Shown here piece by piece: positions 1 through 64,000 of a DNA stretch of 64,000 bases. The position numbers and the translations under genes were made by a program. The stretch covers positions 45-64,044 of the forward strand of contig VERF01000006.1 of NCBI GenBank assembly GCA_018882895.1. Direction: 5' to 3'. Origin of the DNA: Candidatus Kapaibacterium sp. GTDB taxonomy: Bacteria > Bacteroidota > Ignavibacteria > Kapaibacteriales > Kapaibacteriaceae. The stretch's first letter is position 1. Every line of letters starts with the position of its first letter. Below the pieces are notes generated by a model. The model saw only the letters and a list, made by a program, of their open reading frames with translations, was not told the DNA's origin and did not search any database.

Positions 1-1
1 A

Positions 2-268
2 GAAGAAGAGCTCAACGCAGATGTGACCATCGCTCCCAACCCTGCACAGGGATCGGCGACGGTGCGAGTGGCATCAGCAAGTTTGGGTGTCATGTCCATC
101 ACGGTTCTTTCGTCCATCGGTGAGCGTGTGATGACCTCGACCAGCCCTGGTGCGATTGGCTCATGGGATGTAACGATCCAGACCGATTCGTTGGCTGCCG
201 GACTCTACAACGTGATCGTCGAGCAAGCAGGTCGTCGCACAGTTCGTGCGCTGTCTGTGGTTCGCTGA
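2..268 (+). CDS. 3' end of a T9SS-secreted protein (type A C-terminal sorting domain), truncated at window start
   Basis: Frame open from base 2; IAPNPAQG...VLSSIGERV...LAAGLYNVIVEQAGRRTVRALSVVR matches the PNP...G-Y...terminal strand pattern of T9SS CTDs. Confidence 0.8.
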   Translation, partial: EEELNADVTIAPNPAQGSATVRVASASLGVMSITVLSSIGERVMTSTSPGAIGSWDVTIQTDSLAAGLYNVIVEQAGRRTVRALSVVR

Positions 269-381
269 TCGTAGGCGAGGTGTTCGATCTCCTCACGCGA
301 GAGTTAGGGCCATTCCGTCCGTATCTGTAGCGTGACGTTTCTGAAACAACTGATTCAACTGTGGTTTACAAGGAGTGCACA

Positions 382-3300
382 ATGGCACATCGGTACATCC
401 TCACAATCATCACGCTCTGCTTTGCAGCGACTGCATCGTGGGCTGGCATCACGGGCATTCTTGCCGGTAAGGTTACCGACAAGGAAGGAAGTCCGGTTGC
501 CGGAGCAGCGATCCGCGTGCTCGGAACCACGCGTGGTGCAAACTCCAAGCTTGACGGGAAGTACACAGTCGTCAATATCAACGCAGGATCGTACGATGTA
601 CGCGTCACGGCTATTGGCTACGACACGGTCGTCAAGCGAGTATCGATCGTCGCGGACCAAACCTTGACCGTCAACTTTGTAATGAACCAAGGCGGCGTTC
701 GGATGCGTGAGGTTGACGTAACCGCCGAGCGTGAAATGGTGCGACCGACTGATGTTGGTTCTACTCGCGCTACCAAGGGTGAGGACCTCGTCAAAATCGG
801 TCGCGATAACATTGCATCTGTACTTTCATTGAGCGCTGGTATCCGTGCTTCCGGCAACAACTTCGTTGTCCGCGGGGGCCGCACAAACGAAACGCAGGTC
901 ATGGTTGACGGTCTCACGGTGACGGATCAGTTCACGGGCGGTCTCGGAAACGTTGGATCGACGATCTCGGCTGCCATGCCAAGCCCCCTTGCCACCGAGC
1001 AGGTGGTGGCTCAAACTGGTGGATTCAGTGCTGAGTACGGGAATGCCGTTGCTGGTATTGTGAACACGGTGGTCAAGACGGGTCGCACGGACCGTTATGA
1101 AGGTCAGCTCCGCTGGCGCAAGGACGTTCCATTCCTCTTCGGTACGGCAGGAAATGGAATTCAGGCCGGTGCCCCCAACGAGGATGTAGTTGACGTCACC
1201 CTTGGCGGACCACTCGGACTCGGTAAGTCAACATTCTTCGTCTCAGTCCGCAACACGTTCCAATTGTATCGTAATGCCGGTCTGCAAGTGATCGACCCAA
1301 TTGGCAACAATTGGGGTCTACTTCCGAACAATCGCACATGGGCTCGCAACATCACGCCGCGTATGCGATTCCAATTCGACGACAATTCAGCACTTCTCGT
1401 CGGCGGCTCCTACGGCATGCTGGCCGGAGAGCTTTCGAGCATTGGGTGGCTATACGCCAAAAACCAGGGTTACAAAACCGACTTTTTCGGGAATCAGGTT
1501 CTCGACGCCAATGGGCAGCCGATTGGCAACGGTGTTTACGAACGGATGGCTAAGCAGCCGATTGTCCAGGAATTCACGACAAACGGCTTTGCGCAACTCA
1601 ACCAGACGCTTGGTACGAACACATTCTTTGATATTCGTGCTTCGTACAATGCCAAGGTTACCGAGGTTGGGAAGCGGAAGTCCTTTGAAGCACCTGGGCT
1701 CTTCTCGGGCATCGAACTCTACCAGCCAGTTGATGAGTTGGCAATAGATGATATCCGCTACAGAGTAAACGAGCGCAATACGATTCTTGATGATTACGAT
1801 TACCTGCGCCAAAACACACTCTCAAATGACGGCTTCAACCCTATTGAGCGCACAAAGCGTAATCCGATTACAGGGTACTACGAAGGCACATCCGACGCGC
1901 AATCAACAAACAACCCATTCGGCCTTATCGGATTCTTCTTCAATCACGGCAACACGGCGTCCGTTGAGTTTCGGAACGCTGTGTTCCTTCAATTCGATGG
2001 TAACATCACTCACAACCTCGAAGTTGGTGATACGCGTCACGTGATCAAGGGCGGATTTGAGTTTCGGACCTTTGATCTGTCTCTCTATTCGAATGGGGCT
2101 CCGTGGAGCGGTAACAATTTCGCTCAGGCCTACGGTCGTCCGAACGTCACCGACACTTCCCGCCCCAGTGGTGTTCGTAAGCCAACGTCGGCATCAATGT
2201 TTATTCAAGATCAGATCATGCTCAAGGGGCTTGTTCTTACGGCAGGCCTTCGCATGGATTATCTGAATGCCAATGCCACAACCTTCGATGTCGGAAATCC
2301 AGACTCGGTAACACCTGACGCAACGACAAAGCTGAACTTTGGACCACGGGTCTCGGTAACATATCCGATCACGCAGCGTCAGAACTTTCAGCTGTCCTAT
2401 GGTATCTACTATCAGAACCCACCGTGGTCAAACTTCTTTGACGGCGTGTACTCTGACCCGAGGTTCCAAGACTTTTTCGGCAACACGAACCTTCAGCCGC
2501 AGCGCACAAATCAATTCCAGGTGGCCTACAACCACCAGCTGAACGACGAGCTGGCGTTGTCGTTCACCGGTTATTACAACGACATTCAAAACCAGCCTTC
2601 CGTTCGTATTGATACGTTCGAGGGTCGGCCAAAGTATCAGTACGACCTCGCATCATATGGTACCTCACGCGGTATCGAAATGACATTCATGAAGCGTCTG
2701 ACGAACAACTGGTCATTCAACATCAACTACACCATTGCAAATGTTCGTGGAAACGCAAACTCTGCCACACAGCTGCCTCCTGTTGACCCACTGACAGGAG
2801 ACCTTCAGTTCCCAATCGTTGACTTCCCACTGAGCAACGACCTTCCGCAGCGTATCAATGCGGTTCTCGGTTTTGCATGGGGTAAGGACGAGGGACCAAC
2901 GATTGCAGGGATACCGATCCTAGAAAATCTCAATGTGAATGTGTCGGGTTTCTGGCAGTCGGGTCTTCCTTATACACCTGTCAATATCCGTGGTCAGATC
3001 AATGGACAACTCAACTCTGGTCGCTTCCCATCGAATTGGAACACGGAAATGCGTCTGACGCGTACGATTCCACTGACGAATGTCCTGGGCGGTCGTACAG
3101 CAGTCGATCTCATTCTTGACATTGAGAATCTCCTCAACTACACGGGCGCGGTTTCTTTCTTTCCAGCAACGCGCAGTCCTGACCAAGATGGTTTCAACCT
3201 GAATCGTCGTCTTTCAGACTTGACAAGTGCTGTCTATTACCGTGAGGCCGACCCTTCGAACAAGGCTTCGTTTTCCGAAAATCAATACGATCGCTACGGT

Positions 3301-3462
3301 AACCGGTACTACCAAGAGCGCGTCGACTTCAATAAGGACGGGCGCGTGTCCCCCGAGGAAACCTACCGCGGTTACCAGGAATATGTGTCGATGGTCATTG
3401 CACGACGGGTTAACTATCAGTTCCCACGTCGTGTGTTCTTCGCCGTTTCGTTCCGGTTTTAA
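382..3462 (+). CDS. TonB-dependent outer-membrane receptor with N-terminal carboxypeptidase-regulatory-like domain
   Basis: AAGGAG then ATG 382; signal peptide; GKVTDKEGSPVAGAAI, plug motifs VRGGR...VDG and GGFSAEYGNA.AGIVN; C-terminal FPRRVFFAVSFRF beta-signal. Confidence 0.9.
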   Translation: MAHRYILTIITLCFAATASWAGITGILAGKVTDKEGSPVAGAAIRVLGTTRGANSKLDGKYTVVNINAGSYDVRVTAIGYDTVVKRVSIVADQTLTVNFVMNQGGVRMREVDVTAEREMVRPTDVGSTRATKGEDLVKIGRDNIASVLSLSAGIRASGNNFVVRGGRTNETQVMVDGLTVTDQFTGGLGNVGSTISAAMPSPLATEQVVAQTGGFSAEYGNAVAGIVNTVVKTGRTDRYEGQLRWRKDVPFLFGTAGNGIQAGAPNEDVVDVTLGGPLGLGKSTFFVSVRNTFQLYRNAGLQVIDPIGNNWGLLPNNRTWARNITPRMRFQFDDNSALLVGGSYGMLAGELSSIGWLYAKNQGYKTDFFGNQVLDANGQPIGNGVYERMAKQPIVQEFTTNGFAQLNQTLGTNTFFDIRASYNAKVTEVGKRKSFEAPGLFSGIELYQPVDELAIDDIRYRVNERNTILDDYDYLRQNTLSNDGFNPIERTKRNPITGYYEGTSDAQSTNNPFGLIGFFFNHGNTASVEFRNAVFLQFDGNITHNLEVGDTRHVIKGGFEFRTFDLSLYSNGAPWSGNNFAQAYGRPNVTDTSRPSGVRKPTSASMFIQDQIMLKGLVLTAGLRMDYLNANATTFDVGNPDSVTPDATTKLNFGPRVSVTYPITQRQNFQLSYGIYYQNPPWSNFFDGVYSDPRFQDFFGNTNLQPQRTNQFQVAYNHQLNDELALSFTGYYNDIQNQPSVRIDTFEGRPKYQYDLASYGTSRGIEMTFMKRLTNNWSFNINYTIANVRGNANSATQLPPVDPLTGDLQFPIVDFPLSNDLPQRINAVLGFAWGKDEGPTIAGIPILENLNVNVSGFWQSGLPYTPVNIRGQINGQLNSGRFPSNWNTEMRLTRTIPLTNVLGGRTAVDLILDIENLLNYTGAVSFFPATRSPDQDGFNLNRRLSDLTSAVYYREADPSNKASFSENQYDRYGNRYYQERVDFNKDGRVSPEETYRGYQEYVSMVIARRVNYQFPRRVFFAVSFRF

Positions 3463-3512
3463 CTGAAAGGATAGCAGCGATGACAATACCCACGATGAAA
3501 CTTGGAGAAGCT

Positions 3513-6500
3513 ATGAATTTCTTATGGTGGCGTTCGATCGCGGTCGCGGTTTTTGTTCTCGGCGCGGTCACTGTCTCGGCTGACATTAATCGAGACACCA
3601 AGAACCGCAAGGGCAGCGATGCCGAAGACGTGCAACGGACCCCGACCGGCGTTTTCGATCAGCAGAGGAACAATAAGTCCAAGATCGACTTTATAACGAC
3701 GAACTATGGAATCTTCGGATTTGACGTTGTGAACGGTCAGGGTGGCGCATTCTGGCCAAGGGGGCGTAACAACCAGTACCTCTTTGCTGGTGGCGCTTGG
3801 TTTGGTGCGCGGAAGCGACCTCCGGGTTCTGACACGCTTCGTAAGCGTGTAATGATCACCTACAATCCAAACTCCGGCCGCTCATGGATGGTACCGGGCT
3901 CAGTCAATGATGGCCCGCTGGTCAATTCGGCAGATGCCTTCAAGAACAAGTACAGAACATACTTCTCGACAGATTTCTCTGATGAGACGGGCGTCGAAAA
4001 GATTAATTCTGAACTTCCGAATTGGCCGATCTGGGACAATGATGCGACAAAGACACTCCGAGTAAACAACTACTTCGGTAACTATGTCGATAAGATCGAG
4101 GATCGAACAAGGCTGGGTGTGAGAAATGTGCCAGCATTCGTTTCCGGCGAAGATGTTTTCTGTACATACAAGGACACCGATCTTTCTCGGTACGAAGGTG
4201 GTGCCCCACGACGTAGGGCCGAAGGTTTCCCACTAGGATTCCAAATCGAACAGATCGTCTATTCCTGGGGATTTGGCGATTACGGCGACATTCTTTTCAT
4301 GAAGTATCTGTTCATCCACCCCGAACAGTTTGGCGACACCCTGTATGACTGTTGGATGGCCGCCGTGCAAGATGTCGACATTGCTTTGCGTACCAACAGT
4401 GCGGCTGGTGCTGCGAACGACCGTGCCCGTTACTACAACGAGCGTCCAGACCTCAATCTTGCTGTGCAGTGGACAAATGGTGATCGTGGAGAGGCAGGAC
4501 AGGGCTTCGGATATCTTGGATTCAACTTCCTTGAGTCACCAGCAGTTGATGCGGACAAATTCATCCGCAACGACAAGAGTCAATTTCCCGTGTCAGAACA
4601 GCTTGGTTTGCAAACCATGCGCAACTGGCCTATTGTCGAGGATCCACTCGAAAACGAAGACCGCTACAACTTTATCTCAAGCCAACGTCGTGATGGTGAC
4701 CTTGGCCCCGGAGACCGTCGTCTGATGATGGCAACGGGACCATTTAACATGCGTCCGGGGGATTCCGCTCGTATTGTGATCGGTATCGTGCTTGCTTCTA
4801 CAGCAAAAGGTGGCGATGCCGACGGAACGGTAGAGGATATGGCAGAACTGATCCGCAAAGTACAGTTTGCACAGTTCGTCTATGACAATGCCTTTATCGC
4901 TCCAGTTCCGCCACGCGAAGCCAATTTCAAGTTCAAACGCACTGGTCCGCCGGCTTCATCCGTCCCGGTAGGAGAGGATGGGTGGTTCCCGTTCAATAAT
5001 GGAGTTGCTATTCAGTGGGATTCCGCTTCAGAGCTTTCCGTAGACACACTTGAGCAAGGCCTCGACTTCATGGGGTATCGGTTGTATCGCGCACGTCGCA
5101 CAGACCTTGATACCTTTGACACAGATTTCCGTTTGAATGCCCGTAAAGGACCTCTTGGCTGGAAACAGATCGCTCAGTTTGTGGTCCCATCGCCGTACAG
5201 CAAGTTCGGTGAGATTGTCCCTTCTGTCGAAGGTGTTAAGATCGACCAGTTCAGAGTCGTTGATGTCGTAAAGCCCAATTCACGTCGCGCGCTGGTAGCT
5301 CGGACGCTCAATTTTGCCGAACCATGGGGCTCATATTTTGCTCAGCTACAGAATAACCGTGATCCGCGCCGTTTGCGTAACGGACAGGTTGTCTATAACA
5401 CGAATTCAGATGGAACGCTTAAGACAAGCGGGTTCACGAACGGAGTTCCCAACTTCGACAAGCTTGACTCGATTCAGTTCTGTTACATGCGCAGCAAGAT
5501 TGATACAATCCCTGCCGTGTCGCGTTTGAACACGGGTGCCGTTGACGACGCTCAGGCTTTGCGTGCGACCGATTCTCTGATTCGCTTCATCCTTAAGCGT
5601 CAGGTAGTCCTAGAGCCATTCCGATTCCCCGAAGTAGACCAGGTCACACTTCCCGATGGCTCTGTGGTCGATGAAGTAAAGTTCCGCCCCTTTGAAGAGT
5701 TGAATGAAGTTCGCAAGGGGCTGATCGCACGACACATTCGTAGACTCACGAACAATCGAACCTTCATCGATATTGGCGACGACAATCGCAATGGGACCGT
5801 CGAATTCTCTACAGATCCGGAGCGCAGTGAGAAGTTGATCAACAATGTTGATTACTACTATGCGCTGCGGGCCTTCGACGAAGGCGATTATTCGAATGCC
5901 ACAGAGTCAAAGTTGAATGACAGGGCAAACGCAAACACCATCGCGACTTCGCCTCGCGGTGCTCGTCCGGGTGAGTCTGTGCAGTTTGAGTTAACAACGG
6001 ATGCGGAGAATGCAAAGCGTCTCGGAGGCATCTACAATATCCGACTGCTTGTCAATGACCAACAGAGATTCAACCAGCTGTTTGCCGGACGCACATTGAA
6101 CCTGACCTTTAACCGCATCTGGGATGGGTTTCCGTACAAAAACAATCAGAATGATCTTGTTGGACTTTATGGAGCCTTGTTCACATTGCGTGATTCGGCC
6201 ACTGGTGACGAAATCGCACAATGGAGCAGCTTACTTCCACCGGTCCTGTGTGGTTTAGGACGTGAAGGTCGGCCGTTCTCGTACTTCACGGAGCAGACTC
6301 GAACATGGGTTGATGCGGCGTTCTATGATGATGGTATTGATTCCATTTTCGATCTACGCGACACTAGCCTTATCCGTGTTGATACTGTCACGTTCGGCTT
6401 TGATACAAGCCGTGAGAAGAAGGTCCGTGCCGGATCGTACACGACAGATGTTTTCTGCGAAAATCCCCAGTATGCATTCGGAACCATAGGTCTGGCATTT

Positions 6501-7850
6501 GACTATGCGATCGAGCAATGGGGGGGTGTGTATCGTGCTGACACGGCCTACATCGTTAACGGACCAGCCAACATTGCCGTAACTAGGGCCAATACTGTGG
6601 CAGGACTCTACAATTTCTCAAATGCGCTGAACCCGGCACCACCATTTATCGAACTGCCGTATCCTGGATTCGTTCCACGAGTTCCATGGCCAATTTCATA
6701 CAACAACGGACCTGGTGTCTATGAGATCACATTCAAGGGCGGTGGCAGAGAGTCTCTTACAACAAAATTTGCTCTGAACACAACAGACGATGTTGGCAAG
6801 GATTCTACAATGACGTTTCCGGATGTTGAATATCTCGAATATGAGATTCGAAACAGCTACTCGTTCATGCGTGCCGATGCGAAACCCGACGGAACAATTG
6901 ATTCGGTTGCTGTCTCGTACCCGTTTAATCTTACACCGCAGTCAATCGACTACTCGAGTGTTCCACCTGCAGAACAGCGGAACTATCCGAATGCCGAACT
7001 TGTCACACCTGGCAGTTTTGCTGCCGCATCTTTCGGGTGGCGTAACTCTCGTAACGGTGAGTGGAGTCCAGCGCGTCTTCGTTTTTACGCAGCGCAAAAC
7101 AACTCGGGGCGTCCGCTTGGTCAGCAGCTCCGCTACTACAAGTCACGAACTGTATCAACAACCGGCAAGGACACGTTGGACTTTGTCAACGTGATTTCAA
7201 TCGGCGGCGCACAGTTTGTCCTTGATGCATCACTGCGAGGCCGCAGAACGTCGAGCAACTCGGTTGTGCCCAACGCCCCAACTACGGCGAATCCACCAAC
7301 TGCTTTTCCATCTGAGGACTTCAAGCCAGGTGACAAGGTGGTGGTGTCGACTTTTGGCGGTGCATTCGGCTTCCCATTTGATAATGCAACTGCCAAGATC
7401 CGGGTTAAGCAGTACGACAAATTTGATGCTGCGACGAAGACGGATTCGTACACAGACGAAAACATGGAACAGGTGCAGGTAGTGCCGAACCCATTCTATG
7501 TCTCGCATGAGGGGATGAGTTCGCCGTTCCAGGGCAAGATCTACTTCACGCGTCTTCCTCGTGTTTGCACCATCAACATTTACACCGTGAATGGCGAACT
7601 CGTCCGTACGATCGAACACAACGAGCTTGACCCTCTTCTCACCGGCAATACCGTTGAACGCCGTGAAAATTCCGAGCGGGCGCAGATTGGCGCAGACGTT
7701 TGGGATCTGCTTACGAGAAGTCAGCAGAGCAAGCGTCGCGCAGTAAGTCAAATGTTCATCGCGAAGATCGAAACGCCGAGTGGCGCTTCCGTTATTCGCA
7801 AGTTCGCAGTTGTTGTCGGCCCAGCCCGATTCGTCGGCGAAGGAGAATAA
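3513..7850 (+). CDS. Large (~1445 aa) secreted protein with C-terminal T9SS-CTD-like domain
   Basis: GGAG-ATG 3513 followed by a signal peptide (alternative starts 3480/3495); FnIII-like FMGYRLYR...YYYALRAFD segment; C-terminal VVPNPFYV...FTRLP..CTINIYTVNGELVRTIEH...WDL...KFAVV. Confidence 0.75.
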   Translation: MNFLWWRSIAVAVFVLGAVTVSADINRDTKNRKGSDAEDVQRTPTGVFDQQRNNKSKIDFITTNYGIFGFDVVNGQGGAFWPRGRNNQYLFAGGAWFGARKRPPGSDTLRKRVMITYNPNSGRSWMVPGSVNDGPLVNSADAFKNKYRTYFSTDFSDETGVEKINSELPNWPIWDNDATKTLRVNNYFGNYVDKIEDRTRLGVRNVPAFVSGEDVFCTYKDTDLSRYEGGAPRRRAEGFPLGFQIEQIVYSWGFGDYGDILFMKYLFIHPEQFGDTLYDCWMAAVQDVDIALRTNSAAGAANDRARYYNERPDLNLAVQWTNGDRGEAGQGFGYLGFNFLESPAVDADKFIRNDKSQFPVSEQLGLQTMRNWPIVEDPLENEDRYNFISSQRRDGDLGPGDRRLMMATGPFNMRPGDSARIVIGIVLASTAKGGDADGTVEDMAELIRKVQFAQFVYDNAFIAPVPPREANFKFKRTGPPASSVPVGEDGWFPFNNGVAIQWDSASELSVDTLEQGLDFMGYRLYRARRTDLDTFDTDFRLNARKGPLGWKQIAQFVVPSPYSKFGEIVPSVEGVKIDQFRVVDVVKPNSRRALVARTLNFAEPWGSYFAQLQNNRDPRRLRNGQVVYNTNSDGTLKTSGFTNGVPNFDKLDSIQFCYMRSKIDTIPAVSRLNTGAVDDAQALRATDSLIRFILKRQVVLEPFRFPEVDQVTLPDGSVVDEVKFRPFEELNEVRKGLIARHIRRLTNNRTFIDIGDDNRNGTVEFSTDPERSEKLINNVDYYYALRAFDEGDYSNATESKLNDRANANTIATSPRGARPGESVQFELTTDAENAKRLGGIYNIRLLVNDQQRFNQLFAGRTLNLTFNRIWDGFPYKNNQNDLVGLYGALFTLRDSATGDEIAQWSSLLPPVLCGLGREGRPFSYFTEQTRTWVDAAFYDDGIDSIFDLRDTSLIRVDTVTFGFDTSREKKVRAGSYTTDVFCENPQYAFGTIGLAFDYAIEQWGGVYRADTAYIVNGPANIAVTRANTVAGLYNFSNALNPAPPFIELPYPGFVPRVPWPISYNNGPGVYEITFKGGGRESLTTKFALNTTDDVGKDSTMTFPDVEYLEYEIRNSYSFMRADAKPDGTIDSVAVSYPFNLTPQSIDYSSVPPAEQRNYPNAELVTPGSFAAASFGWRNSRNGEWSPARLRFYAAQNNSGRPLGQQLRYYKSRTVSTTGKDTLDFVNVISIGGAQFVLDASLRGRRTSSNSVVPNAPTTANPPTAFPSEDFKPGDKVVVSTFGGAFGFPFDNATAKIRVKQYDKFDAATKTDSYTDENMEQVQVVPNPFYVSHEGMSSPFQGKIYFTRLPRVCTINIYTVNGELVRTIEHNELDPLLTGNTVERRENSERAQIGADVWDLLTRSQQSKRRAVSQMFIAKIETPSGASVIRKFAVVVGPARFVGEGE

Positions 7851-7861
7851 GGAGTACACTC

Positions 7862-8932
7862 ATGAAGACAACACGCGTTACATCTCTCCTCGTAGGCGTC
7901 GTTACTCTGCTGATGTCGGCATATCATGCCGGTGCGCAGGCGACGATCGCCGCAACAGATTTCACGAAGGTTGGCCTTTCCGGAGGTCAGTTCCTGAAGA
8001 TCGGCATCGGTGCTCGTGCCACAGGTATGGGCGGGGCGTACTCAGCCGTTGCGAATGATCTGTCATCCGTGTTCTGGAACGCTGCCGGCATAGCTTCGAT
8101 CAAGAAGTACTCAGCTGATTTCAGCCAGACATTTTGGTTCGCTGGTATGTCGCACAATTACGCGGCAGCCGTCATCCCGGTAAGCGAGAACTATCGACTT
8201 GCAGCAAGCCTTACCAATTTCACGAGCGGAGACATTCGTATCACAACGATGGATCAGCAAGATGGAACTGGTGGTATCTATCAGGTCAGCGATGTTGCCA
8301 TCGGTCTGACGTTTGCTGGAAACCTAACAGAGCAGTTCTCCTTCGGCGTGACGGCCAAGTACATCTCCATGGGCTTCACGAATATGAATGCCGGTGGAAT
8401 CGTCTTTGACGTCGGCACTCGGTACGAAACCGGTTTCGAAGGGATCGTTCTTGGCTTTAGCATCAACTCCCTTGGGACGCAGATGGAGTACTCCGGATCG
8501 GACGTTGCACGCGCGAACAATCCCGTGAACGGCGTCAACACGCAGCCGATCGATATGCGAATGCTGACGCAGCCCTTTGACATGCCCCTTTCATTCCGCA
8601 TGGGACTCTCAACGGACCTGTGCAAGGGGGCACTCTTCGAACCTGAAGTTGATGGCAGTGGCGTGCTCCAGCACTCACTGATCACGGCAGTTGATTTTGA
8701 GACATTCTCAGACGTTGCCGAGCAGTTTGCTTTGGGAGCAGAGTACACCTGGAAAGAGCTCGTTAGCGTGCGTGCAGGGTATCGCACTGGCACCGATCAA
8801 TTTGGTCTCAGTGGTGGCGTCGGACTGCGCTACGTCAGTGAGGATTTCTCAGGTCGCATTGACTATTCCGTGTCTCCGACAAAGAATATTGGTATGATCA
8901 GCCGCGTAAGCATCTCGATGCGATTCGATTGA
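7862..8932 (+). CDS. PorV/PorQ-family (FadL-like) outer-membrane beta-barrel
   Basis: AAGGAG then ATG 7862; signal peptide; FLKIGIGARATGMGGAYSAVANDLSSVFWNAAG is the PorV-family N-terminal motif. Confidence 0.85.
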   Translation: MKTTRVTSLLVGVVTLLMSAYHAGAQATIAATDFTKVGLSGGQFLKIGIGARATGMGGAYSAVANDLSSVFWNAAGIASIKKYSADFSQTFWFAGMSHNYAAAVIPVSENYRLAASLTNFTSGDIRITTMDQQDGTGGIYQVSDVAIGLTFAGNLTEQFSFGVTAKYISMGFTNMNAGGIVFDVGTRYETGFEGIVLGFSINSLGTQMEYSGSDVARANNPVNGVNTQPIDMRMLTQPFDMPLSFRMGLSTDLCKGALFEPEVDGSGVLQHSLITAVDFETFSDVAEQFALGAEYTWKELVSVRAGYRTGTDQFGLSGGVGLRYVSEDFSGRIDYSVSPTKNIGMISRVSISMRFD

Positions 8933-8960
8933 TCTCCAGTTTCATGATCCTAGACGTTTT

Positions 8961-8998
8961 AATGCCGTCGATCGTCGAGATCGGCGGCATTGTCATTT
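8961..8998 (+). terminator. Stem-loop, probable terminator after the TBDR-cargo-PorV unit
   Basis: AATGCCGTCGATC (8961-8973) pairs with GATCGGCGGCATT (8979-8991), followed by GTCATTT. Confidence 0.6.
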
Positions 8999-9023
8999 GA
9001 ACCCCAACATGCGTTGACTAACC

Positions 9024-10430
9024 ATGAAACGTTTGATTCTCCATCTGCTGTGCATCGTGACATGTACCAGTTTGGCCCGCGCTCAGCGTTCGATTGACGT
9101 AACAGCAGATATTGTTCAGTTCCGAGGCGCTAACGGGACTGTGAAGTGGGAGTTCCAGTACGCGTTTGCCGACACCGCTCTGCGCTATGTGATTGCCCCT
9201 TCGGGATTTGTTGGTGAATTGTACTGTCGTTTGGAGCTATCACGTGACACAGGGCTTGTTCACGTCGATGAATGGGTGGCCTCTGTGCCGAGTCCTGTCG
9301 CTACACCTAGTCATCGCCAGTTCTATTCGGGGGTCCGAGCAGTTAACCTGACATCCGGCAACTATGCGGTCAAGTTCTCCGCTTGTGATGTGAACGACTC
9401 GCTGAGACGCACCGCTTTGTCCTTCAAAAGCGTTGTTCCGGTGCAGGGCCTGCGCCCGACCCTTTCGGATATCATGTTCGTCATGCCCGGCAAGGGGTCG
9501 GAAAAGTTCCTGCGTAATGGAGTGTCTGCTGATCCCAATCCGCGACATGAGGTGATCGGCGCAGAGCCGACACTTGCCATCTATGCCGAGATCTATAACG
9601 CAAGCCAGGCCAAGCTGGGTGACTTCGATGTTGGCGTTTCGGTGATCGACAATATCCGAGATGAGCAGTTCGTTACCTATTTGCCTATGAAAGCACTGAG
9701 CGACGGACTTGTGGTGCGTGAAGAATTCCCGCTGCTCGGCATTTCATCGGGCGTCTATTATGTGCGCCTGCAACTGCTGACGAAAGATCATCAGACCGTT
9801 CTCGACACGAAGGAAGACAAGTTCTTTCTGCTCAATCCCGAAGAGCCCCCTGCCGGCCAGAGGATGCTAACTGAAGATGAGCATTTTCAAGCCTCGGAAT
9901 GGGCGATCTTAGTCGGAGAAAAGCTCAAGTTGGAGATGGAGCTCTCAGATATCCTCGCAACCAAGGCCGAGCTGGATGTTCGCAAGTCCTGCACGAATGA
10001 ACGCGCTCAGCAGCGCTATTTATACCGCTTCTGGAAGGTTCGCGACCCCGAATCCAGCACAAATGCCAACGAACGACTCGATCAGTTCCGTGCCAACTTT
10101 AAGCGTGCACAAACCTTCTACAAGAGTCCGACGTACCCGGATGGATGGCGCACAGACCGTGGTGTGATCCTTCTCAAGTTTGGCGTCCCGACGCAGATCG
10201 AGCGATTCGATCACAACACGGATGCCAAGCCATACGAGAAGTGGTTCTACCAGGATATTCAGGGTGGGGTAGAGTTCTACTTTGTTGACATGATGATGCA
10301 GCAGAACTACAAGCTGGTACACTCAACCATGCTTGGACAGATCAGCCAGCCGAACTGGTTCAATCTCTTTGCAAGGGCGTTCAGTCCCAATCCGAATCCT
10401 GTTAACCCACAGCCGGGTCTGCCCAGGTAA
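9024..10430 (+). CDS. GWxTD-domain protein, exported
   Basis: Signal peptide; FWKVRDP...NE...DGWRTDRGVILLKFGVP...YEKWFY motif. Confidence 0.85.
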   Translation: MKRLILHLLCIVTCTSLARAQRSIDVTADIVQFRGANGTVKWEFQYAFADTALRYVIAPSGFVGELYCRLELSRDTGLVHVDEWVASVPSPVATPSHRQFYSGVRAVNLTSGNYAVKFSACDVNDSLRRTALSFKSVVPVQGLRPTLSDIMFVMPGKGSEKFLRNGVSADPNPRHEVIGAEPTLAIYAEIYNASQAKLGDFDVGVSVIDNIRDEQFVTYLPMKALSDGLVVREEFPLLGISSGVYYVRLQLLTKDHQTVLDTKEDKFFLLNPEEPPAGQRMLTEDEHFQASEWAILVGEKLKLEMELSDILATKAELDVRKSCTNERAQQRYLYRFWKVRDPESSTNANERLDQFRANFKRAQTFYKSPTYPDGWRTDRGVILLKFGVPTQIERFDHNTDAKPYEKWFYQDIQGGVEFYFVDMMMQQNYKLVHSTMLGQISQPNWFNLFARAFSPNPNPVNPQPGLPR

Positions 10431-11335
10431 TGTCGCTCACGGATCGGCTCACGACGGGCGTCCTACAGGCAATGGGCGGAATCTGCAGGCGCTTGTCTTG
10501 GAAGCAGAGGCATGCGCTTGGTGTTCGTCTTGGACGGATCATGCGTGGCATCTCCCCCAAGCGGGTCGGGATCACGGCCGGCAATATTGCCATGGCCTAT
10601 CCGGAGCTGCCGCAAGTGCGGCAGCGAGAGATTCTCAATGAATCCTATGAGAACCTCGGAATCGTGCTTGCCGAGTTACTTGCCACGCCGTCGGTCAGTA
10701 GAGCTGATATCGAAGCCCATTTTGAGATCCGTGGCATTGAGCCAATTGTAGAGCGGCATCGTGCAGGTCTGCCATCGATACTACTTTCGGCGCATTACGG
10801 CAACTGGGAACTTGGTGCAATGGCAGCTGGCATCAGTCTAGGAGCACCGGTAAACATCGTTTACCATCCGCAGTCGAATGCCGTTGCCGATAAGATCCTG
10901 AACTCGTATCGAACCAAATTCGGCAACGTGCTGATTCCGATGGGGAGCGCCGCCCGCGCAATGGTGAAGCTTCTCTCCGGCGGCGGAACCATAGGCATCA
11001 TCGTCGACCAGCATGGCGTACCGGAGAAAGATCCCTGGATTCGCTTCATGGGGCGTCCAACACCCACCTACGAGGCTCCGGCGGCTCTTGCCCTGCGATT
11101 CAATGCGCCGATCTACTTCTCGTGTTGTGACCGCCGCGACGACGGACGCTACATCGTGGAGTTCTCCGAAGTACCGATGAGTGACCTTGACAACTCCCGA
11201 CAGGGAGTCATCGAGCTCACTAAACGTCACGTCCGTATGCTCGAAGATGTCATCCGCCGACGTCCGGGACAGTGGGCATGGCAGCATCGCCGTTGGCGCA
11301 GTGATCCGCCCCCTGGCGTCGTGGTGGTCGAATGA
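10430..11335 (+). CDS. Lipid A biosynthesis acyltransferase (LpxL/HtrB family)
   Basis: AHYGNWE, IVDQ, FMGRP and QWAWQHRRW motifs. Confidence 0.9.
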   Translation: MSLTDRLTTGVLQAMGGICRRLSWKQRHALGVRLGRIMRGISPKRVGITAGNIAMAYPELPQVRQREILNESYENLGIVLAELLATPSVSRADIEAHFEIRGIEPIVERHRAGLPSILLSAHYGNWELGAMAAGISLGAPVNIVYHPQSNAVADKILNSYRTKFGNVLIPMGSAARAMVKLLSGGGTIGIIVDQHGVPEKDPWIRFMGRPTPTYEAPAALALRFNAPIYFSCCDRRDDGRYIVEFSEVPMSDLDNSRQGVIELTKRHVRMLEDVIRRRPGQWAWQHRRWRSDPPPGVVVVE

Positions 11336-12393
11336 CCCCTGCCCAGACCATCTACATCGTTCAGACGGCGTTTCTTGGCGACGTGGTGCTTACGCTCCCG
11401 CTGTGCGCTGCTCTGCGACGGTCGTACCCCGAAGCACAAATCGTATTCATCACAACGCCGATGGCTGCGGATTTTCTCAAGGGGCTCTCGGTTGCCGATG
11501 ACGTTGTGGCCTTCGATAAGAGGCGCACTCACCGGTCGATCTCATCCGTTCGGGCACTGGCAGCCTCACTGCGGTGCACGGGCCCGTCTGTTGCCATCGT
11601 CCCGCACAAAAGTTTGCGCACGGCCATCTTTGTGCAGGCGCTGCGCGCCGATGTTCTGGTAACCTTCAAGGATGCCATGTCACGCTGGTTTGCCACGCAT
11701 ACGGTTGAGTATCCTGCCCACAGGCACGATGTCGATCGCCACATGGCGCTACTTCAGCCCCTTTTCCCTGCGAGTTCCATGGTGCCCGACTCGCATTCGC
11801 TGATGCCCATCGATCTGCGTACGCACGATAAGCAGGAAGCCATCAATGTTTGGAATGAGGCTCTGAGCGCACCTAGAATTGTCCTTGCCCCGGCCACCGT
11901 ATGGCCCACCAAGCAGTGGCCGGTTGAACAAATGCGCGGACTGGCCCAGCGTTGCCTACACGAGGGCTATCAGGTGGCCGTCATCGGGGACGCATCGGTG
12001 CACGGGTGCATGGACGGTATTGCGGGAGTCAATGATCAGATCGGCAAGACAACGCTGCGTCAGGCAGCTACGATCATTGCTACGGCTGACTGTGTGGTTG
12101 CAAACGACAGCGCTCCCGTGCATCTTGCTTCACTGCAGAACGTTCCAGTGGTGGCCATCTTTGGTCCGACGGTGCCCGAGTTCGGATTCGGACCCCTTGG
12201 CCAACGCTCGCGTGTTGTGCAACGCGGCGATCTCGAGTGCCGGCCCTGCAGTTCCCACGGTGGGAGGAGCTGTCCAATCGGTACGCATGAATGTATGACC
12301 GGAATCTCGGTCGACGCGGTGTTCTCTGCCCTTCAATCAACTCTTGCTCACGATGTGAATCGCCATGCCAAGCCCAATGAAACGACCTTCTGA
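11332..12393 (+). CDS. Glycosyltransferase family 9 (heptosyltransferase-like)
   Basis: QTAFLGDVVLTLP, WPTKQWP, NDSAPVHLA, AIFGPT and C-terminal CRPC...CP...HECM motifs. Confidence 0.9.
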   Translation: MTPAQTIYIVQTAFLGDVVLTLPLCAALRRSYPEAQIVFITTPMAADFLKGLSVADDVVAFDKRRTHRSISSVRALAASLRCTGPSVAIVPHKSLRTAIFVQALRADVLVTFKDAMSRWFATHTVEYPAHRHDVDRHMALLQPLFPASSMVPDSHSLMPIDLRTHDKQEAINVWNEALSAPRIVLAPATVWPTKQWPVEQMRGLAQRCLHEGYQVAVIGDASVHGCMDGIAGVNDQIGKTTLRQAATIIATADCVVANDSAPVHLASLQNVPVVAIFGPTVPEFGFGPLGQRSRVVQRGDLECRPCSSHGGRSCPIGTHECMTGISVDAVFSALQSTLAHDVNRHAKPNETTF

Positions 12394-13297
12394 CCGACGA
12401 GGAAAGTCCTCGTCCACCAACTCACGTGCGCAGGCCCCTTCGCGCAAACGGTCTGGTGCTCCGGCTGCCTCCACCAGTTCGCGTACTCAGGCCCCTTCGC
12501 GCAAACGGTCCAGTGCCGAGGCCACACCTGCCAGACAGCGGCAACCCAAGCAGCGCCGCTTGGATGTTGTTGAGCCGGCCCAGCAGGTGCGCCTGAACAA
12601 GGCCATCGCCGATGCCGGCGTGGCCTCGCGCCGGCGCGCCGATGAGCTCATCAGCAGCGGATGCGTGCGCATCAACGGGGCTATCGTGGTCGACCTCGGC
12701 ACACGTGTCAACATCGATGACATGGTGACGGTTAACGGTGAGCCGATCTCGCGGACAAAGCATCTGACATACATCCTGCTGAACAAGCCAAAGGATGTCA
12801 TCGCAACGTCGCGCGATGAAAAGGGGCGAGCAACGGTGTTCGACATCGTTCGCCTAAAGACACGACTTTTTACGGTTGGAAGACTTGACCGTAACACGAC
12901 CGGTGTGCTGGTGATGACCAATGATGGAGATCTTGCCAACCGGCTCATGCATCCCCGCTACGGCGTCACGCGCATTTACCGTGCTGCGCTAGATCGCCCC
13001 CTACGCTCAGACCACATGCGCCAGATCGCCGCAGGGATTGAGCTGGAAGACGGACCAACGCAGCCAGTCGATATCATGATCGATCCTGAGGACAGGGCGA
13101 GTGTTGTACTAGCGATCCGGGAGGGTCGCAACCGGGAAGTGCGACGCATCTTCGAGCACTTTGGCTATGAGGTCAAGCGCCTCGATCGCAAGGAATACGC
13201 CGGCCTATCGACAAGGGGCCTCAAGCGTGGTGAGTACCGTCACCTTACGCGTGATGAGGTGGATGAGTTGTACCGAGTGGTGAATCTGCAGCGATGA
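12365..13297 (+). CDS. rluB: 23S rRNA pseudouridine synthase, RluB/RsuA family, with basic N-terminal extension
   Basis: S4-like RLNKAIADAGVASRRRADELI; catalytic VGRLDRNTTG; EGRNREVRRIF. Confidence 0.8.
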   Translation: MPSPMKRPSDRRGKSSSTNSRAQAPSRKRSGAPAASTSSRTQAPSRKRSSAEATPARQRQPKQRRLDVVEPAQQVRLNKAIADAGVASRRRADELISSGCVRINGAIVVDLGTRVNIDDMVTVNGEPISRTKHLTYILLNKPKDVIATSRDEKGRATVFDIVRLKTRLFTVGRLDRNTTGVLVMTNDGDLANRLMHPRYGVTRIYRAALDRPLRSDHMRQIAAGIELEDGPTQPVDIMIDPEDRASVVLAIREGRNREVRRIFEHFGYEVKRLDRKEYAGLSTRGLKRGEYRHLTRDEVDELYRVVNLQR

Positions 13298-15390
13298 ATC
13301 TTCTGAATCCGTTTGCGCTTTTTGGTCTTGCAGCAGCGGGGATCCCTCTGCTGCTTCATCTGTTGAATTTGCGCAAGCTGCGTATCGTGGAATTCGGCAG
13401 CATTCGCTTTCTTCTCGAGCTTCAGCAAAAACAAGTGCGGCGCCTGAAGTTGCAACAGATCCTGCTTCTGATCCTGCGCACACTCATCATCGTCTTTGCG
13501 GTACTGGCCTTGTCGCGGCCCACCATCGAGACAACGCTCCCTGTGCTGTCCTCGGCGGCTCGCGCCAGCGTCCTGATACTGATCGACAACTCCGCGAGCA
13601 TGGAAGCGGCCGATGGGCGCGGACCTCGCATTGATCAGGCCAAGAAGGTTGCTCGCGAGATCATCAATGGCCTGCGTGATGGAGACGAAGTGGTCGTTCT
13701 GCCCATGGTAGGGGGCGATGTGCAACGTCGGGTGGATATGACACGTACCTTCGATGCGGCACGGCGGCAGGTTGATCTCGTGACCGTTGCCGACGGGACG
13801 GCCAGCATCGTCGAATCGGTGCGTCGGGTTCGCCCCCTCCTCGATGGGGCACTGCATGCACACCGTGAGATCTACGTCATCAGTGACGCCCAAAGATCCC
13901 TCGCGTATCGTCAGGCAGATGATACGCTGCGTGCCTTGGAACGTGATGCGACGGTATTCCTGGTTCGGATTGGCCAGGGGCAGCTCGGACTCGAGACGAA
14001 CATCAGTGTTGACTCAGTGGCCACCGTCACCAAGCTTCTGCAACCCGACAGACCGATCGAATTCGAAGCGATCGTCCGCAACGGTAGCTCCCGCGACGTC
14101 ACCGGAGCGGTCGTGTCACTTTCTTTCAACGGTATGCGCGTGGCACAGAAGGCCATCGACCTGCCGGCCAACGGCAGCAGAACGATCTTGCTTTCGGCCA
14201 CGCCGAACAGGCAGGGGGCTATCGCTGCCGCCGTTGAGCTGGAGTCGGATGCTGTGGACGGCGATAACGTCCGCTGGGCAGGGGTTACCATCCCACGTCG
14301 GGCGCGTCTGTGCCTGGTTGGCCCGTCGGAGCGCACACAGCTCGTTCGCACGGTCCTGGCCCTGCCCGGTGTCGGCTCAGCGGTCGGCGCGATCTCGAGT
14401 TTTGAGACCATTACCGCTGCGTCTTCGGCCATGACGGACATCGACGTCTTGATCTTCTGCGGCACGACTGCCTCCAACGCCGATGCCTCTGTGCTTCGCC
14501 AGTTTCTCGAATCAGGTGGCGGGGCAATTCTGTTTGCCTCTGCTTCTGCCGGGACGCTTTTGCCGCAATGCGGTCTTCAGCCATTGCCGGAAAGAACGAC
14601 AACAGCAGACGCGCCGTTTGTGATCACCGCCGTCGAAAGAACGCATCCACTCTATCAGGGTGTCTTCAGAAGTTCGGCCGCCCTGCTGGCCGGTTCCGAG
14701 GGAGTGCGCGTGACGCGCCAAACACCTGCCGGCGGTGGATTCGATATCGTGCGCTCCGGTGCAGGAGGCTTGGTGAGCGAGGCGACGGTTGGTCAGGGGC
14801 GAGTGATCTACATTGCCGTACCACCCGACATGTCCTCCGGGACGTTTCCAGTCAGTGGTCTGTTTGCGGCCACGCTCGTTCGAAGCACACTCTATGTGGT
14901 CGCACCGCGTGATCAAGGCGTCAACCTTGGACTCGGGGAATCTGTCAGTATTCCGATCCCGCCACGCCTTGCAGGCCGTGACGCGTTCATCGTGGCGGAT
15001 CAGAACGGCGTGAGTTCGACCATTCAGCCAATACGTATGAGCACGGCAACGCTGCTTCCGATTCCTGCACAGTTCACCTCGGGAGTCACGGTGGTCTCGA
15101 CGCGTGACTCTGTTCCGGTTACCACGGTGACCGTGAATGGATCGACCAATGAGTCCCGACTCGACTTCTTTGAGGAAGGGGCTTGGAAACCTGCCGTTGA
15201 TACGCTCGTCGTGCGTCCGGATCACGTAACGGAGCTCTCTGCCGGCACATCGGTCCAGGCCGCCATCCGCGAGGCGCGAACAGGTTCGGAGCTATGGCCA
15301 TTGGCTACCATGCTTGCCCTTGCCTGCGCCCTGGCGGAGATGCTGGTGGCCCGTTACTTCGTGCGTGATGCGGCGGTGACGGCATCGTAA
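13294..15390 (+). CDS. BatA-domain / vWA-domain membrane protein
   Basis: NPFALFGLAAAGIPLLLHLLN...LLLILR...LALSRP N-terminus; MIDAS-like IDNSASM; ISDAQ; C-terminal ELWP TM helix. Confidence 0.85.
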   Translation: MNLLNPFALFGLAAAGIPLLLHLLNLRKLRIVEFGSIRFLLELQQKQVRRLKLQQILLLILRTLIIVFAVLALSRPTIETTLPVLSSAARASVLILIDNSASMEAADGRGPRIDQAKKVAREIINGLRDGDEVVVLPMVGGDVQRRVDMTRTFDAARRQVDLVTVADGTASIVESVRRVRPLLDGALHAHREIYVISDAQRSLAYRQADDTLRALERDATVFLVRIGQGQLGLETNISVDSVATVTKLLQPDRPIEFEAIVRNGSSRDVTGAVVSLSFNGMRVAQKAIDLPANGSRTILLSATPNRQGAIAAAVELESDAVDGDNVRWAGVTIPRRARLCLVGPSERTQLVRTVLALPGVGSAVGAISSFETITAASSAMTDIDVLIFCGTTASNADASVLRQFLESGGGAILFASASAGTLLPQCGLQPLPERTTTADAPFVITAVERTHPLYQGVFRSSAALLAGSEGVRVTRQTPAGGGFDIVRSGAGGLVSEATVGQGRVIYIAVPPDMSSGTFPVSGLFAATLVRSTLYVVAPRDQGVNLGLGESVSIPIPPRLAGRDAFIVADQNGVSSTIQPIRMSTATLLPIPAQFTSGVTVVSTRDSVPVTTVTVNGSTNESRLDFFEEGAWKPAVDTLVVRPDHVTELSAGTSVQAAIREARTGSELWPLATMLALACALAEMLVARYFVRDAAVTAS

Positions 15391-15395
15391 GTTTG
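15388..15395 (+). promoter_or_regulatory. Bacteroidota-type -7 promoter element overlapping the upstream stop codon
   Basis: TAAGTTTG matches TAnnTTTG, 6 nt before ATG 15402. Confidence 0.45.
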
Positions 15396-15401
15396 CCGCA
15401 T

Positions 15402-16313
15402 ATGGCCTCTATCACCGTCCACCCCGAGATCGCCCCCTTGCAAGAGCGCGTGCGTGAACTTCGCACTCAGCTGCGTGAGGCGCTCGATGATTGGCATCAG
15501 CTCTCAACGGTGGTCAGGCCAAGGATTCATGCCACATACGCAAGTCATTTTGGAACGCTGGAGCGCGAATTGCAGGAGGTGGCTCTTGCAGCGGCCGAGA
15601 TGTTCCGTCGAGTCGAACTACTGAGCATAAAGCATGAGCGGGGAGAAAAGCTCACCGCTGAGATCGTCGACCTCATCAACCAGGTCGTTGATAAGGAGTA
15701 TGCACGCTTCACCATGCGCGTTCAGGAAGCATTTCGCATGAATGAACGGCAAAGGGAGGATGCGGCGCGTAAACGAGAGTCGGAGGGTTCTGACACCGAG
15801 CTCGTGTCGATGTACCGCACCCTCGTTAAACAGCTTCACCCCGATGTGGCTGATGCTGCAAGCGATGCATCCGCTGACGATGGTATATGGCATCAGGTAC
15901 AACAGGCTTATGCGACGCGCAACGCTGCTCAGCTTCGGTCGCTTGTGATGCTGCTCGGTGCTGATGCCGCTCTTGACCGTGAGTCCGATGAGTGGGGGAT
16001 CGACCGTTGGCAAGACGAGGTCGCCTCCCTAGAAAAGCGCCTCGCGTTGGAGCAACGCAAGCTCAGGCGCCTGAGTTCGGAAGAACCATTCACGATGGCA
16101 GCCGAGCTGGAAGATGAGATCTGGAGGCAGCGGCATCGTGATGACTTGGTGCGTCAGATCGCACAGAAGCACAATGAGCTTCGTGAATCGCGACGGAGAT
16201 ATGATGATCTTACAGGGGGCTTGGTGCCTCCGGGCCATAACCCGATGAAGTCCAAGCAGGACGTATCCTTTGAGGAGGACTTCATGACCAACACCTACTT
16301 TGGACAGCGCTGA
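15402..16313 (+). CDS. Coiled-coil protein with internal J-domain
   Basis: YRTLVKQLHPDV (HPD motif) followed by WHQVQQAY, flanked by helical charged segments. Confidence 0.75.
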   Translation: MASITVHPEIAPLQERVRELRTQLREALDDWHQLSTVVRPRIHATYASHFGTLERELQEVALAAAEMFRRVELLSIKHERGEKLTAEIVDLINQVVDKEYARFTMRVQEAFRMNERQREDAARKRESEGSDTELVSMYRTLVKQLHPDVADAASDASADDGIWHQVQQAYATRNAAQLRSLVMLLGADAALDRESDEWGIDRWQDEVASLEKRLALEQRKLRRLSSEEPFTMAAELEDEIWRQRHRDDLVRQIAQKHNELRESRRRYDDLTGGLVPPGHNPMKSKQDVSFEEDFMTNTYFGQR

Positions 16314-18154
16314 TGTATGTAATCGAACAACGGGACGAGCAACTCGTCAACTCAAAGGCCGGCATCACCTACGAACTTGGCTTCGACCGAGCTCCTCAGC
16401 ACCTTGTCAGCGTGCGAATGCGTGTTGACAACGTCGCCGCTCCAGAGCTTGCATTCGTGATGCCCTCGTGGTCGCCCGGCAGTTATAAGATTCGTGACTA
16501 TGCTGGCTGGCAGGGCAACGTTCGGTGCTATTCGGTGAACGCAGCAGGGCGCACGGAACTATCCTATCGCTGGCGTGACAAGGCCTCGCTGGTGGTCTCG
16601 ACTCAAGGTGTCGCCACTGTTGAAGTTGAGTATCTGATCTATGCTCATGAACGGACGGTGCGCACCAGTCACGTCAACCGCTTTCATGCCTTTCTCATGC
16701 TCACCTCGGTCTGCATGTACGTCGAGGGGCGCACCCAAGAAACACATCACGTTCTGCTGAAGCATGATCAGTTGAAGTGGCCGTCGACTTCGACAGCGTT
16801 GTCGCCGGTCAGCGCGCCAACTTCGCGTGGAATTCTCCTCGGCGCGCTGAACTATGACATTCTGGCCGACTCGCCGATCGAGATCGGCGACCACCGCGTC
16901 CGGACCTTTACTGCTGCCGGTGCACTCCATGAGGTGGCGGTGGCAACCAACTACGACGTGGACATTGATTGGCTCGCTGACCGCGTCAAGCGCATCGTCG
17001 AAGTCGAGACCGAGCTCTTCGGAGGTGCGCCATATGATCGTTACGTGTTCATCATTCAGGCCTATCCCGGGGCAGGGGGCGGGCTGGAGCATGCACGATC
17101 CAGCGTCAACGCCGTGGATCCGTCAGCGCTGCTCGACAAGACAAAGGCCATTGGTCTGTTGTCTCTGCTTTGTCACGAGTACTTCCACCTTTGGAACGTC
17201 AAGCGTATCCGCCCGGTTGAGCTCGGCCCCTTCGATTACACTCGAGAGACCTACACGCCGATGCTCTGGCTTGCCGAGGGGTTGACGTCCTACTATGATA
17301 ATCTCTTTGCGTACCGATGCGGCTTCGCGACCGAGAAGGAGTATGTCGACTCAATCTCGCGTGACGATATCGCTCGGCTGGCGCAGGTTCAAGGGCGATT
17401 TGCAATGTCGACACGCGACAGTTCGTATCTGGCCTGGCTTAAGCTCTATTTGCAAAGTCCTGACGGTTCCAACCGATTCCCTTCATACTACCTGAAGGGC
17501 GGCATCATCATCATGCTCCTGGATATCTACATCATCGATCATACTGATGGCAAGTACTCGATGGATGATGCTCTTCGCATGATGTGGAAGCGATATCAGG
17601 ATGACCCATCTCGGGGAATGACCGAGGATGAGTGCATCGCCATCATCGAGCAGGCCACTCGAGTTCAAGTCCGTGAGCGTCTGATGAGCTGGCTTGACGG
17701 AAAGGACGAGCTTCCTTACGATGAGATCTTGAAGGCTGTCGGCTATCGGGTGAGCGCAGCACCGAAAAAGGCAGCTGCCGGAACCTTCGGTGAAGCGGTC
17801 CCAAGCGCATCTGTCCCCGAAGCGCCCTTTATCGGATGGAGTCTGGCCGATGTCGGCGGCAAGGTTGTTGTGCGCGCGGTTGATGATGGCTCACCGGCTC
17901 AGCTGGCCGGGATTGGAATTGACGATGAGCTTGTGGCTATCGAGGGCATCCGCATCCTGAATCCGGCACAGGCTGATCACGTATTGGGTGGACGCGTGGG
18001 CAAAGCGGTGCAGTTGACGGGGCATTGCGATGGTCGGATATACACCACCACCATTGAGGCTCGTGAGCGCATGATGCCGGGTCTTGTTGAAATAGACGCC
18101 CCGTCTGAGCGTCAGCGTCAAATGCGCAGCCGCTGGCTGCAACGACGTCTGTGA
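16313..18154 (+). CDS. M61-family glycyl aminopeptidase with C-terminal PDZ domain
   Basis: MPSWSPGSY, GGGLEH, HEYFHLWNVKRIRP, LWLAEGLTSYY, SYYLKG; PDZ GSPAQLAGI. Confidence 0.92.
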   Translation: MYVIEQRDEQLVNSKAGITYELGFDRAPQHLVSVRMRVDNVAAPELAFVMPSWSPGSYKIRDYAGWQGNVRCYSVNAAGRTELSYRWRDKASLVVSTQGVATVEVEYLIYAHERTVRTSHVNRFHAFLMLTSVCMYVEGRTQETHHVLLKHDQLKWPSTSTALSPVSAPTSRGILLGALNYDILADSPIEIGDHRVRTFTAAGALHEVAVATNYDVDIDWLADRVKRIVEVETELFGGAPYDRYVFIIQAYPGAGGGLEHARSSVNAVDPSALLDKTKAIGLLSLLCHEYFHLWNVKRIRPVELGPFDYTRETYTPMLWLAEGLTSYYDNLFAYRCGFATEKEYVDSISRDDIARLAQVQGRFAMSTRDSSYLAWLKLYLQSPDGSNRFPSYYLKGGIIIMLLDIYIIDHTDGKYSMDDALRMMWKRYQDDPSRGMTEDECIAIIEQATRVQVRERLMSWLDGKDELPYDEILKAVGYRVSAAPKKAAAGTFGEAVPSASVPEAPFIGWSLADVGGKVVVRAVDDGSPAQLAGIGIDDELVAIEGIRILNPAQADHVLGGRVGKAVQLTGHCDGRIYTTTIEARERMMPGLVEIDAPSERQRQMRSRWLQRRL

Positions 18155-20253
18155 CGCCCCCTCGCATCATATCACTCCTCTTGGTAGCCAGCACCATCGC
18201 CGGCCTCTCCGGCTGTGCGTGGTACGACAATCGTATCACGTACTTCAATACGTACTACAACATGCAGCGTATCCGCGGCGAGATCCTGGACGAGTTTGAT
18301 TATCAGGAAGAACTCAAGCGGAACCGTCCACGTGTGCTGATTCCGGGACTGGACAGTATCAAGCTTACGTCGGGCCCGCCCAAGAATTCGATCTACCAGT
18401 TTCTGAGAGGGCTGCAGATCGATCGCACTAAGCTGCAGCCGGTTGCGACAAAGGTCGACTCGATCCTGATGAAGGGTTCGAAGGTCGTGGCCTTCCATCC
18501 GAAGTCGGACTATATCGAGGGTTCGTTGTTTCTGATGGCCGAGGCCTACTTCTTCCGTTCCGAATGGGTCCCGTCCCAACAGAAGTGCCTCGAACTGATC
18601 GAGCGCTTTCCCGATGGCGAGTTCTCTCCTGATGCACACATCCTGCTTGCAAAGGTCTATCTGATGCAACGCAAGGTCTCGCAGGGTACGCAGGCACTTT
18701 CCAAGGCCGTTGACGTTGCTTGGTATCGCGACCGATATGATGTCGCCAGCGAGGCATATCGCATTCAGGCTGAAATGGCCATCGAGGACGGAGATATCGA
18801 GAAGGCGATCATGCCCTACAAGCAAGCACTCATCATGTGTGAAGATGGAGTGCAGCGTGCGAAGTGGCAGATCGAGATTGCTTCGATCTATTACCGGATT
18901 GGCAAATACGAACTCGCCGAAGCCGCATTCCGAAAGGTGTTTGACGAGAACCCCGATGCCCTCGGACAGTTTGAGTCGCTGCTTTACATTGCCTCTTGTC
19001 GTGCTCGGCAGGGACAGTTCGACGAGGCCAGCGAGCTGTACGCGAAGCTTGAAGACCGCAAGGCTTTCTCCGAGTGGGCATCGTTCATCCAAGCAGAACG
19101 CCTTGCCCTAGATCGGCTCCGTCAAGAAAACGCCAAGGACAAGACGCTTCTTGCCCGCGAGAGGTTTGCCGACACGTCATTTGTCGGCAAGCCGGAGCTA
19201 ATGGCACAGTCCTTCCAGAAGGGTATGGCCCTGTACAAGACCGGCGAGTATCAGGAGGCGCTGAAGTACTTCGCAAAGGCCAAGATCATCCGAACGCCAG
19301 TCTATGATGTCGCCAACAAGTACTACACTGCCTTGCGCTCGTGGGATGAAGCCAAACGCAGACTCTACCTGCTGGACCAGCACCTGGTTGTGGATACCTC
19401 GCGCAGGGACTCGATCAATCGTCTCCGCTCGGGCGAGCTCTATTCCATTGGCCGTGTTCACGAGACCCTCGACAAGGCTGACAGTGCGCGGATATACTAT
19501 CGTCGGGCCTTCGAGGCCAGTGATCCCGCGTCCGAGGATGCGGGAAAGTGCTTGTTTGCACAGGCGCGACTGTTGAAGGATTCCGATCCGATCGTGTCCG
19601 ATTCTCTCTTCGAGGTTATCTCTTTGCGGTGGCCGCGGAGCCCCTTTGCAAAGGAGGCCGCTGCCAATCTTGGATACACTGCCGATGCGACCATCGATGA
19701 TGCAGCCGAGTTGTATGCCTCAGGATCGAAGTTCCGCATGATCAAGGACTACTCCTTCGCTTCGCGGCAGTTCATGACGGTGGTCAACAAGTTCCCTCAA
19801 AGTGACATTGCGCCGAAAGCTCTGTATGCGATGGGGTGGATGTTTGAGCGTGATGTGCAGAGAAACGACAGCGCGCTGTTCTACTATCAGCAGCTGATTG
19901 AACGGTATCCTCGTTCGGAGTATGCTCGCGAGATCAGGGCAAGCGTCGAATTTGCGCTTGCCAAGATGAACGGAGTTGAAGTTTCGGATTCAACGCTCTT
20001 GCGCGATCTGGACAAAGAGTTGCTGCAACGTGCGACTGATAAGGACAAGGATGTGATGCAGCAACTGATGGATAACAACAGGGACGCTTTTCAGGTTACG
20101 GCACCGGGCGTAAATGTGCCGCAGATACCTGGCATGACTCCGGGCGGCTCTCTCAACAACATTCTACAGGGTCAGATCCGCGACGCCCAGGGGAATATCA
20201 TGGGTAACAAGCAGGACAGTACCAATGTGCCGCCACCTCTGCCGAAACCTTAG
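18151..20253 (+). CDS. TPR-repeat lipoprotein, possibly SprE/PorW-like
   Basis: GTG start; lipobox LSGC; TYFNTYYN after the Cys; many TPR repeats (YQQLIERYPRSEYA). Confidence 0.7.
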   Translation: MTPPRIISLLLVASTIAGLSGCAWYDNRITYFNTYYNMQRIRGEILDEFDYQEELKRNRPRVLIPGLDSIKLTSGPPKNSIYQFLRGLQIDRTKLQPVATKVDSILMKGSKVVAFHPKSDYIEGSLFLMAEAYFFRSEWVPSQQKCLELIERFPDGEFSPDAHILLAKVYLMQRKVSQGTQALSKAVDVAWYRDRYDVASEAYRIQAEMAIEDGDIEKAIMPYKQALIMCEDGVQRAKWQIEIASIYYRIGKYELAEAAFRKVFDENPDALGQFESLLYIASCRARQGQFDEASELYAKLEDRKAFSEWASFIQAERLALDRLRQENAKDKTLLARERFADTSFVGKPELMAQSFQKGMALYKTGEYQEALKYFAKAKIIRTPVYDVANKYYTALRSWDEAKRRLYLLDQHLVVDTSRRDSINRLRSGELYSIGRVHETLDKADSARIYYRRAFEASDPASEDAGKCLFAQARLLKDSDPIVSDSLFEVISLRWPRSPFAKEAAANLGYTADATIDDAAELYASGSKFRMIKDYSFASRQFMTVVNKFPQSDIAPKALYAMGWMFERDVQRNDSALFYYQQLIERYPRSEYAREIRASVEFALAKMNGVEVSDSTLLRDLDKELLQRATDKDKDVMQQLMDNNRDAFQVTAPGVNVPQIPGMTPGGSLNNILQGQIRDAQGNIMGNKQDSTNVPPPLPKP

Positions 20254-20290
20254 GCAGGGGGCGCCAAGGCCGCCCCGCACCCTGATCATC

Positions 20291-20593
20291 TCAGGTCTCG
20301 ATCTGCGTCACAAGGCCAATCTCTTCAAGGATCGACGACACGCGCAAGCATGGCGGGAAGCCGCCCTCGTAGACCATTGCCTTGCCCGAATGGTGGACTT
20401 CCAGCGTTAACAGCTCGGCCCGATCCAGAGTGCAGCCGGTGGCTTTCATGATCTGGATGATGACCTCGTCGAAAGTGTGGACTTCATCATTGAAAAGTAT
20501 CACCTTGGCTGTAAGGGCAACCTCCTCTAGTCCAAGAGTCAGCTGATCTTCCTCCAGTTGGGGAATTCCAAGAAAAACCGTGTCGTTATGCAT
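20291..20593 (-). CDS. clpS: ATP-dependent Clp protease adaptor ClpS
   Basis: KVILFNDEVHTFDEVI...LTLEVHHSGKAMV; ATG at 20593 lies downstream of a TAATTTTG element. Confidence 0.85.
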   Translation of the reverse strand: MHNDTVFLGIPQLEEDQLTLGLEEVALTAKVILFNDEVHTFDEVIIQIMKATGCTLDRAELLTLEVHHSGKAMVYEGGFPPCLRVSSILEEIGLVTQIET

Positions 20594-20606
20594 CCTTGCC
20601 ACGGCG

Positions 20607-20632
20607 CAAAATTATGAAAAGACCTATCTTTG
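20607..20632. promoter_or_regulatory. Back-to-back divergent TAnnTTTG promoters for clpS (-) and the CADD operon (+)
   Basis: Minus strand TAATTTTG at 20614-20607; plus strand TATCTTTG at 20625-20632. Confidence 0.55.
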
Positions 20633-20676
20633 CTCTCCAAACATCAGCCTATTCACGCTTACGAGGACCGTCATTT

Positions 20677-21369
20677 ATGACCACGGAAGAATTCCTCCAG
20701 AAGCTCGACGAGATCGTCTCCGAGCGCCACATGCTTCAACATCCTTTCTACATCATGTGGAACGAGGGTGCACTTACCCTTGAGATGCTCCGAGAGTATG
20801 CCAAGGAATACTACCACCAAGTCCACCTCTTCCCAACGTACGTAAGCGCTACGCATGCGAACTGCGACGATATGGAAGTGCGCCAAATGCTTCTCGAGAA
20901 TCTGATCGAAGAGGAGCACGGTCCGGACAACCATCCGGAGCTGTGGCTGCGCTTTGGCGGTGCACTCGGTGTGAGCCGTGAAGAAATGAAGGATCGCCGC
21001 TACCTGCCGCATACGCGCGAATCCGTGCGTATCCTCAAGGAACTGGCAGGACGCAAGAACGCATACGAAGGCCTTGCCGCGCTGTATGCGTACGAGTCAC
21101 AGATCCCCGAGATTTCGACCACCAAGATCGCCGGACTGAAGAAGTGGTATGATCTCGACACCAAGGATGCCCTCGAGTTCTTCGCAGTTCACGAGCATGC
21201 CGACGAGATCCATCGTACGGTAACACGCGAAGCACTGGTGCGCATGTGTGAAACAGACGACCAGAAGCAAGCCGCACTCGACTCAGCTCGTGAAGCAGCC
21301 GATGCATTCAATCTGTTGCTCGACGGTGTCTATAACACCTGGTGCGCGGAAAAGGCTGCCCTTAACTGA
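20677..21369 (+). CDS. CADD-family heme-oxygenase-like dimetal oxidase (putative self-sacrificing pABA synthase)
   Basis: LQHPFY..W..G.LT...L..YAKEYY, LLENLIEEE...NHPELW, LYAYESQIP...TKI.GL, FFAVHEHADEIH. Confidence 0.85.
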   Translation: MTTEEFLQKLDEIVSERHMLQHPFYIMWNEGALTLEMLREYAKEYYHQVHLFPTYVSATHANCDDMEVRQMLLENLIEEEHGPDNHPELWLRFGGALGVSREEMKDRRYLPHTRESVRILKELAGRKNAYEGLAALYAYESQIPEISTTKIAGLKKWYDLDTKDALEFFAVHEHADEIHRTVTREALVRMCETDDQKQAALDSAREAADAFNLLLDGVYNTWCAEKAALN

Positions 21370-21384
21370 TCCGTTACTGACGCG

Positions 21385-22293
21385 ATGTGCCGCTTCGTTG
21401 CCTATATCGGCCCATCAATCCTGGCTGATGATCTGCTCTACAAGCCGAAGTATTCGCTTGTTACAGCGCAGACCATGAACGCCGGAGAGATGTCTGTATC
21501 CGTCAATGGAGATGGCTTCGGAATCGGATTCTATGCGCCAGAGCTCGACAACGAGCCGTGTGTGTTCAGGAGCATAAAGCCGGCCTGGAGTGACAACAAC
21601 CTCAAGAGTCTGGCCAAAAAGATCCATTCACCATGCATGTTTGCCCATGTCCGTGCGGCATCGCCGGGCATGGCCGTTGAAGAGCTGAACTCGCATCCGT
21701 TTGCCTGTGGCAACCTGATGTTCATGCATAATGGGGTGGTAGGGGGCTTCAAGCAGATTCGTCGGAAGCTGCTTCGAATGCTCAACGATACTGCGTATGA
21801 CGCCATTCAGGGCAGCACGGATTCCGAGCACCTTTTCGGTCTCGTGCTGAATCATATCGCAAATCCGTATGGGCACGTCACCTGCGAAGAGCTCGTTGCC
21901 GCGATGCACGGGATGTTCGCGGACCTGAACACGCTGCTAATGGATTCGGATGTGCGTCAGCACTCGTATCTCAACCTTGCCGTCACCAACGGCACATGTT
22001 TGATTAGTGTGCGATACACGACCAATCCGAATGTGCAGCCAGCCTCGCTCTACTACATGCATGGTCGTGAGTATCGATGCGCAGGCGATAACTGCACAAT
22101 GGAGCAGGCATATGGTAAGCCGAGCGCGATCGTGGTGGCCTCCGAGCCATTCACGGCGCGGCGCTCAGACTGGATGAAGATGGAACGCAATGCCATGATG
22201 GTGGTGGACGAGACGATGACGATCACCTTCCATCACGTTGAAATGGACGTTGAAAAACTGGATTTTGAGACAATAGCCCCGGAAATCGGATGA
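21385..22293 (+). CDS. Class II glutamine amidotransferase (EgtC/Dug3/YafJ-like Ntn hydrolase)
   Basis: N-terminal nucleophile MCRF; NGDGFGIG, AHVRAAS, NSHPF, FMHNG, GSTDSE, VASEP. Confidence 0.9.
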   Translation: MCRFVAYIGPSILADDLLYKPKYSLVTAQTMNAGEMSVSVNGDGFGIGFYAPELDNEPCVFRSIKPAWSDNNLKSLAKKIHSPCMFAHVRAASPGMAVEELNSHPFACGNLMFMHNGVVGGFKQIRRKLLRMLNDTAYDAIQGSTDSEHLFGLVLNHIANPYGHVTCEELVAAMHGMFADLNTLLMDSDVRQHSYLNLAVTNGTCLISVRYTTNPNVQPASLYYMHGREYRCAGDNCTMEQAYGKPSAIVVASEPFTARRSDWMKMERNAMMVVDETMTITFHHVEMDVEKLDFETIAPEIG

Positions 22294-24250
22294 ACTACGC
22301 TCTGATACCACTTTTCCCGCTGATCGGGTTCGTTATCGTCGCTCTCTTCGGAAAGCGCATCAACAACGAAAAGGTCACGGGTTCGATCGCAAGCGCAGCC
22401 GTGTTGCTGAGTTTCATCATGGCCGTCATGGCGTTCAATGACCTTCGGGCCATCCCGGAGGATGTGCCAGCGGCAGAGCAACGCATCATTGCCCCCGTGT
22501 ATACGTGGATCGCAACGGGCGATTTCTCCGTGAACATCAACTACCAAATTGACCGTCTTTCGATCCTCTTCACGCTGATCATCACGGGCATTGGCTTTTT
22601 GATCCATGTCTATTCGATCGGATACATGCACGGCGATAAGAGCTTCCCGCGCTTCTTCGCCTACTTGAATCTGTTCGTGTTCATGATGCTCAACCTGGTG
22701 CTGGCCGACAACTTGCTCCTGACCTTTCTGGGTTGGGAAGGGGTTGGACTGGCATCTTACCTGCTGATCGGATTCTGGTATGATCGCAAGTTCGAAGGAA
22801 CGAACATTACGTGGACCGGTGACGCGGCCATGAAGGCCTTTGTGGTGAATCGCATCGGCGACTTCGGCGTACTCCTGGCAATGTTCCTACTGTTCACCTC
22901 TGTCGGTAGCCTTTCGTACGCGGACATTCATTCGGCTGCCGTTGCGCAGGATCCTGAACTTGTCTCAAACGTGATGCTCATCACGTTGCTATTGTTCCTC
23001 GGATGTACCGGTAAAAGCGCACAGATTCCGCTTGGCGTGTGGTTGCCTGACGCTATGGCAGGCCCGACACCTGTCTCGGCTCTCATTCATGCAGCCACGA
23101 TGGTCACATCGGGTATCTTCCTCATCGCCCGTACAAACGTGCTCTTCGCAATGTCGCCCACCACGATGGCCGTGGTTGCCGGGATAGGCATCACCACAGC
23201 ACTGTTTGCCGGTCTTGTGGGTCTGGTGCAGAATGACATCAAGAAGGTCCTTGCCTACTCGACTGTTTCGCAGCTTGGATTCATGTTCGTTGCACTCGGC
23301 GTTGGAGCATTCACGGCCGGTGTCTTCCACGTGATGACCCACGCGTTCTTTAAAGCCCTTCTCTTCCTCGGCTCGGGATCTGTCATACACGGAATGCACG
23401 AGGAGCAGGACATTCGCAAGATGGGCGGTCTAAAGAAGTACATGCCCATCACATACCGCACATTCCTTATTGGTACGCTCGCAATTGCCGGTATTCCGTT
23501 CTTCTCGGGGTTCTTTTCCAAAGATGAGATCCTGTTGTATGCTTGGCTCAATGCAGCCCCGTGCTTTGGGGTGTCGGTGTGTTGGCTGCGCTGACAACTG
23601 CCTTCTACATGTGGCGGCTTACCACTCTTACTTTTGGGGGAGCGGAGCGTTTTGATCATCATCATGTTCATCCGCATGAATCACCTGCGACCATGACGGT
23701 GCCGCTTATCATCCTGGCCGTTCTGTCAGCCATCGGCGGTCTTCTCGGTGTGCCGCACGTTCTGGGCCATGCTCTTCACTTCCCGAATCTTCTCGAACAT
23801 TGGCTTGAGCCAATTTTCCGCGATGGCATGGCCCTTCTGCCAAAGCATGAAGGCGACCATACGTCACTCGAGCTGACGCTCATGGCGGTCTCCTCAGTAG
23901 TGGCAGTCATCGGCATCATGTTCGCACGTTCCATCTACAGCAAGGGGATGGACACTGCAGACGCCATCGCCGGCAAGCTTAAGGCCGGTTATAAGCTCCT
24001 GCTCAACAAGTACTACGTCGACGAGATCTACCATCTGCTTGTGGCCGGTCCGATCGTTGCAGCATCACGTGATTTTCTCTGGAAGATTGTCGATGTGCTC
24101 GCCATTGACGGACTCGTCAACGGTTCGGCCCGATCCATGGGAGCTCTCTCGGGTGTTCTGCGTAGAATCCAGAGTGGTGTTGCTCAGAACTATGCTCTGA
24201 TCATGATGGTCGGAATCGTTGTGCTCATCGGCATCGTGCTGATGCCGTGA
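22290..24250 (+). pseudogene. nuoL: NADH-quinone oxidoreductase subunit L split by a 1-nt frameshift (real lesion or sequencing error)
   Basis: YSIGYM, GWEGVGLASYLLIGFW, KSAQIPL..WLPDAMAGPTPVSALIHAATMV, KKVLAYSTVSQLG, THAFFKALLFL; frame changes at AAT-GC-AGC (23550-23557) and NuoL sequence continues (TAFYMWR, PHESP, NKYYVDEIY). Confidence 0.9.
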
Positions 24251-24260
24251 TCGGATTGCT

Positions 24261-24280
24261 TCGCCCCCTTCGGGGGTCGA
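24261..24280 (+). other. C(UUCG)G tetraloop hairpin between nuoL and SRAP
   Basis: TCGCCCCC-TTCG-GGGGTCGA; no U-tract. Confidence 0.4.
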
Positions 24281-24294
24281 ACCTGTTATGATCC

Positions 24295-24999
24295 ATGTGC
24301 TACACGGTTTCAATATTCTCACAGACGCACGTCATTGAGACGGATCTTGGGCAGGTCTTTGAGGATGCCACGGAATTTGTGCCCTACGTGCACGTGTCAG
24401 GCTTTGTCCACCCCGAACTACCAATTGGCGTGGCCGAAGACGGGATTCGAATGATGAGATGGGGCTTGGTGCCGCGGTGGACAAGATCGAGGCAGCAGGC
24501 GGACGAGATGCGAGGCCGCACGCTGAATGCACGGAGTGAGTCGGCGTACGAAAAGCCTTCCTACCGTGATGCAGTTCGCAAACGAAGGGGACTTCTACCC
24601 GTCAACGGATTCATTGAATGGCGTCACGAGGGTAAACTCAAGATCCCTCATATGGTCCGCATGCGAAGCTCAGAGATCTTCACGCTCGGATGTATTTGGG
24701 AAGAATGGGTCGATCCAGAGTCCGGACAGTGTGAAGAGACGTTCTCGATTTTGACAACAGAGGCTAACATCCTCATGTCCCACGTTCACAACTCAGCTAT
24801 GCGAATGCCGGTCGTGATACCGCATCGTGATCGCTCCGCATGGCTTTTGGCTGACGACCGTGAGCAGGTTCAGCCGATGCTGCGCCCGCTGGAGGATGGA
24901 CTGCTTGAAGCGTTCCCGATAACCAGAGAGGTTTCGAAGATTCGCGTCAACACGACTGAGCCTCAGATGATCGAATCGGTTGGTGAGACCGTCGCGTGA
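24295..24999 (+). CDS. SOS response-associated peptidase (SRAP/YedK/HMCES family)
   Basis: N-terminal MC; MRWGLVP.W, NARSE, GFIEW, VHN...RMPV. Confidence 0.9.
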   Translation: MCYTVSIFSQTHVIETDLGQVFEDATEFVPYVHVSGFVHPELPIGVAEDGIRMMRWGLVPRWTRSRQQADEMRGRTLNARSESAYEKPSYRDAVRKRRGLLPVNGFIEWRHEGKLKIPHMVRMRSSEIFTLGCIWEEWVDPESGQCEETFSILTTEANILMSHVHNSAMRMPVVIPHRDRSAWLLADDREQVQPMLRPLEDGLLEAFPITREVSKIRVNTTEPQMIESVGETVA

Positions 25000-25469
25000 T
25001 GAGTGTGTTGATGTTGGCCGTGATGGGGATTGTCTTCTCGGGTATTGAGGAGGTCAACCTGGCTACGCTCCAGTCGAGAATCAATCGATCGAGTGATACA
25101 ACCTATGTGGTGAATTTTTGGGCTACGTGGTGTAAGCCCTGTGTTGAGGAGTTGCCGGCGTTTGAGGCGCTGGCGCGCAAATACGCGGATCAGCCGATGG
25201 TCGTGTTGCTGGTGAGTCTCGATTCACCGGAAGACCGAATGAAGAAGGTTGAGCCATTCATCCGACGCCGTGGATACACACGCAGTCAGGTGGTGGTGCT
25301 GAACGAGCCCAAGCCGCACCTATGGATCGATAGGGTCGATCCTTCGTGGAGTGGTTCGATTCCGGCAACGCTGTTCATCCGCGGCAATCGTCGCTTGTTT
25401 GGTGAGTTTCAGTTCGACGAAGTGAAATTGGATTCAACTTTTCAGTCTTTCAGGAAAGGTTCGCAATGA
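24996..25469 (+). CDS. TlpA-family thiol-disulfide oxidoreductase
   Basis: VVNFWATWCKPCVEELP; WSGSIPAT; start overlaps SRAP stop (GTG 24996 or ATG 24999). Confidence 0.9.
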   Translation: MMSVLMLAVMGIVFSGIEEVNLATLQSRINRSSDTTYVVNFWATWCKPCVEELPAFEALARKYADQPMVVLLVSLDSPEDRMKKVEPFIRRRGYTRSQVVVLNEPKPHLWIDRVDPSWSGSIPATLFIRGNRRLFGEFQFDEVKLDSTFQSFRKGSQ

Positions 25470-26092
25470 GGCTTGATCGAATCAGCCTAATGTCGTTTTT
25501 CTTCTGCGTGTTTATGGCCCTTCAGGTTCAGCACTCAGCTGCGTTTGGGGACGGAGTCGCCGTGGGCGATGTCGCCCCTGACTTCAAGCTCATGAATGTT
25601 GACGGCCGAATGGTGGAGTTGTCGGACTACAAGACAAAGAAGGGTGCTATCATTGTATTCACATGCAATCACTGTCCCTACTCAATCAAGTATGAGGACA
25701 GGATCATCCAGCTACATGAGGCATTTGCCCCCTTGGGATTTCCGGTGATTGCGATCAATCCTAACGATGCAACGAAGGTCCCGGAGGACTCGTTTGAAAA
25801 CATGAAGGTCAGGGCCAGCGAAAAGAAATTCAGGTTCCCGTACCTTGTCGACGAATCACAACAGGTGGCCAAGGCCTACGGCGCCAAGCGCACCCCGCAT
25901 GTATATGTCGTGTTTAACACAGCAGAGGGCCCGTCAGTGCAGTACATCGGGGCGATCGATGATAACGCATCTGATGCTTCTGCCGTAGAGACAAAATTCG
26001 TTCGTGATGCAGTCACATCGCTTATCGATGGCAAGCTGCCCTCGACATCACTTACGAAGGCCATTGGCTGCACAATCAAGTGGAAGAACTAG
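25466..26092 (+). CDS. Exported thioredoxin-fold (AhpC/TSA-like) protein
   Basis: Signal peptide; APDFKL, FTCNHCPY, INPND, YGAKRTP, AIGCTIKW. Confidence 0.9.
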   Translation: MRLDRISLMSFFFCVFMALQVQHSAAFGDGVAVGDVAPDFKLMNVDGRMVELSDYKTKKGAIIVFTCNHCPYSIKYEDRIIQLHEAFAPLGFPVIAINPNDATKVPEDSFENMKVRASEKKFRFPYLVDESQQVAKAYGAKRTPHVYVVFNTAEGPSVQYIGAIDDNASDASAVETKFVRDAVTSLIDGKLPSTSLTKAIGCTIKWKN

Positions 26093-26095
26093 CAA

Positions 26096-27082
26096 ATGAA
26101 TGACAGAGATATGAACCGCCGTCGTGGCGGACGTGGTGGCGGTAAGCCGAACGATGAACGACAGCCGCTGTCGAACGAATCCGCTATCGGCCGCACGGGT
26201 CGGCCACAACGGCCTAGAGGACCAGAACCGGCACGTCCACGTTTCGATGACGAACGGCAACCACTGACAAACGAGAGCCCGTACACGGCACGACGTGGCG
26301 ACGCAGGCCGGGGCGGACCCCGTGATGACCGTCGGGGCGGACCTCGTGATGACCGTCGGGGCGGACCCCGTGATGATCGTCGAAGCGGACCCCGTGATGA
26401 CCGTCGTGGCGGACCCCGTGATGACCGCCGAAGCGGACCTCGTGATGATCGCCGAAGCGGACCTCGCGATGATCGAAGTGGTGCACCGCGTGATGATCGA
26501 CGAAGCGGACCTCGCGATGATCGCCGTGGCGGTCCTCGTGATGACCGTCGTGGTGGACCGCGTGATGATCGCCGTGGCGCACCGCGTGATGACCGTCGTG
26601 GCGCAACGCGTGATGACCGTCGTGGTGCACCGCGTGATGACCGTCGTGGCGGACCTCGTGATGACCGTCGTGGCGGACCAGGCAGAGATCGACGCTCGGA
26701 TAGCCGGCCGCAAGCCGGGCGTGATGGTGGCCAGGAGCGCCGCGCATCGTTCTCCGGTGAGGAGCGCCAGCCCCTTTCCAACGAATCGCCGGCATTGCGT
26801 GGACGATCCGGTGGTGGAGCACGAGGCAGAGGCGGCAACCAGCCACGAGGCAGAGGTGGCAGAGGTGCCGGTCAGGGCAAGGGGCGAGCACAAGGTGGAC
26901 GCGGTGGTTCCGGATTTGGAAATCCGGCCACTAAGCGCAAAGAGAGCGAATTGCGTCGGTCAAAGGCCTATGTATCGGACGCCTTTATCTACCGTGAGAA
27001 TCTCGACGAAGCCAAGCCAACGGAGAGAAAGATGCGAAGTCGGCGAAACAAGCCCTCCGGTGGTGAGGTCCAAGGCGAGTAG
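26096..27082 (+). CDS. Low-complexity Arg/Asp/Gly-rich protein, probably intrinsically disordered
   Basis: ATG 3 nt after upstream stop; repeat variation is largely synonymous in this frame; co-oriented with neighbours. Confidence 0.7.
   Translation: MNDRDMNRRRGGRGGGKPNDERQPLSNESAIGRTGRPQRPRGPEPARPRFDDERQPLTNESPYTARRGDAGRGGPRDDRRGGPRDDRRGGPRDDRRSGPRDDRRGGPRDDRRSGPRDDRRSGPRDDRSGAPRDDRRSGPRDDRRGGPRDDRRGGPRDDRRGAPRDDRRGATRDDRRGAPRDDRRGGPRDDRRGGPGRDRRSDSRPQAGRDGGQERRASFSGEERQPLSNESPALRGRSGGGARGRGGNQPRGRGGRGAGQGKGRAQGGRGGSGFGNPATKRKESELRRSKAYVSDAFIYRENLDEAKPTERKMRSRRNKPSGGEVQGE
26318..26677 (+). repeat. 15 x 24-bp coding tandem repeat encoding PRDDRR(G/S)(G/A)-like units
   Basis: Units such as CCTCGTGATGACCGTCGTGGCGGA repeated head-to-tail without spacers. 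Confidence 0.95.
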
Positions 27083-27121
27083 TAATCACGTTCGAGTTCA
27101 TTAAAGTGTGAGGAGTTGAAC

Positions 27122-28090
27122 ATGAAGGTCGTAGTTAGCTGGACAACCTGTTTGCTTGCAGTATTTCTGATGAGCACGTTTCAATCAAATGCGCAGACGG
27201 CCCAAAAGGATTCTGCGGATGTCATTGACGAGGTCATTGATGATATGCTTGATGACTTCGATGTTGACGATGACTCCAAGGAAGAGCGAAAGGCACGCAG
27301 GCGTCAACTGAGCTCGTCGCGCAAGCCGCGCCTTGCCGCTACGTATGGTCAGGCAATGTTCTCTCGGAGTGGATTTACCGGAGAGACGCATGGTCTGACC
27401 CTTTTTGGAGCGACGATCGGCATGGATCAGTCACGCCCCCTGTTCGTTGACCGTGACATTCTGAAGGTCAAGAACAATGGTCTCTTTGTTCATGTCGGCC
27501 AGAGCGGAAGCATGGCAACAATCGACTCGTCCTATGATGGTGTTCCACTTGCAATGCATACGTCGGCCAACTTCCTGAACGTCGGCTTTGTTGATGAGTC
27601 GGGATATGGATACGTCATCGGCGAGAACTCCTCACTTCGGCTTCTTGTGACCGATCAGTCAACATGGACATCTGTGAGCCCGCAGACATATGGCACCGAT
27701 GTTGGACCTGAACAGTGGCAGCACGTGCGTGACTTCACGGGTACTCTTCGCTTTGGTTCGACCATGGCTCCCACGATCGAGTGGAAGATGGGGTCACTCC
27801 TGAGCATTCGAGCCAACTATACTTGGACGCAGGTGTTGCCTCGGCACATGTTCTGGTACTGGGCCGGTAGCGAACTCATTGAAGGTGTAGCCGACGGGAT
27901 CGCGTCTGCTGTGGTGTCATCGTTCGGGAAGTCTTCGCCGGCATCCTTGCCGGTCATGAATTTCGTGTTGCGCAATGCCATCGCATATGGCTTCAGAGAG
28001 CTAAGGCGTGACAAGATGAACTGGCCGTTCAACACAGCCGCACCCCTGAATATCACGTCGTGGAACGTCGGACTTAGCCTCACCTTTTAA
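27122..28090 (+). CDS. Hypothetical exported protein, probable outer-membrane beta-barrel
   Basis: GAGGAG then ATG; signal peptide; acidic linker; ends WNVGLSLTF. Confidence 0.65.
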   Translation: MKVVVSWTTCLLAVFLMSTFQSNAQTAQKDSADVIDEVIDDMLDDFDVDDDSKEERKARRRQLSSSRKPRLAATYGQAMFSRSGFTGETHGLTLFGATIGMDQSRPLFVDRDILKVKNNGLFVHVGQSGSMATIDSSYDGVPLAMHTSANFLNVGFVDESGYGYVIGENSSLRLLVTDQSTWTSVSPQTYGTDVGPEQWQHVRDFTGTLRFGSTMAPTIEWKMGSLLSIRANYTWTQVLPRHMFWYWAGSELIEGVADGIASAVVSSFGKSSPASLPVMNFVLRNAIAYGFRELRRDKMNWPFNTAAPLNITSWNVGLSLTF

Positions 28091-28097
28091 GGGGCTA

Positions 28098-29318
28098 TTA
28101 CGTCGGATCTATCTCCGTCCGCACAAGATCATCGATGGTCTCTCGGCGCCGAATCGGCAGTATCTCTCCGTCTCGGATGAGGACCTCGGCCGGACGTAGA
28201 CGTCCGTTATAGTTGCTCGCCATCGTGAATCCGTAGGCTCCGGCATTTGAAAATGCCAGGACGTCGCCTTGTCTGATCTCAGCGATCTTTCTGTCCCACG
28301 CAAACGTATCCGTCTCACAGATATAACCCACAACGGAATACACGCGAGGCGTGCCAGCCGGGTTTGAGATGTTTGTGATGTGGTGATACGAGTTATAAAG
28401 CATGGGGCGTATCAGGTGATTGAAACCCGAATCGACTCCTGCAAAAACTGTCGACGTGGTTTGCTTCACAACGTTGACGCGTGTCAGGAATGTACCGGCT
28501 TGGCTCACCAGAAACTTTCCTGGTTCGATCCAGAGGGCTACAGGCTGGCTTCGATTCGCGTTGAATGCCGCAAGACGTTGGCAGAGCTTTGTGGCAAGCT
28601 CCTCTATGTCCGTTGCGATATCGTCCGGCTTGTACGGTACCTTGAACCCGCTTCCGAAATCCACGAACGTCAGATCAGGGAAAGCCTCGGCAGCATTGAA
28701 GAGAAGCTCGGCCCCCTGAAGGAAGACGTCGGCATCGAGAATATCACTGCCTGTATGCATGTGCAGACCATTGATGCACATTCCATGGGAGGCGACGATG
28801 CGCTCGACGTGGCGCAGCTGATGGATAGAGATGCCGAACTTAGAGTCAATATGTCCGGTGCTGATCCGCTCGTTCCCTCCGGCCATAATGTGCGGATTGA
28901 TCCGCACGCACACCGGAATAGTGTTACCAAACGTGCTGCCAAATTGTTCCAGTACGCTGATGGTGTCGATGTTGATCTGCACGCCGATCTTGGCCACGGC
29001 GCTAAGCTCCTCGAAGGAGACCATACTGGGGGTATAGAGAATGCGAGAAGGCTCAAACCCTGCCCGTAGTCCCAACTGTACCTCCTGGATCGAGACCGTG
29101 TCGAGGCCCGTTCCGAGCTCATTCATATAACGAAGGATCGCGCCCGTCGAAAGCGCCTTGCACGCGTACATCACGCGAAGGTCGGCGTCAGCGAAGGCAG
29201 AGGTAAGCCGTTCGAGCTGGTGGCGTATCACGTCAGCACGATAGACATACACAGGGGTTCCAGTCCTCTCAACACACTCCAGTAAGTTCAGGCGCTCTTG
29301 CTCCGACATCTCGGTCAT
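28098..29318 (-). CDS. lysA: Diaminopimelate decarboxylase
   Basis: GTPVYVY, PLP lysine YACKA, SKFG, HMHTGS, EPGKFLV, GYICETD, GAYGFTMASNYN. Confidence 0.95.
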   Translation of the reverse strand: MTEMSEQERLNLLECVERTGTPVYVYRADVIRHQLERLTSAFADADLRVMYACKALSTGAILRYMNELGTGLDTVSIQEVQLGLRAGFEPSRILYTPSMVSFEELSAVAKIGVQINIDTISVLEQFGSTFGNTIPVCVRINPHIMAGGNERISTGHIDSKFGISIHQLRHVERIVASHGMCINGLHMHTGSDILDADVFLQGAELLFNAAEAFPDLTFVDFGSGFKVPYKPDDIATDIEELATKLCQRLAAFNANRSQPVALWIEPGKFLVSQAGTFLTRVNVVKQTTSTVFAGVDSGFNHLIRPMLYNSYHHITNISNPAGTPRVYSVVGYICETDTFAWDRKIAEIRQGDVLAFSNAGAYGFTMASNYNGRLRPAEVLIRDGEILPIRRRETIDDLVRTEIDPT

Positions 29319-29581
29319 TGATTGTCCTGCGGCTTGTCACCACCATAACGTATGACGGCGTAAGGTACAATGACGCAGTAGCCGACGACCAGTACGACGG
29401 GAGCAACGTCTACTGCCAGCGGATTGTCCCACTGTCCAATTCCAGTTGCGAGCAAGAGGAATCCGAGGACGATCGTGGCAACACCGATCCCGAGAACGGT
29501 GTAGTTCATCTTTGTCCATGGGCTCGACCAGCGGACGCCTCCGGTGGCCTTTGTTGTTGTGCGTTTCGTTGGTGCGGGCAT
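29315..29581 (-). CDS. Small two-TM membrane protein (DUF3098-like)
   Basis: KMNY..LGIG...IVLGFLLL and VAPVVLVVGY..IVPYAVI; stop overlaps lysA start. Confidence 0.7.
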   Translation of the reverse strand: MPAPTKRTTTKATGGVRWSSPWTKMNYTVLGIGVATIVLGFLLLATGIGQWDNPLAVDVAPVVLVVGYCVIVPYAVIRYGGDKPQDNQ

Positions 29582-29598
29582 GGGAGGTGTATCCTATT

Positions 29599-29638
29599 AA
29601 AGAAAAACCTGCCTGTGGCCTTTCAGCCGACAGGCAGG
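29599..29638 (-). terminator. Intrinsic terminator downstream of the LuxR-type gene
   Basis: Minus strand CCTGCCTGTCGGC-TGAAAG-GCCACAGGCAGG followed by TTTTTCTTT. Confidence 0.75.
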
Positions 29639-29682
29639 ACGAATCTACAAAGAATCCGATGACGACTGAAGCTACGCCGAAC

Positions 29683-30201
29683 TCAAACCCGTGACGCCAG
29701 AAACATCGTCAGGCTCTCGTGTGGTGAAAGATGAAACTTCTTTCGCATACGCTCTCTATGCTTTTCGACGCTACGAACAGAGCATGAGAACAGAGACGCA
29801 ATCTCTTTCGAGGGCATTGGCAAACGCAGAAACGCAGCCATACGAAGCTCAGTCGGAGTCAGCGTCGGAAAATCCTGGGCGAGCCTTCGCAGGTAGCCAT
29901 CGTGCATTGAATCCATGATGTGCTCAACGTGAGCAAGGCCATCAGATTCCAGGGCCTCTCCAACCTCTCGCTGCAGTCGCTTTGCTGTCATTCGATGTTC
30001 GGGAGGTAGGACGGACTCCATTTTGGCAAGGTCTTCTGCGACGTGCTTCAGGACGCCGGTGTAGCGCATCTCGCGGAGCATTGAAGTACGCGACATCTGT
30101 TGATCGACTGGTGGCAGCATCACCGGATCTATCGGTGGGTTTGGGATAGTACGCATTATCGTCGTTCCTTTCATGAATGGTGATGAATTGTCATCGGCCA
30201 T
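29683..30201 (-). CDS. LuxR-type HTH transcriptional regulator without receiver domain
   Basis: C-terminal FPTLTPTELRMAAFLRL...SKEIASLF..SVRSVEKHRERMRKKF. Confidence 0.8.
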   Translation of the reverse strand: MADDNSSPFMKGTTIMRTIPNPPIDPVMLPPVDQQMSRTSMLREMRYTGVLKHVAEDLAKMESVLPPEHRMTAKRLQREVGEALESDGLAHVEHIMDSMHDGYLRRLAQDFPTLTPTELRMAAFLRLPMPSKEIASLFSCSVRSVEKHRERMRKKFHLSPHESLTMFLASRV

Positions 30202-30321
30202 ATCGTAGCAGCGGTGCTAGCAACCGCAAACGATCCAACCGTCTCTGTTGAGAAGCGTGATACGTACGCTTCACGCTCACATCAACAAAGGCAATTTCGC
30301 ACCGTACGTAAGCCGATACTA

Positions 30322-30399
30322 TGACGCACGTCAGGAAGTGCGCTGATAATAGCTAGAGTAAAATCTGACAAATGTCAGTATCAAGAGTGATAAATAACA
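30322..30399. promoter_or_regulatory. Array of four TGA(C/T)-N4-(G/A)TCA-like boxes at exact 22-bp spacing (putative Crp/Fnr-family sites)
   Basis: 30322 TGACGCACGTCA; 30344 TGATAATAGCTA; 30366 TGACAAATGTCA; 30388 TGATAAATAACA. Confidence 0.65.
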
Positions 30400-30401
30400 C
30401 T

Positions 30402-31109
30402 TCAATCCCGAATGTTAGCTATGCTAACGAGCGCACGCATGTTCACGAGCTGTATCGTACGTCCATTTGTCGTGATAAGGTTTTCTGACTTGAATTCCGA
30501 CAGAGTGCGGATGACGCTTTCAGGTGCCGTTCCAACGATTGAGGCGATCTCTTCGCGAGTAAGGGGGCTTCGCAGGGTCACTCCGTCAGCGTCGAGTCCA
30601 AATGCCTCTTTGATAATGAGCAATGCTTCTGCTACACGCTCGCGAATGGGTTTGTGTGTGAGCTCCACGATCCGCTGACTGGTTGTTCGAAGCTCCTGAG
30701 AAATGTCGTGCATGACGTGCAATGCCATAGATGGATTTTCGCGCACGTTGCGAAAGAAGATCTCAGAGGGGATAAGGCAGATGGATGAATCCTGGACAGC
30801 AATGCAGCTGACATTGTACTTCTCTGCAGCCAAGAGTGTCGCGTACCCTACGATGTTTCCTGTGCCGGCGAAGCTTATGATGTGCTCTCGTCCGTCAGCC
30901 CCCATTTTGCTGATCTTGACGTGCCCCTTGTGGATGCAGTAGATGCCTCTCGGGTATTGCCCTTCGGCAAACACGTACGAGTTCCGAGTGAATAGCTGGC
31001 TGTGCTTCTGCTGCGAGATCTCTGCAACCTGGTTTGTACCCAGCTCGATGAGGCAGGTTGAGACTCTCGAACCACAGGAATTACACTCCGGCTGTTTGAA
31101 CGCATGCAT
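30402..31109 (-). CDS. Crp/Fnr-family regulator with N-terminal Cys cluster
   Basis: ECNSC...TC N-terminus; cNMP fold (VFAEG..P.GIYCI..G.VKI); HTH LTREEIASIVGTAPESVIRTLSEF. Confidence 0.92.
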   Translation of the reverse strand: MHAFKQPECNSCGSRVSTCLIELGTNQVAEISQQKHSQLFTRNSYVFAEGQYPRGIYCIHKGHVKISKMGADGREHIISFAGTGNIVGYATLLAAEKYNVSCIAVQDSSICLIPSEIFFRNVRENPSMALHVMHDISQELRTTSQRIVELTHKPIRERVAEALLIIKEAFGLDADGVTLRSPLTREEIASIVGTAPESVIRTLSEFKSENLITTNGRTIQLVNMRALVSIANIRD

Positions 31110-31244
31110 GCTGCTGCTCCTTTACTGTTCAATATGTACAAGTACAAAGGGGGTGAATGATCAACTGTGATCGAGGAAATTATGAACGCTGAGCGTGCGG
31201 TTCCGTGCTGGTGAGGGAAATGCCGAATCGATAAATAGATATGC

Positions 31245-33200
31245 TTACCGCACAATGAGGGGCATGCTGCACTCGGCAATTCTGATCATGTAGAATCCAG
31301 GGCAGAAGGATGCCGTAGGAATGTCCATTCGATCGCCGGTAACGTGGCCGGACCACACTCGTCGTCCGTCCGGCAAGAAAATTTCAAGAGTACTGCCAAT
31401 AAATGTGTCGAGTCGTGTGATCATCGCCACATCATCCGCTGGATTGGGGTTCACCATTGGACGTAGGGTTTGACTGGTTTCCTCTCCGACATTCACAGCC
31501 CCTTCTCTGATGAGCAAAGTGTCTGAGCGGCCCGAGGTGGACACGGCCACCACTGTGCACTCTATCGGGGACTCTCTTGCGGACGAACGAACGATAAGCT
31601 TGGTCCCATCACGATACCACAGCGAGTCGCGCAAGCCACTCTTCACGTACAACATCGCCAACTCAGAGCATGAGTCGGCCTGCCAGGATATCGATGATTG
31701 AACAGCGATCTGGCCTGTTGCCCCGTCAGCTGCATACGTCAGCGCGACAGTGTCCGAGCACTCCAAATGAACGTCCAAGGCAGCAACCGATCCGTAAATC
31801 TTGCCCAGCTGAAAACCATCCAACGATCCGTAGGTCCAGCATGCAAATCTCTTTCCTGAATCAGAAGCTACTTCAAACAGCCCCTCTGGAAAGGAAAAGG
31901 TCAGCGTGCTGAACTCTGTTCCCGGTATGGAGACCATTCGTGCCATTGACGTTGCACCGCGGCCGTTTACTCGAATGCGAGGAACATCAGTTGTTCGAGC
32001 GGCGATAGAAACCACATTGTACATCTCTGGCTGTGTATGGACAGAGGCGTGTGTTACCCAGCGCTCAACAGGTGGGATCACCATCAAGAGTGGCATGCCG
32101 GCGTCGGTTGTCGGATCGTCTTCGGGCAATGATGCTTGCGACGTGATCCGACCGTATGACTTGCCGTACTGTGCTGCTAAGACAGGCTTCGAGGTTTTCC
32201 AGAGAGTTCCTGTCTCAACTCTGTCGTTCGTGAACACGTGCCCCTTTTGAATGACTGTGTCGGTCTCAACCGACCCATCGCTCAGTACATGCATGATCCT
32301 CGTTGAGTCTTTAAGAGCGATCATTCGAATCACATCTCCTTGGTCATTGCTGATCCCCTGATTGCTCAGATCAAGGCCGCGTGCACGAGTCGGTGTGTAG
32401 GCCAACGGTAGCGTTACGAACTCCGTCCCTCCCATAGTCTCGGGAAGCATCGCATCATGCAGGTTACCTCTGCACCTGTTGGCCGATCGCGCATAAGGGC
32501 CGGTCTTTGGCAGCCCGTCCGGGTATGCCGGAACGGCGGCCTTTGCATGACCTGACACGACGCCTATGGGCTTGTCGGCACTGACAACAAGCCCGGTGGG
32601 ATCCGATACGTACTGACGCACAGTTGATGTGTCGATCTCCTCGCTAACAAGCCAGTGGTCGCCGGCATTCAAGAGCGAGTCTCGACGTCCGGAGAGTGTT
32701 TCGACTGATACGCGCGTTTCGTCATCTCGTGCGATGATGAGTCGCTTTGCGCTGGAATACCGCATTGTTGAACTATCCAGACCATTCCGATCTGTCCACC
32801 ATGCAAACGGTCGATAGCTGCGTCCCCAGGAGCTGCACGGCAGATGCCAAGCTTGTTCACCGTTGCCGGCAAGGTCCTGATACGAATACACTGATATCGG
32901 ACGGTTGCTGTTGACTTCAACGACATCCGTTACCGGTAGTTTTATCACAAGTGGAACACTTGGCTGAGCAACAAAGGTGCGGGTGCCGATCCTGATAACC
33001 GACTCCTGTCGGGCATGGATCACTATGCGATATGAGCTGTCGGTAAGGGGCTCCCCAGCTGCTCGGTCCGGATGAATGAACCCAACATAGAAGCGAGTAC
33101 CGGTCGTGAGCTCCGACCTCGCCGAGTCGATATTTCCGGCCAGTCCGACCGTTTGGAAGCCGAAGATCAGACTCAGAACAAAGAAGATGTTTCGAATCAC
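31245..33200 (-). CDS. IgGFc-binding-like secreted protein with T9SS CTD
   Basis: GTG 33200 plus signal peptide; GTRFYVGF, SNRPISVY, ADKPIGVVSGH, TSKPVLAAQY; C-terminal NPNPA...PGFYMIRI. Confidence 0.7.
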   Translation of the reverse strand: MIRNIFFVLSLIFGFQTVGLAGNIDSARSELTTGTRFYVGFIHPDRAAGEPLTDSSYRIVIHARQESVIRIGTRTFVAQPSVPLVIKLPVTDVVEVNSNRPISVYSYQDLAGNGEQAWHLPCSSWGRSYRPFAWWTDRNGLDSSTMRYSSAKRLIIARDDETRVSVETLSGRRDSLLNAGDHWLVSEEIDTSTVRQYVSDPTGLVVSADKPIGVVSGHAKAAVPAYPDGLPKTGPYARSANRCRGNLHDAMLPETMGGTEFVTLPLAYTPTRARGLDLSNQGISNDQGDVIRMIALKDSTRIMHVLSDGSVETDTVIQKGHVFTNDRVETGTLWKTSKPVLAAQYGKSYGRITSQASLPEDDPTTDAGMPLLMVIPPVERWVTHASVHTQPEMYNVVSIAARTTDVPRIRVNGRGATSMARMVSIPGTEFSTLTFSFPEGLFEVASDSGKRFACWTYGSLDGFQLGKIYGSVAALDVHLECSDTVALTYAADGATGQIAVQSSISWQADSCSELAMLYVKSGLRDSLWYRDGTKLIVRSSARESPIECTVVAVSTSGRSDTLLIREGAVNVGEETSQTLRPMVNPNPADDVAMITRLDTFIGSTLEIFLPDGRRVWSGHVTGDRMDIPTASFCPGFYMIRIAECSMPLIVR

Positions 33201-33299
33201 CCCATCCCCCCTTAAGGCAACACGCAATTATACGTAATCTTCCGACCTAGGTAGATTGTGCCAAATGGACGAGTTTCACAGTCTAACCTCAAGTAACCC

Positions 33300-34544
33300 T
33301 TGAACCTACCATTTGTTACAGCGGAGTTCCTTGCATTTCTGCAGCTTCGGTTCTTTATGGCCGTGGCTTGGCATATGCAGGCGCTGGTCGTAAGCTGGTA
33401 CGTATATGACTTGACGCGTGATCCGCTCTGGCTGGCGCTTGTCGGACTTGCCGAGGCCATACCGGCGATCGGGATGGCCATGCCAATGGGATACGTGGTC
33501 GACCGGCTCGATAAGAGACGGGGGATCCGAGTTGCAGTACTCATGTTCTTGGCCTCCGCCCTTGGTACTGCCACGCTGCTTCAACCCACCACCCTGCAGA
33601 CGATCGGCATAGGGGCGGTGCTCAACGGCCTGCTGGCGATGATCGTCATCAATGGGGCGGGGCGAATCGTTTACAGCCCGTCGATGTTCAGCTCCCTTGG
33701 CCGAATCGTTGAGCGTGAGCACATTCCGCGTGCATCGGCATTCAACAGTGCCGTCTGGCAGGCTGCCATGGTCACGGGACCGGTGGTAGGGGGCTTGCTG
33801 TACGGATTCTACGGTATAGAGGTGGCTTCGATGACGATCCTCGGTCTGATGGCCATTGGCGGAATCGGGGCACTTCGTATCACCCCAAAGCCCCCTGTCA
33901 AACATGAAAGTCAGGGCTCCATGCGTGAGGACCTTACCCTGGGGATTCGGTTCATCTTTTCCCGGCCGGTCATCCTTGGGGCCTTGTCGCTCGACCTTTT
34001 TGCGGTGCTCTTCGGAGGTGTCGTTGCGCTTCTGCCGGTGTTTGCCAAGGACATCCTCAAGACCGACGAGGCCGGCCTGGGGCTGCTGCGGGCGGCTATG
34101 GGGCTTGGCAGTATCATCACGATGGTGCTGGTGGCCTGGCGGCCGATAGGTCGCAATGCCGGACGTCGGCTGTTATGGTCAGTTGCCGGCTTCGGCATCA
34201 GCATCCTCTGCTTTGCTGTCAGCACCTCCTTTTGGCTCAGTATGGCCCTGTTGGTGCTGGCCGGAGGATTTGATGCCGTGAGCGTGGTCATTCGGCACAC
34301 TATCCTGCAGCTGCAGACCCCTGAGGAGATGAAGGGGCGGGTGGCCGCGGCAAACACAATGTTCATCTCCAGCTCCAACGAGCTCGGAGCCGTCGAAAGC
34401 GGCATCGCTGCTCGTCTGTTCGGTACCGTCCCGAGCGTCCTTATCGGCGGCACCGTAACACTGGCCGTGGTTGCCGTTGTTGCCATAACGAACAAAGCAC
34501 TACGCCATGCCACGATCCACTCCGAACCAGACAGGCACCAGTAA
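33300..34544 (+). CDS. MFS transporter (EntS/DUF894-like)
   Basis: TTG start; ~12 hydrophobic segments; GYVVDRLDKR, LDLFAVLFGG, TPEEMKGRV, SSNELGA.ESG. Confidence 0.9.
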   Translation: MNLPFVTAEFLAFLQLRFFMAVAWHMQALVVSWYVYDLTRDPLWLALVGLAEAIPAIGMAMPMGYVVDRLDKRRGIRVAVLMFLASALGTATLLQPTTLQTIGIGAVLNGLLAMIVINGAGRIVYSPSMFSSLGRIVEREHIPRASAFNSAVWQAAMVTGPVVGGLLYGFYGIEVASMTILGLMAIGGIGALRITPKPPVKHESQGSMREDLTLGIRFIFSRPVILGALSLDLFAVLFGGVVALLPVFAKDILKTDEAGLGLLRAAMGLGSIITMVLVAWRPIGRNAGRRLLWSVAGFGISILCFAVSTSFWLSMALLVLAGGFDAVSVVIRHTILQLQTPEEMKGRVAAANTMFISSSNELGAVESGIAARLFGTVPSVLIGGTVTLAVVAVVAITNKALRHATIHSEPDRHQ

Positions 34545-34612
34545 CTAGTAACTAGTAACTAGTAACTAGTAACTAGTAACTAGTATCGAGTAGTTGTTAG
34601 TACCTAGTACCT
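34540..34612. repeat. Heptamer tandem repeat (AGTAACT)x6 with degenerate continuation
   Basis: Six perfect units 34540-34581, then AGTATCG, AGTAGTT and (AGTACCT)x2 to 34612. Confidence 0.95.
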
Positions 34613-34619
34613 GGCTTTC

Positions 34620-34631
34620 TTCGTAGCTTTG
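34620..34631 (+). promoter_or_regulatory. -7 promoter element of the upstream EF-G gene
   Basis: TTCGTAGCTTTG (TAnnTTTG), identical to 40011-40022 before tuf. Confidence 0.65.
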
Positions 34632-34720
34632 CGGTCTTTGCCGCGCTGCACCTCGCCTTTGGGGGAAATGCTTTGCAGCATCAACGGGTAACTACAAACA
34701 CACAACATCGGTACACTGCA

Positions 34721-36814
34721 ATGGCAGATTTGTCGAAAGTTCGCAACATTGGTATCTCGGCGCACATTGACTCCGGGAAGACCACGCTCTCTGAGCGCAT
34801 TCTTTTTTACACGGGCAAGATTCACGCGATCCACGAAGTCCGCGGTAAGGACGGCGTTGGCGCCAAGATGGATTCGATGGACCTTGAACGCGAAAAGGGC
34901 ATTACGATCCAGTCGGCCGCCACGTACTGTACGTGGGGTGATTACAACATCAATCTGATCGACACCCCGGGCCACGTCGACTTCACGGTCGAGGTTGAGC
35001 GCGCGCTTCGAGTTCTCGACGGCGCCGTTCTCGTGCTGTGCTCGGTGGCTGGCGTGCAGTCGCAGTCGATCACGGTAGACCGCCAGATGCGCCGCTATAG
35101 CGTGCCTCGCGTTGCTTTCATCAACAAGTGTGACCGTTCGGGTGCGAACCCTGACCGTGTGGCAGCACAGCTTCAGGAGAAGCTTGCGCACACACCGGCA
35201 TTTGTGACCTATCCGATCGGACTTGAGGACAAGCTTGAGGGTGTCATCGACCTTGTGAACATGCAGGCCCAGTACTTCGACGGTGAAGGGGGCAGCGATG
35301 TGCGCAAAGCAGAGATCCCGGCCGATATGGTTGCCAAGGCCAATGAGCTGCGGCACAAGCTCATCGAGACGGCCGCCGATTTCGACGACGAACTCATGGA
35401 GAAGTTCCTTGGTGATGAGCCTGTGGGAGCCGACGAGCTTGCACGTGCTATTCGCAAGGGTACGCTATCGATGAAGATGACGCCGGTCTTCTGCGGCTCG
35501 GCATACAAGAACAAGGGCGTACAAACGCTGCTTGACGGTGTGGCGACGTTCCTTCCTTCGCCAACGGACATCAAGAACGAAGCACTTGATCAGGACAACA
35601 ATGAGCAGAAGATTGTCCTCGAGAGCGAGGGATCAAAGCCCCTTGTCATGCTTGCATTCAAGCTTGAGGACGGCCGCTACGGTCAGCTCACCTACATGCG
35701 CATCTACCAGGGTACGATCAAGAAGGGCGATTCGATCATCAACATTGCCAATGGCAAGAAGGTCAAGGTCCCGCGTCTGGTCCGCATGCACTCAAACGAC
35801 ATGCACGAGATCGAGGAAGCATCGGCTGGTGACATCGTGGCGATGTTCGGTGTTGACTGTGCTTCCGGTGACACGTTCACCGATGGAAACGTGCGCTACA
35901 CCATGACGTCGATGTTCGTTCCCGAGCCGGTGATCGAGCTTGCCGTTGCCCCGAAGGACAAGGCAGGTCAGGTGAACTTCTCCAAGGCTCTGAACCGCTT
36001 CACCAAGGAGGATCCGACCTTCCGCGTGATGCGCGACGAAGAGTCCGGCGAGACCATCATCAAGGGCATGGGCGAGTTGCACCTTGACATTTACATCGAG
36101 CGAATCAAGCGTGAGTACAACACCGAAGTGATCGTCGGACGTCCGAAGGTTGCCTTCCGTGAGACCATCACGCAGCGTGCGGAATTCAACTACACGCACA
36201 AGAAGCAGACGGGTGGTTCGGGTCAGTTCGGACGCGTTGGCGGCTACATTGAGCCCCTTCCGCCGGATGCCATCGAGAACTACGAATTCGTTGACGACAT
36301 CGTTGGCGGCGTCATCCCACGCGAATACGTTCCTGCGTGCGATAAGGGCTTCCGCGAGTCAATCACCGAAGGATCGCTCATTGGTCAGCCGGTTGTGCGC
36401 GTACGTGTGACGATCAACGACGGTGCTACGCACCCTGTGGACTCATCGGAAATGGCATTCAAGACGGCCGCGATCATGGCCTTCCGTGAAGCATATCCGG
36501 CAGCGAAGCCGACGATTCTCGAGCCGATCATGAAGCTTGAAGTGTCCGCACCTGAGGAGTTCCAAGGAACGGTGATCGGTCAGATCAACCAGCGCCGCGG
36601 CGTGATCATGGGTACGGATTCTGATGTTGGATACGTGACCATCGATTCTGAAGTGCCGCTGTCGGAAATGTTCGGTTACTCAACGGATCTGCGCTCGGTC
36701 ACCCAGGGTAAGGGAGAGTTCTCAATGGAATTCAAGAAGTACCAGCCCGTTCCGCGGAACATCCAGGAAGAAATGGTCAAGGAGCACCAGAAGAAGCGCG
36801 CCGAAGGCAAGTAA
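34721..36814 (+). CDS. fusA: Elongation factor G, spdEFG1/mitochondrial EFG1-like
   Basis: [59 protein letters not shown]; intact domain [12 protein letters not shown] and [10 protein letters not shown]. Confidence 0.95.
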
Positions 36815-36823
36815 GCGCCCATT

Positions 36824-36855
36824 TTTGGTATTTCCACACGAACCTCATAGTTTTG
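36824..36855 (+). promoter_or_regulatory. Bacteroidota-type promoter of the str operon
   Basis: TTTG (36824-36827) - 20 nt - TAGTTTTG (36848-36855). Confidence 0.7.
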
Positions 36856-36934
36856 CCGGCTCTGCTGGCGCGTGGGTCCTCCCGGCGTCAGTAAGAGTCC
36901 GATTCTCGAACCCTCATTTATCGGCACACAACCA

Positions 36935-37339
36935 ATGCCAACGATCAGTCAGTTAGTCCGTAAAGGACGCCTCGCCATTACGGAGAAGAGCAAGTCTCCG
37001 GCCCTTCAGTCGTGCCCTCAGAAGCGCGGCGTGTGCACACGCGTGTACACCACAACACCGAAGAAGCCGAACTCAGCGCTCCGTAAGGTTGCCCGTGTAC
37101 GTCTTTCCAACGGCATCGAGGTGACGGCCTACATTCCGGGTGAAGGTCACAACCTCCAGGAACATTCGATCGTGCTCATCCGCGGTGGCCGTGTGAAGGA
37201 TCTTCCGGGTGTTCGCTACCACATCATCCGTGGTTCAGCTGACACGCAGGGAGTTGCCAATCGTAAACAAGCTCGTTCCAAGTATGGCGCCAAGAAGCCG
37301 AAGGCTGGACAAGCCGCGGCACCGGCCAAGAAGAAGTAA
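36935..37339 (+). CDS. rpsL: 30S ribosomal protein S12
   Basis: [12 protein letters not shown]...[11 protein letters not shown]...[10 protein letters not shown]. Confidence 0.99.
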
Positions 37340-37348
37340 GGAGAAAAC

Positions 37349-37816
37349 ATGCGTAAAAAGCGTGCAGAAAAGCGCCGGACGATGCCGGACCCGCGTTTCA
37401 ACGACGTGATGGTCGCCAAGTTCGTCAACAACATCATGATCCAGGGCAAGAAGAACGTTGCCCGTCAGATCGTGTATCAAGCACTGGATATCGTTGGCAA
37501 GAAGACCGAGCAGGACCCGATCGAGGTGTTCCGCAAGGCTCTTGTTAATGCTTCGCCGGCCATTGAGATCCGTCCACGCCGCGTTGGTGGTGCCACGTAT
37601 CAGGTCCCCATGGAAGTCCGTGAGGAACGTCGTGCAGCACTTGCCATCAGGTGGATCAAGAAGTACGCATCAGAGCGTCGTGACCGTTCGATGGCCTCGA
37701 AGCTTGCCAGCGAGCTGCTCGCAGCCGCCAACGGTGAAGGGGGCGCAATCAAGCGTCGCGACGAAATGCACCGGATGGCTGATGCCAACCGTGCATTTGC
37801 ACACTTCCGCTGGTAA
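37349..37816 (+). CDS. rpsG: 30S ribosomal protein S7
   Basis: RRVGGATYQVP...HRMADANRAFAHFRW. Confidence 0.99.
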   Translation: MRKKRAEKRRTMPDPRFNDVMVAKFVNNIMIQGKKNVARQIVYQALDIVGKKTEQDPIEVFRKALVNASPAIEIRPRRVGGATYQVPMEVREERRAALAIRWIKKYASERRDRSMASKLASELLAAANGEGGAIKRRDEMHRMADANRAFAHFRW

Positions 37817-37860
37817 GGGGCAACCCCGTTCTTTGACACACTAAGTTTATTTACGACAGC

Positions 37861-39909
37861 ATGACGCGGCCTGTCTCCATCGGTCTTGTTCGAAACATCG
37901 GCATCATGGCACACATTGATGCGGGTAAGACCACCACGACGGAGCGGATCCTCTACTACACTGGGGTTCTGCACCGCATGGGCGAAGTTCACGAGGGTAC
38001 GGCCTTCACGGACTACATGGAGCAGGAAAAAGAGCGTGGTATCACCATCACCTCCGCCGCCGTGTCATGCACCTGGAATGGTCACACGATCAACATCATT
38101 GACACTCCGGGACACGTCGATTTCACCGCAGAGGTTCAGCGTTCACTTCGCGTTCTCGATGGAGCGATCGCTTTATTCTGCGCCGTAGCGGGCGTGGAGC
38201 CACAGTCAGAAACGGTCTGGCATCAGGCCAATCAGTATCGTGTTCCGCGTATCGCATTCGTTAACAAGATGGACCGGATAGGCGCAAACTTCCCCAGGGT
38301 TCTGGAGATGATGCGTGCCCGACTCGGAGCCAATTCTGTGGCGCTTCAAGTGCCGATGGGAGCCGAAGACACCTTCCGGGGAGTCATCGATCTTATCGAC
38401 AGGGTGGCAATCGTTTTTGAAGATGATGACGATGAGCAGTTCACCATCGGTCCCATTCCGGAAGAGTTTCGCCAGCAGGCCGACGAGGCGCGATCCTTGC
38501 TCGTTGAGGCTGTGGCAGAACAACGGGACGATTTGCTGGAGAGATATCTCTCGGGCGATGAGATCGAGCCCGATGAACTTCGACAGGCAATTCGACAGGC
38601 CACACTTGAACTGAAGATCACCCCAGTGCTGTGTGGGAGTTCATTCAAGAACAAGGGCGTTCAGCAGCTTCTTGATTCGGTTATTGCCTTTCTTCCTTCA
38701 CCGGAGGAAGTCGGCGTCACCAACGGGCACAACGTGGCCGATCCTGAGAAGATTGAGCAACGCAAGCCCCTTGACACAGAGCCCTTTTCGGCACTTGCCT
38801 TCAAGATCATCACAGACCCATTTGTAGGCAGGCTGACATTCATCAGGATATACTCCGGATGCATCAAGGCAGGCGAACAGGTCTTCAACGTATCAAATGA
38901 TAAGAAGGAGCGCGCTGGCAAGATCTTGCGAATGAGTGCCAACAAGCGCGAAGAGTTGGAGGGGGCATTTGCTGGAGACATCGTCGCAATCCCATCCATG
39001 CGCTTTACTCGTACGGGCGACACGCTGTGCGATCCCAAGCACCCTATCCTTTTGGAAAGCATCCAGTTCTCGGATCCGGTCATCAACCAGGCGGTTGAGG
39101 CGCGGACCCTTGCAGATCAGGACAAACTGACGGAATCCTTACATCGGCTCTCTGAAGAAGATCCGACGTTTCGATTTCACACGGATGCAGAGTCCGGACA
39201 GACAATCATTTCCGGCGTTGGTGAGCTCCACTTGGAGATCATCGTCGACCGGCTTAAACGAGAATTCAACGTCCCCGTTAAAGTGGGGAAACCTCAGGTC
39301 GCCTACCGTGAGTCTATCACTGGCACGACGCGTGCGGAGGGCAAGTTCATCCGCAGCAACGCCGGTAAGAATCAGTTTGGTCAGGTCACAATTGAGGTAC
39401 GACCGAATGACCCAGGAAAAGGTCTCGAGTTCTTCAACGAACTCGCACCAGAGACACTTCCGGAGTTATACGTCAAGAGTGCAGAGAAGGGCGCATTAGA
39501 GGCCCTTAAGGTCGGTCCCATCTCAGGATACCCCATGATTGATGTCATGGCCGTCCTTGTAGATGCGGCATACAATGAAGATGACGCAACGGAAACGGCT
39601 TATGCCGTTGCCAGCTCGATCGCAGTGAAGGACGCTTCCAGAACGGCGAGTCCCGTCGTTATGGAGCCGGTCTTCCTCGTCGAGGTTGTCACGCCCGAGG
39701 AGTATGTGGGCGAGGTCATCGCAGACCTCAGCTCGCGAAGCGGAATGGTGCAGGGAATTTCCCAGCGCGATATTCTGCAAGTTGTGACGGCTTTGGTGCC
39801 GCTGTCCCAACTATTCGGCTACGTGACACAGTTGCGATCGCTCTCGCAGGGGCGTGCATCGTACACCATGCAGTTTCATGGTTACGAGCAAGCTCTGCGC
39901 CGTTCGTAG
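37861..39909 (+). CDS. fusA: Elongation factor G of the str operon, divergent in domain IV (spdEFG2-like)
   Basis: [37 protein letters not shown] intact; domain IV loops read [10 protein letters not shown] and [12 protein letters not shown]. Confidence 0.92.
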
Positions 39910-39949
39910 TTAAACGAACGGACACGCGACAGTGCGCGCAGCGCGCCCG

Positions 39950-39970
39950 CCAAAAAGTTTAACTTTTTGG
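39950..39970. promoter_or_regulatory. Perfect 21-bp inverted repeat upstream of the tuf promoter
   Basis: CCAAAAAGTT-T-AACTTTTTGG. Confidence 0.45.
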
Positions 39971-39988
39971 TGTCGGGAAGGGCTGTGC

Positions 39989-40022
39989 TTTGCATTTACG
40001 TCGAAACTTTTTCGTAGCTTTG
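39989..40022 (+). promoter_or_regulatory. Dedicated tuf promoter
   Basis: TTTG (39989-39992) - 22 nt - TAGCTTTG (40015-40022). Confidence 0.6.
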
Positions 40023-40150
40023 TTTTCTGTCCCGAAAGCAACGTCCCAACCGAACGGGGTCGGAACAGACAACAGAACTCGACGACAGCAACACAGACAA
40101 CAATCGTTTTTCTTCACACCTCAATCAAAGCTTTCTGAGGAGTAGGCACA

Positions 40151-41356
40151 ATGGCCAAAGAGAAATTTGAGCGGAACAAACCGCACGTAAACGTTGGCAC
40201 AATCGGCCACGTTGACCACGGTAAGACAACCCTTACTGCAGCAATCACGATGTGTTTGGCCACGAAGGGTCTGGCACAACAGCGTTCATTCGACTCGATC
40301 GACAATGCACCGGAAGAGAAGGCACGTGGAATCACGATTGCCACAGCTCACGTTGAGTATGAGACGGGTAATCGTCACTACGCACACGTGGATTGTCCGG
40401 GCCACGCCGACTATGTGAAGAACATGATCACCGGTGCCGCTCAGATGGACGGTGCCATCCTTGTGGTTGCCGCAACAGACGGCCCGATGCCACAAACGCG
40501 TGAGCACATCTTGCTTGCTCGCCAGGTTGGCGTGCCTCGTATTGTCGTGTTCATGAACAAGGTTGACATCGCCGATCCGGATCTTGTAGATCTGGTGGAG
40601 ATGGAAATCCGTGAGCTTCTGAGCAAGTACGAATTCCCTGGCGACGATATTCCGATCATCAAGGGTTCGGCTCTGAAGGCTCTCGATGCCGCTGCCGGTG
40701 GCCAGGGTCCGGATGCCGCAGACATGCAGTGCATCTTTGAACTCATGGACGCTGTCGACAGCTACATCCCAACGCCGCAGCGTGATGTTGATAAGCCATT
40801 CCTCATGCCGGTTGAAGACGTGTTCTCGATCACTGGTCGCGGAACAGTTGCAACGGGTCGTATTGAGCGTGGAATTGTCAAGGTGAACGAAGAAGTTGAA
40901 CTCGTTGGATTTGGTCTCCAGAAGAAGACCACGGTCACGGGTATCGAAATGTTCCGCAAGCTGCTCGACGAAGGTCAAGCCGGCGACAATTGCGGTCTGC
41001 TGCTTCGTGGTGTTGACAAGGAAGAGATCGAGCGCGGTATGGTTATCGCCAAGCCGGGATCGATCACGCCTCACCACAAGTTCAAGGCTCAGGCATACGT
41101 TCTGACCAAGGACGAGGGCGGCCGTCACACGCCGTTCTTCTCGAACTATCGTCCACAGTTCTACTTCCGCACGACGGACGTCACTGGTATCCTCACACTG
41201 CCTAGCGGTGTGGAGATGATCATGCCTGGTGACAACATCGACAACCTTGAGGTTGCACTGATCACACCAGTGGCCATGGAAGAAGGACTTCGCTTCGCCA
41301 TCCGCGAAGGCGGCCGTACGGTCGGCGCCGGCGTGGTTACGTCGATCATCGAATAA
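40151..41356 (+). CDS. tuf: Elongation factor Tu
   Basis: [27 protein letters not shown]...[15 protein letters not shown]...[10 protein letters not shown]. Confidence 0.99.
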
Positions 41357-41378
41357 GAAACAGACAGGACAAGACACG

Positions 41379-41409
41379 CGAGGAGGGGTTAAAATCCCTC
41401 CTCGTTTTT
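41379..41409 (+). terminator. Intrinsic terminator between tuf and rpsJ
   Basis: CGAGGAGGG / CCCTCCTCG 9-bp stem followed by TTTTT. Confidence 0.8.
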
Positions 41410-41456
41410 GTCTCCGAACGAACCTCCAAGTGGGAGAATTCCGGGAGAATTACTGA

Positions 41457-41765
41457 GTGGCAACGCAACGCATTCGCATCAAACTTCGCTCGTACGATCA
41501 CAACCTGATTGATCGTTCGGCAGAGCGCATCGTCCGCACCGTCAAGCAAACCGGGGCTGTTGTTTCCGGGCCTATTCCATTGCCGACGGAACGTTCTATC
41601 TACACCGTGCTGCGTTCGCCGCACGTAGACAAGAAGTCCCGTGAGCAGTTCGAGGCCCGTGTGCACAAGCGCGTGATCGACATCTTCAGCAGCACGCCGA
41701 AGACCATCGATGCGCTGATGCGTCTCGAATTGCCGGCCGGAGTTGATGTGGAAGTGAAAGTCTAG
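41457..41765 (+). CDS. rpsJ: 30S ribosomal protein S10
   Basis: [11 protein letters not shown]...GPIPLPT...[13 protein letters not shown]. Confidence 0.99.
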
Positions 41766-41778
41766 GAGTAAGCGGACA

Positions 41779-42399
41779 ATGAGTGCAATTCTCGGACGCA
41801 AATTGGGCATGACGAGCATCTTCTCAGAAGATGGCGTATTCGTACCGTGTACGGTTATCGAAGCTGGTCCATGCCCAGTGGTCCAAATCAAAACAAAAGA
41901 CAACGACGGTTACGACTCAGTGCAGCTCGGTTTCGAACCGATTGCAGAGCGCAAGGTCAATCGGCCGGAAGCCGGACACTTCGCCAAGCACGAAGTGGAG
42001 GCTACTCGGCATCTGAAGGAGTTCCGTCAGCTTGTTGACAAGGTCAAGAACGGCGACATCGTAACGGTCGAGTCGTTCGCGGTCGGTGACAAGATCAAGG
42101 TCTCGGCTACGAGCAAGGGTAAGGGCTTCCAGGGCGTTGTGCGCCGGCATCACTTCGGTGGTGTTGGTATGGCAACGCACGGTCAGTCGGACCGTCCTCG
42201 TGCTCCGGGTTCGATCGGATCGTCATCGTATCCATCGCGCGTGTTCAAGGGAATGCGCATGGCCGGTCGCATGGGCGGAACGCGCATTTCGGTGCGCAAC
42301 CTGACCATCCTTCGTGTGATGCCTGAGCAGAATCTGATCCTCATCAAGGGCAGCATTCCGGGCGCCATGAATTCAATAGTTGAAATTGTCAAGCTCTAA
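41779..42399 (+). CDS. rplC: 50S ribosomal protein L3
   Basis: GRKLGMT...SKGKGFQG...RAPGSIG. Confidence 0.99.
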   Translation: MSAILGRKLGMTSIFSEDGVFVPCTVIEAGPCPVVQIKTKDNDGYDSVQLGFEPIAERKVNRPEAGHFAKHEVEATRHLKEFRQLVDKVKNGDIVTVESFAVGDKIKVSATSKGKGFQGVVRRHHFGGVGMATHGQSDRPRAPGSIGSSSYPSRVFKGMRMAGRMGGTRISVRNLTILRVMPEQNLILIKGSIPGAMNSIVEIVKL

Positions 42400-42412
42400 G
42401 AAGAACACTACC

Positions 42413-43054
42413 ATGACAGTCGACGTACTGACAAAGGACGGGGCAAAGGCCGGCTCGATCGAGCTGCCGGCATCCGTCTTCGGCATCGAGCCGAGCGAGC
42501 ACGCGATGTACCAGGCGGTACGCGCGTACTTGGCAAACCGTCGCCAGGGCACGCACAAGAACAAGACGCGCGCCGAGGTGTCGGGTGGCGGCAAGAAGCC
42601 ATTCAAGCAGAAGGGAACGGGCGGTGCACGTCGTGGAACGAGTCGTTCCCCGCTCATGCCGGGCGGTGGAAAGATTCACGGTCCAAAGCCGCACCTGTAC
42701 ACCATTGATCTTCCAATCAAGGTCAAGCGTCTTGCGCGGAAGTCGGCGCTCACGCTGCGTGCCCGCGAGAACAATCTTGTGGTAATCGAGGATTTCACAA
42801 TTGCGGCACCAAAGACGCGCGAGATGGCGTCAGTGCTGAAGGCTGTGAACCTTGAAGGCGCGAAGGTATTGATGCTGTTGCCGAAGGCTGACGACGTGAT
42901 CGTACGCTCGGCTCGGAACATCGCCGGAGTGTCAACGTTCCCGGCTGATAAGATCTCTGCATATGACGTGTTGAATCACGGAAAGCTGTTGATCTTCAAG
43001 AGCGCAATCGACACTATCGCAAAGTCGTTCGGTGAAGAAGGAGGCGACCAATGA
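42413..43054 (+). CDS. rplD: 50S ribosomal protein L4
   Basis: RQGTHKNKTRAEVSGGGKKPFKQKGTGGAR. Confidence 0.99.
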   Translation: MTVDVLTKDGAKAGSIELPASVFGIEPSEHAMYQAVRAYLANRRQGTHKNKTRAEVSGGGKKPFKQKGTGGARRGTSRSPLMPGGGKIHGPKPHLYTIDLPIKVKRLARKSALTLRARENNLVVIEDFTIAAPKTREMASVLKAVNLEGAKVLMLLPKADDVIVRSARNIAGVSTFPADKISAYDVLNHGKLLIFKSAIDTIAKSFGEEGGDQ

Positions 43055-43353
43055 TCAATGTATTGCGCAAGCCCCTTCTGACGGAGAAGGCAACCAAGGT
43101 TGGACACGCGAACCAGTATGTGTTCGAAGTGGCACCTGAGGCAAACAAGCTTCAGATCCGCCAGGCAATCAAGGCAATGTTCGACGTCGATGCTATCAGC
43201 GTACGCACTGTGCGTACGAAGGGCAAAGTCAAGACACGCATGACACGTCGCGGAATGCAGGTTGGCAGGACCAATCTCAAGAAGAAGGCGTACATCACGC
43301 TCAAGCAAGGACAAACGATCGATGTCGTCTCGGGCGAAGGCTCCGAGGACTGA
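43051..43353 (+). CDS. rplW: 50S ribosomal protein L23
   Basis: PLLTEKA...KKKAYITL; operon position. Confidence 0.98.
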   Translation: MINVLRKPLLTEKATKVGHANQYVFEVAPEANKLQIRQAIKAMFDVDAISVRTVRTKGKVKTRMTRRGMQVGRTNLKKKAYITLKQGQTIDVVSGEGSED

Positions 43354-43383
43354 CCGTCAATCCAGATACACTGAAGCAGAATC

Positions 43384-44220
43384 ATGGCAACGAGAAATCT
43401 CAAACCAATCACGCCGGGAACGCGCTACTACAGCATCAGTACCTTCGACGAAATCACAACGTCGAAGCCTGAGAAGAGCCTTCTCGAGCCGATCAAGAAG
43501 TCGGGCGGTCGGAACAACACCGGTCGTGTGACGTCACGCCATCGTGGTGGTGGTCATAAGCGGATGTACCGCATCATCGATTTCAAGCGAAACAAGCTTG
43601 GCATCGAGGCAACGGTCAAGACGATCGAATACGATCCGAACCGCACGTGCCGCATTGCTCTTCTTGAGTATGCCGATGGTGAAAAGCGCTACATCATTGC
43701 TCCGGACAAGGTCAAGGTTGGACAGAAGCTCATGAGCGGTGCAACCGCCGAGCCAAAGGACGGCAATGCACTTCCACTGAGCAAGATCCCAATCGGTTAC
43801 TTCGTGCACAACATCGAGATGCGCCCGGGCAAGGGTGGTCAGATGGTACGTTCCGCCGGAACATCGGCTCAGTTTGTTGGCCTCGACGGCGACAAGGCGC
43901 AGCTCAAGCTGCCATCCGGTGAGATCCGTATGGTACCGGCTGTGTGTATGGCTACGATCGGAGTTGTCAGCAATGGATCGCACGAGAACATCAGCTACGG
44001 CAAGGCAGGACGCATGCGTTGGCTTGGTGTTCGTCCGCAAACGCGCGGTATGGCCATGAATCCGATCGATCACCCGAACGGTGGTGGCGAAGGCCGCTCG
44101 AAGTCCGGTGGTGGTCGTAAGCATCTGCGCAGTCCTTGGGGTCAGCTTGCAAAGGGGCTCAAGACACGCAAGAAGAAGAACAAGTCGAATGACATGATCA
44201 TTCGCAAACGAAACGCGTAA
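43384..44220 (+). CDS. rplB: 50S ribosomal protein L2
   Basis: [17 protein letters not shown]; [17 protein letters not shown]. Confidence 0.99.
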
Positions 44221-44245
44221 TCACGGAATCGGGAGCTTTTAATCC

Positions 44246-44533
44246 ATGCCTCGCTCACTCAAAAAAGAACCATTTGTCAGCTACAAGCTCGCCAAGAAGG
44301 TTGCGACGCTGAATGACAGCGGAAAGAAGACCGTCGTCAAGACGTGGTCGCGGGCGTCGACGATTTCTCCGGAGTTCGTGGGACACACATTCGCCGTTCA
44401 CAACGGCAACAAGTTCATTCCGGTGTATGTAACGGAGAACATGGTTGGTCACAAGTTGGGCGAATTCGCTCCAACGCGTACCTACCGCGGTCATGCCGGC
44501 AACCGGAAGGATCTCAAAACGGGTAAGAAGTAA
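44246..44533 (+). CDS. rpsS: 30S ribosomal protein S19
   Basis: KTWSR...[13 protein letters not shown]. Confidence 0.99.
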
Positions 44534-44542
44534 GGACGTACG

Positions 44543-44881
44543 ATGGAAGCACGCGCTATCAAACGGTACAATCGATCTTCGCCGCGCAAGATGCGTCTGG
44601 TGGTCGATCTCATTCGGGGCAAGTCGGCTCAAGAGGCACTGAATATCCTTCAGTTCTCGGACAAGGCGGCTGGGTCCGTGGCAGAGTTGACGTTGAAGTC
44701 GGCCATCAGTAACCTGACGGCCAAGGATGCGGGCATCGACCCTGAGTCGATCATGGTCAAGGAGTGCTTCGTCGATCCGGGGCCGACCATGAAGCGGATC
44801 TCGCCAGCACCGATGGGGCGAGCCTATCGCATTCGCAAGCGTTCACATCATCTCACCATCATCGTTTCGACGAAACAGTAA
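44543..44881 (+). CDS. rplV: 50S ribosomal protein L22
   Basis: SPRKMRLVVDLIRGK...GRAYRIRKRSHH. Confidence 0.99.
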   Translation: MEARAIKRYNRSSPRKMRLVVDLIRGKSAQEALNILQFSDKAAGSVAELTLKSAISNLTAKDAGIDPESIMVKECFVDPGPTMKRISPAPMGRAYRIRKRSHHLTIIVSTKQ

Positions 44882-44896
44882 GCGGAGTCAGCACAC

Positions 44897-45544
44897 GTGG
44901 GTCAGAAGACAAATCCAATCGGGCTGCGCCTCGGAATCATTCGCCAGTGGGAAGCCAACTGGTTTGATGAGAAGAACGTCGCCGAAAAGCTTCAGGAAGA
45001 CATCAAGGTACGCGAGTACATCAGGCAGCGTCTCAAGAAGGCAAGTGTGGCTCGCATCATCGTCGAGCGCACGGCCAAGCAGCTGCGCGTGACGATCAAT
45101 ACGTCTCGTCCTGGTGTGATCATTGGTCGTTCCGGCAAGGACATTGCGCACCTTGAAGAGGAGCTCCGCAAGCACACGAACAAGGATGTCAAGGTTCTCA
45201 TCAGCGAGATCAAGCGTCCGGAGTTGGATGCTCAGCTTGTGGCTGACAACATCGCAGCGCAGTTGGAAGGCCGTATAAGCTTCCGTCGTGCGATGAAGAA
45301 TGCGGTCAGCAGTACGATGCGAGTTGGTGCAGAAGGAGTCCGTGTAATGTGTTCGGGTCGTCTCGGCGGAGCGGACATGACACGTCAGGAGCAGTACAAG
45401 GAAGGGCGTGTGCCTCTCCATACGCTCCGGGCTGACATTGACTACGCACAAAGCCGTGCCGAAACGGTGTACGGTTCGATCGGAGTGAAGGTGTGGATTT
45501 GCCGTGGCGACGTCATCGGCAAGCAAAAATCTAAGGAACAGTAA
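44897..45544 (+). CDS. rpsC: 30S ribosomal protein S3
   Basis: MGQKTNPIGLRLG...GRVPLHTLRADIDY. Confidence 0.99.
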   Translation: MGQKTNPIGLRLGIIRQWEANWFDEKNVAEKLQEDIKVREYIRQRLKKASVARIIVERTAKQLRVTINTSRPGVIIGRSGKDIAHLEEELRKHTNKDVKVLISEIKRPELDAQLVADNIAAQLEGRISFRRAMKNAVSSTMRVGAEGVRVMCSGRLGGADMTRQEQYKEGRVPLHTLRADIDYAQSRAETVYGSIGVKVWICRGDVIGKQKSKEQ

Positions 45545-45568
45545 AGAAGTCAGGCAGAAGGCAACGAC

Positions 45569-45988
45569 ATGCTTATCCCAAAACGAGTAAAACACCGCAA
45601 AACACAGCGTGGTCGCCGACGTGGCAAGGCCTATCGCGGTTCGACGGTAGCTTTTGGATCCTTCGGATTGAAGGCTCTTGAGGCCGCGTGGATCACTAAC
45701 CGCCAGATCGAGTCGGCCCGTATCGCCATCAACCGCTATCTGCGTCGTGACGGCAAGGTGTGGATTCGAATCTTCCCCGACAAGCCGGTCACGAAGAAGC
45801 CGGCAGAAACCCGAATGGGTTCTGGAAAGGGAAATCCAGAGTTCTGGGTGGCTGTAGTGAAGCCGGGTCGCATCCTGTTCGAGATCGACGGAGTGACCAA
45901 GGAGCGTGCTGAAGAGGCCGTTCGTCTGGCGATCAACAAGCTGCCGATCAAGTGCAAGTTCGTCCAACGTGTTGATTTGGAGGCCTAA
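45569..45988 (+). CDS. rplP: 50S ribosomal protein L16
   Basis: [11 protein letters not shown]...RMGSGKG. Confidence 0.99.
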
Positions 45989-45990
45989 TC

Positions 45991-46197
45991 ATGAAGTCAC
46001 GCAAGGCATCGGACCTACGGTCACTTACGACGGAAGAATTGACGTCGTTCATGAACGAGAGCATTGAGAACATCACACGTCTTCGTTTTCAGCTTGTGCT
46101 CGGTCAGCTGCAGGACTCCGGCAGCATCAAGACGCTCCGCAAGGACATTGCACGGATGAAGACGATCCTGCATGAGCGTACAAGCAACGCCAATTGA
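45991..46197 (+). CDS. rpmC: 50S ribosomal protein L29
   Basis: LRFQ...GQL...[11 protein letters not shown]. Confidence 0.97.
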
Positions 46198-46211
46198 ACT
46201 GGAAGAAAATC

Positions 46212-46493
46212 ATGTCAGAAGAAACGTCAACAACGCAACAGAAGACATCGCGCCGCAAGATTCGCGTCGGGAAGGTCGTCAGCAACAAGGCTGACAAGAC
46301 CATAGTGGTTCGCATTGAACGTCAGGTGGCGCACCCGCTCTACCGCAAGTACTTCAAGCAGTCAACGAAGGTCATGGCACACGATCCGAACAACGAGTGC
46401 AACATTGGCGACACGGTCAAGGTGATCGAGCATCGCCCCCTGAGTGCTCGCAAGCGGTGGGCACTGGTGGAAATCATCCAACGGGCGCAGTAA
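46212..46493 (+). CDS. rpsQ: 30S ribosomal protein S17
   Basis: [14 protein letters not shown]...HPLY.K...RPLSARKRW. Confidence 0.98.
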
Positions 46494-46505
46494 GGGAGCA
46501 GAACA

Positions 46506-46874
46506 ATGATTCAAGAGGAAACAAATCTTGTTGTCGCCGACAACTCCGGAGCCAGGAAGCTTCGTTGCATCCGGGTCCTAGGCGGGCATGGCAAGCGCTA
46601 TGCGTCGGTCGGTGACATCATCGTGTGCTCGGTGAAGGCAGCATTGCCAGCCGGTGCCGTCAAGAAGGGCGAAGTGGTCAAGGCCGTTGTCGTCCGTACA
46701 AAGAAGGAGATCCGCCGCCGCGATGGGTCGTTCATCCGATTCGATGAGAACGCAGCGGTTGTGATCAACAACAACAACGATCCTCGTGGTACGCGCATTT
46801 TCGGGCCAGTGGCCCGTGAACTCCGTGAGCGCGCCTTCATGAAGATCATTTCGCTGGCACCAGAGGTACTCTGA
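46506..46874 (+). CDS. rplN: 50S ribosomal protein L14
   Basis: VADNSGA...[12 protein letters not shown]...SLAPEVL. Confidence 0.99.
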
Positions 46875-46882
46875 GGAAGATC

Positions 46883-47218
46883 ATGAAGCTGAAGATCAAA
46901 AAGGGCGACGAAGTTGTCGTCATCACAGGCAAGAACCGCGGAGATCGTGGACGCGTCCTTATGGTCATGCCATCGACGATGCGTGTGCTTGTCGAGGGCG
47001 TGAACATCCAAAAGAAGGCAGTGCGTCCATCCCCGAAGCATCCAAACGGTGGCATCATCGAGATGGAAGGGTCGATCCACTACTCCAACGTGCAGCTAGC
47101 CGAAAAGTACGACGGTTCAACCCGTCGGGCATCGGCCAAAGCGGCCACAAAGCCGGCCGCCAAGACCGCCTCGAAGTCGAAGGCGAAGTCGAAGGCAAAG
47201 GCCGAAACCGAAGACTAA
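46883..47218 (+). CDS. rplX: 50S ribosomal protein L24 with basic C-terminal tail
   Basis: IKKGDEVVVITGK...VEGVN...IHYSNV. Confidence 0.98.
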   Translation: MKLKIKKGDEVVVITGKNRGDRGRVLMVMPSTMRVLVEGVNIQKKAVRPSPKHPNGGIIEMEGSIHYSNVQLAEKYDGSTRRASAKAATKPAAKTASKSKAKSKAKAETED

Positions 47219-47247
47219 TCCGACAGTGACGAAGGAATCAACTGACC

Positions 47248-47871
47248 ATGGCTAAGACAACAACAAAGCGGGATCAATTCAAGCCCGAGGGCCCACGCCT
47301 CGAGGAGATCGCCGATGTACGTGTACCGGCCCGCCTCCATGCATTTTATCAGGAGACGGTCGTACCGGCACTGATGCAGCGCTTCAACTACTCAAGCATC
47401 ATGCAGGTGCCGAAGCTGGAGAAGATTGCCATCAACATCGGTGTTGGACAGGCGACCCAGGATGCGAAGCTTCTGCAGGCAGCCGTCAACGAGTTGGAAC
47501 TGATCGTTGGTCAGCGTCCGGCAGTATCACGCGCCCGGAAGTCGATCGCGAACTTCAAGCTGCGCGAAGGAATGCCTATCGGTGCCCGTGTCACACTGCG
47601 CCGTGCGCACATGTTCGAGTTCCTTGATCGGTTCATCAACATTGCTGCGCCACGTATTCGTGACTTCCGCGGGTTCTCCGACAAGAGCTTTGATGGTCGG
47701 GGCAACTTCACGATCGGTATCAAGGAGCAGATCATTTTCCCTGAGATCGACGTTGATAAGGTGTCAAAGATTCAAGGCATGGACATCACGTTTGTGACGT
47801 CCGCCAAGAGCGACGAGGAGGCATACGCGCTTCTTCAGGAGTTTGGCTTCCCATTCCGTAAACGTGACTAA
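47248..47871 (+). CDS. rplE: 50S ribosomal protein L5 with N-terminal extension
   Basis: [12 protein letters not shown]...PRIRDFRG...EQIIFPEI. Confidence 0.99.
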
Positions 47872-47891
47872 CAGAACAGCGAGAACAGTTC

Positions 47892-48161
47892 ATGGCGAAA
47901 ACATCAATCATCGCTCGCAATAAGAAGCGCATTCGTCTGGTGGCGAAGTATGCCGAACGCCGTGCTGCCCTCAAGGCTGCCGGCGACATGGTCGGCCTGC
48001 AAAAGCTGCCACGCAACAGCTCACCTACGCGTGTCCGTAGCCGGTGCCTGATGACCGGACGGGGCAAGGGCGTGTACCGCAAGTACGGCCTCTGTCGCAA
48101 TATGTTCCGGCTCCTTGCCCTCGAAGGAAAGATCCCCGGAATGCGCAAGGCGAGCTGGTAA
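47892..48161 (+). CDS. rpsN: 30S ribosomal protein S14 (89-aa form)
   Basis: [14 protein letters not shown]...IPGMRKASW. Confidence 0.98.
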
Positions 48162-48199
48162 TCCAACGGTTTTTTGAACACGACCAACGACGACGAAGT

Positions 48200-48595
48200 A
48201 TGCCAGTCACAGACACAATCTCAGACTTTCTGACGCGTATTCGCAACGCTTCAGCCGCGCGGCACAAGAGTGTCGATATACCATCATCGAACCTCAAGAT
48301 CGCCATAGCGGAGATACTCAGGGACCAGGGTTACATTCAGGACTTCAGCAAGTCCGAAGATGGAAAGCAGGGTGTTTTGAGTCTCAAGCTCCGTTACTTC
48401 TACGGGCAGCCCGTGATCCGCGAGATCCAAAGGGTTAGCAAGCCGGGACGGCGCATTTATGCACCGGTCGACCGACTGCCGCGAGTCCGTAACGGCCTTG
48501 GAATTGCGATCATCTCGACCCCTCGCGGCGTGATGACTGACAAGCAGGCACGCCGTGAGAACGTAGGCGGCGAAGTTCTGTGCACCATCTGGTAA
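48200..48595 (+). CDS. rpsH: 30S ribosomal protein S8
   Basis: DTISDFLTRIRNA...SKPGRRIY...GGEVLC. Confidence 0.99.
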   Translation: MPVTDTISDFLTRIRNASAARHKSVDIPSSNLKIAIAEILRDQGYIQDFSKSEDGKQGVLSLKLRYFYGQPVIREIQRVSKPGRRIYAPVDRLPRVRNGLGIAIISTPRGVMTDKQARRENVGGEVLCTIW

Positions 48596-48619
48596 GAAGA
48601 GAACGAGGAGCAACACATC

Positions 48620-49159
48620 ATGTCACGAGTAGGTAAAAAGCCCATCACGATCCCGTCGAACGTCACAGTGAAGTTCGATGCTGGTATCTGCGCGGTCAAG
48701 GGGCCGAAGGGCGATTTGACATTTGCTGTCGACGCAACGATCACGCCTCAGCTTGAGAACGGCACTTTGACGTTCGTTCGGGCGAACGACGACAAGAGAG
48801 TCCGTGCACTTCATGGTCTGACGCGTGCACATGTTGCATGGATGGTCGATGGAGTAGTCAACGGATTCACAAAGAACCTCTCGATCGAAGGCGTCGGATA
48901 CAAGGTCGAATTGCGCGGAAAGAATCTTCTTCTGTCGCTCGGCTTTTCACATCCGATCCTGTTCATGCCCCCTGACGGAGTGGAATTCGCTGTGGCTACG
49001 CCGACGGCATTCTCGGTCAAAGGCATCAACAAGCATCTTGTCGGTGAAGTTGCCGCCAAGGTCCGCAAGCTTCGTCCACCAGAGCCGTACAAGGGCAAGG
49101 GTATTCGCTACGAAGGTGAATACATCCGTCGCAAGGCCGGTAAGTCAGCCGGTAAGTAA
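48620..49159 (+). CDS. rplF: 50S ribosomal protein L6
   Basis: MSRVGKKPI...[13 protein letters not shown]. Confidence 0.99.
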
Positions 49160-49173
49160 GGAGAAAGCACGAA

Positions 49174-49542
49174 ATGAATCGCATCAAACTCAAAGGTGTC
49201 CGTCACGCTCGTCGCGATCGCCGTGTCCGCAAGGATATCTCGGGTACTCCGGGTCGTCCACGTCTGACGGTGTTTCGCTCACTGAAGCACATCTACGCCC
49301 AAGTGATCGACGATGTGTCGGCGCGCACACTGGTCTCTGCATCAACTGCAGATGCGGACATCCGCGCCAAGGCAGCCGGTCTGTCGAAGGTCGAAGAAAG
49401 TCGCCTTGTTGGTGCGCTCCTTGCCGAGCGTGCAAAGGCAGCGAACGTTACGACGGTCGCGTTCGACCGCAACGGATTCCTGTATCATGGGCGCGTCAAG
49501 GCCTTGGCCGACGCTGCTCGTGAGGGCGGACTTGATTTCTAA
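49174..49542 (+). CDS. rplR: 50S ribosomal protein L18
   Basis: RPRLTVFRS...[24 protein letters not shown]. Confidence 0.99.
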
Positions 49543-49568
49543 CGAAGTAAGAAACGGAGAACAGTTAC

Positions 49569-50072
49569 GTGGCAAAGCAAAAACTCTCTGATCTGAGCCT
49601 GAAGGACAAGATCGTCTACGTTGGCCGCACGGCCAAGGTGGTCAAGGGTGGGCGTCGATTCAACTTCTCGGCCATGGTCGTCGTCGGCGACGAGCAAGGT
49701 CATGTAGGCTATGGCCTCGGCAAGGCCGGCGAAGTATCGAACGCTGTTACTAAGGCAACTGATGCCGCCAAGAAATCGGTCGTTAAGGTTCGTATCGAGA
49801 ACGGTACAATTCCCCACGAAGTCATCGGACGCTTTGGTGCAGCTCGTGTTCTGATCCGTCCTGCAACTCCTGGTACGGGTGTTATCGCTGCCGGTGGCGT
49901 TCGTGCCATCCTGGAATTGGCAGGAGTCAAGGACGTTCTGACCAAGTCCCAAGGATCGTCGAATCCCCACAACACTGTGAAGGCAACGATGGACGCACTC
50001 ATGCAGCTCGAAGATGCAGCTGCAGTTGCGGCACGCCGCGGCGTAAGCATCGAAAAGGTTCTACACGGCTAA
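49569..50072 (+). CDS. rpsE: 30S ribosomal protein S5
   Basis: [19 protein letters not shown]...GTGVIAAG. Confidence 0.99.
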
Positions 50073-50092
50073 GCGAAGGAGCGAACATTACC

Positions 50093-50275
50093 ATGAAACT
50101 CAAGATCACACAAGTCAGGTCGTCGATCGGCGCACTGAAGGCTCACAAGGAGACCATCAAGGCTCTTGGTCTAGGACGCCCGAACTACGTTTCGATCAAG
50201 CCGAAGAACCCCCAGATTTTGGGAATGGTGAACGCTGTTCGCCATCTCGTGACTGTTGAAGAGATCGCAGACTGA
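50093..50275 (+). CDS. rpmD: 50S ribosomal protein L30
   Basis: KITQVRSSIG...ALGL...GMVNAVRHLV. Confidence 0.98.
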   Translation: MKLKITQVRSSIGALKAHKETIKALGLGRPNYVSIKPKNPQILGMVNAVRHLVTVEEIAD

Positions 50276-50283
50276 GGCAAACA

Positions 50284-50745
50284 ATGAAACACATCGGAAA
50301 TCTTTCGCCCGCTCCGGGCTCACGTCACAAGAAGAAGCGCGTAGGTCGCGGTGCTGGCTCAGGCCACGGCGGAACGGCTACACGCGGTCACAAGGGACAC
50401 CAGTCTCGTAGTGGCGGACATCAGAGTCGCGGCTTCGAGGGCGGCCAAATGACGCTTACGCGTCGCATCCCAAAGTTCGGCTTCACGAACATCAACCGCG
50501 TTGAGTATCAGGAAGTGAACGTAGCGACACTCCAGCGCCTGGTTGATGAGAAGAGGATCACCGACGGCGTAGTGTCGAAGGATGTGCTGCTCCGCCTCGG
50601 GGTGATTCGCATCAAGTCGGCACCGGTGAAGATCCTCGGTAACGGCGATCTTGCTGCCACACTGAATGTGTCATGCGACAAGATCTCAGCCGCTGCAAAG
50701 AGTAAGATCGAATCTGCCGGAGGAGCGGTAACCGTTCATGGCTAA
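50284..50745 (+). CDS. rplO: 50S ribosomal protein L15
   Basis: RVGRGAGSGHG...GFEGGQ. Confidence 0.99.
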   Translation: MKHIGNLSPAPGSRHKKKRVGRGAGSGHGGTATRGHKGHQSRSGGHQSRGFEGGQMTLTRRIPKFGFTNINRVEYQEVNVATLQRLVDEKRITDGVVSKDVLLRLGVIRIKSAPVKILGNGDLAATLNVSCDKISAAAKSKIESAGGAVTVHG

Positions 50746-52090
50746 CATCGTGACCACTTTCCGGAACATGTTCCGGATCGACGAGCTTCGCGATCGCATC
50801 ATCTTTACGCTGATCGCGCTGCTTGCCGTGCGCGTTGGGTCGCTCATCGCGATCCCCGGCATCGACACGGCATCGCTCAAGGCCGCTGTTGAGGCGAATT
50901 CTGCCGACAGCGGCATTTTCCAGATATACAACCTCTTCGTAGGTGGTGCATTCGAGAATGCCGCCATCTTCGCGCTGGGTATCATGCCGTACATCTCGGC
51001 TAGCATCATCTTGCAGATCGGTGGAGTTGTGCTTCCACAGCTCCAAAAGATGCAGCGCGAAGGAGATGACGGACGCCGTAAGATCAATCAGCTGACGCGT
51101 GTTCTGACGATCCCGATTGCTGCTTTGCAGGCATGGGGCGTGACGATCAAGCTTGTCAATGACTACCCCGGCTCTATCCCAGATCCCGGTTTCTTTTGGA
51201 CGATCACCAGCGTATTCATCCTGACAGCCGGTACGGTTGGCCTGATGTGGATCGGTGAGCAGATCACAGATCGCGGTCTTGGCAATGGTATCTCTCTGAT
51301 CATCTTCATCGGCATTATCTCGCGTCTTCCTGTCGGACTGTATCAGCAGTTCGTCACGTCGGCCAGCAGTGGCGCCGGGATGATCGGTCGGGAACTCGTT
51401 GTGTCAGCGATATTCCTTGTGCTTTTGCTGGGCATCATTGCCGCGGTTGTTCTTATCACGCAAGGGGCTCGCCGGATTCCCGTCCAGTATGCTAAGCGCG
51501 TAGTTGGACGTAAGGTCTACGGCGGTACGACGCAGTACATTCCTCTTCGTGTGAATACGGCCGGCGTCATGCCGATCATCTTCGCACAGTCAATTCTGTT
51601 CATTCCTGGTACGATCGCGTCATTCTTTCCAGAGGCGGAATTCCTCCGCTCGGTTGAGATCGCGCTGCGTCCCGACGGATTCCTCTATTCGCTGATCTAC
51701 GGTCTGATGATCGTCTTCTTCACCTACTTCTACACGGCCATCGCATTCAACCCGAAGGAAGTGTCGGACAACATGAAGAAGAACGGTGGCTTCATCCCGG
51801 GCGTTCGTCCCGGAGAAGCAACCTCTGAATACATTGAAAACATTCTGACGCGAATCACGCTGCCCGGGGCGATTTTCCTTGCGATCATCGCCATTCTACC
51901 GACGTTCGCGATGAACGTCCTGACCGTGCAACCTGAACTCGCATCGTTCTTTGGCGGAACTAGTCTTCTCATTGTCGTTGGTGTGGCTCTCGACACGCTC
52001 CAACAGATCGAATCTTATCTCTTGATGCGTCATTACGACGGATTCATGAAGACAGGCAAGATCAGGGGGCGCGCAGGAGTTACGTCCTGA
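50738..52090 (+). CDS. secY: Preprotein translocase subunit SecY
   Basis: IFALGIMPYISASII, GEQITDRGLGNGISL, GVMPIIFA, FIPGVRPG. Confidence 0.99.
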   Translation: MANIVTTFRNMFRIDELRDRIIFTLIALLAVRVGSLIAIPGIDTASLKAAVEANSADSGIFQIYNLFVGGAFENAAIFALGIMPYISASIILQIGGVVLPQLQKMQREGDDGRRKINQLTRVLTIPIAALQAWGVTIKLVNDYPGSIPDPGFFWTITSVFILTAGTVGLMWIGEQITDRGLGNGISLIIFIGIISRLPVGLYQQFVTSASSGAGMIGRELVVSAIFLVLLLGIIAAVVLITQGARRIPVQYAKRVVGRKVYGGTTQYIPLRVNTAGVMPIIFAQSILFIPGTIASFFPEAEFLRSVEIALRPDGFLYSLIYGLMIVFFTYFYTAIAFNPKEVSDNMKKNGGFIPGVRPGEATSEYIENILTRITLPGAIFLAIIAILPTFAMNVLTVQPELASFFGGTSLLIVVGVALDTLQQIESYLLMRHYDGFMKTGKIRGRAGVTS

Positions 52091-52095
52091 CGTCG

Positions 52096-52890
52096 ATGGC
52101 CGCGGCGAACATTCGGCTCCCCGTCCATGACGTGGAGGCGATTCGGAAGATCGAGGCAGCATGTCGGGTCGTTGCTGATGTGCTCCAACACCTTCGCGAA
52201 TATGTAGTGCCGGGCGCTGTGACAGTTGAACTTGATGCCATCGCTGAGGATTTCATCCGAACGCGTGGTGCCGAGCCGGCTTTCAAAGGGTACGAGGTCG
52301 ACACGAAAGTCTATCCGTACACGCTTTGCGTAAGCATTGATGAGGAGGTCGTTCACGGTATGCCGAGCCAGCGGGTCCTGAAGCCAGGACAGATCGTTTC
52401 GGTAGACGTGGGCGTGAAGAAGGACGGTTACTTCGGTGATAGCGCCTACACGTTTGCGGTAGGGGAGATCTCAGAAGAGAAACAACGTCTGCTGGACGTC
52501 ACGCAGGAGTCACTCCGGCTTGGCATCGAACAGGCGACGGACGGACACCGGGTCTATGACATAGCCCGCGCCGTTCAAACGTGTGTTGAAAATCAAGGAT
52601 TCTCGGTGGTTAGGGAGCTCGTTGGCCATGGCATTGGTCAGCACCTGCATGAAGAGCCCCCTGTCCCCAACTTTGTTCCGGGCCTGCTTCATCGCAATCG
52701 TTATCCGAATGCGAAACTTCAGACCGGAATGGCTCTGGCGATCGAGCCGATGGTGAATTTGGGTCTCTTCCATGTTCACACGGCGCGAGATGGGTGGACG
52801 GTGTATGCGGCTGACGGAAAGCCGTCGGCACACTTCGAACACACGATCGTCATTGATGGGGCAACGCCGCGAATTCTTACTGAATGGTAA
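52096..52890 (+). CDS. map: Type I methionine aminopeptidase
   Basis: [14 protein letters not shown]...GYFGDSA, GHGIG..LHEEP, IEPM, SAHFEHT. Confidence 0.97.
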
Positions 52891-52915
52891 ACAAACAAAG
52901 GCACTGGTTCACAAC

Positions 52916-53134
52916 ATGGGTCGCGAAGACGTCATACGCGTTGATGGTACGATCGAGGAAGCGCTCCCGAACACCCAGTTTATCGTAAAGCTGGACAACG
53001 GGCACAAGATCCTCGCACACGTATCGGGCAAGATGCGTATGCACTTCATCAAGATCTTCCGTGGCGACAAGGTCACGGTCGAAATGTCACCCTACGACCT
53101 GTCTAAGGGTCGGATTGTTTACCGGTACAAGTAA
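52916..53134 (+). CDS. infA: Translation initiation factor IF-1
   Basis: [15 protein letters not shown]...SGKMR...[10 protein letters not shown]. Confidence 0.98.
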
Positions 53135-53162
53135 CAGTCGAAGCTCACTCAAAGGTGAAGAA

Positions 53163-53279
53163 ATGAAAGTACAAGCATCAGTCAAGAAGCGCAGCCCGGA
53201 GGACAAGATCGTCCGCCGCAAGGGTCGGGTCTACGTCATCAACAAGAAAAACCCACGCTTCAAGCAACGCCAAGGCTAA
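53163..53279 (+). CDS. rpmJ: 50S ribosomal protein L36 (Cys-free form)
   Basis: [38 protein letters not shown]. Confidence 0.98.
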
Positions 53280-53294
53280 TTCAGGAGACACAAC

Positions 53295-53672
53295 GTGGCT
53301 CGTATCGCAGGGATCGACCTACCAAAAAACAAGCGCGGAATCATCGCGCTAACATACATCTACGGCATCGGCCGCTCTGTCAGTACGCAAGTGCTGGACA
53401 AGGCAGGCATCGATCACAGCAAGCGTGTGTCGACGTGGACCGATGATGAAGTTGCACGTATCCGTCAGGCTATCGCCGACTACAAGGTCGAAGGGCAGCT
53501 TCGTTCGGAAGTTCAACTGAACATCAAGCGCCTGATGGACGTAGGATGCTACCGTGGCCTTCGTCACCGCCGTGGTCTTCCGGCTCGCGGACAACGGACG
53601 CGTACCAACGCCCGTACACGTAAGGGCAAGCGCAAGACGGTGGCCGGCAAGAAGAAGGCAGTGAAGAAGTAA
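53295..53672 (+). CDS. rpsM: 30S ribosomal protein S13
   Basis: ARIAGIDLP...[25 protein letters not shown]. Confidence 0.99.
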
Positions 53673-53690
53673 TACAGGGAACGAATCAGA

Positions 53691-54077
53691 ATGGCAGCAG
53701 CAAAAAAGCGCGTCAAGCGCAAGATCGTATCGGACGTCCACGGCAAAGTGTTCGTTCGCGCAACGTTCAACAACGTCATCGTCACGGTCACGGATACGTA
53801 CGGCAATACCCTCTCGTGGTCATCTGCCGGAAAGAACGGTTTCCGTGGTTCAAAGAAGAACACTCCGTATGCATCACAGGTGTCGGCTGACAAGGCCGCT
53901 CGTGAAGCGTATGAAATGGGGCTTCGCAAGGTTGACGTCGTCGTGAAGGGTCCTGGTTCGGGTCGCGAAGCTGCCATCCGTGCCTTGACGCAGGCTGGTT
54001 TCGAGGTGCTCTCGATTCTTGATGAGACGCCGCTACCGCACAACGGTTGCCGCCCTCCGAAGAAGCGCCGCGTCTGA
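53691..54077 (+). CDS. rpsK: 30S ribosomal protein S11
   Basis: TFNN.IV...GPGSGRE...[13 protein letters not shown]. Confidence 0.99.
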
Positions 54078-54127
54078 TCGGCCCCCTTACCGTTTATTTA
54101 CCGTGTGACACTGATCAAAGGAACGTC

Positions 54128-55144
54128 ATGAACATGCAGATGCAGATGCCGGAAGGCGTCGTCGTCGAAGAATTGGAAAGCGCTTACCACGCGCGTTTCA
54201 TCCTGAACCCCCTGGAGGAAGGATATGGAACGACGATCGGCAATGCTTTCCGTCGCGTCTTGTTGTCCTCGATCCAAGGATCGTCGATCGTTGGCGTGAA
54301 GATCTCCGATGTACAGCATGAGTTTCAGACCATCCCGGGCGTGGTCGAAGATATGTGCGAGATCATCCTCAACCTCAAGGAAGTTCGTTTCCGCGTTGTC
54401 GACCCTAAGGCGCCAAACCGTGTGAATTTCCGCGTCAAGGGTGTGGCCAACTGGACGGCACAGATGATCCAGGATGCATCTGGCGGCGCAATTGAAGTAC
54501 TGGACCCAGCAAAGAAGATTGCTACGCTGGCAAACGATGCAGATTTCGACGTTGAGATTCGCATTGGACGCGGCAAGGGATATGTTCCGGCAGAAGAGCA
54601 GAACGTAACTGACTTCCCAGTTGGAATGCTGCCGATCGATGCCATATACACGCCGGTCAAGAATGTTGTTTTCAACGTTGAGCCGTTCCGTGTTGGTCAG
54701 AAGACGGACTATGAGCGTCTGGTCCTTGATGTTTCCACAGATGGATCAATCACGGCAAAGGAAGCGGTCGAACTATCGGCTGGAATCCTCCGCTCGCACA
54801 TCGCTCTGCTACTTGGCGTGAACCCGTTGGCTACCGGAAGCGTGGATTCAACAGAGTCGCCTGTGGCGGATACCGAAGCTGATCGCGAACGCACACGCAT
54901 TCGCCGGATCCTGCTCCAACCGGTTGATGAGCTCGAGCTAAGCGTTCGTGCCCACAACTGCCTGAAGGCTGCAAACATCAAGTCGCTGGCCGACCTCGTT
55001 GGCCTGCAAGAGACGGACCTTCTGAAGTTCCGCAACTTCGGTCGCAAGTCCCTCTCGGAATTGGCAGAAGTCGTCGTGCAGAATGGCCTCCACTTCGGTA
55101 TGAACGTGGACGAGTACCTGCGTGACGATGTTTCAAAATCGTGA
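54128..55144 (+). CDS. rpoA: RNA polymerase subunit alpha
   Basis: PLEEGYGTTIGNAFRRVLLSS...LELSVRAHNCLK...NFGRKSL. Confidence 0.99.
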   Translation: MNMQMQMPEGVVVEELESAYHARFILNPLEEGYGTTIGNAFRRVLLSSIQGSSIVGVKISDVQHEFQTIPGVVEDMCEIILNLKEVRFRVVDPKAPNRVNFRVKGVANWTAQMIQDASGGAIEVLDPAKKIATLANDADFDVEIRIGRGKGYVPAEEQNVTDFPVGMLPIDAIYTPVKNVVFNVEPFRVGQKTDYERLVLDVSTDGSITAKEAVELSAGILRSHIALLLGVNPLATGSVDSTESPVADTEADRERTRIRRILLQPVDELELSVRAHNCLKAANIKSLADLVGLQETDLLKFRNFGRKSLSELAEVVVQNGLHFGMNVDEYLRDDVSKS

Positions 55145-55170
55145 ATTTGACTGGTAAGGAGTAGAAGAAC

Positions 55171-55878
55171 ATGCGACACGGGTATTCAGGCCGGAAACTG
55201 AAGCGTACGGCAAGCCACAAGCGAGCGCTGATGGCCAACATGGCAACGTCACTCTTCGAGCACAAGCGGCTCGTAACGACGCTGGCCAAGGCTAAGGAGC
55301 TTCGCCCATTTGCCGAACAGCTCATCACCCGCGCCCGGAACGCTCATCGTTCAGAGAAGGCCGGCACGATCACCGGAATCGACGTACACAGTCGTCGTAT
55401 GGTGGGCCGCTTCATCAAGAACAAGGGCGTTCTCCAGGAGCTTTTCGACACGATCGCGCCACTCGTGGCCGAGCGCGATGGCGGTTATACGCGCATCACC
55501 AAGCTCGGTCTGCGCCGTGGTGACGCTTCGGAAACTGCAATGATCGAGCTTGTTGATTGGTCGAACCCACAAGATGGTCGTTCGTCCTCAACGCGCCGCC
55601 GTCCTGCAGCAAAGGGTCCAGCCAAGCCTAAGCCGTCTTTCACACCGAAGGCCGCCCCAGTGGTAGCTGCTCCGGTCGCTGAAGCAGTGGCAAGCCCCGT
55701 CGAAGATGTCGTCGAAGAGACGCCGGTAGCAGAAACGCCGGTAGCAGATGCTCCGGTCGAAGCAGCGCCAGCAGCCGAGACGGCACCTGAGGTCGACGCG
55801 CCTGCAGCAGATGCCGGTGATGCCTCCGACTCTTCGGCAGATGCCGGCGCCGATGGTGGCAGCACCTCGGCAGACTGA
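55171..55878 (+). CDS. rplQ: 50S ribosomal protein L17 with long Ala/Pro/acidic C-terminal extension
   Basis: MRH...RKLKRTASHKRAL...GGYTRITK...RRGD...IELV. Confidence 0.98.
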   Translation: MRHGYSGRKLKRTASHKRALMANMATSLFEHKRLVTTLAKAKELRPFAEQLITRARNAHRSEKAGTITGIDVHSRRMVGRFIKNKGVLQELFDTIAPLVAERDGGYTRITKLGLRRGDASETAMIELVDWSNPQDGRSSSTRRRPAAKGPAKPKPSFTPKAAPVVAAPVAEAVASPVEDVVEETPVAETPVADAPVEAAPAAETAPEVDAPAADAGDASDSSADAGADGGSTSAD

Positions 55879-55898
55879 TAACAGAACAACTGACGTTT

Positions 55899-55938
55899 GA
55901 AACGCCGGAGGCATCAGCATCCGGCGTTTCTCTTTTTT
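55899..55938 (+). terminator. Intrinsic terminator ending the ribosomal protein cluster
   Basis: GAAACGCCGGA / TCCGGCGTTTC 11-bp stem then TCTTTTTT. Confidence 0.88.
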
Positions 55939-55954
55939 CATACAACCGCTCTAC

Positions 55955-56572
55955 ATGGCACACGACCTCCAGATAAATGCCGAGTTCGTGAAAGGGGCTA
56001 CCTCTTCGGAGCATTTCCCCGTGACCTCGTTGTGCGAGGTTGCCATGGTCGGCCGCTCAAATGTTGGTAAATCGTCGCTCATCAATGCGATCGTGCGACA
56101 TGGTCGGATGGCTCGGGTGTCGAACACGCCGGGTAAGACCCAAGAGATAAACTTCTTTGTGACCGATGCCGGCTTCATGCTGGTCGATCTTCCGGGCTAT
56201 GGCTATGCCCGTGTGAGCAAGACGCAACGAGAACAGTTCTCGCGGCTTATCCGTGATTATGTGACGCGACGTGAGAACCTCGCGCTGACGTGTGTGCTTG
56301 TTGATGCCAGACATGATCCGCAGCCGCTTGATCTGGCAATGCTCGAAGAACTGGAGCTTGCAAAACGCGCCTACGTTGTTGTTCTGACAAAGTGCGATAA
56401 GCTCAAGCCCGGGGCCGTAGCAGCCCGACAGGAGCAGCTCCGGCAGGTGCTGTCACAATGTCGATACCTGGTGGACGTGATACCTACCTCCAGTCAGACC
56501 GCTCTGGGCCGTCATGAACTGATCGGCTGCATGAAACGAATAGTGAATGAACATGTGAAGGGATCGTCATGA
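55955..56572 (+). CDS. yihA: Ribosome biogenesis GTPase YihA/YsxC (EngB)
   Basis: [30 protein letters not shown]. Confidence 0.96.
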
Positions 56573-57072
56573 GCACCCAACCCTTGGTCGGAATCATAAT
56601 GGGTAGTGACACTGACTACCCAACGATGCGCGAAGCCGCTCAGGTCTGCGAAGAGTTCGGCATTGCAGCAGAAGTCCGCGTCGTAAGCGCTCACCGAACG
56701 CCTGCAGACATGGCCGAGTACGCATCCACCGCACACGAGCGTGGACTGAAGGTCCTGATCGCCGGAGCCGGAGGAGCTGCTCATCTGCCGGGTATGGTCG
56801 CATCCTACTCGCCCCTTCCCGTGATCGGTGTGCCGATAGCTACCAAGCAGCTCCGAGGTCTTGATTCGCTGCTCAGCATTGTCCAAATGCCGGCAGGTGT
56901 GCCCGTGGCCACGGTAGCGATCGGTGGTGGCCGCAATGCCGGCATACTTGCCATGGAGATCCTCTCAGTGGCCATGCCTGAGCTTCAGCAGAGATTGATC
57001 GAGTTCAAGGGGGCGATGGCCGAGGCCTCGCGCGCGAAGAACACCTCGCTGGGTGCTTCGGTGATCATTTGA
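56569..57072 (+). CDS. purE: N5-CAIR mutase
   Basis: [40 protein letters not shown]. Confidence 0.98.
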
Positions 57073-57089
57073 TGACGAAGCATTTACTG

Positions 57090-57120
57090 TTGAATAATCG
57101 GCCGCACGTGCCGATGTTTG
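57090..57120 (+). promoter_or_regulatory. Candidate promoter of the arg operon leader
   Basis: TTG (57090-57092) - 20 nt - GATGTTTG (one mismatch to TAnnTTTG). Confidence 0.4.
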
Positions 57121-57150
57121 CTCCCCCTCGATCAGAACAAACTTTCTGAG

Positions 57151-57237
57151 ATGAAACTGCGACGCATCCGATATGACCGACGACGACTGCCGCTGCGAGA
57201 ATTCCGGCAGGTCGCACGCGTGTGCATTCGGATCTGA
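57151..57237 (+). CDS. Putative arginine-rich leader peptide (28 aa) of the arg operon
   Basis: Translates as MKLRRIRYDRRRLPLREFRQVARVCIRI*; 10 Arg codons (6 CGA, 2 CGG, 2 CGC) including CGA-CGA-CGA; below the ORF-track size cut-off. Confidence 0.7.
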   Translation: MKLRRIRYDRRRLPLREFRQVARVCIRI

Positions 57238-57359
57238 CCCCTCTCGCAGCCAAACTATCTCGAGGTGCCGCCATCATCCGTTGAGCTACTCCGGATGACG
57301 TCGCCAATCGCCCCCTGTCAGGGCGAACATGTTTCAGAACTATCATCACTACAACGTCC

Positions 57360-57941
57360 ATGAACGATCCGCTCGTTGACGTTGGCGTGGAAGTGTTCCA
57401 TGCCAATGAGTCACACACCCTGTACGCAGAAGAGATCTGCGAGACGATATTCGTTGCCGCACAGCAACGGGGAACCGGCATTGCCCGGCGCACACCGGAA
57501 TACATCATCGGGAAGATGATGGAAGGCAAGGCCATCATTGCGCTGACGCAGGATGGACGCCTCGCCGGATTCTGCTACGTTGAGACATGGGAACACGGCA
57601 GGTATGTGGCCAACTCGGGACTGATCGTCAAGCCCGAGTTTCGGAAACAAAACCTGGCGCGTCGAATCAAGAAGGCCGCCTTCGACCTGTCGAGAGAGCG
57701 CTACCCGAGCGCGAAACTCTTCGGCATCACAACAAGCGCCGCCGTGATGAAGATCAATTCGGAACTCGGATATCGCCCCGTGCATTTCTCTGAGCTCACC
57801 AGCGACGAGGCCTTCTGGAGCGGATGCCAGTCGTGTCCGAACTACGACATACTTCAGCGAACAAATCGTGCCATGTGTCTTTGCACGGGTATGCTTGCCG
57901 ACTCCGCATCGCAGACCAATTCATCGTCGGAGGATGCATGA
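57360..57941 (+). CDS. GNAT-family acyltransferase, Bacteroidota-type N-acylglutamate synthase (ArgA function)
   Basis: RGTGIARRTPEYI..KM.EGKA, GFCYVETW.H...VANSGLIV, FGITTS.AVMKINS.LGY.PV, FW.GC.SC.NY; first gene of the arg operon. Confidence 0.8.
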   Translation: MNDPLVDVGVEVFHANESHTLYAEEICETIFVAAQQRGTGIARRTPEYIIGKMMEGKAIIALTQDGRLAGFCYVETWEHGRYVANSGLIVKPEFRKQNLARRIKKAAFDLSRERYPSAKLFGITTSAAVMKINSELGYRPVHFSELTSDEAFWSGCQSCPNYDILQRTNRAMCLCTGMLADSASQTNSSSEDA

Positions 57942-59140
57942 ACAAGGTGCTGCTTGCCTTCAGTGGCGGACTAGATACGTCATACTGTGCCCGCTATCTG
58001 GCCGTTGATCAAGCCATGGAGGTCCACTCGGTGGTCGTCGACACCGGCGGCTTCACCACCGATGAACTGGCGCACATCGCTGAACGCGCACGCGCCTGCG
58101 GTGTGGCATCACATTCGACACTCGATAGAACGCAAGTACTCTTCGACACAGTGCTGCGCCATTGCATCGCAGGGAACATTCTAAAGAATGCTAGCTATCC
58201 GCTGAGCGTCAGCGCCGAACGCGTCGTGCAGGCCATCGCCATCGCCGAACATGCACGCTCAATCGGTGCAACTCATCTTGCCCATGGCTCTACCGGAGCC
58301 GGCAACGATCAGATCCGGTTCGATACGATCTTCCGGATCATGACGCCACAGCTGCCCGTGCTGACGCCGATACGCGACAATCGACTATCTCGGCAGGACG
58401 AGATCGAGTACTTGCTCAAACACGGCGTGGAGGGTGACTGGACAAAGGCGAAGTATTCGATCAATCAGGGGATCTGGGGAACAACCATCGGTGGACGCGA
58501 AACGCTGACGTCGCATGAGCCCCTTCCCGAAGCAGCATGGCCATCGAACATTCATGCAAAGCACCCTGCCGATGCCTCGCAGGTTGTGCAACTGCATTTT
58601 GATAAGGGGCTTCCCACACGCCTCGATGGGGAGGCACTCGACCCCGTAGCGCTGCTGCGTCGGCTGAACGACATCGGCTCGCAGTGGCACATTGGCCGTG
58701 ATATGCACGTGGGTGATACGATCCTTGGCATCAAGGGGCGCGTGGCCTTTGAAGCGCCGGCAGCATTGATGACCATCAAGGCGCATCACGCTCTTGAGAA
58801 GCACACGCTTACCAAGTGGCAACTGAATCTTAAGGACCAGCTCTCGCTCTGGTATGGGCAGCTTCTGCACGAGGGACAATTCCTCGAACCCGCCATGCGA
58901 AGCATCGAAGCTTTCTTCGATCAAACGCAGCAACACGTCAACGGTGAGGTGACGCTTCGCCTGCGCGAAGGGGGCTTCTTCGTCGAGGGCATCACTTCGG
59001 CGCATGACCTTATGAGGTCGTCCTTTGCCACCTACGGCGAGGAGAACCTGGCCTGGAGTGGCGACGACGTCAAGGGCTTCGCAACCATCGGCGCGATCGC
59101 CACCTCGATCTGGTCGAGCGTCAACGGAGACCCAACATGA
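57938..59140 (+). CDS. argG: Argininosuccinate synthase
   Basis: KVLLAFSGGLDTS, AHGSTGAGNDQIRF, GIKGRVAFEAP. Confidence 0.97.
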   Translation: MNKVLLAFSGGLDTSYCARYLAVDQAMEVHSVVVDTGGFTTDELAHIAERARACGVASHSTLDRTQVLFDTVLRHCIAGNILKNASYPLSVSAERVVQAIAIAEHARSIGATHLAHGSTGAGNDQIRFDTIFRIMTPQLPVLTPIRDNRLSRQDEIEYLLKHGVEGDWTKAKYSINQGIWGTTIGGRETLTSHEPLPEAAWPSNIHAKHPADASQVVQLHFDKGLPTRLDGEALDPVALLRRLNDIGSQWHIGRDMHVGDTILGIKGRVAFEAPAALMTIKAHHALEKHTLTKWQLNLKDQLSLWYGQLLHEGQFLEPAMRSIEAFFDQTQQHVNGEVTLRLREGGFFVEGITSAHDLMRSSFATYGEENLAWSGDDVKGFATIGAIATSIWSSVNGDPT

Positions 59141-60087
59141 TCCGCGCCGCCGTCATTGGCGCCGCCGGCTACACGGGCGGCGAGCTCATACGTCTGCTGC
59201 TGCGGCATCCAAACGTCGGACAAGCAGGCCTGACGGCCGTTAGCACCTCGTCGGCCGGACGACGCATCGGAGAAGTTCATCCGGATCTGAGCGGCAGCAC
59301 TGACCTGCGCTGCACGGATCATCATGGTGAGCCTGACGTTGTCTTTCTTTGCCTCGGCCACGGTCAGAGCTCACGATGGCTTGCCGAAAACACACTTGCG
59401 GCACACGTGCGCGTTGTCGACCTCAGCACGGACCATCGTGATCTGACAGCTAATCCGGGGTGGACCTATGGTCTGCCCGAGAAGTACCGTCAGGCGATAC
59501 GTGGCTCATCGCGTGTTGCCAATCCCGGTTGCTTTGCCACAGCCATTGAACTGGCCCTTCTGCCGCTGGCCGAAACCGGTCTTTTAACCGGTGACGTTGT
59601 GGTGCACGCCATCACAGGATCGACAGGTGCGGGCGCGCAACCGTCGGAGACAACCCACTATGCGTGGCGTGAATCCAACGTCAGTACCTACAAGACGTTT
59701 GCCCACCAGCATGAGGCCGAGATCCGCCAGGTGCTGGGGGATGTGCGACTGCACTTCGTGCCGCTGCGTGGACCCTTCACACGGGGCATTCATGCCACAT
59801 CGGTCATCCCCGGGATGCACGATCTGCAACAGGCCATATCCGCCATCACCACGCGCTATGCCGAGGAGCCCTACGTGCACGTGGTATCGAACGAACCGGC
59901 AATGAAGGCCGTCGTCAACACCAACAACTGCCACATCGGCCTCACGGGTTCGAATGGTACGCTCTGCATCGTCAGCTGCATCGACAACCTCCTGAAAGGG
60001 GCTAGTGGTCAGGCCGTGCAGAATATGAATCTGATGTTCGGTTTTGATGAGACGGCCGGACTCAACCTCAAAGCATCGGTGTATTAG
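59137..60087 (+). CDS. argC: N-acyl-gamma-glutamyl-phosphate reductase
   Basis: GAAGYTGGELIRLL..HP, ANPGCFAT, DNLLKGASGQAVQNMN. Confidence 0.97.
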   Translation: MIRAAVIGAAGYTGGELIRLLLRHPNVGQAGLTAVSTSSAGRRIGEVHPDLSGSTDLRCTDHHGEPDVVFLCLGHGQSSRWLAENTLAAHVRVVDLSTDHRDLTANPGWTYGLPEKYRQAIRGSSRVANPGCFATAIELALLPLAETGLLTGDVVVHAITGSTGAGAQPSETTHYAWRESNVSTYKTFAHQHEAEIRQVLGDVRLHFVPLRGPFTRGIHATSVIPGMHDLQQAISAITTRYAEEPYVHVVSNEPAMKAVVNTNNCHIGLTGSNGTLCIVSCIDNLLKGASGQAVQNMNLMFGFDETAGLNLKASVY

Positions 60088-60099
60088 GAGCCCCCTTCC

Positions 60100-61059
60100 A
60101 TGAAGCGTTTCACCTCGGTACAGGATATCATTGGCGGACCCGGTCTTATGGCGGCGATGAAGCGAGCACTCGACTATGCGGCCGATCCGTGGATGCATGA
60201 GGGACTTGGACGTCGGCGCACGGTGGGTCTGCTCTTCATGAACCCTTCGCTGCGTACGCGTATGAGCACGCAGAAGGCTGCCTCGCTGCTGGGTGCGGAG
60301 ACGATCGTGCTGAATGCCGGCAGTGACTCGTGGACGCTCGAGACGCGCGATGGGGTGGTGATGGACGGTTCGACAACTGAGCACATCAAGGAAGCGGCCG
60401 CCGTGATGGGCGCGTACTGCGACGTGCTTGGCCTGCGCACGTTTGCCGGCCTAACGGACCGCGCTCATGATTACCAAGAAACGGTACTCGAAAAGTTTAT
60501 CACCTATGCCGGCGTGCCGGTCATCAGCCTCGAGAGTGCCACACGTCACCCCCTGCAAAGCTTTGCCGATCTCATCACCATCGAGCAGCATAAGACACGT
60601 CAGCGTCCAAAGGTGGTGCTGACCTGGGCACCCCATCCCAAGGCCCTGCCACAGGCAGTGGCCAACTCATTCGTTGAATGGATGCGTCATGCAGACGTAG
60701 AGCTGGTGGTGACGCATCCGGAAGGTTATGAGCTTGATCCGTCATTCGTCGGCGATGCCACGGTCATGTACGATCGTGATGCTGCCTTTGAAGGCGCCGA
60801 CTTCATCTACGCCAAGAACTGGTCGGCCGTTGAGCCTTATGGGGCTATCCTGTCGCAGGACAAGCACTGGACCGTTACGCCGGAAGCGATGTCGCATACC
60901 AGCAATGCCAAGTTCATGCACTGCCTACCGGTGCGACGTAACATGATCGTTGACGATGCGGTGATCGATGCGCCAACGTCCATCGTGATCCCACAAGCCG
61001 CCAACAGGGTTGTCTCTGCCCAGACGGTTCTGTCCTTTATGCTTGAAGGACTCGGCTGA
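60100..61059 (+). CDS. argF: N-acyl(succinyl/acetyl)-ornithine carbamoyltransferase (ArgF')
   Basis: FMNPSLRTR, MDG...EH..E, HPLQ, LTWAPHPKALPQAVANS, KNWS, FMHCLPVRR. Confidence 0.93.
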   Translation: MKRFTSVQDIIGGPGLMAAMKRALDYAADPWMHEGLGRRRTVGLLFMNPSLRTRMSTQKAASLLGAETIVLNAGSDSWTLETRDGVVMDGSTTEHIKEAAAVMGAYCDVLGLRTFAGLTDRAHDYQETVLEKFITYAGVPVISLESATRHPLQSFADLITIEQHKTRQRPKVVLTWAPHPKALPQAVANSFVEWMRHADVELVVTHPEGYELDPSFVGDATVMYDRDAAFEGADFIYAKNWSAVEPYGAILSQDKHWTVTPEAMSHTSNAKFMHCLPVRRNMIVDDAVIDAPTSIVIPQAANRVVSAQTVLSFMLEGLG

Positions 61060-61829
61060 TGAAAGTGATCAAGATCGGTGGGGCCGTGCTCGACGAACCG
61101 TACCTGCGCAAGCAGATGCTTGATGCGGTCCCGCGTCTGGCAGAGCCCTGCATTCTTGTTCACGGTGGGGGAGTGATCGCTACGAAGCTCGCTCGCGAGT
61201 TGAACGTTCCACAGACCATGGTCGACGGACGTCGTGTCACCGATGCGGCCACGCTGGAGATCGTGGTGATGGCCTACGCCGGCAGCGTCAACAAGTCCCT
61301 TGTGGCTGAACTCTACGCGCTGGGACGTCCCGCAATTGGCATCACCGGCGCCGATGCAGACGTTGTGCGCGCGCATCGGCGGGAGCATCCGACGCTGGAC
61401 TTCGGCTTTGTGGGTGACATTGATCACATCAACACCAAGCAGCTTCGCTCATTCCTGGATCAAGGCATGAGTGTTGTCGTAGCGCCCATTACGCACGACG
61501 GCGGCGGACAGCTGCTGAATACCAATGCCGACACCATGGCGGCAGAGATCGCCATCGCTCTTGTGAAGTCCGCCGATGCTGATGCAGAGCGCGTGTCGCT
61601 CCACTTCGTCTTTGAGCACCGAGGTGTACTGGCATCGGTTGATGATCCCGATTCGGTCTTCGAATGTATCGAGTCGGCAGACGTACCTTCACTCGTTAGC
61701 CAGGGAGTGATAACAAAGGGTATGATGCCCAAGATCTCCAACGCCGTACGAGCCGCAGAGGCCGGGGTAGAGGTTGTGATCCAGCACGTAGGTGATTGCG
61801 GCACAACGGGTGGGACGCGCATCGTATGA
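61059..61829 (+). CDS. argB: Acylglutamate kinase
   Basis: VIKIGG, VHGGG, DGRRVTD, LLNTNADT, GMMPK. Confidence 0.96.
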   Translation: MKVIKIGGAVLDEPYLRKQMLDAVPRLAEPCILVHGGGVIATKLARELNVPQTMVDGRRVTDAATLEIVVMAYAGSVNKSLVAELYALGRPAIGITGADADVVRAHRREHPTLDFGFVGDIDHINTKQLRSFLDQGMSVVVAPITHDGGGQLLNTNADTMAAEIAIALVKSADADAERVSLHFVFEHRGVLASVDDPDSVFECIESADVPSLVSQGVITKGMMPKISNAVRAAEAGVEVVIQHVGDCGTTGGTRIV

Positions 61830-62881
61830 TCGAGCTACTGCAACGACTCATTGCTACGCGGTCATTCTCCAGAGAGGAGAATGTGACGGCGGATATTCTC
61901 GAGGACCATTTACGCGGCTGTGGTCGCCCCGTTCAGCGTTTCGGCAACAACGTGCTGTCGTTGCCGGAACCGGATGGACGTCCGATATGGCTGCTGAACT
62001 CTCATCACGATACGGTGCGTCCGGGCGGTGGCTGGAGTCATGATCCGCTCGTCCCAACGATCGTTGACGGACGTCTCTACGGTCTGGGCTCCAACGATGC
62101 CGGTGGGGCGCTTGTGATGATGCTCGCTGCGTATCTGCACATGTCGGAGAAGTCCGATACTCCGGTGCAGTTTGCCTTTGCCGCTACTGCCGAGGAAGAG
62201 GTAAGTGGCGATGGCGGCATGGCGCTGCTTGCGCGCGAGGTCTTCGACAAGTATCCTCTTGCCTGCGCTCTTGTGGGCGAGCCCACACAGATGCAGATGG
62301 CGGTGGCCGAGAGGGGGCTGATGGTGCTTGACTGCACATGGCACGGCCGGACGGGACACGCAGCCCGCAAGGAGGGCATCAACGCCATCTATGCGGCGCT
62401 GGCCGACATCGAATGGTTCCGCACGTTTGAGTTTACCGATATCACCGGTGACCTCGGTGAGGTGTCGATGACCGTCACGCAGATCAATGCCGGTACGCAG
62501 CACAACGTCGTCCCCGACGTCTGCACGGCCGTTGTTGATGTGCGCGTGCCCGGCTCGCATACGCACGAGGATGTGCTGGCGGTTATCCGCGCGCACGTGA
62601 GCTGCGACTGTCAGCCCCGTTCCATGAGGTTGCGTTCCTCATCCATCGCGATGGATCATCCTCTTGTTCAGTCGGGCCTCGCGCTCGGCATGAAGGCCTA
62701 TGCCAGCCCCACAATGTCTGACCAGGCTCTGCTGCCATCGGGCGTTCCGTCGCTCAAGATCGGTCCGGGCAACAGTGCGCGCTCGCACACGCCTGACGAG
62801 TGGATCGGCATCGACGAGGTGGAGTCGGGCATTGCCACATTCATTCATCTGCTCGAAACAACCATGCGGAGTCTGCAATGA
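61826..62881 (+). CDS. argE: M20-family acylcitrulline/acylornithine deacylase
   Basis: LLNSHHDTV, LYGLGSNDAG, AEEE, VGEPT, GHAA, RSHTPDE; operon position. Confidence 0.85.
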   Translation: MIELLQRLIATRSFSREENVTADILEDHLRGCGRPVQRFGNNVLSLPEPDGRPIWLLNSHHDTVRPGGGWSHDPLVPTIVDGRLYGLGSNDAGGALVMMLAAYLHMSEKSDTPVQFAFAATAEEEVSGDGGMALLAREVFDKYPLACALVGEPTQMQMAVAERGLMVLDCTWHGRTGHAARKEGINAIYAALADIEWFRTFEFTDITGDLGEVSMTVTQINAGTQHNVVPDVCTAVVDVRVPGSHTHEDVLAVIRAHVSCDCQPRSMRLRSSSIAMDHPLVQSGLALGMKAYASPTMSDQALLPSGVPSLKIGPGNSARSHTPDEWIGIDEVESGIATFIHLLETTMRSLQ

Positions 62882-64000
62882 AGCCATGGGATAAAGGGGC
62901 TCCTATCGATGCGTTGATGGAGCAATTCACTGTTGGACGAGACCGTGACGTTGACGCGCGTCTAGCGCGCTGGGACGTTGTGGGCTCCATCGCCCATGCC
63001 GAGATGCTCGGCACGGTTGGCCTCATCTCTGATGACGAGCGACGTCAGCTGACGGCGGCGTTATCGGAGCTGCTCGAAGAGATCGACCGCAACGGAATTG
63101 TTATCGACCCGGCCTGTGAGGACATCCACTCACACGTCGAGGCCGTGCTGACGCAGAAGCTTGGTGATGTGGGCAAGAAGATCCACACCGGGCGCAGCCG
63201 CAACGACCAGGTACTTGTGGACCTCAAGCTCTTCCTGCGTCACGAGCTCCGCAGCACGCGCATGCGCGTTAAGGAACTTGCCGATCTGCTCATCACGCTT
63301 GCCGAGAAGTACAACACCGTGGAGCTGCCCGGCTACACGCACTTCCAGATCGCCATGCCCTCGAGCTTTGGTCTATGGTTTGGCGGCTATGCCGAGGCCC
63401 TCATCGAAGATCTGCGCGTGCTGGACATGGGCATTGATGCTGCAAATGCCAACCCTCTTGGCAGTGCTGCAGGCTATGGCACGTCGCTTCCGCTTGATAG
63501 GGGGCTTACCACGCGCGCGCTGAACTTCGATCGCGTACACGTCACCAGCACCTTTGCTCAAATGTCGCGCGGGCGCACCGAAAAGCTCGCAGCCATTGCG
63601 CTTGCTCAGCCCCTTTCCACTCTTGCGCGTTTCGCTGCCGATGTGGTGCAGTATGCAAGTCAGAACTATGGCTTCATCACCTTGCCCGAGGCCTTTACCA
63701 CCGGCTCGAGCATCATGCCGCACAAGCGCAACCCTGATGTCTTCGAAGTACTTCGTGCGCGGTGCAATCGCCTGCAGTCCGCGGCGCACGAGATCGCGAC
63801 CATGCTCACCAATCTTCCGTCGGGCTACCACCGCGACATGCAGTTCATCAAGGACGTCATCGTCGACGCCATCGACGAAGCCCAGCTTCTGTTGGACGTT
63901 GCCCTGCATGTTGTGCCGCACATCACGCCCGTTCAGAATCTGCTCCAAGACCCTTCCTACGATCCTATCTACAGCGTTGCCCGTGTAGAGGAACTCGTCC
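62878..64000 (+). CDS. argH: Argininosuccinate lyase, truncated at window end
   Basis: MKPWDKG...EDIHSHVE...KIHTGRSRNDQ...PGYTHFQ...TGSSIMPHKRNPDVFE, read directly from the sequence. Confidence 0.97.
   Translation, partial: MKPWDKGAPIDALMEQFTVGRDRDVDARLARWDVVGSIAHAEMLGTVGLISDDERRQLTAALSELLEEIDRNGIVIDPACEDIHSHVEAVLTQKLGDVGKKIHTGRSRNDQVLVDLKLFLRHELRSTRMRVKELADLLITLAEKYNTVELPGYTHFQIAMPSSFGLWFGGYAEALIEDLRVLDMGIDAANANPLGSAAGYGTSLPLDRGLTTRALNFDRVHVTSTFAQMSRGRTEKLAAIALAQPLSTLARFAADVVQYASQNYGFITLPEAFTTGSSIMPHKRNPDVFEVLRARCNRLQSAAHEIATMLTNLPSGYHRDMQFIKDVIVDAIDEAQLLLDVALHVVPHITPVQNLLQDPSYDPIYSVARVEELV

Follow-up and report, generated by a model that had tools for sequence, protein, structure and literature searches.

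A conserved leader rich in CGA codons as a candidate arginine sensor upstream of the arginine biosynthesis operon of Kapaibacterium-like Bacteroidota

How is arginine biosynthesis regulated in a bacterium in which no arginine repressor can be found? Bacterial arg genes are usually under repression by ArgR acting at ARG boxes, and textbooks describe leader-peptide attenuation for the his, trp, leu, thr, ilv and phe operons while arginine is assigned to ArgR. The question is raised by a 64,000-nucleotide stretch of the genome of Candidatus Kapaibacterium sp. (contig VERF01000006.1), analysed as a whole and referred to here as the window. In this window purE is followed by a proposed operon with the gene order GNAT-argG-argC-argF'-argB-argE-argH, in an organism without ArgR. 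An earlier note on this DNA had placed a candidate arginine-sensing leader peptide in the 287-nt gap between purE and the first arg gene, a distance that was confirmed. Its central idea, that translation of a leader with Arg codons remodels the RNA and takes the place of ArgR, is supported by conservation of the open reading frame (ORF) and its CGA codons, by covariation, by searches of the order that found no ArgR and by a sister family with a different leader. A sensor based on the Arg codons of a leader peptide is considered likely.

The first gene of the proposed operon encodes a GNAT acetyltransferase; out of 201 genomes from the order, 99 have a homologue. Its stop codon and the ATG of argG overlap as ATGA in the sequence; homology of ArgG to its relatives starts around residue 39 of a longer frame, and argH extends beyond the end of the window (Table 1). 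The earlier note had seen no argR nearby and proposed a genome search for it. Indeed, a search of the genome, whose completeness is rated at 100%, found no ArgR domain (0 matches for PF01316 and PF02863), with the same profiles positive in 8-9 of 14 reference genomes, including that of Bacteroides thetaiotaomicron. The ArgR C-terminal domain was found in none of 41 relatives from 11 families of the order and in none of the 7 members of the order in a phylum sample; among 30 genomes that represent other orders of the class, 23 have it. A string resembling an ARG-box half-site, TGAATAAT (57091-57098), is not conserved in the leader alignment.

Table 1 Features of the proposed arg operon and its leader (positions in the window)
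Feature	Position	Strand	Remarks
purE	ends 57072		Pfam AIRC
Promoter-like block GATGTTTGC	57113-57121	+	TTTGC conserved
Leader ORF, 28 codons, MKLRRIRYDRRRLPLREFRQVARVCIRI	57151-57237	+	Read from sequence; stop UGA 57235-57237
Hairpin P_A	57173-57227	+	5' arm 57173-57192, 3' arm 57205-57227
CGA-CGA-CGA, proposed ribosome stall site	57178-57186	+	30/30 leaders
Hairpin HP1	57192-57250	+	Helices P_B, P_D and P_C
HP1 helix P_B	57192-57200 / 57242-57250	+	GCTGCGAGA pairs with TCTCGCAGC
HP1 helix P_D	57206-57213 / 57231-57239	+	Part of HP1
HP1 helix P_C	57214-57217 / 57222-57225	+	Part of HP1
C-rich, G-poor spacer, candidate Rho loading region	57238-57359	+	Base composition
GNAT acetyltransferase gene, arg operon gene 1	57360-57941	+	Pfam Acetyltransf_7/1/10
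argG (argininosuccinate synthase)	57938-59140	+	Pfam Arginosuc_synth, Arginosuc_syn_C
argC, OTCase-like transcarbamylase, argB, M20 deacylase (argE-like), argH	59137-63999	+	Pfam per frame

The leader ORF and the CGA-CGA-CGA run described in the earlier note were both recovered on direct reading. A short ORF, predicted to be translatable, thus lies in the 5' leader of a biosynthetic operon, between a promoter-like block and GNAT-argG, and it carries a cluster of codons cognate to the end product (10 Arg codons out of 28, six of them CGA). Conservation of such an ORF in relatives had been suggested as a check, and was examined in a comparative set drawn from Kapaibacterium-like Bacteroidota and comprising 30 distinct leaders. 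All 30 keep the homologous frame open, compared with 4-21 for the other five frames. The leader ORFs measure 26-33 codons and start with ATG (24 leaders), TTG (4) or GTG (2), in every case 9-12 codons ahead of the CGA run, and the differences in this distance amount to whole codons. The run itself is invariant. CGA makes up 15.5% of the Arg codons in the long ORFs of the genome, so that the comparison with genomic codon usage, also proposed in the earlier note, shows a minority codon that is yet invariant in the leaders. The sole tRNA gene able to read CGA has the anticodon ACG; a tRNA gene with a UCG anticodon was not found in the genome. In most bacteria the tRNA with a wobble inosine reads CGU, CGC and CGA (PMC3711424), and modelling indicates that attenuation needs a particular synonymous codon to be sensitive (PMC1183508). 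Pairing of the CGA run within the RNA hairpin P_A described below could also account in part for the invariance of CGA.

Small ORFs with Arg runs are frequent. Outside its long ORFs, the genome contains 112 small ORFs with at least 3 consecutive Arg codons, and the leader ORF by itself is therefore not beyond chance; it is lifted above this level by its conservation and covariation in relatives. The element is present in a single copy, which lies beside the GNAT gene in 32 of the family's genomes; no second copy was found in the genome. Another small ORF with a CGA run, on contig C36, was rejected since it lies inside a repetitive coding region. A motif scan of the genome collection returned 119 matches, of which only 10 are real leaders and most are chance matches in high-GC genomes; matches of the 'MQRLCRRRLS' type in family f8 were likewise attributed to chance, as they fall in another frame within the carA coding sequence. 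Within the genus, 5 of 28 genomes lack the element, which indicates that the operon can do without it, and in the three of these five that were examined purE abuts the GNAT gene. The frequency of Arg-run ORFs, together with an antisense ORF of 157 amino acids that spans the region (57065-57538), might suggest that the leader has no regulatory function and is conserved for another reason, for example as a DNA operator of an unknown repressor or as part of the antisense ORF. This is scarcely credible: the compensatory changes point to pairing of the + strand RNA, just 15-21 of the 30 leaders have open antisense frames, the antisense ORF has no Pfam match, and the position beside the arg operon is fixed in 32 genomes.

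Two RNA structures, P_A and HP1, are the only ones conserved across all leaders. P_A is the fold of the RNA ending at position 57228 (-16.1 kcal/mol); its 5' arm takes in the CGA run and the Leu-Pro codons that follow, and it is predicted to form first on the nascent RNA. Its best duplex exceeds that of shuffled sequences (median z -2.7) in 22 leaders out of 30, and the Leu codon varies at its third position between G, U and C, with C, A or G as the matching partner in 28 of them. HP1 has a minimum free energy (MFE) of -28.8 kcal/mol, begins 5 nt past the last CGA and holds the stop codon of the leader within its 3' strand. Its helix P_B is the perfectly complementary 9-bp stem to which the earlier note had drawn attention, and the covariation that the note had asked about was found both for this stem and for the competing hairpin that contains the CGA run. 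In HP1 91% of cells pair, compared with 34-46% when the partners are slid, and the covariation score of 0.188 (0.086 in shuffles) was reached by none of 500 shuffles. Pair 57/115 is GC in 19 leaders and AU in 11, pairs 70/104 and 71/103 each occur as four pair types, and RNAalifold recovers the same helix. The leader sequences are kin, and this covariation represents perhaps 2-4 independent events. Because both structures use positions 57205-57217, P_A and HP1 are mutually exclusive. Covarying, mutually exclusive structures at the regulatory codons are a feature of attenuators, and we infer that the choice between the two depends on the position of the ribosome.

The changes tolerated in the leader also indicate what is under constraint. 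In most leaders the stretch D/A-RRR-L-P-L-R-E looks conserved as a peptide, which could be taken to mean that a nascent peptide around RRRLPLRE, together with free arginine, arrests the ribosome from within the exit tunnel, in the manner of the fungal arginine attenuator peptide or of bacterial SpeFL and TnaC. However, the codon after Leu encodes P, T, V or L across the leaders and keeps an invariant G as its third base, and in leader L163 a change of R to W is a C-to-U change that retains a G-U pair; these replacements, like that of L by M, are radical for a peptide and neutral for RNA pairing. Since pairing is kept through such changes, the constraint past RRR appears to act on RNA and codons and not on the peptide. 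The residues ahead of RRR vary freely as well, so that a conserved sensing peptide is not seen outside RRR, and the peptide of the sister family is unrelated, with Arg runs alone in common. Stalling at high arginine would, moreover, require the opposite wiring. Arrest by the peptide is accordingly regarded as highly improbable.

It could also be argued that the region is a structured cis-regulatory RNA, riboswitch-like or bound by a protein, and responds directly to arginine or a related signal, the ORF being incidental. The long invariant nucleotide blocks in the leaders (CGACGACGA and GCTGCG) and the two covarying alternative helices fit this explanation, as does the +1 frame, which is open too in 21 of 30 leaders. 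Against it, all 30 leaders keep the leader frame open and a start always lies 9-12 codons upstream; of the invariant blocks left unpaired when HP1 forms, the largest consists of exactly the three Arg codons. Conserved internal loops are lacking in HP1, a plain hairpin, and the sister family combines a classical attenuator anatomy with a leader that has only CGA runs in common. No Rfam family match supports a known RNA: a search of positions 56000-58500 at E values up to 10 gave no relevant match and a lone spurious short match to a snoRNA model (E 0.66), and four related loci searched at E values up to 1 gave no match. Direct sensing by the RNA is thus considered very unlikely. A frameshift site, composed of the CGA run, a spacer and the hairpin, was considered and rejected, because by the usual rules the run does not qualify as slippery and starts are not conserved in the +1 frame.

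For the promoter, the near-consensus candidate proposed earlier (TTGATG-18-AATAAT, 57069-57098, 9 of 12 positions) did not hold up, as such matches occur at the level of shuffled sequence (3 found, 3.1 expected). A better candidate is the GATGTTTGC block, in which TTTGC is invariant save for one CTGC in an alignment of 21 leaders; at the corresponding place the leaders of the sister family have GTAT(A/T)TTCGCGCC. The block resembles the -7 element of Bacteroidota, TAnnTTTG, and transcription would be expected to start near 57125-57135.

Combined, these observations suggest a ribosome-mediated sensor of charged tRNA-Arg that controls the arg operon without ArgR, a reading judged probable as a whole from the comparative sequence data. 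When arginine is scarce, the ribosome would stall on the CGA codons, which are presumably read by tRNA-Arg(ICG) alone and by way of a weak I:A wobble. While halted there, the ribosome would occupy the 5' arm of P_A, and the freed 3' arm could then pair forward into HP1, which would sequester its C-rich 3' strand. With plentiful arginine the ribosome would pass through HP1 to the stop codon and leave the C-rich strand and the spacer bare; Rho might load on this bare C-rich RNA and terminate transcription ahead of or inside the first gene. The operon would in this way be switched on under arginine shortage.

The output step of this proposed mechanism is less certain than the sensor. The caution in the earlier note against an intrinsic terminator was well placed: no hairpin in the gap (57073-57359) is followed by a U tract, no terminator-like site was found there, and the hairpins in the other leaders of the genus also have no U tract. 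The stretch after the leader ORF is C-rich and G-poor, as in a rut site, with C 0.37, G 0.20 and a C/G ratio of 1.88 in the window; the ratio is 1.4-2.2 in all 29 leaders measured, and the window value falls in the top 2.6% of the 493 upstream regions of the genome (median 1.04). The genome encodes Rho (PF07497, E 8.6e-30, in an open frame of 632 amino acids). Rho-dependent output is proposed because of the missing U tracts, the conserved C-rich, G-poor spacer and the presence of Rho; given an Arg-codon sensor, base composition makes it a tentative choice, somewhat short of an even chance, and control of mRNA stability or processing or a weak factor-dependent terminator share what is left. If stalled at the third CGA, a ribosome would partly unwind P_B and bare some C-rich RNA, contrary to the logic proposed for Rho control.

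Pairings further downstream, on which a classical switch would rely, are less widely shared. The two additional hairpins pointed out in the earlier note (57274-57280/57292-57298 and 57308-57313/57321-57326) are present, though in the closest relatives only and not family-wide. Similarly, the alternative pairing proposed for CATCCG (57165-57170) is real in the window, where it grows into a 12-bp duplex of 57159-57170 with 57292-57304 (z -3.5), though it is clade-specific. Pairing between the 5' part of the leader and the spacer was therefore rejected as a general feature, being significant only in the window and a few leaders (median z -0.7 and -0.2). For the 3' strand of HP1, no spacer partner in the genus was better than shuffles (z -1.9 to +1.7). 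With no conserved partner for this strand or for the leader 5' segments, the classical 2:3/3:4 logic is not demonstrated in the genus. Folding of the leader with a ribosome footprint, which had been suggested earlier, was carried out as constrained MFE folds of 14 leaders with the ribosome placed on either the CGA run or the stop codon, and gave no consistent change at the downstream hairpins or the GNAT start. Some other genera of the family have a third, GCUGC-like copy near the GNAT start (L159, L160, L164 and L165). In every clade a hairpin is followed by a pyrimidine-rich stretch, for example GUUCUUC.

With the same sensor, the choice between P_A and HP1 might instead set the stability or processing of the mRNA, for example through an RNase that cleaves one conformer, or act on a weak factor-dependent terminator other than through Rho. 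The conservation pattern is compatible with this: P_A and HP1 alone are conserved in all leaders, a conserved downstream partner was not found, and each clade has its hairpin with a pyrimidine-rich stretch (GUUCUUC). There is also a precedent in the orf34-speF leader of Salmonella, where a pause at two Arg codons selects an RNase G-resistant structure (PMC6386406). It would leave the conserved C-rich, G-poor spacer without an obvious role, however, and no RNase site can be recognised from the sequence, nor do the hairpins have U tracts. Such an output is regarded as rather unlikely.

Further support for the tRNA-Arg sensor is provided by a genus of a sister family, in which 6 of 6 loci carry a leader of another kind, where 5-6 CGA codons form runs. 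These leaders have a 1:2 hairpin and 7-10 nt of antiterminator complementarity, followed by a terminator of at least 11 bp with a U tract about 30 nt ahead of the GNAT start (6/6 loci). The C/G ratio of their spacer is only 1.20-1.45. The leader peptide is unrelated, the Arg/CGA runs being the only element in common.

The classical leader-peptide attenuators are trpL, hisL, leuL, thrL, ilvL and pheL. Their mechanism is summarised in PMC1183508. The leader described here shares with them a short ORF, a run of codons for the end product, mutually exclusive hairpins and a stop codon at the strand of the next hairpin; it differs in its amino acid, arginine, in its exclusive use of CGA and in its Bacteroidota host. 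Unlike the classical systems, the genus has no terminator hairpin with a U tract, whereas the sister family does. No description of a leader peptide of an arg operon was found in the openly accessible literature that was searched. The element may thus be a new form of ribosome-mediated attenuation.

Leader peptides that control Rho-dependent termination are known from mgtL-mgtA, with Pro codons, and from tnaC, and toiL-topAI reportedly belongs to the same type (PMC12121999). In fungi, the arginine attenuator peptide (AAP), a conserved peptide, senses free arginine, stalls the ribosome at its own stop codon and represses. The upstream ORF discussed here is likewise linked to arginine and its biosynthesis; unlike in AAP, the peptide is not conserved outside RRR, and codons and RNA pairing are constrained. 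The ArgR/ARG-box system has the same target pathway and is present in other Bacteroidota, in contrast to this genome and its 41 relatives, which have no ArgR domain. A further comparator of the leader-peptide/Rho type is orf34 (speFL; PMC6386406). As in mgtL, tnaC, speFL and toiL, an intrinsic terminator is lacking, the ORF is followed by a C-rich region and Rho is encoded, and the position of the ribosome in a short ORF is here proposed to select between RNA conformers. The differences are that Rho is deduced here from composition only, that the signal would be the charging of tRNA-Arg, and that an arginine biosynthesis operon is the target. An Arg-codon sensing upstream ORF with AGA/AGG codons, rbfL, precedes rbf in Staphylococcus aureus (PMC13009471). 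The likeness to orf34 and rbfL is that pausing at slow Arg codons under arginine scarcity alters the fate of a downstream gene, as proposed here. Those two leaders have two Arg codons and act on polyamine or biofilm genes, via RNase G or occlusion of a ribosome-binding site; the present leader has three invariant CGA codons and its target is the arg operon itself.

If it works as proposed, the element would present a clean natural case of codon choice, as only CGA is used, the codon with the weakest wobble for the main tRNA-Arg, in agreement with the theory that sensitivity needs one synonymous codon (PMC1183508). The element is also a candidate for a compact arginine-responsive part for Bacteroidota genetics. 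The terminator of the sister family and the C-rich spacer form a pair of designs that makes the recombination of attenuator sensors and platforms in evolution, a long-standing question, testable. There is an even chance that the whole Kapaibacterium order has lost ArgR and replaced it by translation of Arg-codon leaders, with sensors based on the I:A wobble at CGA on at least two platforms (one with an intrinsic terminator, the other terminator-less with a C-rich region and probably Rho-dependent) and maybe Arg-Arg-stop upstream ORFs in further families. In that event it would be the first case in which leader-peptide attenuation governs arginine biosynthesis, as well as a natural instance of one sensor swapped between output modules. 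Arginine would join the textbook list of attenuated pathways, and the leader would show what can substitute for ArgR in a lineage where ArgR is not found.

Direct reading of the gap between purE and the GNAT acetyltransferase gene, the first gene of the arg operon, confirmed the observation of the earlier note. The gap of 287 nt contains a 28-codon ORF with ten Arg codons, six of which are CGA, and the reported 9-nt complementarity, two further hairpins and CATCCG string all lie where the note places them. The GNAT gene is followed by argG, argC, a gene for an OTCase-like transcarbamylase, argB, an M20 deacylase gene and argH, and the argG start codon (ATG, 57938) and the GNAT stop codon overlap in the sequence ATGA. 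No terminator-like sites were found in the gap and no Rfam family matched at the leader. The near-consensus promoter described for this gap did not hold up: the sigma-70-like match is no better than in shuffles. A 12-bp duplex with a 1-nt bulge (z -3.5) links leader codons 3-7 (57159-57170) with the first hairpin downstream, at its 3' arm (57292-57304), and a shorter form of it occurs in the closest relative only.

Coordinates of the leader, its predicted helices and the neighbouring genes in the window
Feature	Position	Strand	Basis or remark
purE	56569-57072	+	upstream neighbour of the leader
Antisense ORF, 157 aa	57065-57538	-	spans leader and start of GNAT gene; no Pfam match
Leader ORF, 28 codons	57151-57237	+	direct reading
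P_A (hairpin)	57173-57192 with 57205-57227	+	5' arm includes the CGA run plus the two codons after it
CGA-CGA-CGA	57178-57186	+	direct reading
HP1 (longer competing hairpin)	57192-57250	+	three helices: P_B, P_D and apical P_C
P_B (9-nt stem of the earlier note)	57192-57200 with 57242-57250	+	HP1 helix
P_D	57206-57213 with 57231-57239	+	HP1 helix
GNAT acetyltransferase gene	57360-57941	+	Pfam

On its own the leader ORF is not more than chance would give. Outside long ORFs, a genome scan yielded 112 small ORFs in which three or more Arg codons stand in a row, and similar matches ahead of GNAT in another family were rejected as lying inside carA in the wrong frame. The case for the leader therefore rests on comparison. 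Small frames reading SSRRRPGS or SPRRRPGP are numerous on contigs outside the window (e.g. C91, C102, C104, C109 and C127), which suggests that a short GC-rich repeat is scattered among the intergenic regions of this genome.

Of 41 relatives sampled, 33 have a GNAT homologue, among them 24/24 other members of the genus. Upstream of the GNAT gene, 21 of 30 fetched loci carry a small ORF homologous to the leader ORF, with RRRL(P/T)LRE as its core; the nine loci without it are three from the genus and six from other families. In the three genus members (L011, L012 and L022) the purE stop codon abuts the GNAT gene with no leader between, and the arg genes seem fused to the upstream purE operon. 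Scanning an invariant 20-mer against one-genome-per-species contigs gave at least 119 matches; among those listed, 10 are true leaders, seven with titles (Candidatus Kapaibacterium sp., 3; Ignavibacteria bacterium, 3; "bacterium", 1), and the remainder were dismissed as chance matches in high-GC genomes. Kapaibacterium is placed in the Bacteroidota. In an order-wide search the GNAT gene was present in 99 of 201 genomes, and 60 further upstream regions were fetched from 60 of the 69 remaining positive genomes (G008, G104, G107, G114, G119, G127, G130, G132 and G158 were left out). Both sets combined gave 30 distinct leader sequences. A covariance model built from these 30 and run on the genomes of the family returned a single strong match per genome, beside the GNAT gene every time, in 23 of 28 genomes of the window's genus and in 1/4, 2/2, 2/2, 1/1 and 2/2 genomes of five other genera. 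Two genus genomes besides the three without a leader had no match, nor did the one genome of another genus; a further genus of 10 genomes gave nothing convincing, its lone match (E 7e-4) lying on a contig other than that of GNAT.

The leader frame is open in 30/30 sequences over 75 nt around the CGA run, and the other five frames in 21, 4, 21, 19 and 15. All 30 leaders have an in-frame start 9-12 codons ahead of the run (ATG 24, TTG 4, GTG 2) and are 26-33 codons long, with free variation of the N-terminal residues. Judged by these comparisons, the leader ORF behaves like an ORF. The antisense ORF, whose frames are open over the core in only 15-21 of 30 relatives, is probably spurious. CGA-CGA-CGA is unchanged in all 30 leaders, yet among the Arg codons of 1,103 long ORFs in the genome CGA accounts for only 15.5% (CGC 36.9%, CGT 22.5%). 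The tRNA-Arg anticodons found are ACG, CCG, UCU and CCU. Because no tRNA-Arg with a UCG anticodon is among the tRNA genes found in the genome, the run is left without a cognate tRNA and its decoding as CGA must fall to tRNA-Arg(ACG) in its inosine form. I:A wobble decoding is slow. The tRNA with inosine is described as decoding CGU, CGC and CGA (PMC3711424), and in modelling described for attenuation a particular synonymous codon was required for a sensitive response (PMC1183508). The codon 3' of Leu is CCG, ACG, GTG or CTG, encoding P, T, V or L, while the third base, with which P_B begins, never changes. One leader (L163) has TGG (Trp) for an Arg codon, a C-to-U change that retains a G-U pair, and another (L153) has Met for Leu. 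The constraint after RRR thus appears to be on the RNA and not on the peptide; a sensing peptide is argued against, because residues there change while pairing stays.

Two conserved RNA structures, HP1 and P_A, are mutually exclusive. HP1 is the MFE fold of 57172-57256 (-28.8 kcal/mol) and incorporates the 9-nt stem. In the 30-sequence alignment 91.0% of HP1 cells are paired, versus 33.7-46.1% with partners slid by 1-3 columns, and the covariation score of 0.188 (0.086 ± 0.012 in shuffles) was reached by 0/500 shuffles. One P_B pair is GC in 19 sequences and AU in 11, and two P_D pairs show four pair types each. P_A is the fold of RNA ending at 57228 (-16.1 kcal/mol). Because its 3' arm shifts between clades, each sequence was scored separately by its best duplex, a choice that favours finding a partner; against 300 shuffles this duplex was better at p < 0.05 for 22 of 30 leaders (median z -2.7). 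Within the Leu codon a single base varies (G, U or C), and in 28/30 it is paired, with C, A or G. Since the leaders are kin, this pairing reflects a few independent events.

Neither ArgR Pfam domain was found in the window's genome, rated 100% complete, which extends the earlier remark that no argR is adjacent. The ArgR C-terminal domain was found in 0/41 relatives spanning 11 families of the order, and in a phylum sample in 66 of 151 genomes, with 0/7 for the order and 23/30 for other orders of the same class. As these counts are samples, ArgR is described as not found in those searched.

An unrelated leader, e.g. MASVLRRRSLRRRPCQQWHGTAAVLSQALENTTYHW, precedes GNAT in all 6 loci of one genus of a sister family (L028, L174, L177, L181, L182 and L183), where argG also lies 3' of GNAT. 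It carries 5-6 CGA codons in runs, which pair with downstream sequence in a hairpin, and matches no Rfam family. A GTGGCAC(G/A)GG element complements the loop and the 5' half of a conserved terminator (stem of at least 11 bp, then a U tract ~30 nt before the GNAT start); the two subtypes extend this pairing differently, and their differences match. What this leader has in common with the window's element is the CGA runs and the general logic alone. That an independent design also has such runs weighs more than any other single argument for the CGA codons being the sensor.

Four loci from other sister-family genera (L024, L171, L173 and L175) have a very short frame just ahead of GNAT, in the final ~30 nt, ending in two or three Arg codons and a stop that lies a few bases before the GTG/ATG start, such as ...IIEQYRR-stop (CGA AGG or AGA AGG) and ...TRRR-stop. 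These may represent a third, translational Arg-codon design, although they are only suggestive, RR pairs being common by chance. In family f10 a conserved ORF of ~43 codons, about 150-250 nt upstream of GNAT (L202, L204, L207 and L209), reads MKKNDYFYG... in 3/4 loci and ends I-R-R-stop (CGA CGC TGA or AGG CGC TAA); the GNAT match there lies within open frames of 588-630 aa (e.g. G033, G052, G069 and G100), which suggests a GNAT-ArgG fusion protein. Three f2 loci (L029, L187 and L188) have an ORF of 35-36 codons ending RRxRA-stop. In two f9 loci (L184 and L185) a conserved ORF about 100-230 nt upstream of GNAT ends ...RRRSSRRACLRRFHLRT; its Arg codons are mixed (AGG, CGA, CGC), and downstream of it no terminator is obvious. 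Within the window's family, L159, L160, L164 and L165 of other genera have longer leaders that contain, 20-100 nt ahead of GNAT, a third, GCUGC-like segment; it complements the HP1 3' strand, and the duplexes reach -18 to -27 kcal/mol. In L160 and L163 a GUCGUCG segment also complements the CGA run. These leaders may form a fuller alternative-pairing platform than those of the window's genus.

In that genus no U tract was found anywhere in the spacer between leader stop and GNAT start, in keeping with the earlier view that the hairpins are not an intrinsic terminator. The hairpins downstream of the leader differ from clade to clade, and no conserved spacer partner was found for the HP1 3' strand or the 5' part of the leader. 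Folds constrained by a ribosome footprint gave no consistent change downstream. What is conserved in the spacer is its composition (C 0.32-0.44, C/G 1.4-2.2 in 29/29 leaders); the window, with a C/G of 1.88, ranks within the top 2.6% of 493 upstream regions from its genome (median 1.04), and sister-family leaders with terminators have 1.20-1.45. From this C-rich, G-poor composition, which by itself does not prove a rut site, and from the Rho gene present in the genome, a Rho-based model is proposed. A ribosome stalled on the CGA run would retain the 5' arm of P_A, and the freed 3' arm would pair forward into HP1, sequestering a C-rich strand and leaving the operon ON. An unimpeded ribosome would melt HP1 and terminate at the stop codon inside it; its release would expose long naked C-rich RNA on which Rho could load, turning the operon OFF. 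We infer that the output step in the window's genus is Rho-dependent termination. A weak point is that, by stalling at the third CGA, the ribosome would open part of P_B itself, and an output through RNA stability instead fits the conserved features about as well as Rho loading. For the Rho-loading model the mgtL-mgtA leader is an analogue. So is the orf34-speF leader, as described in PMC6386406.

Arg-codon pausing in a short ORF is described for Salmonella orf34-speF (PMC6386406) and S. aureus rbfL (PMC13009471); as portrayed in these sources neither controls arginine biosynthesis, unlike the leader studied here. No leader-peptide attenuator for an arg operon was found in the full-text literature searched; an earlier prediction of one may exist in older comparative-genomics papers. 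The comparative evidence supports the attenuator interpretation of the earlier note. The leader is best filed as a probable new variant of ribosome-mediated attenuation, arginine-specific and CGA-based, which here would work without an intrinsic terminator, in an ArgR-less order of the Bacteroidota.
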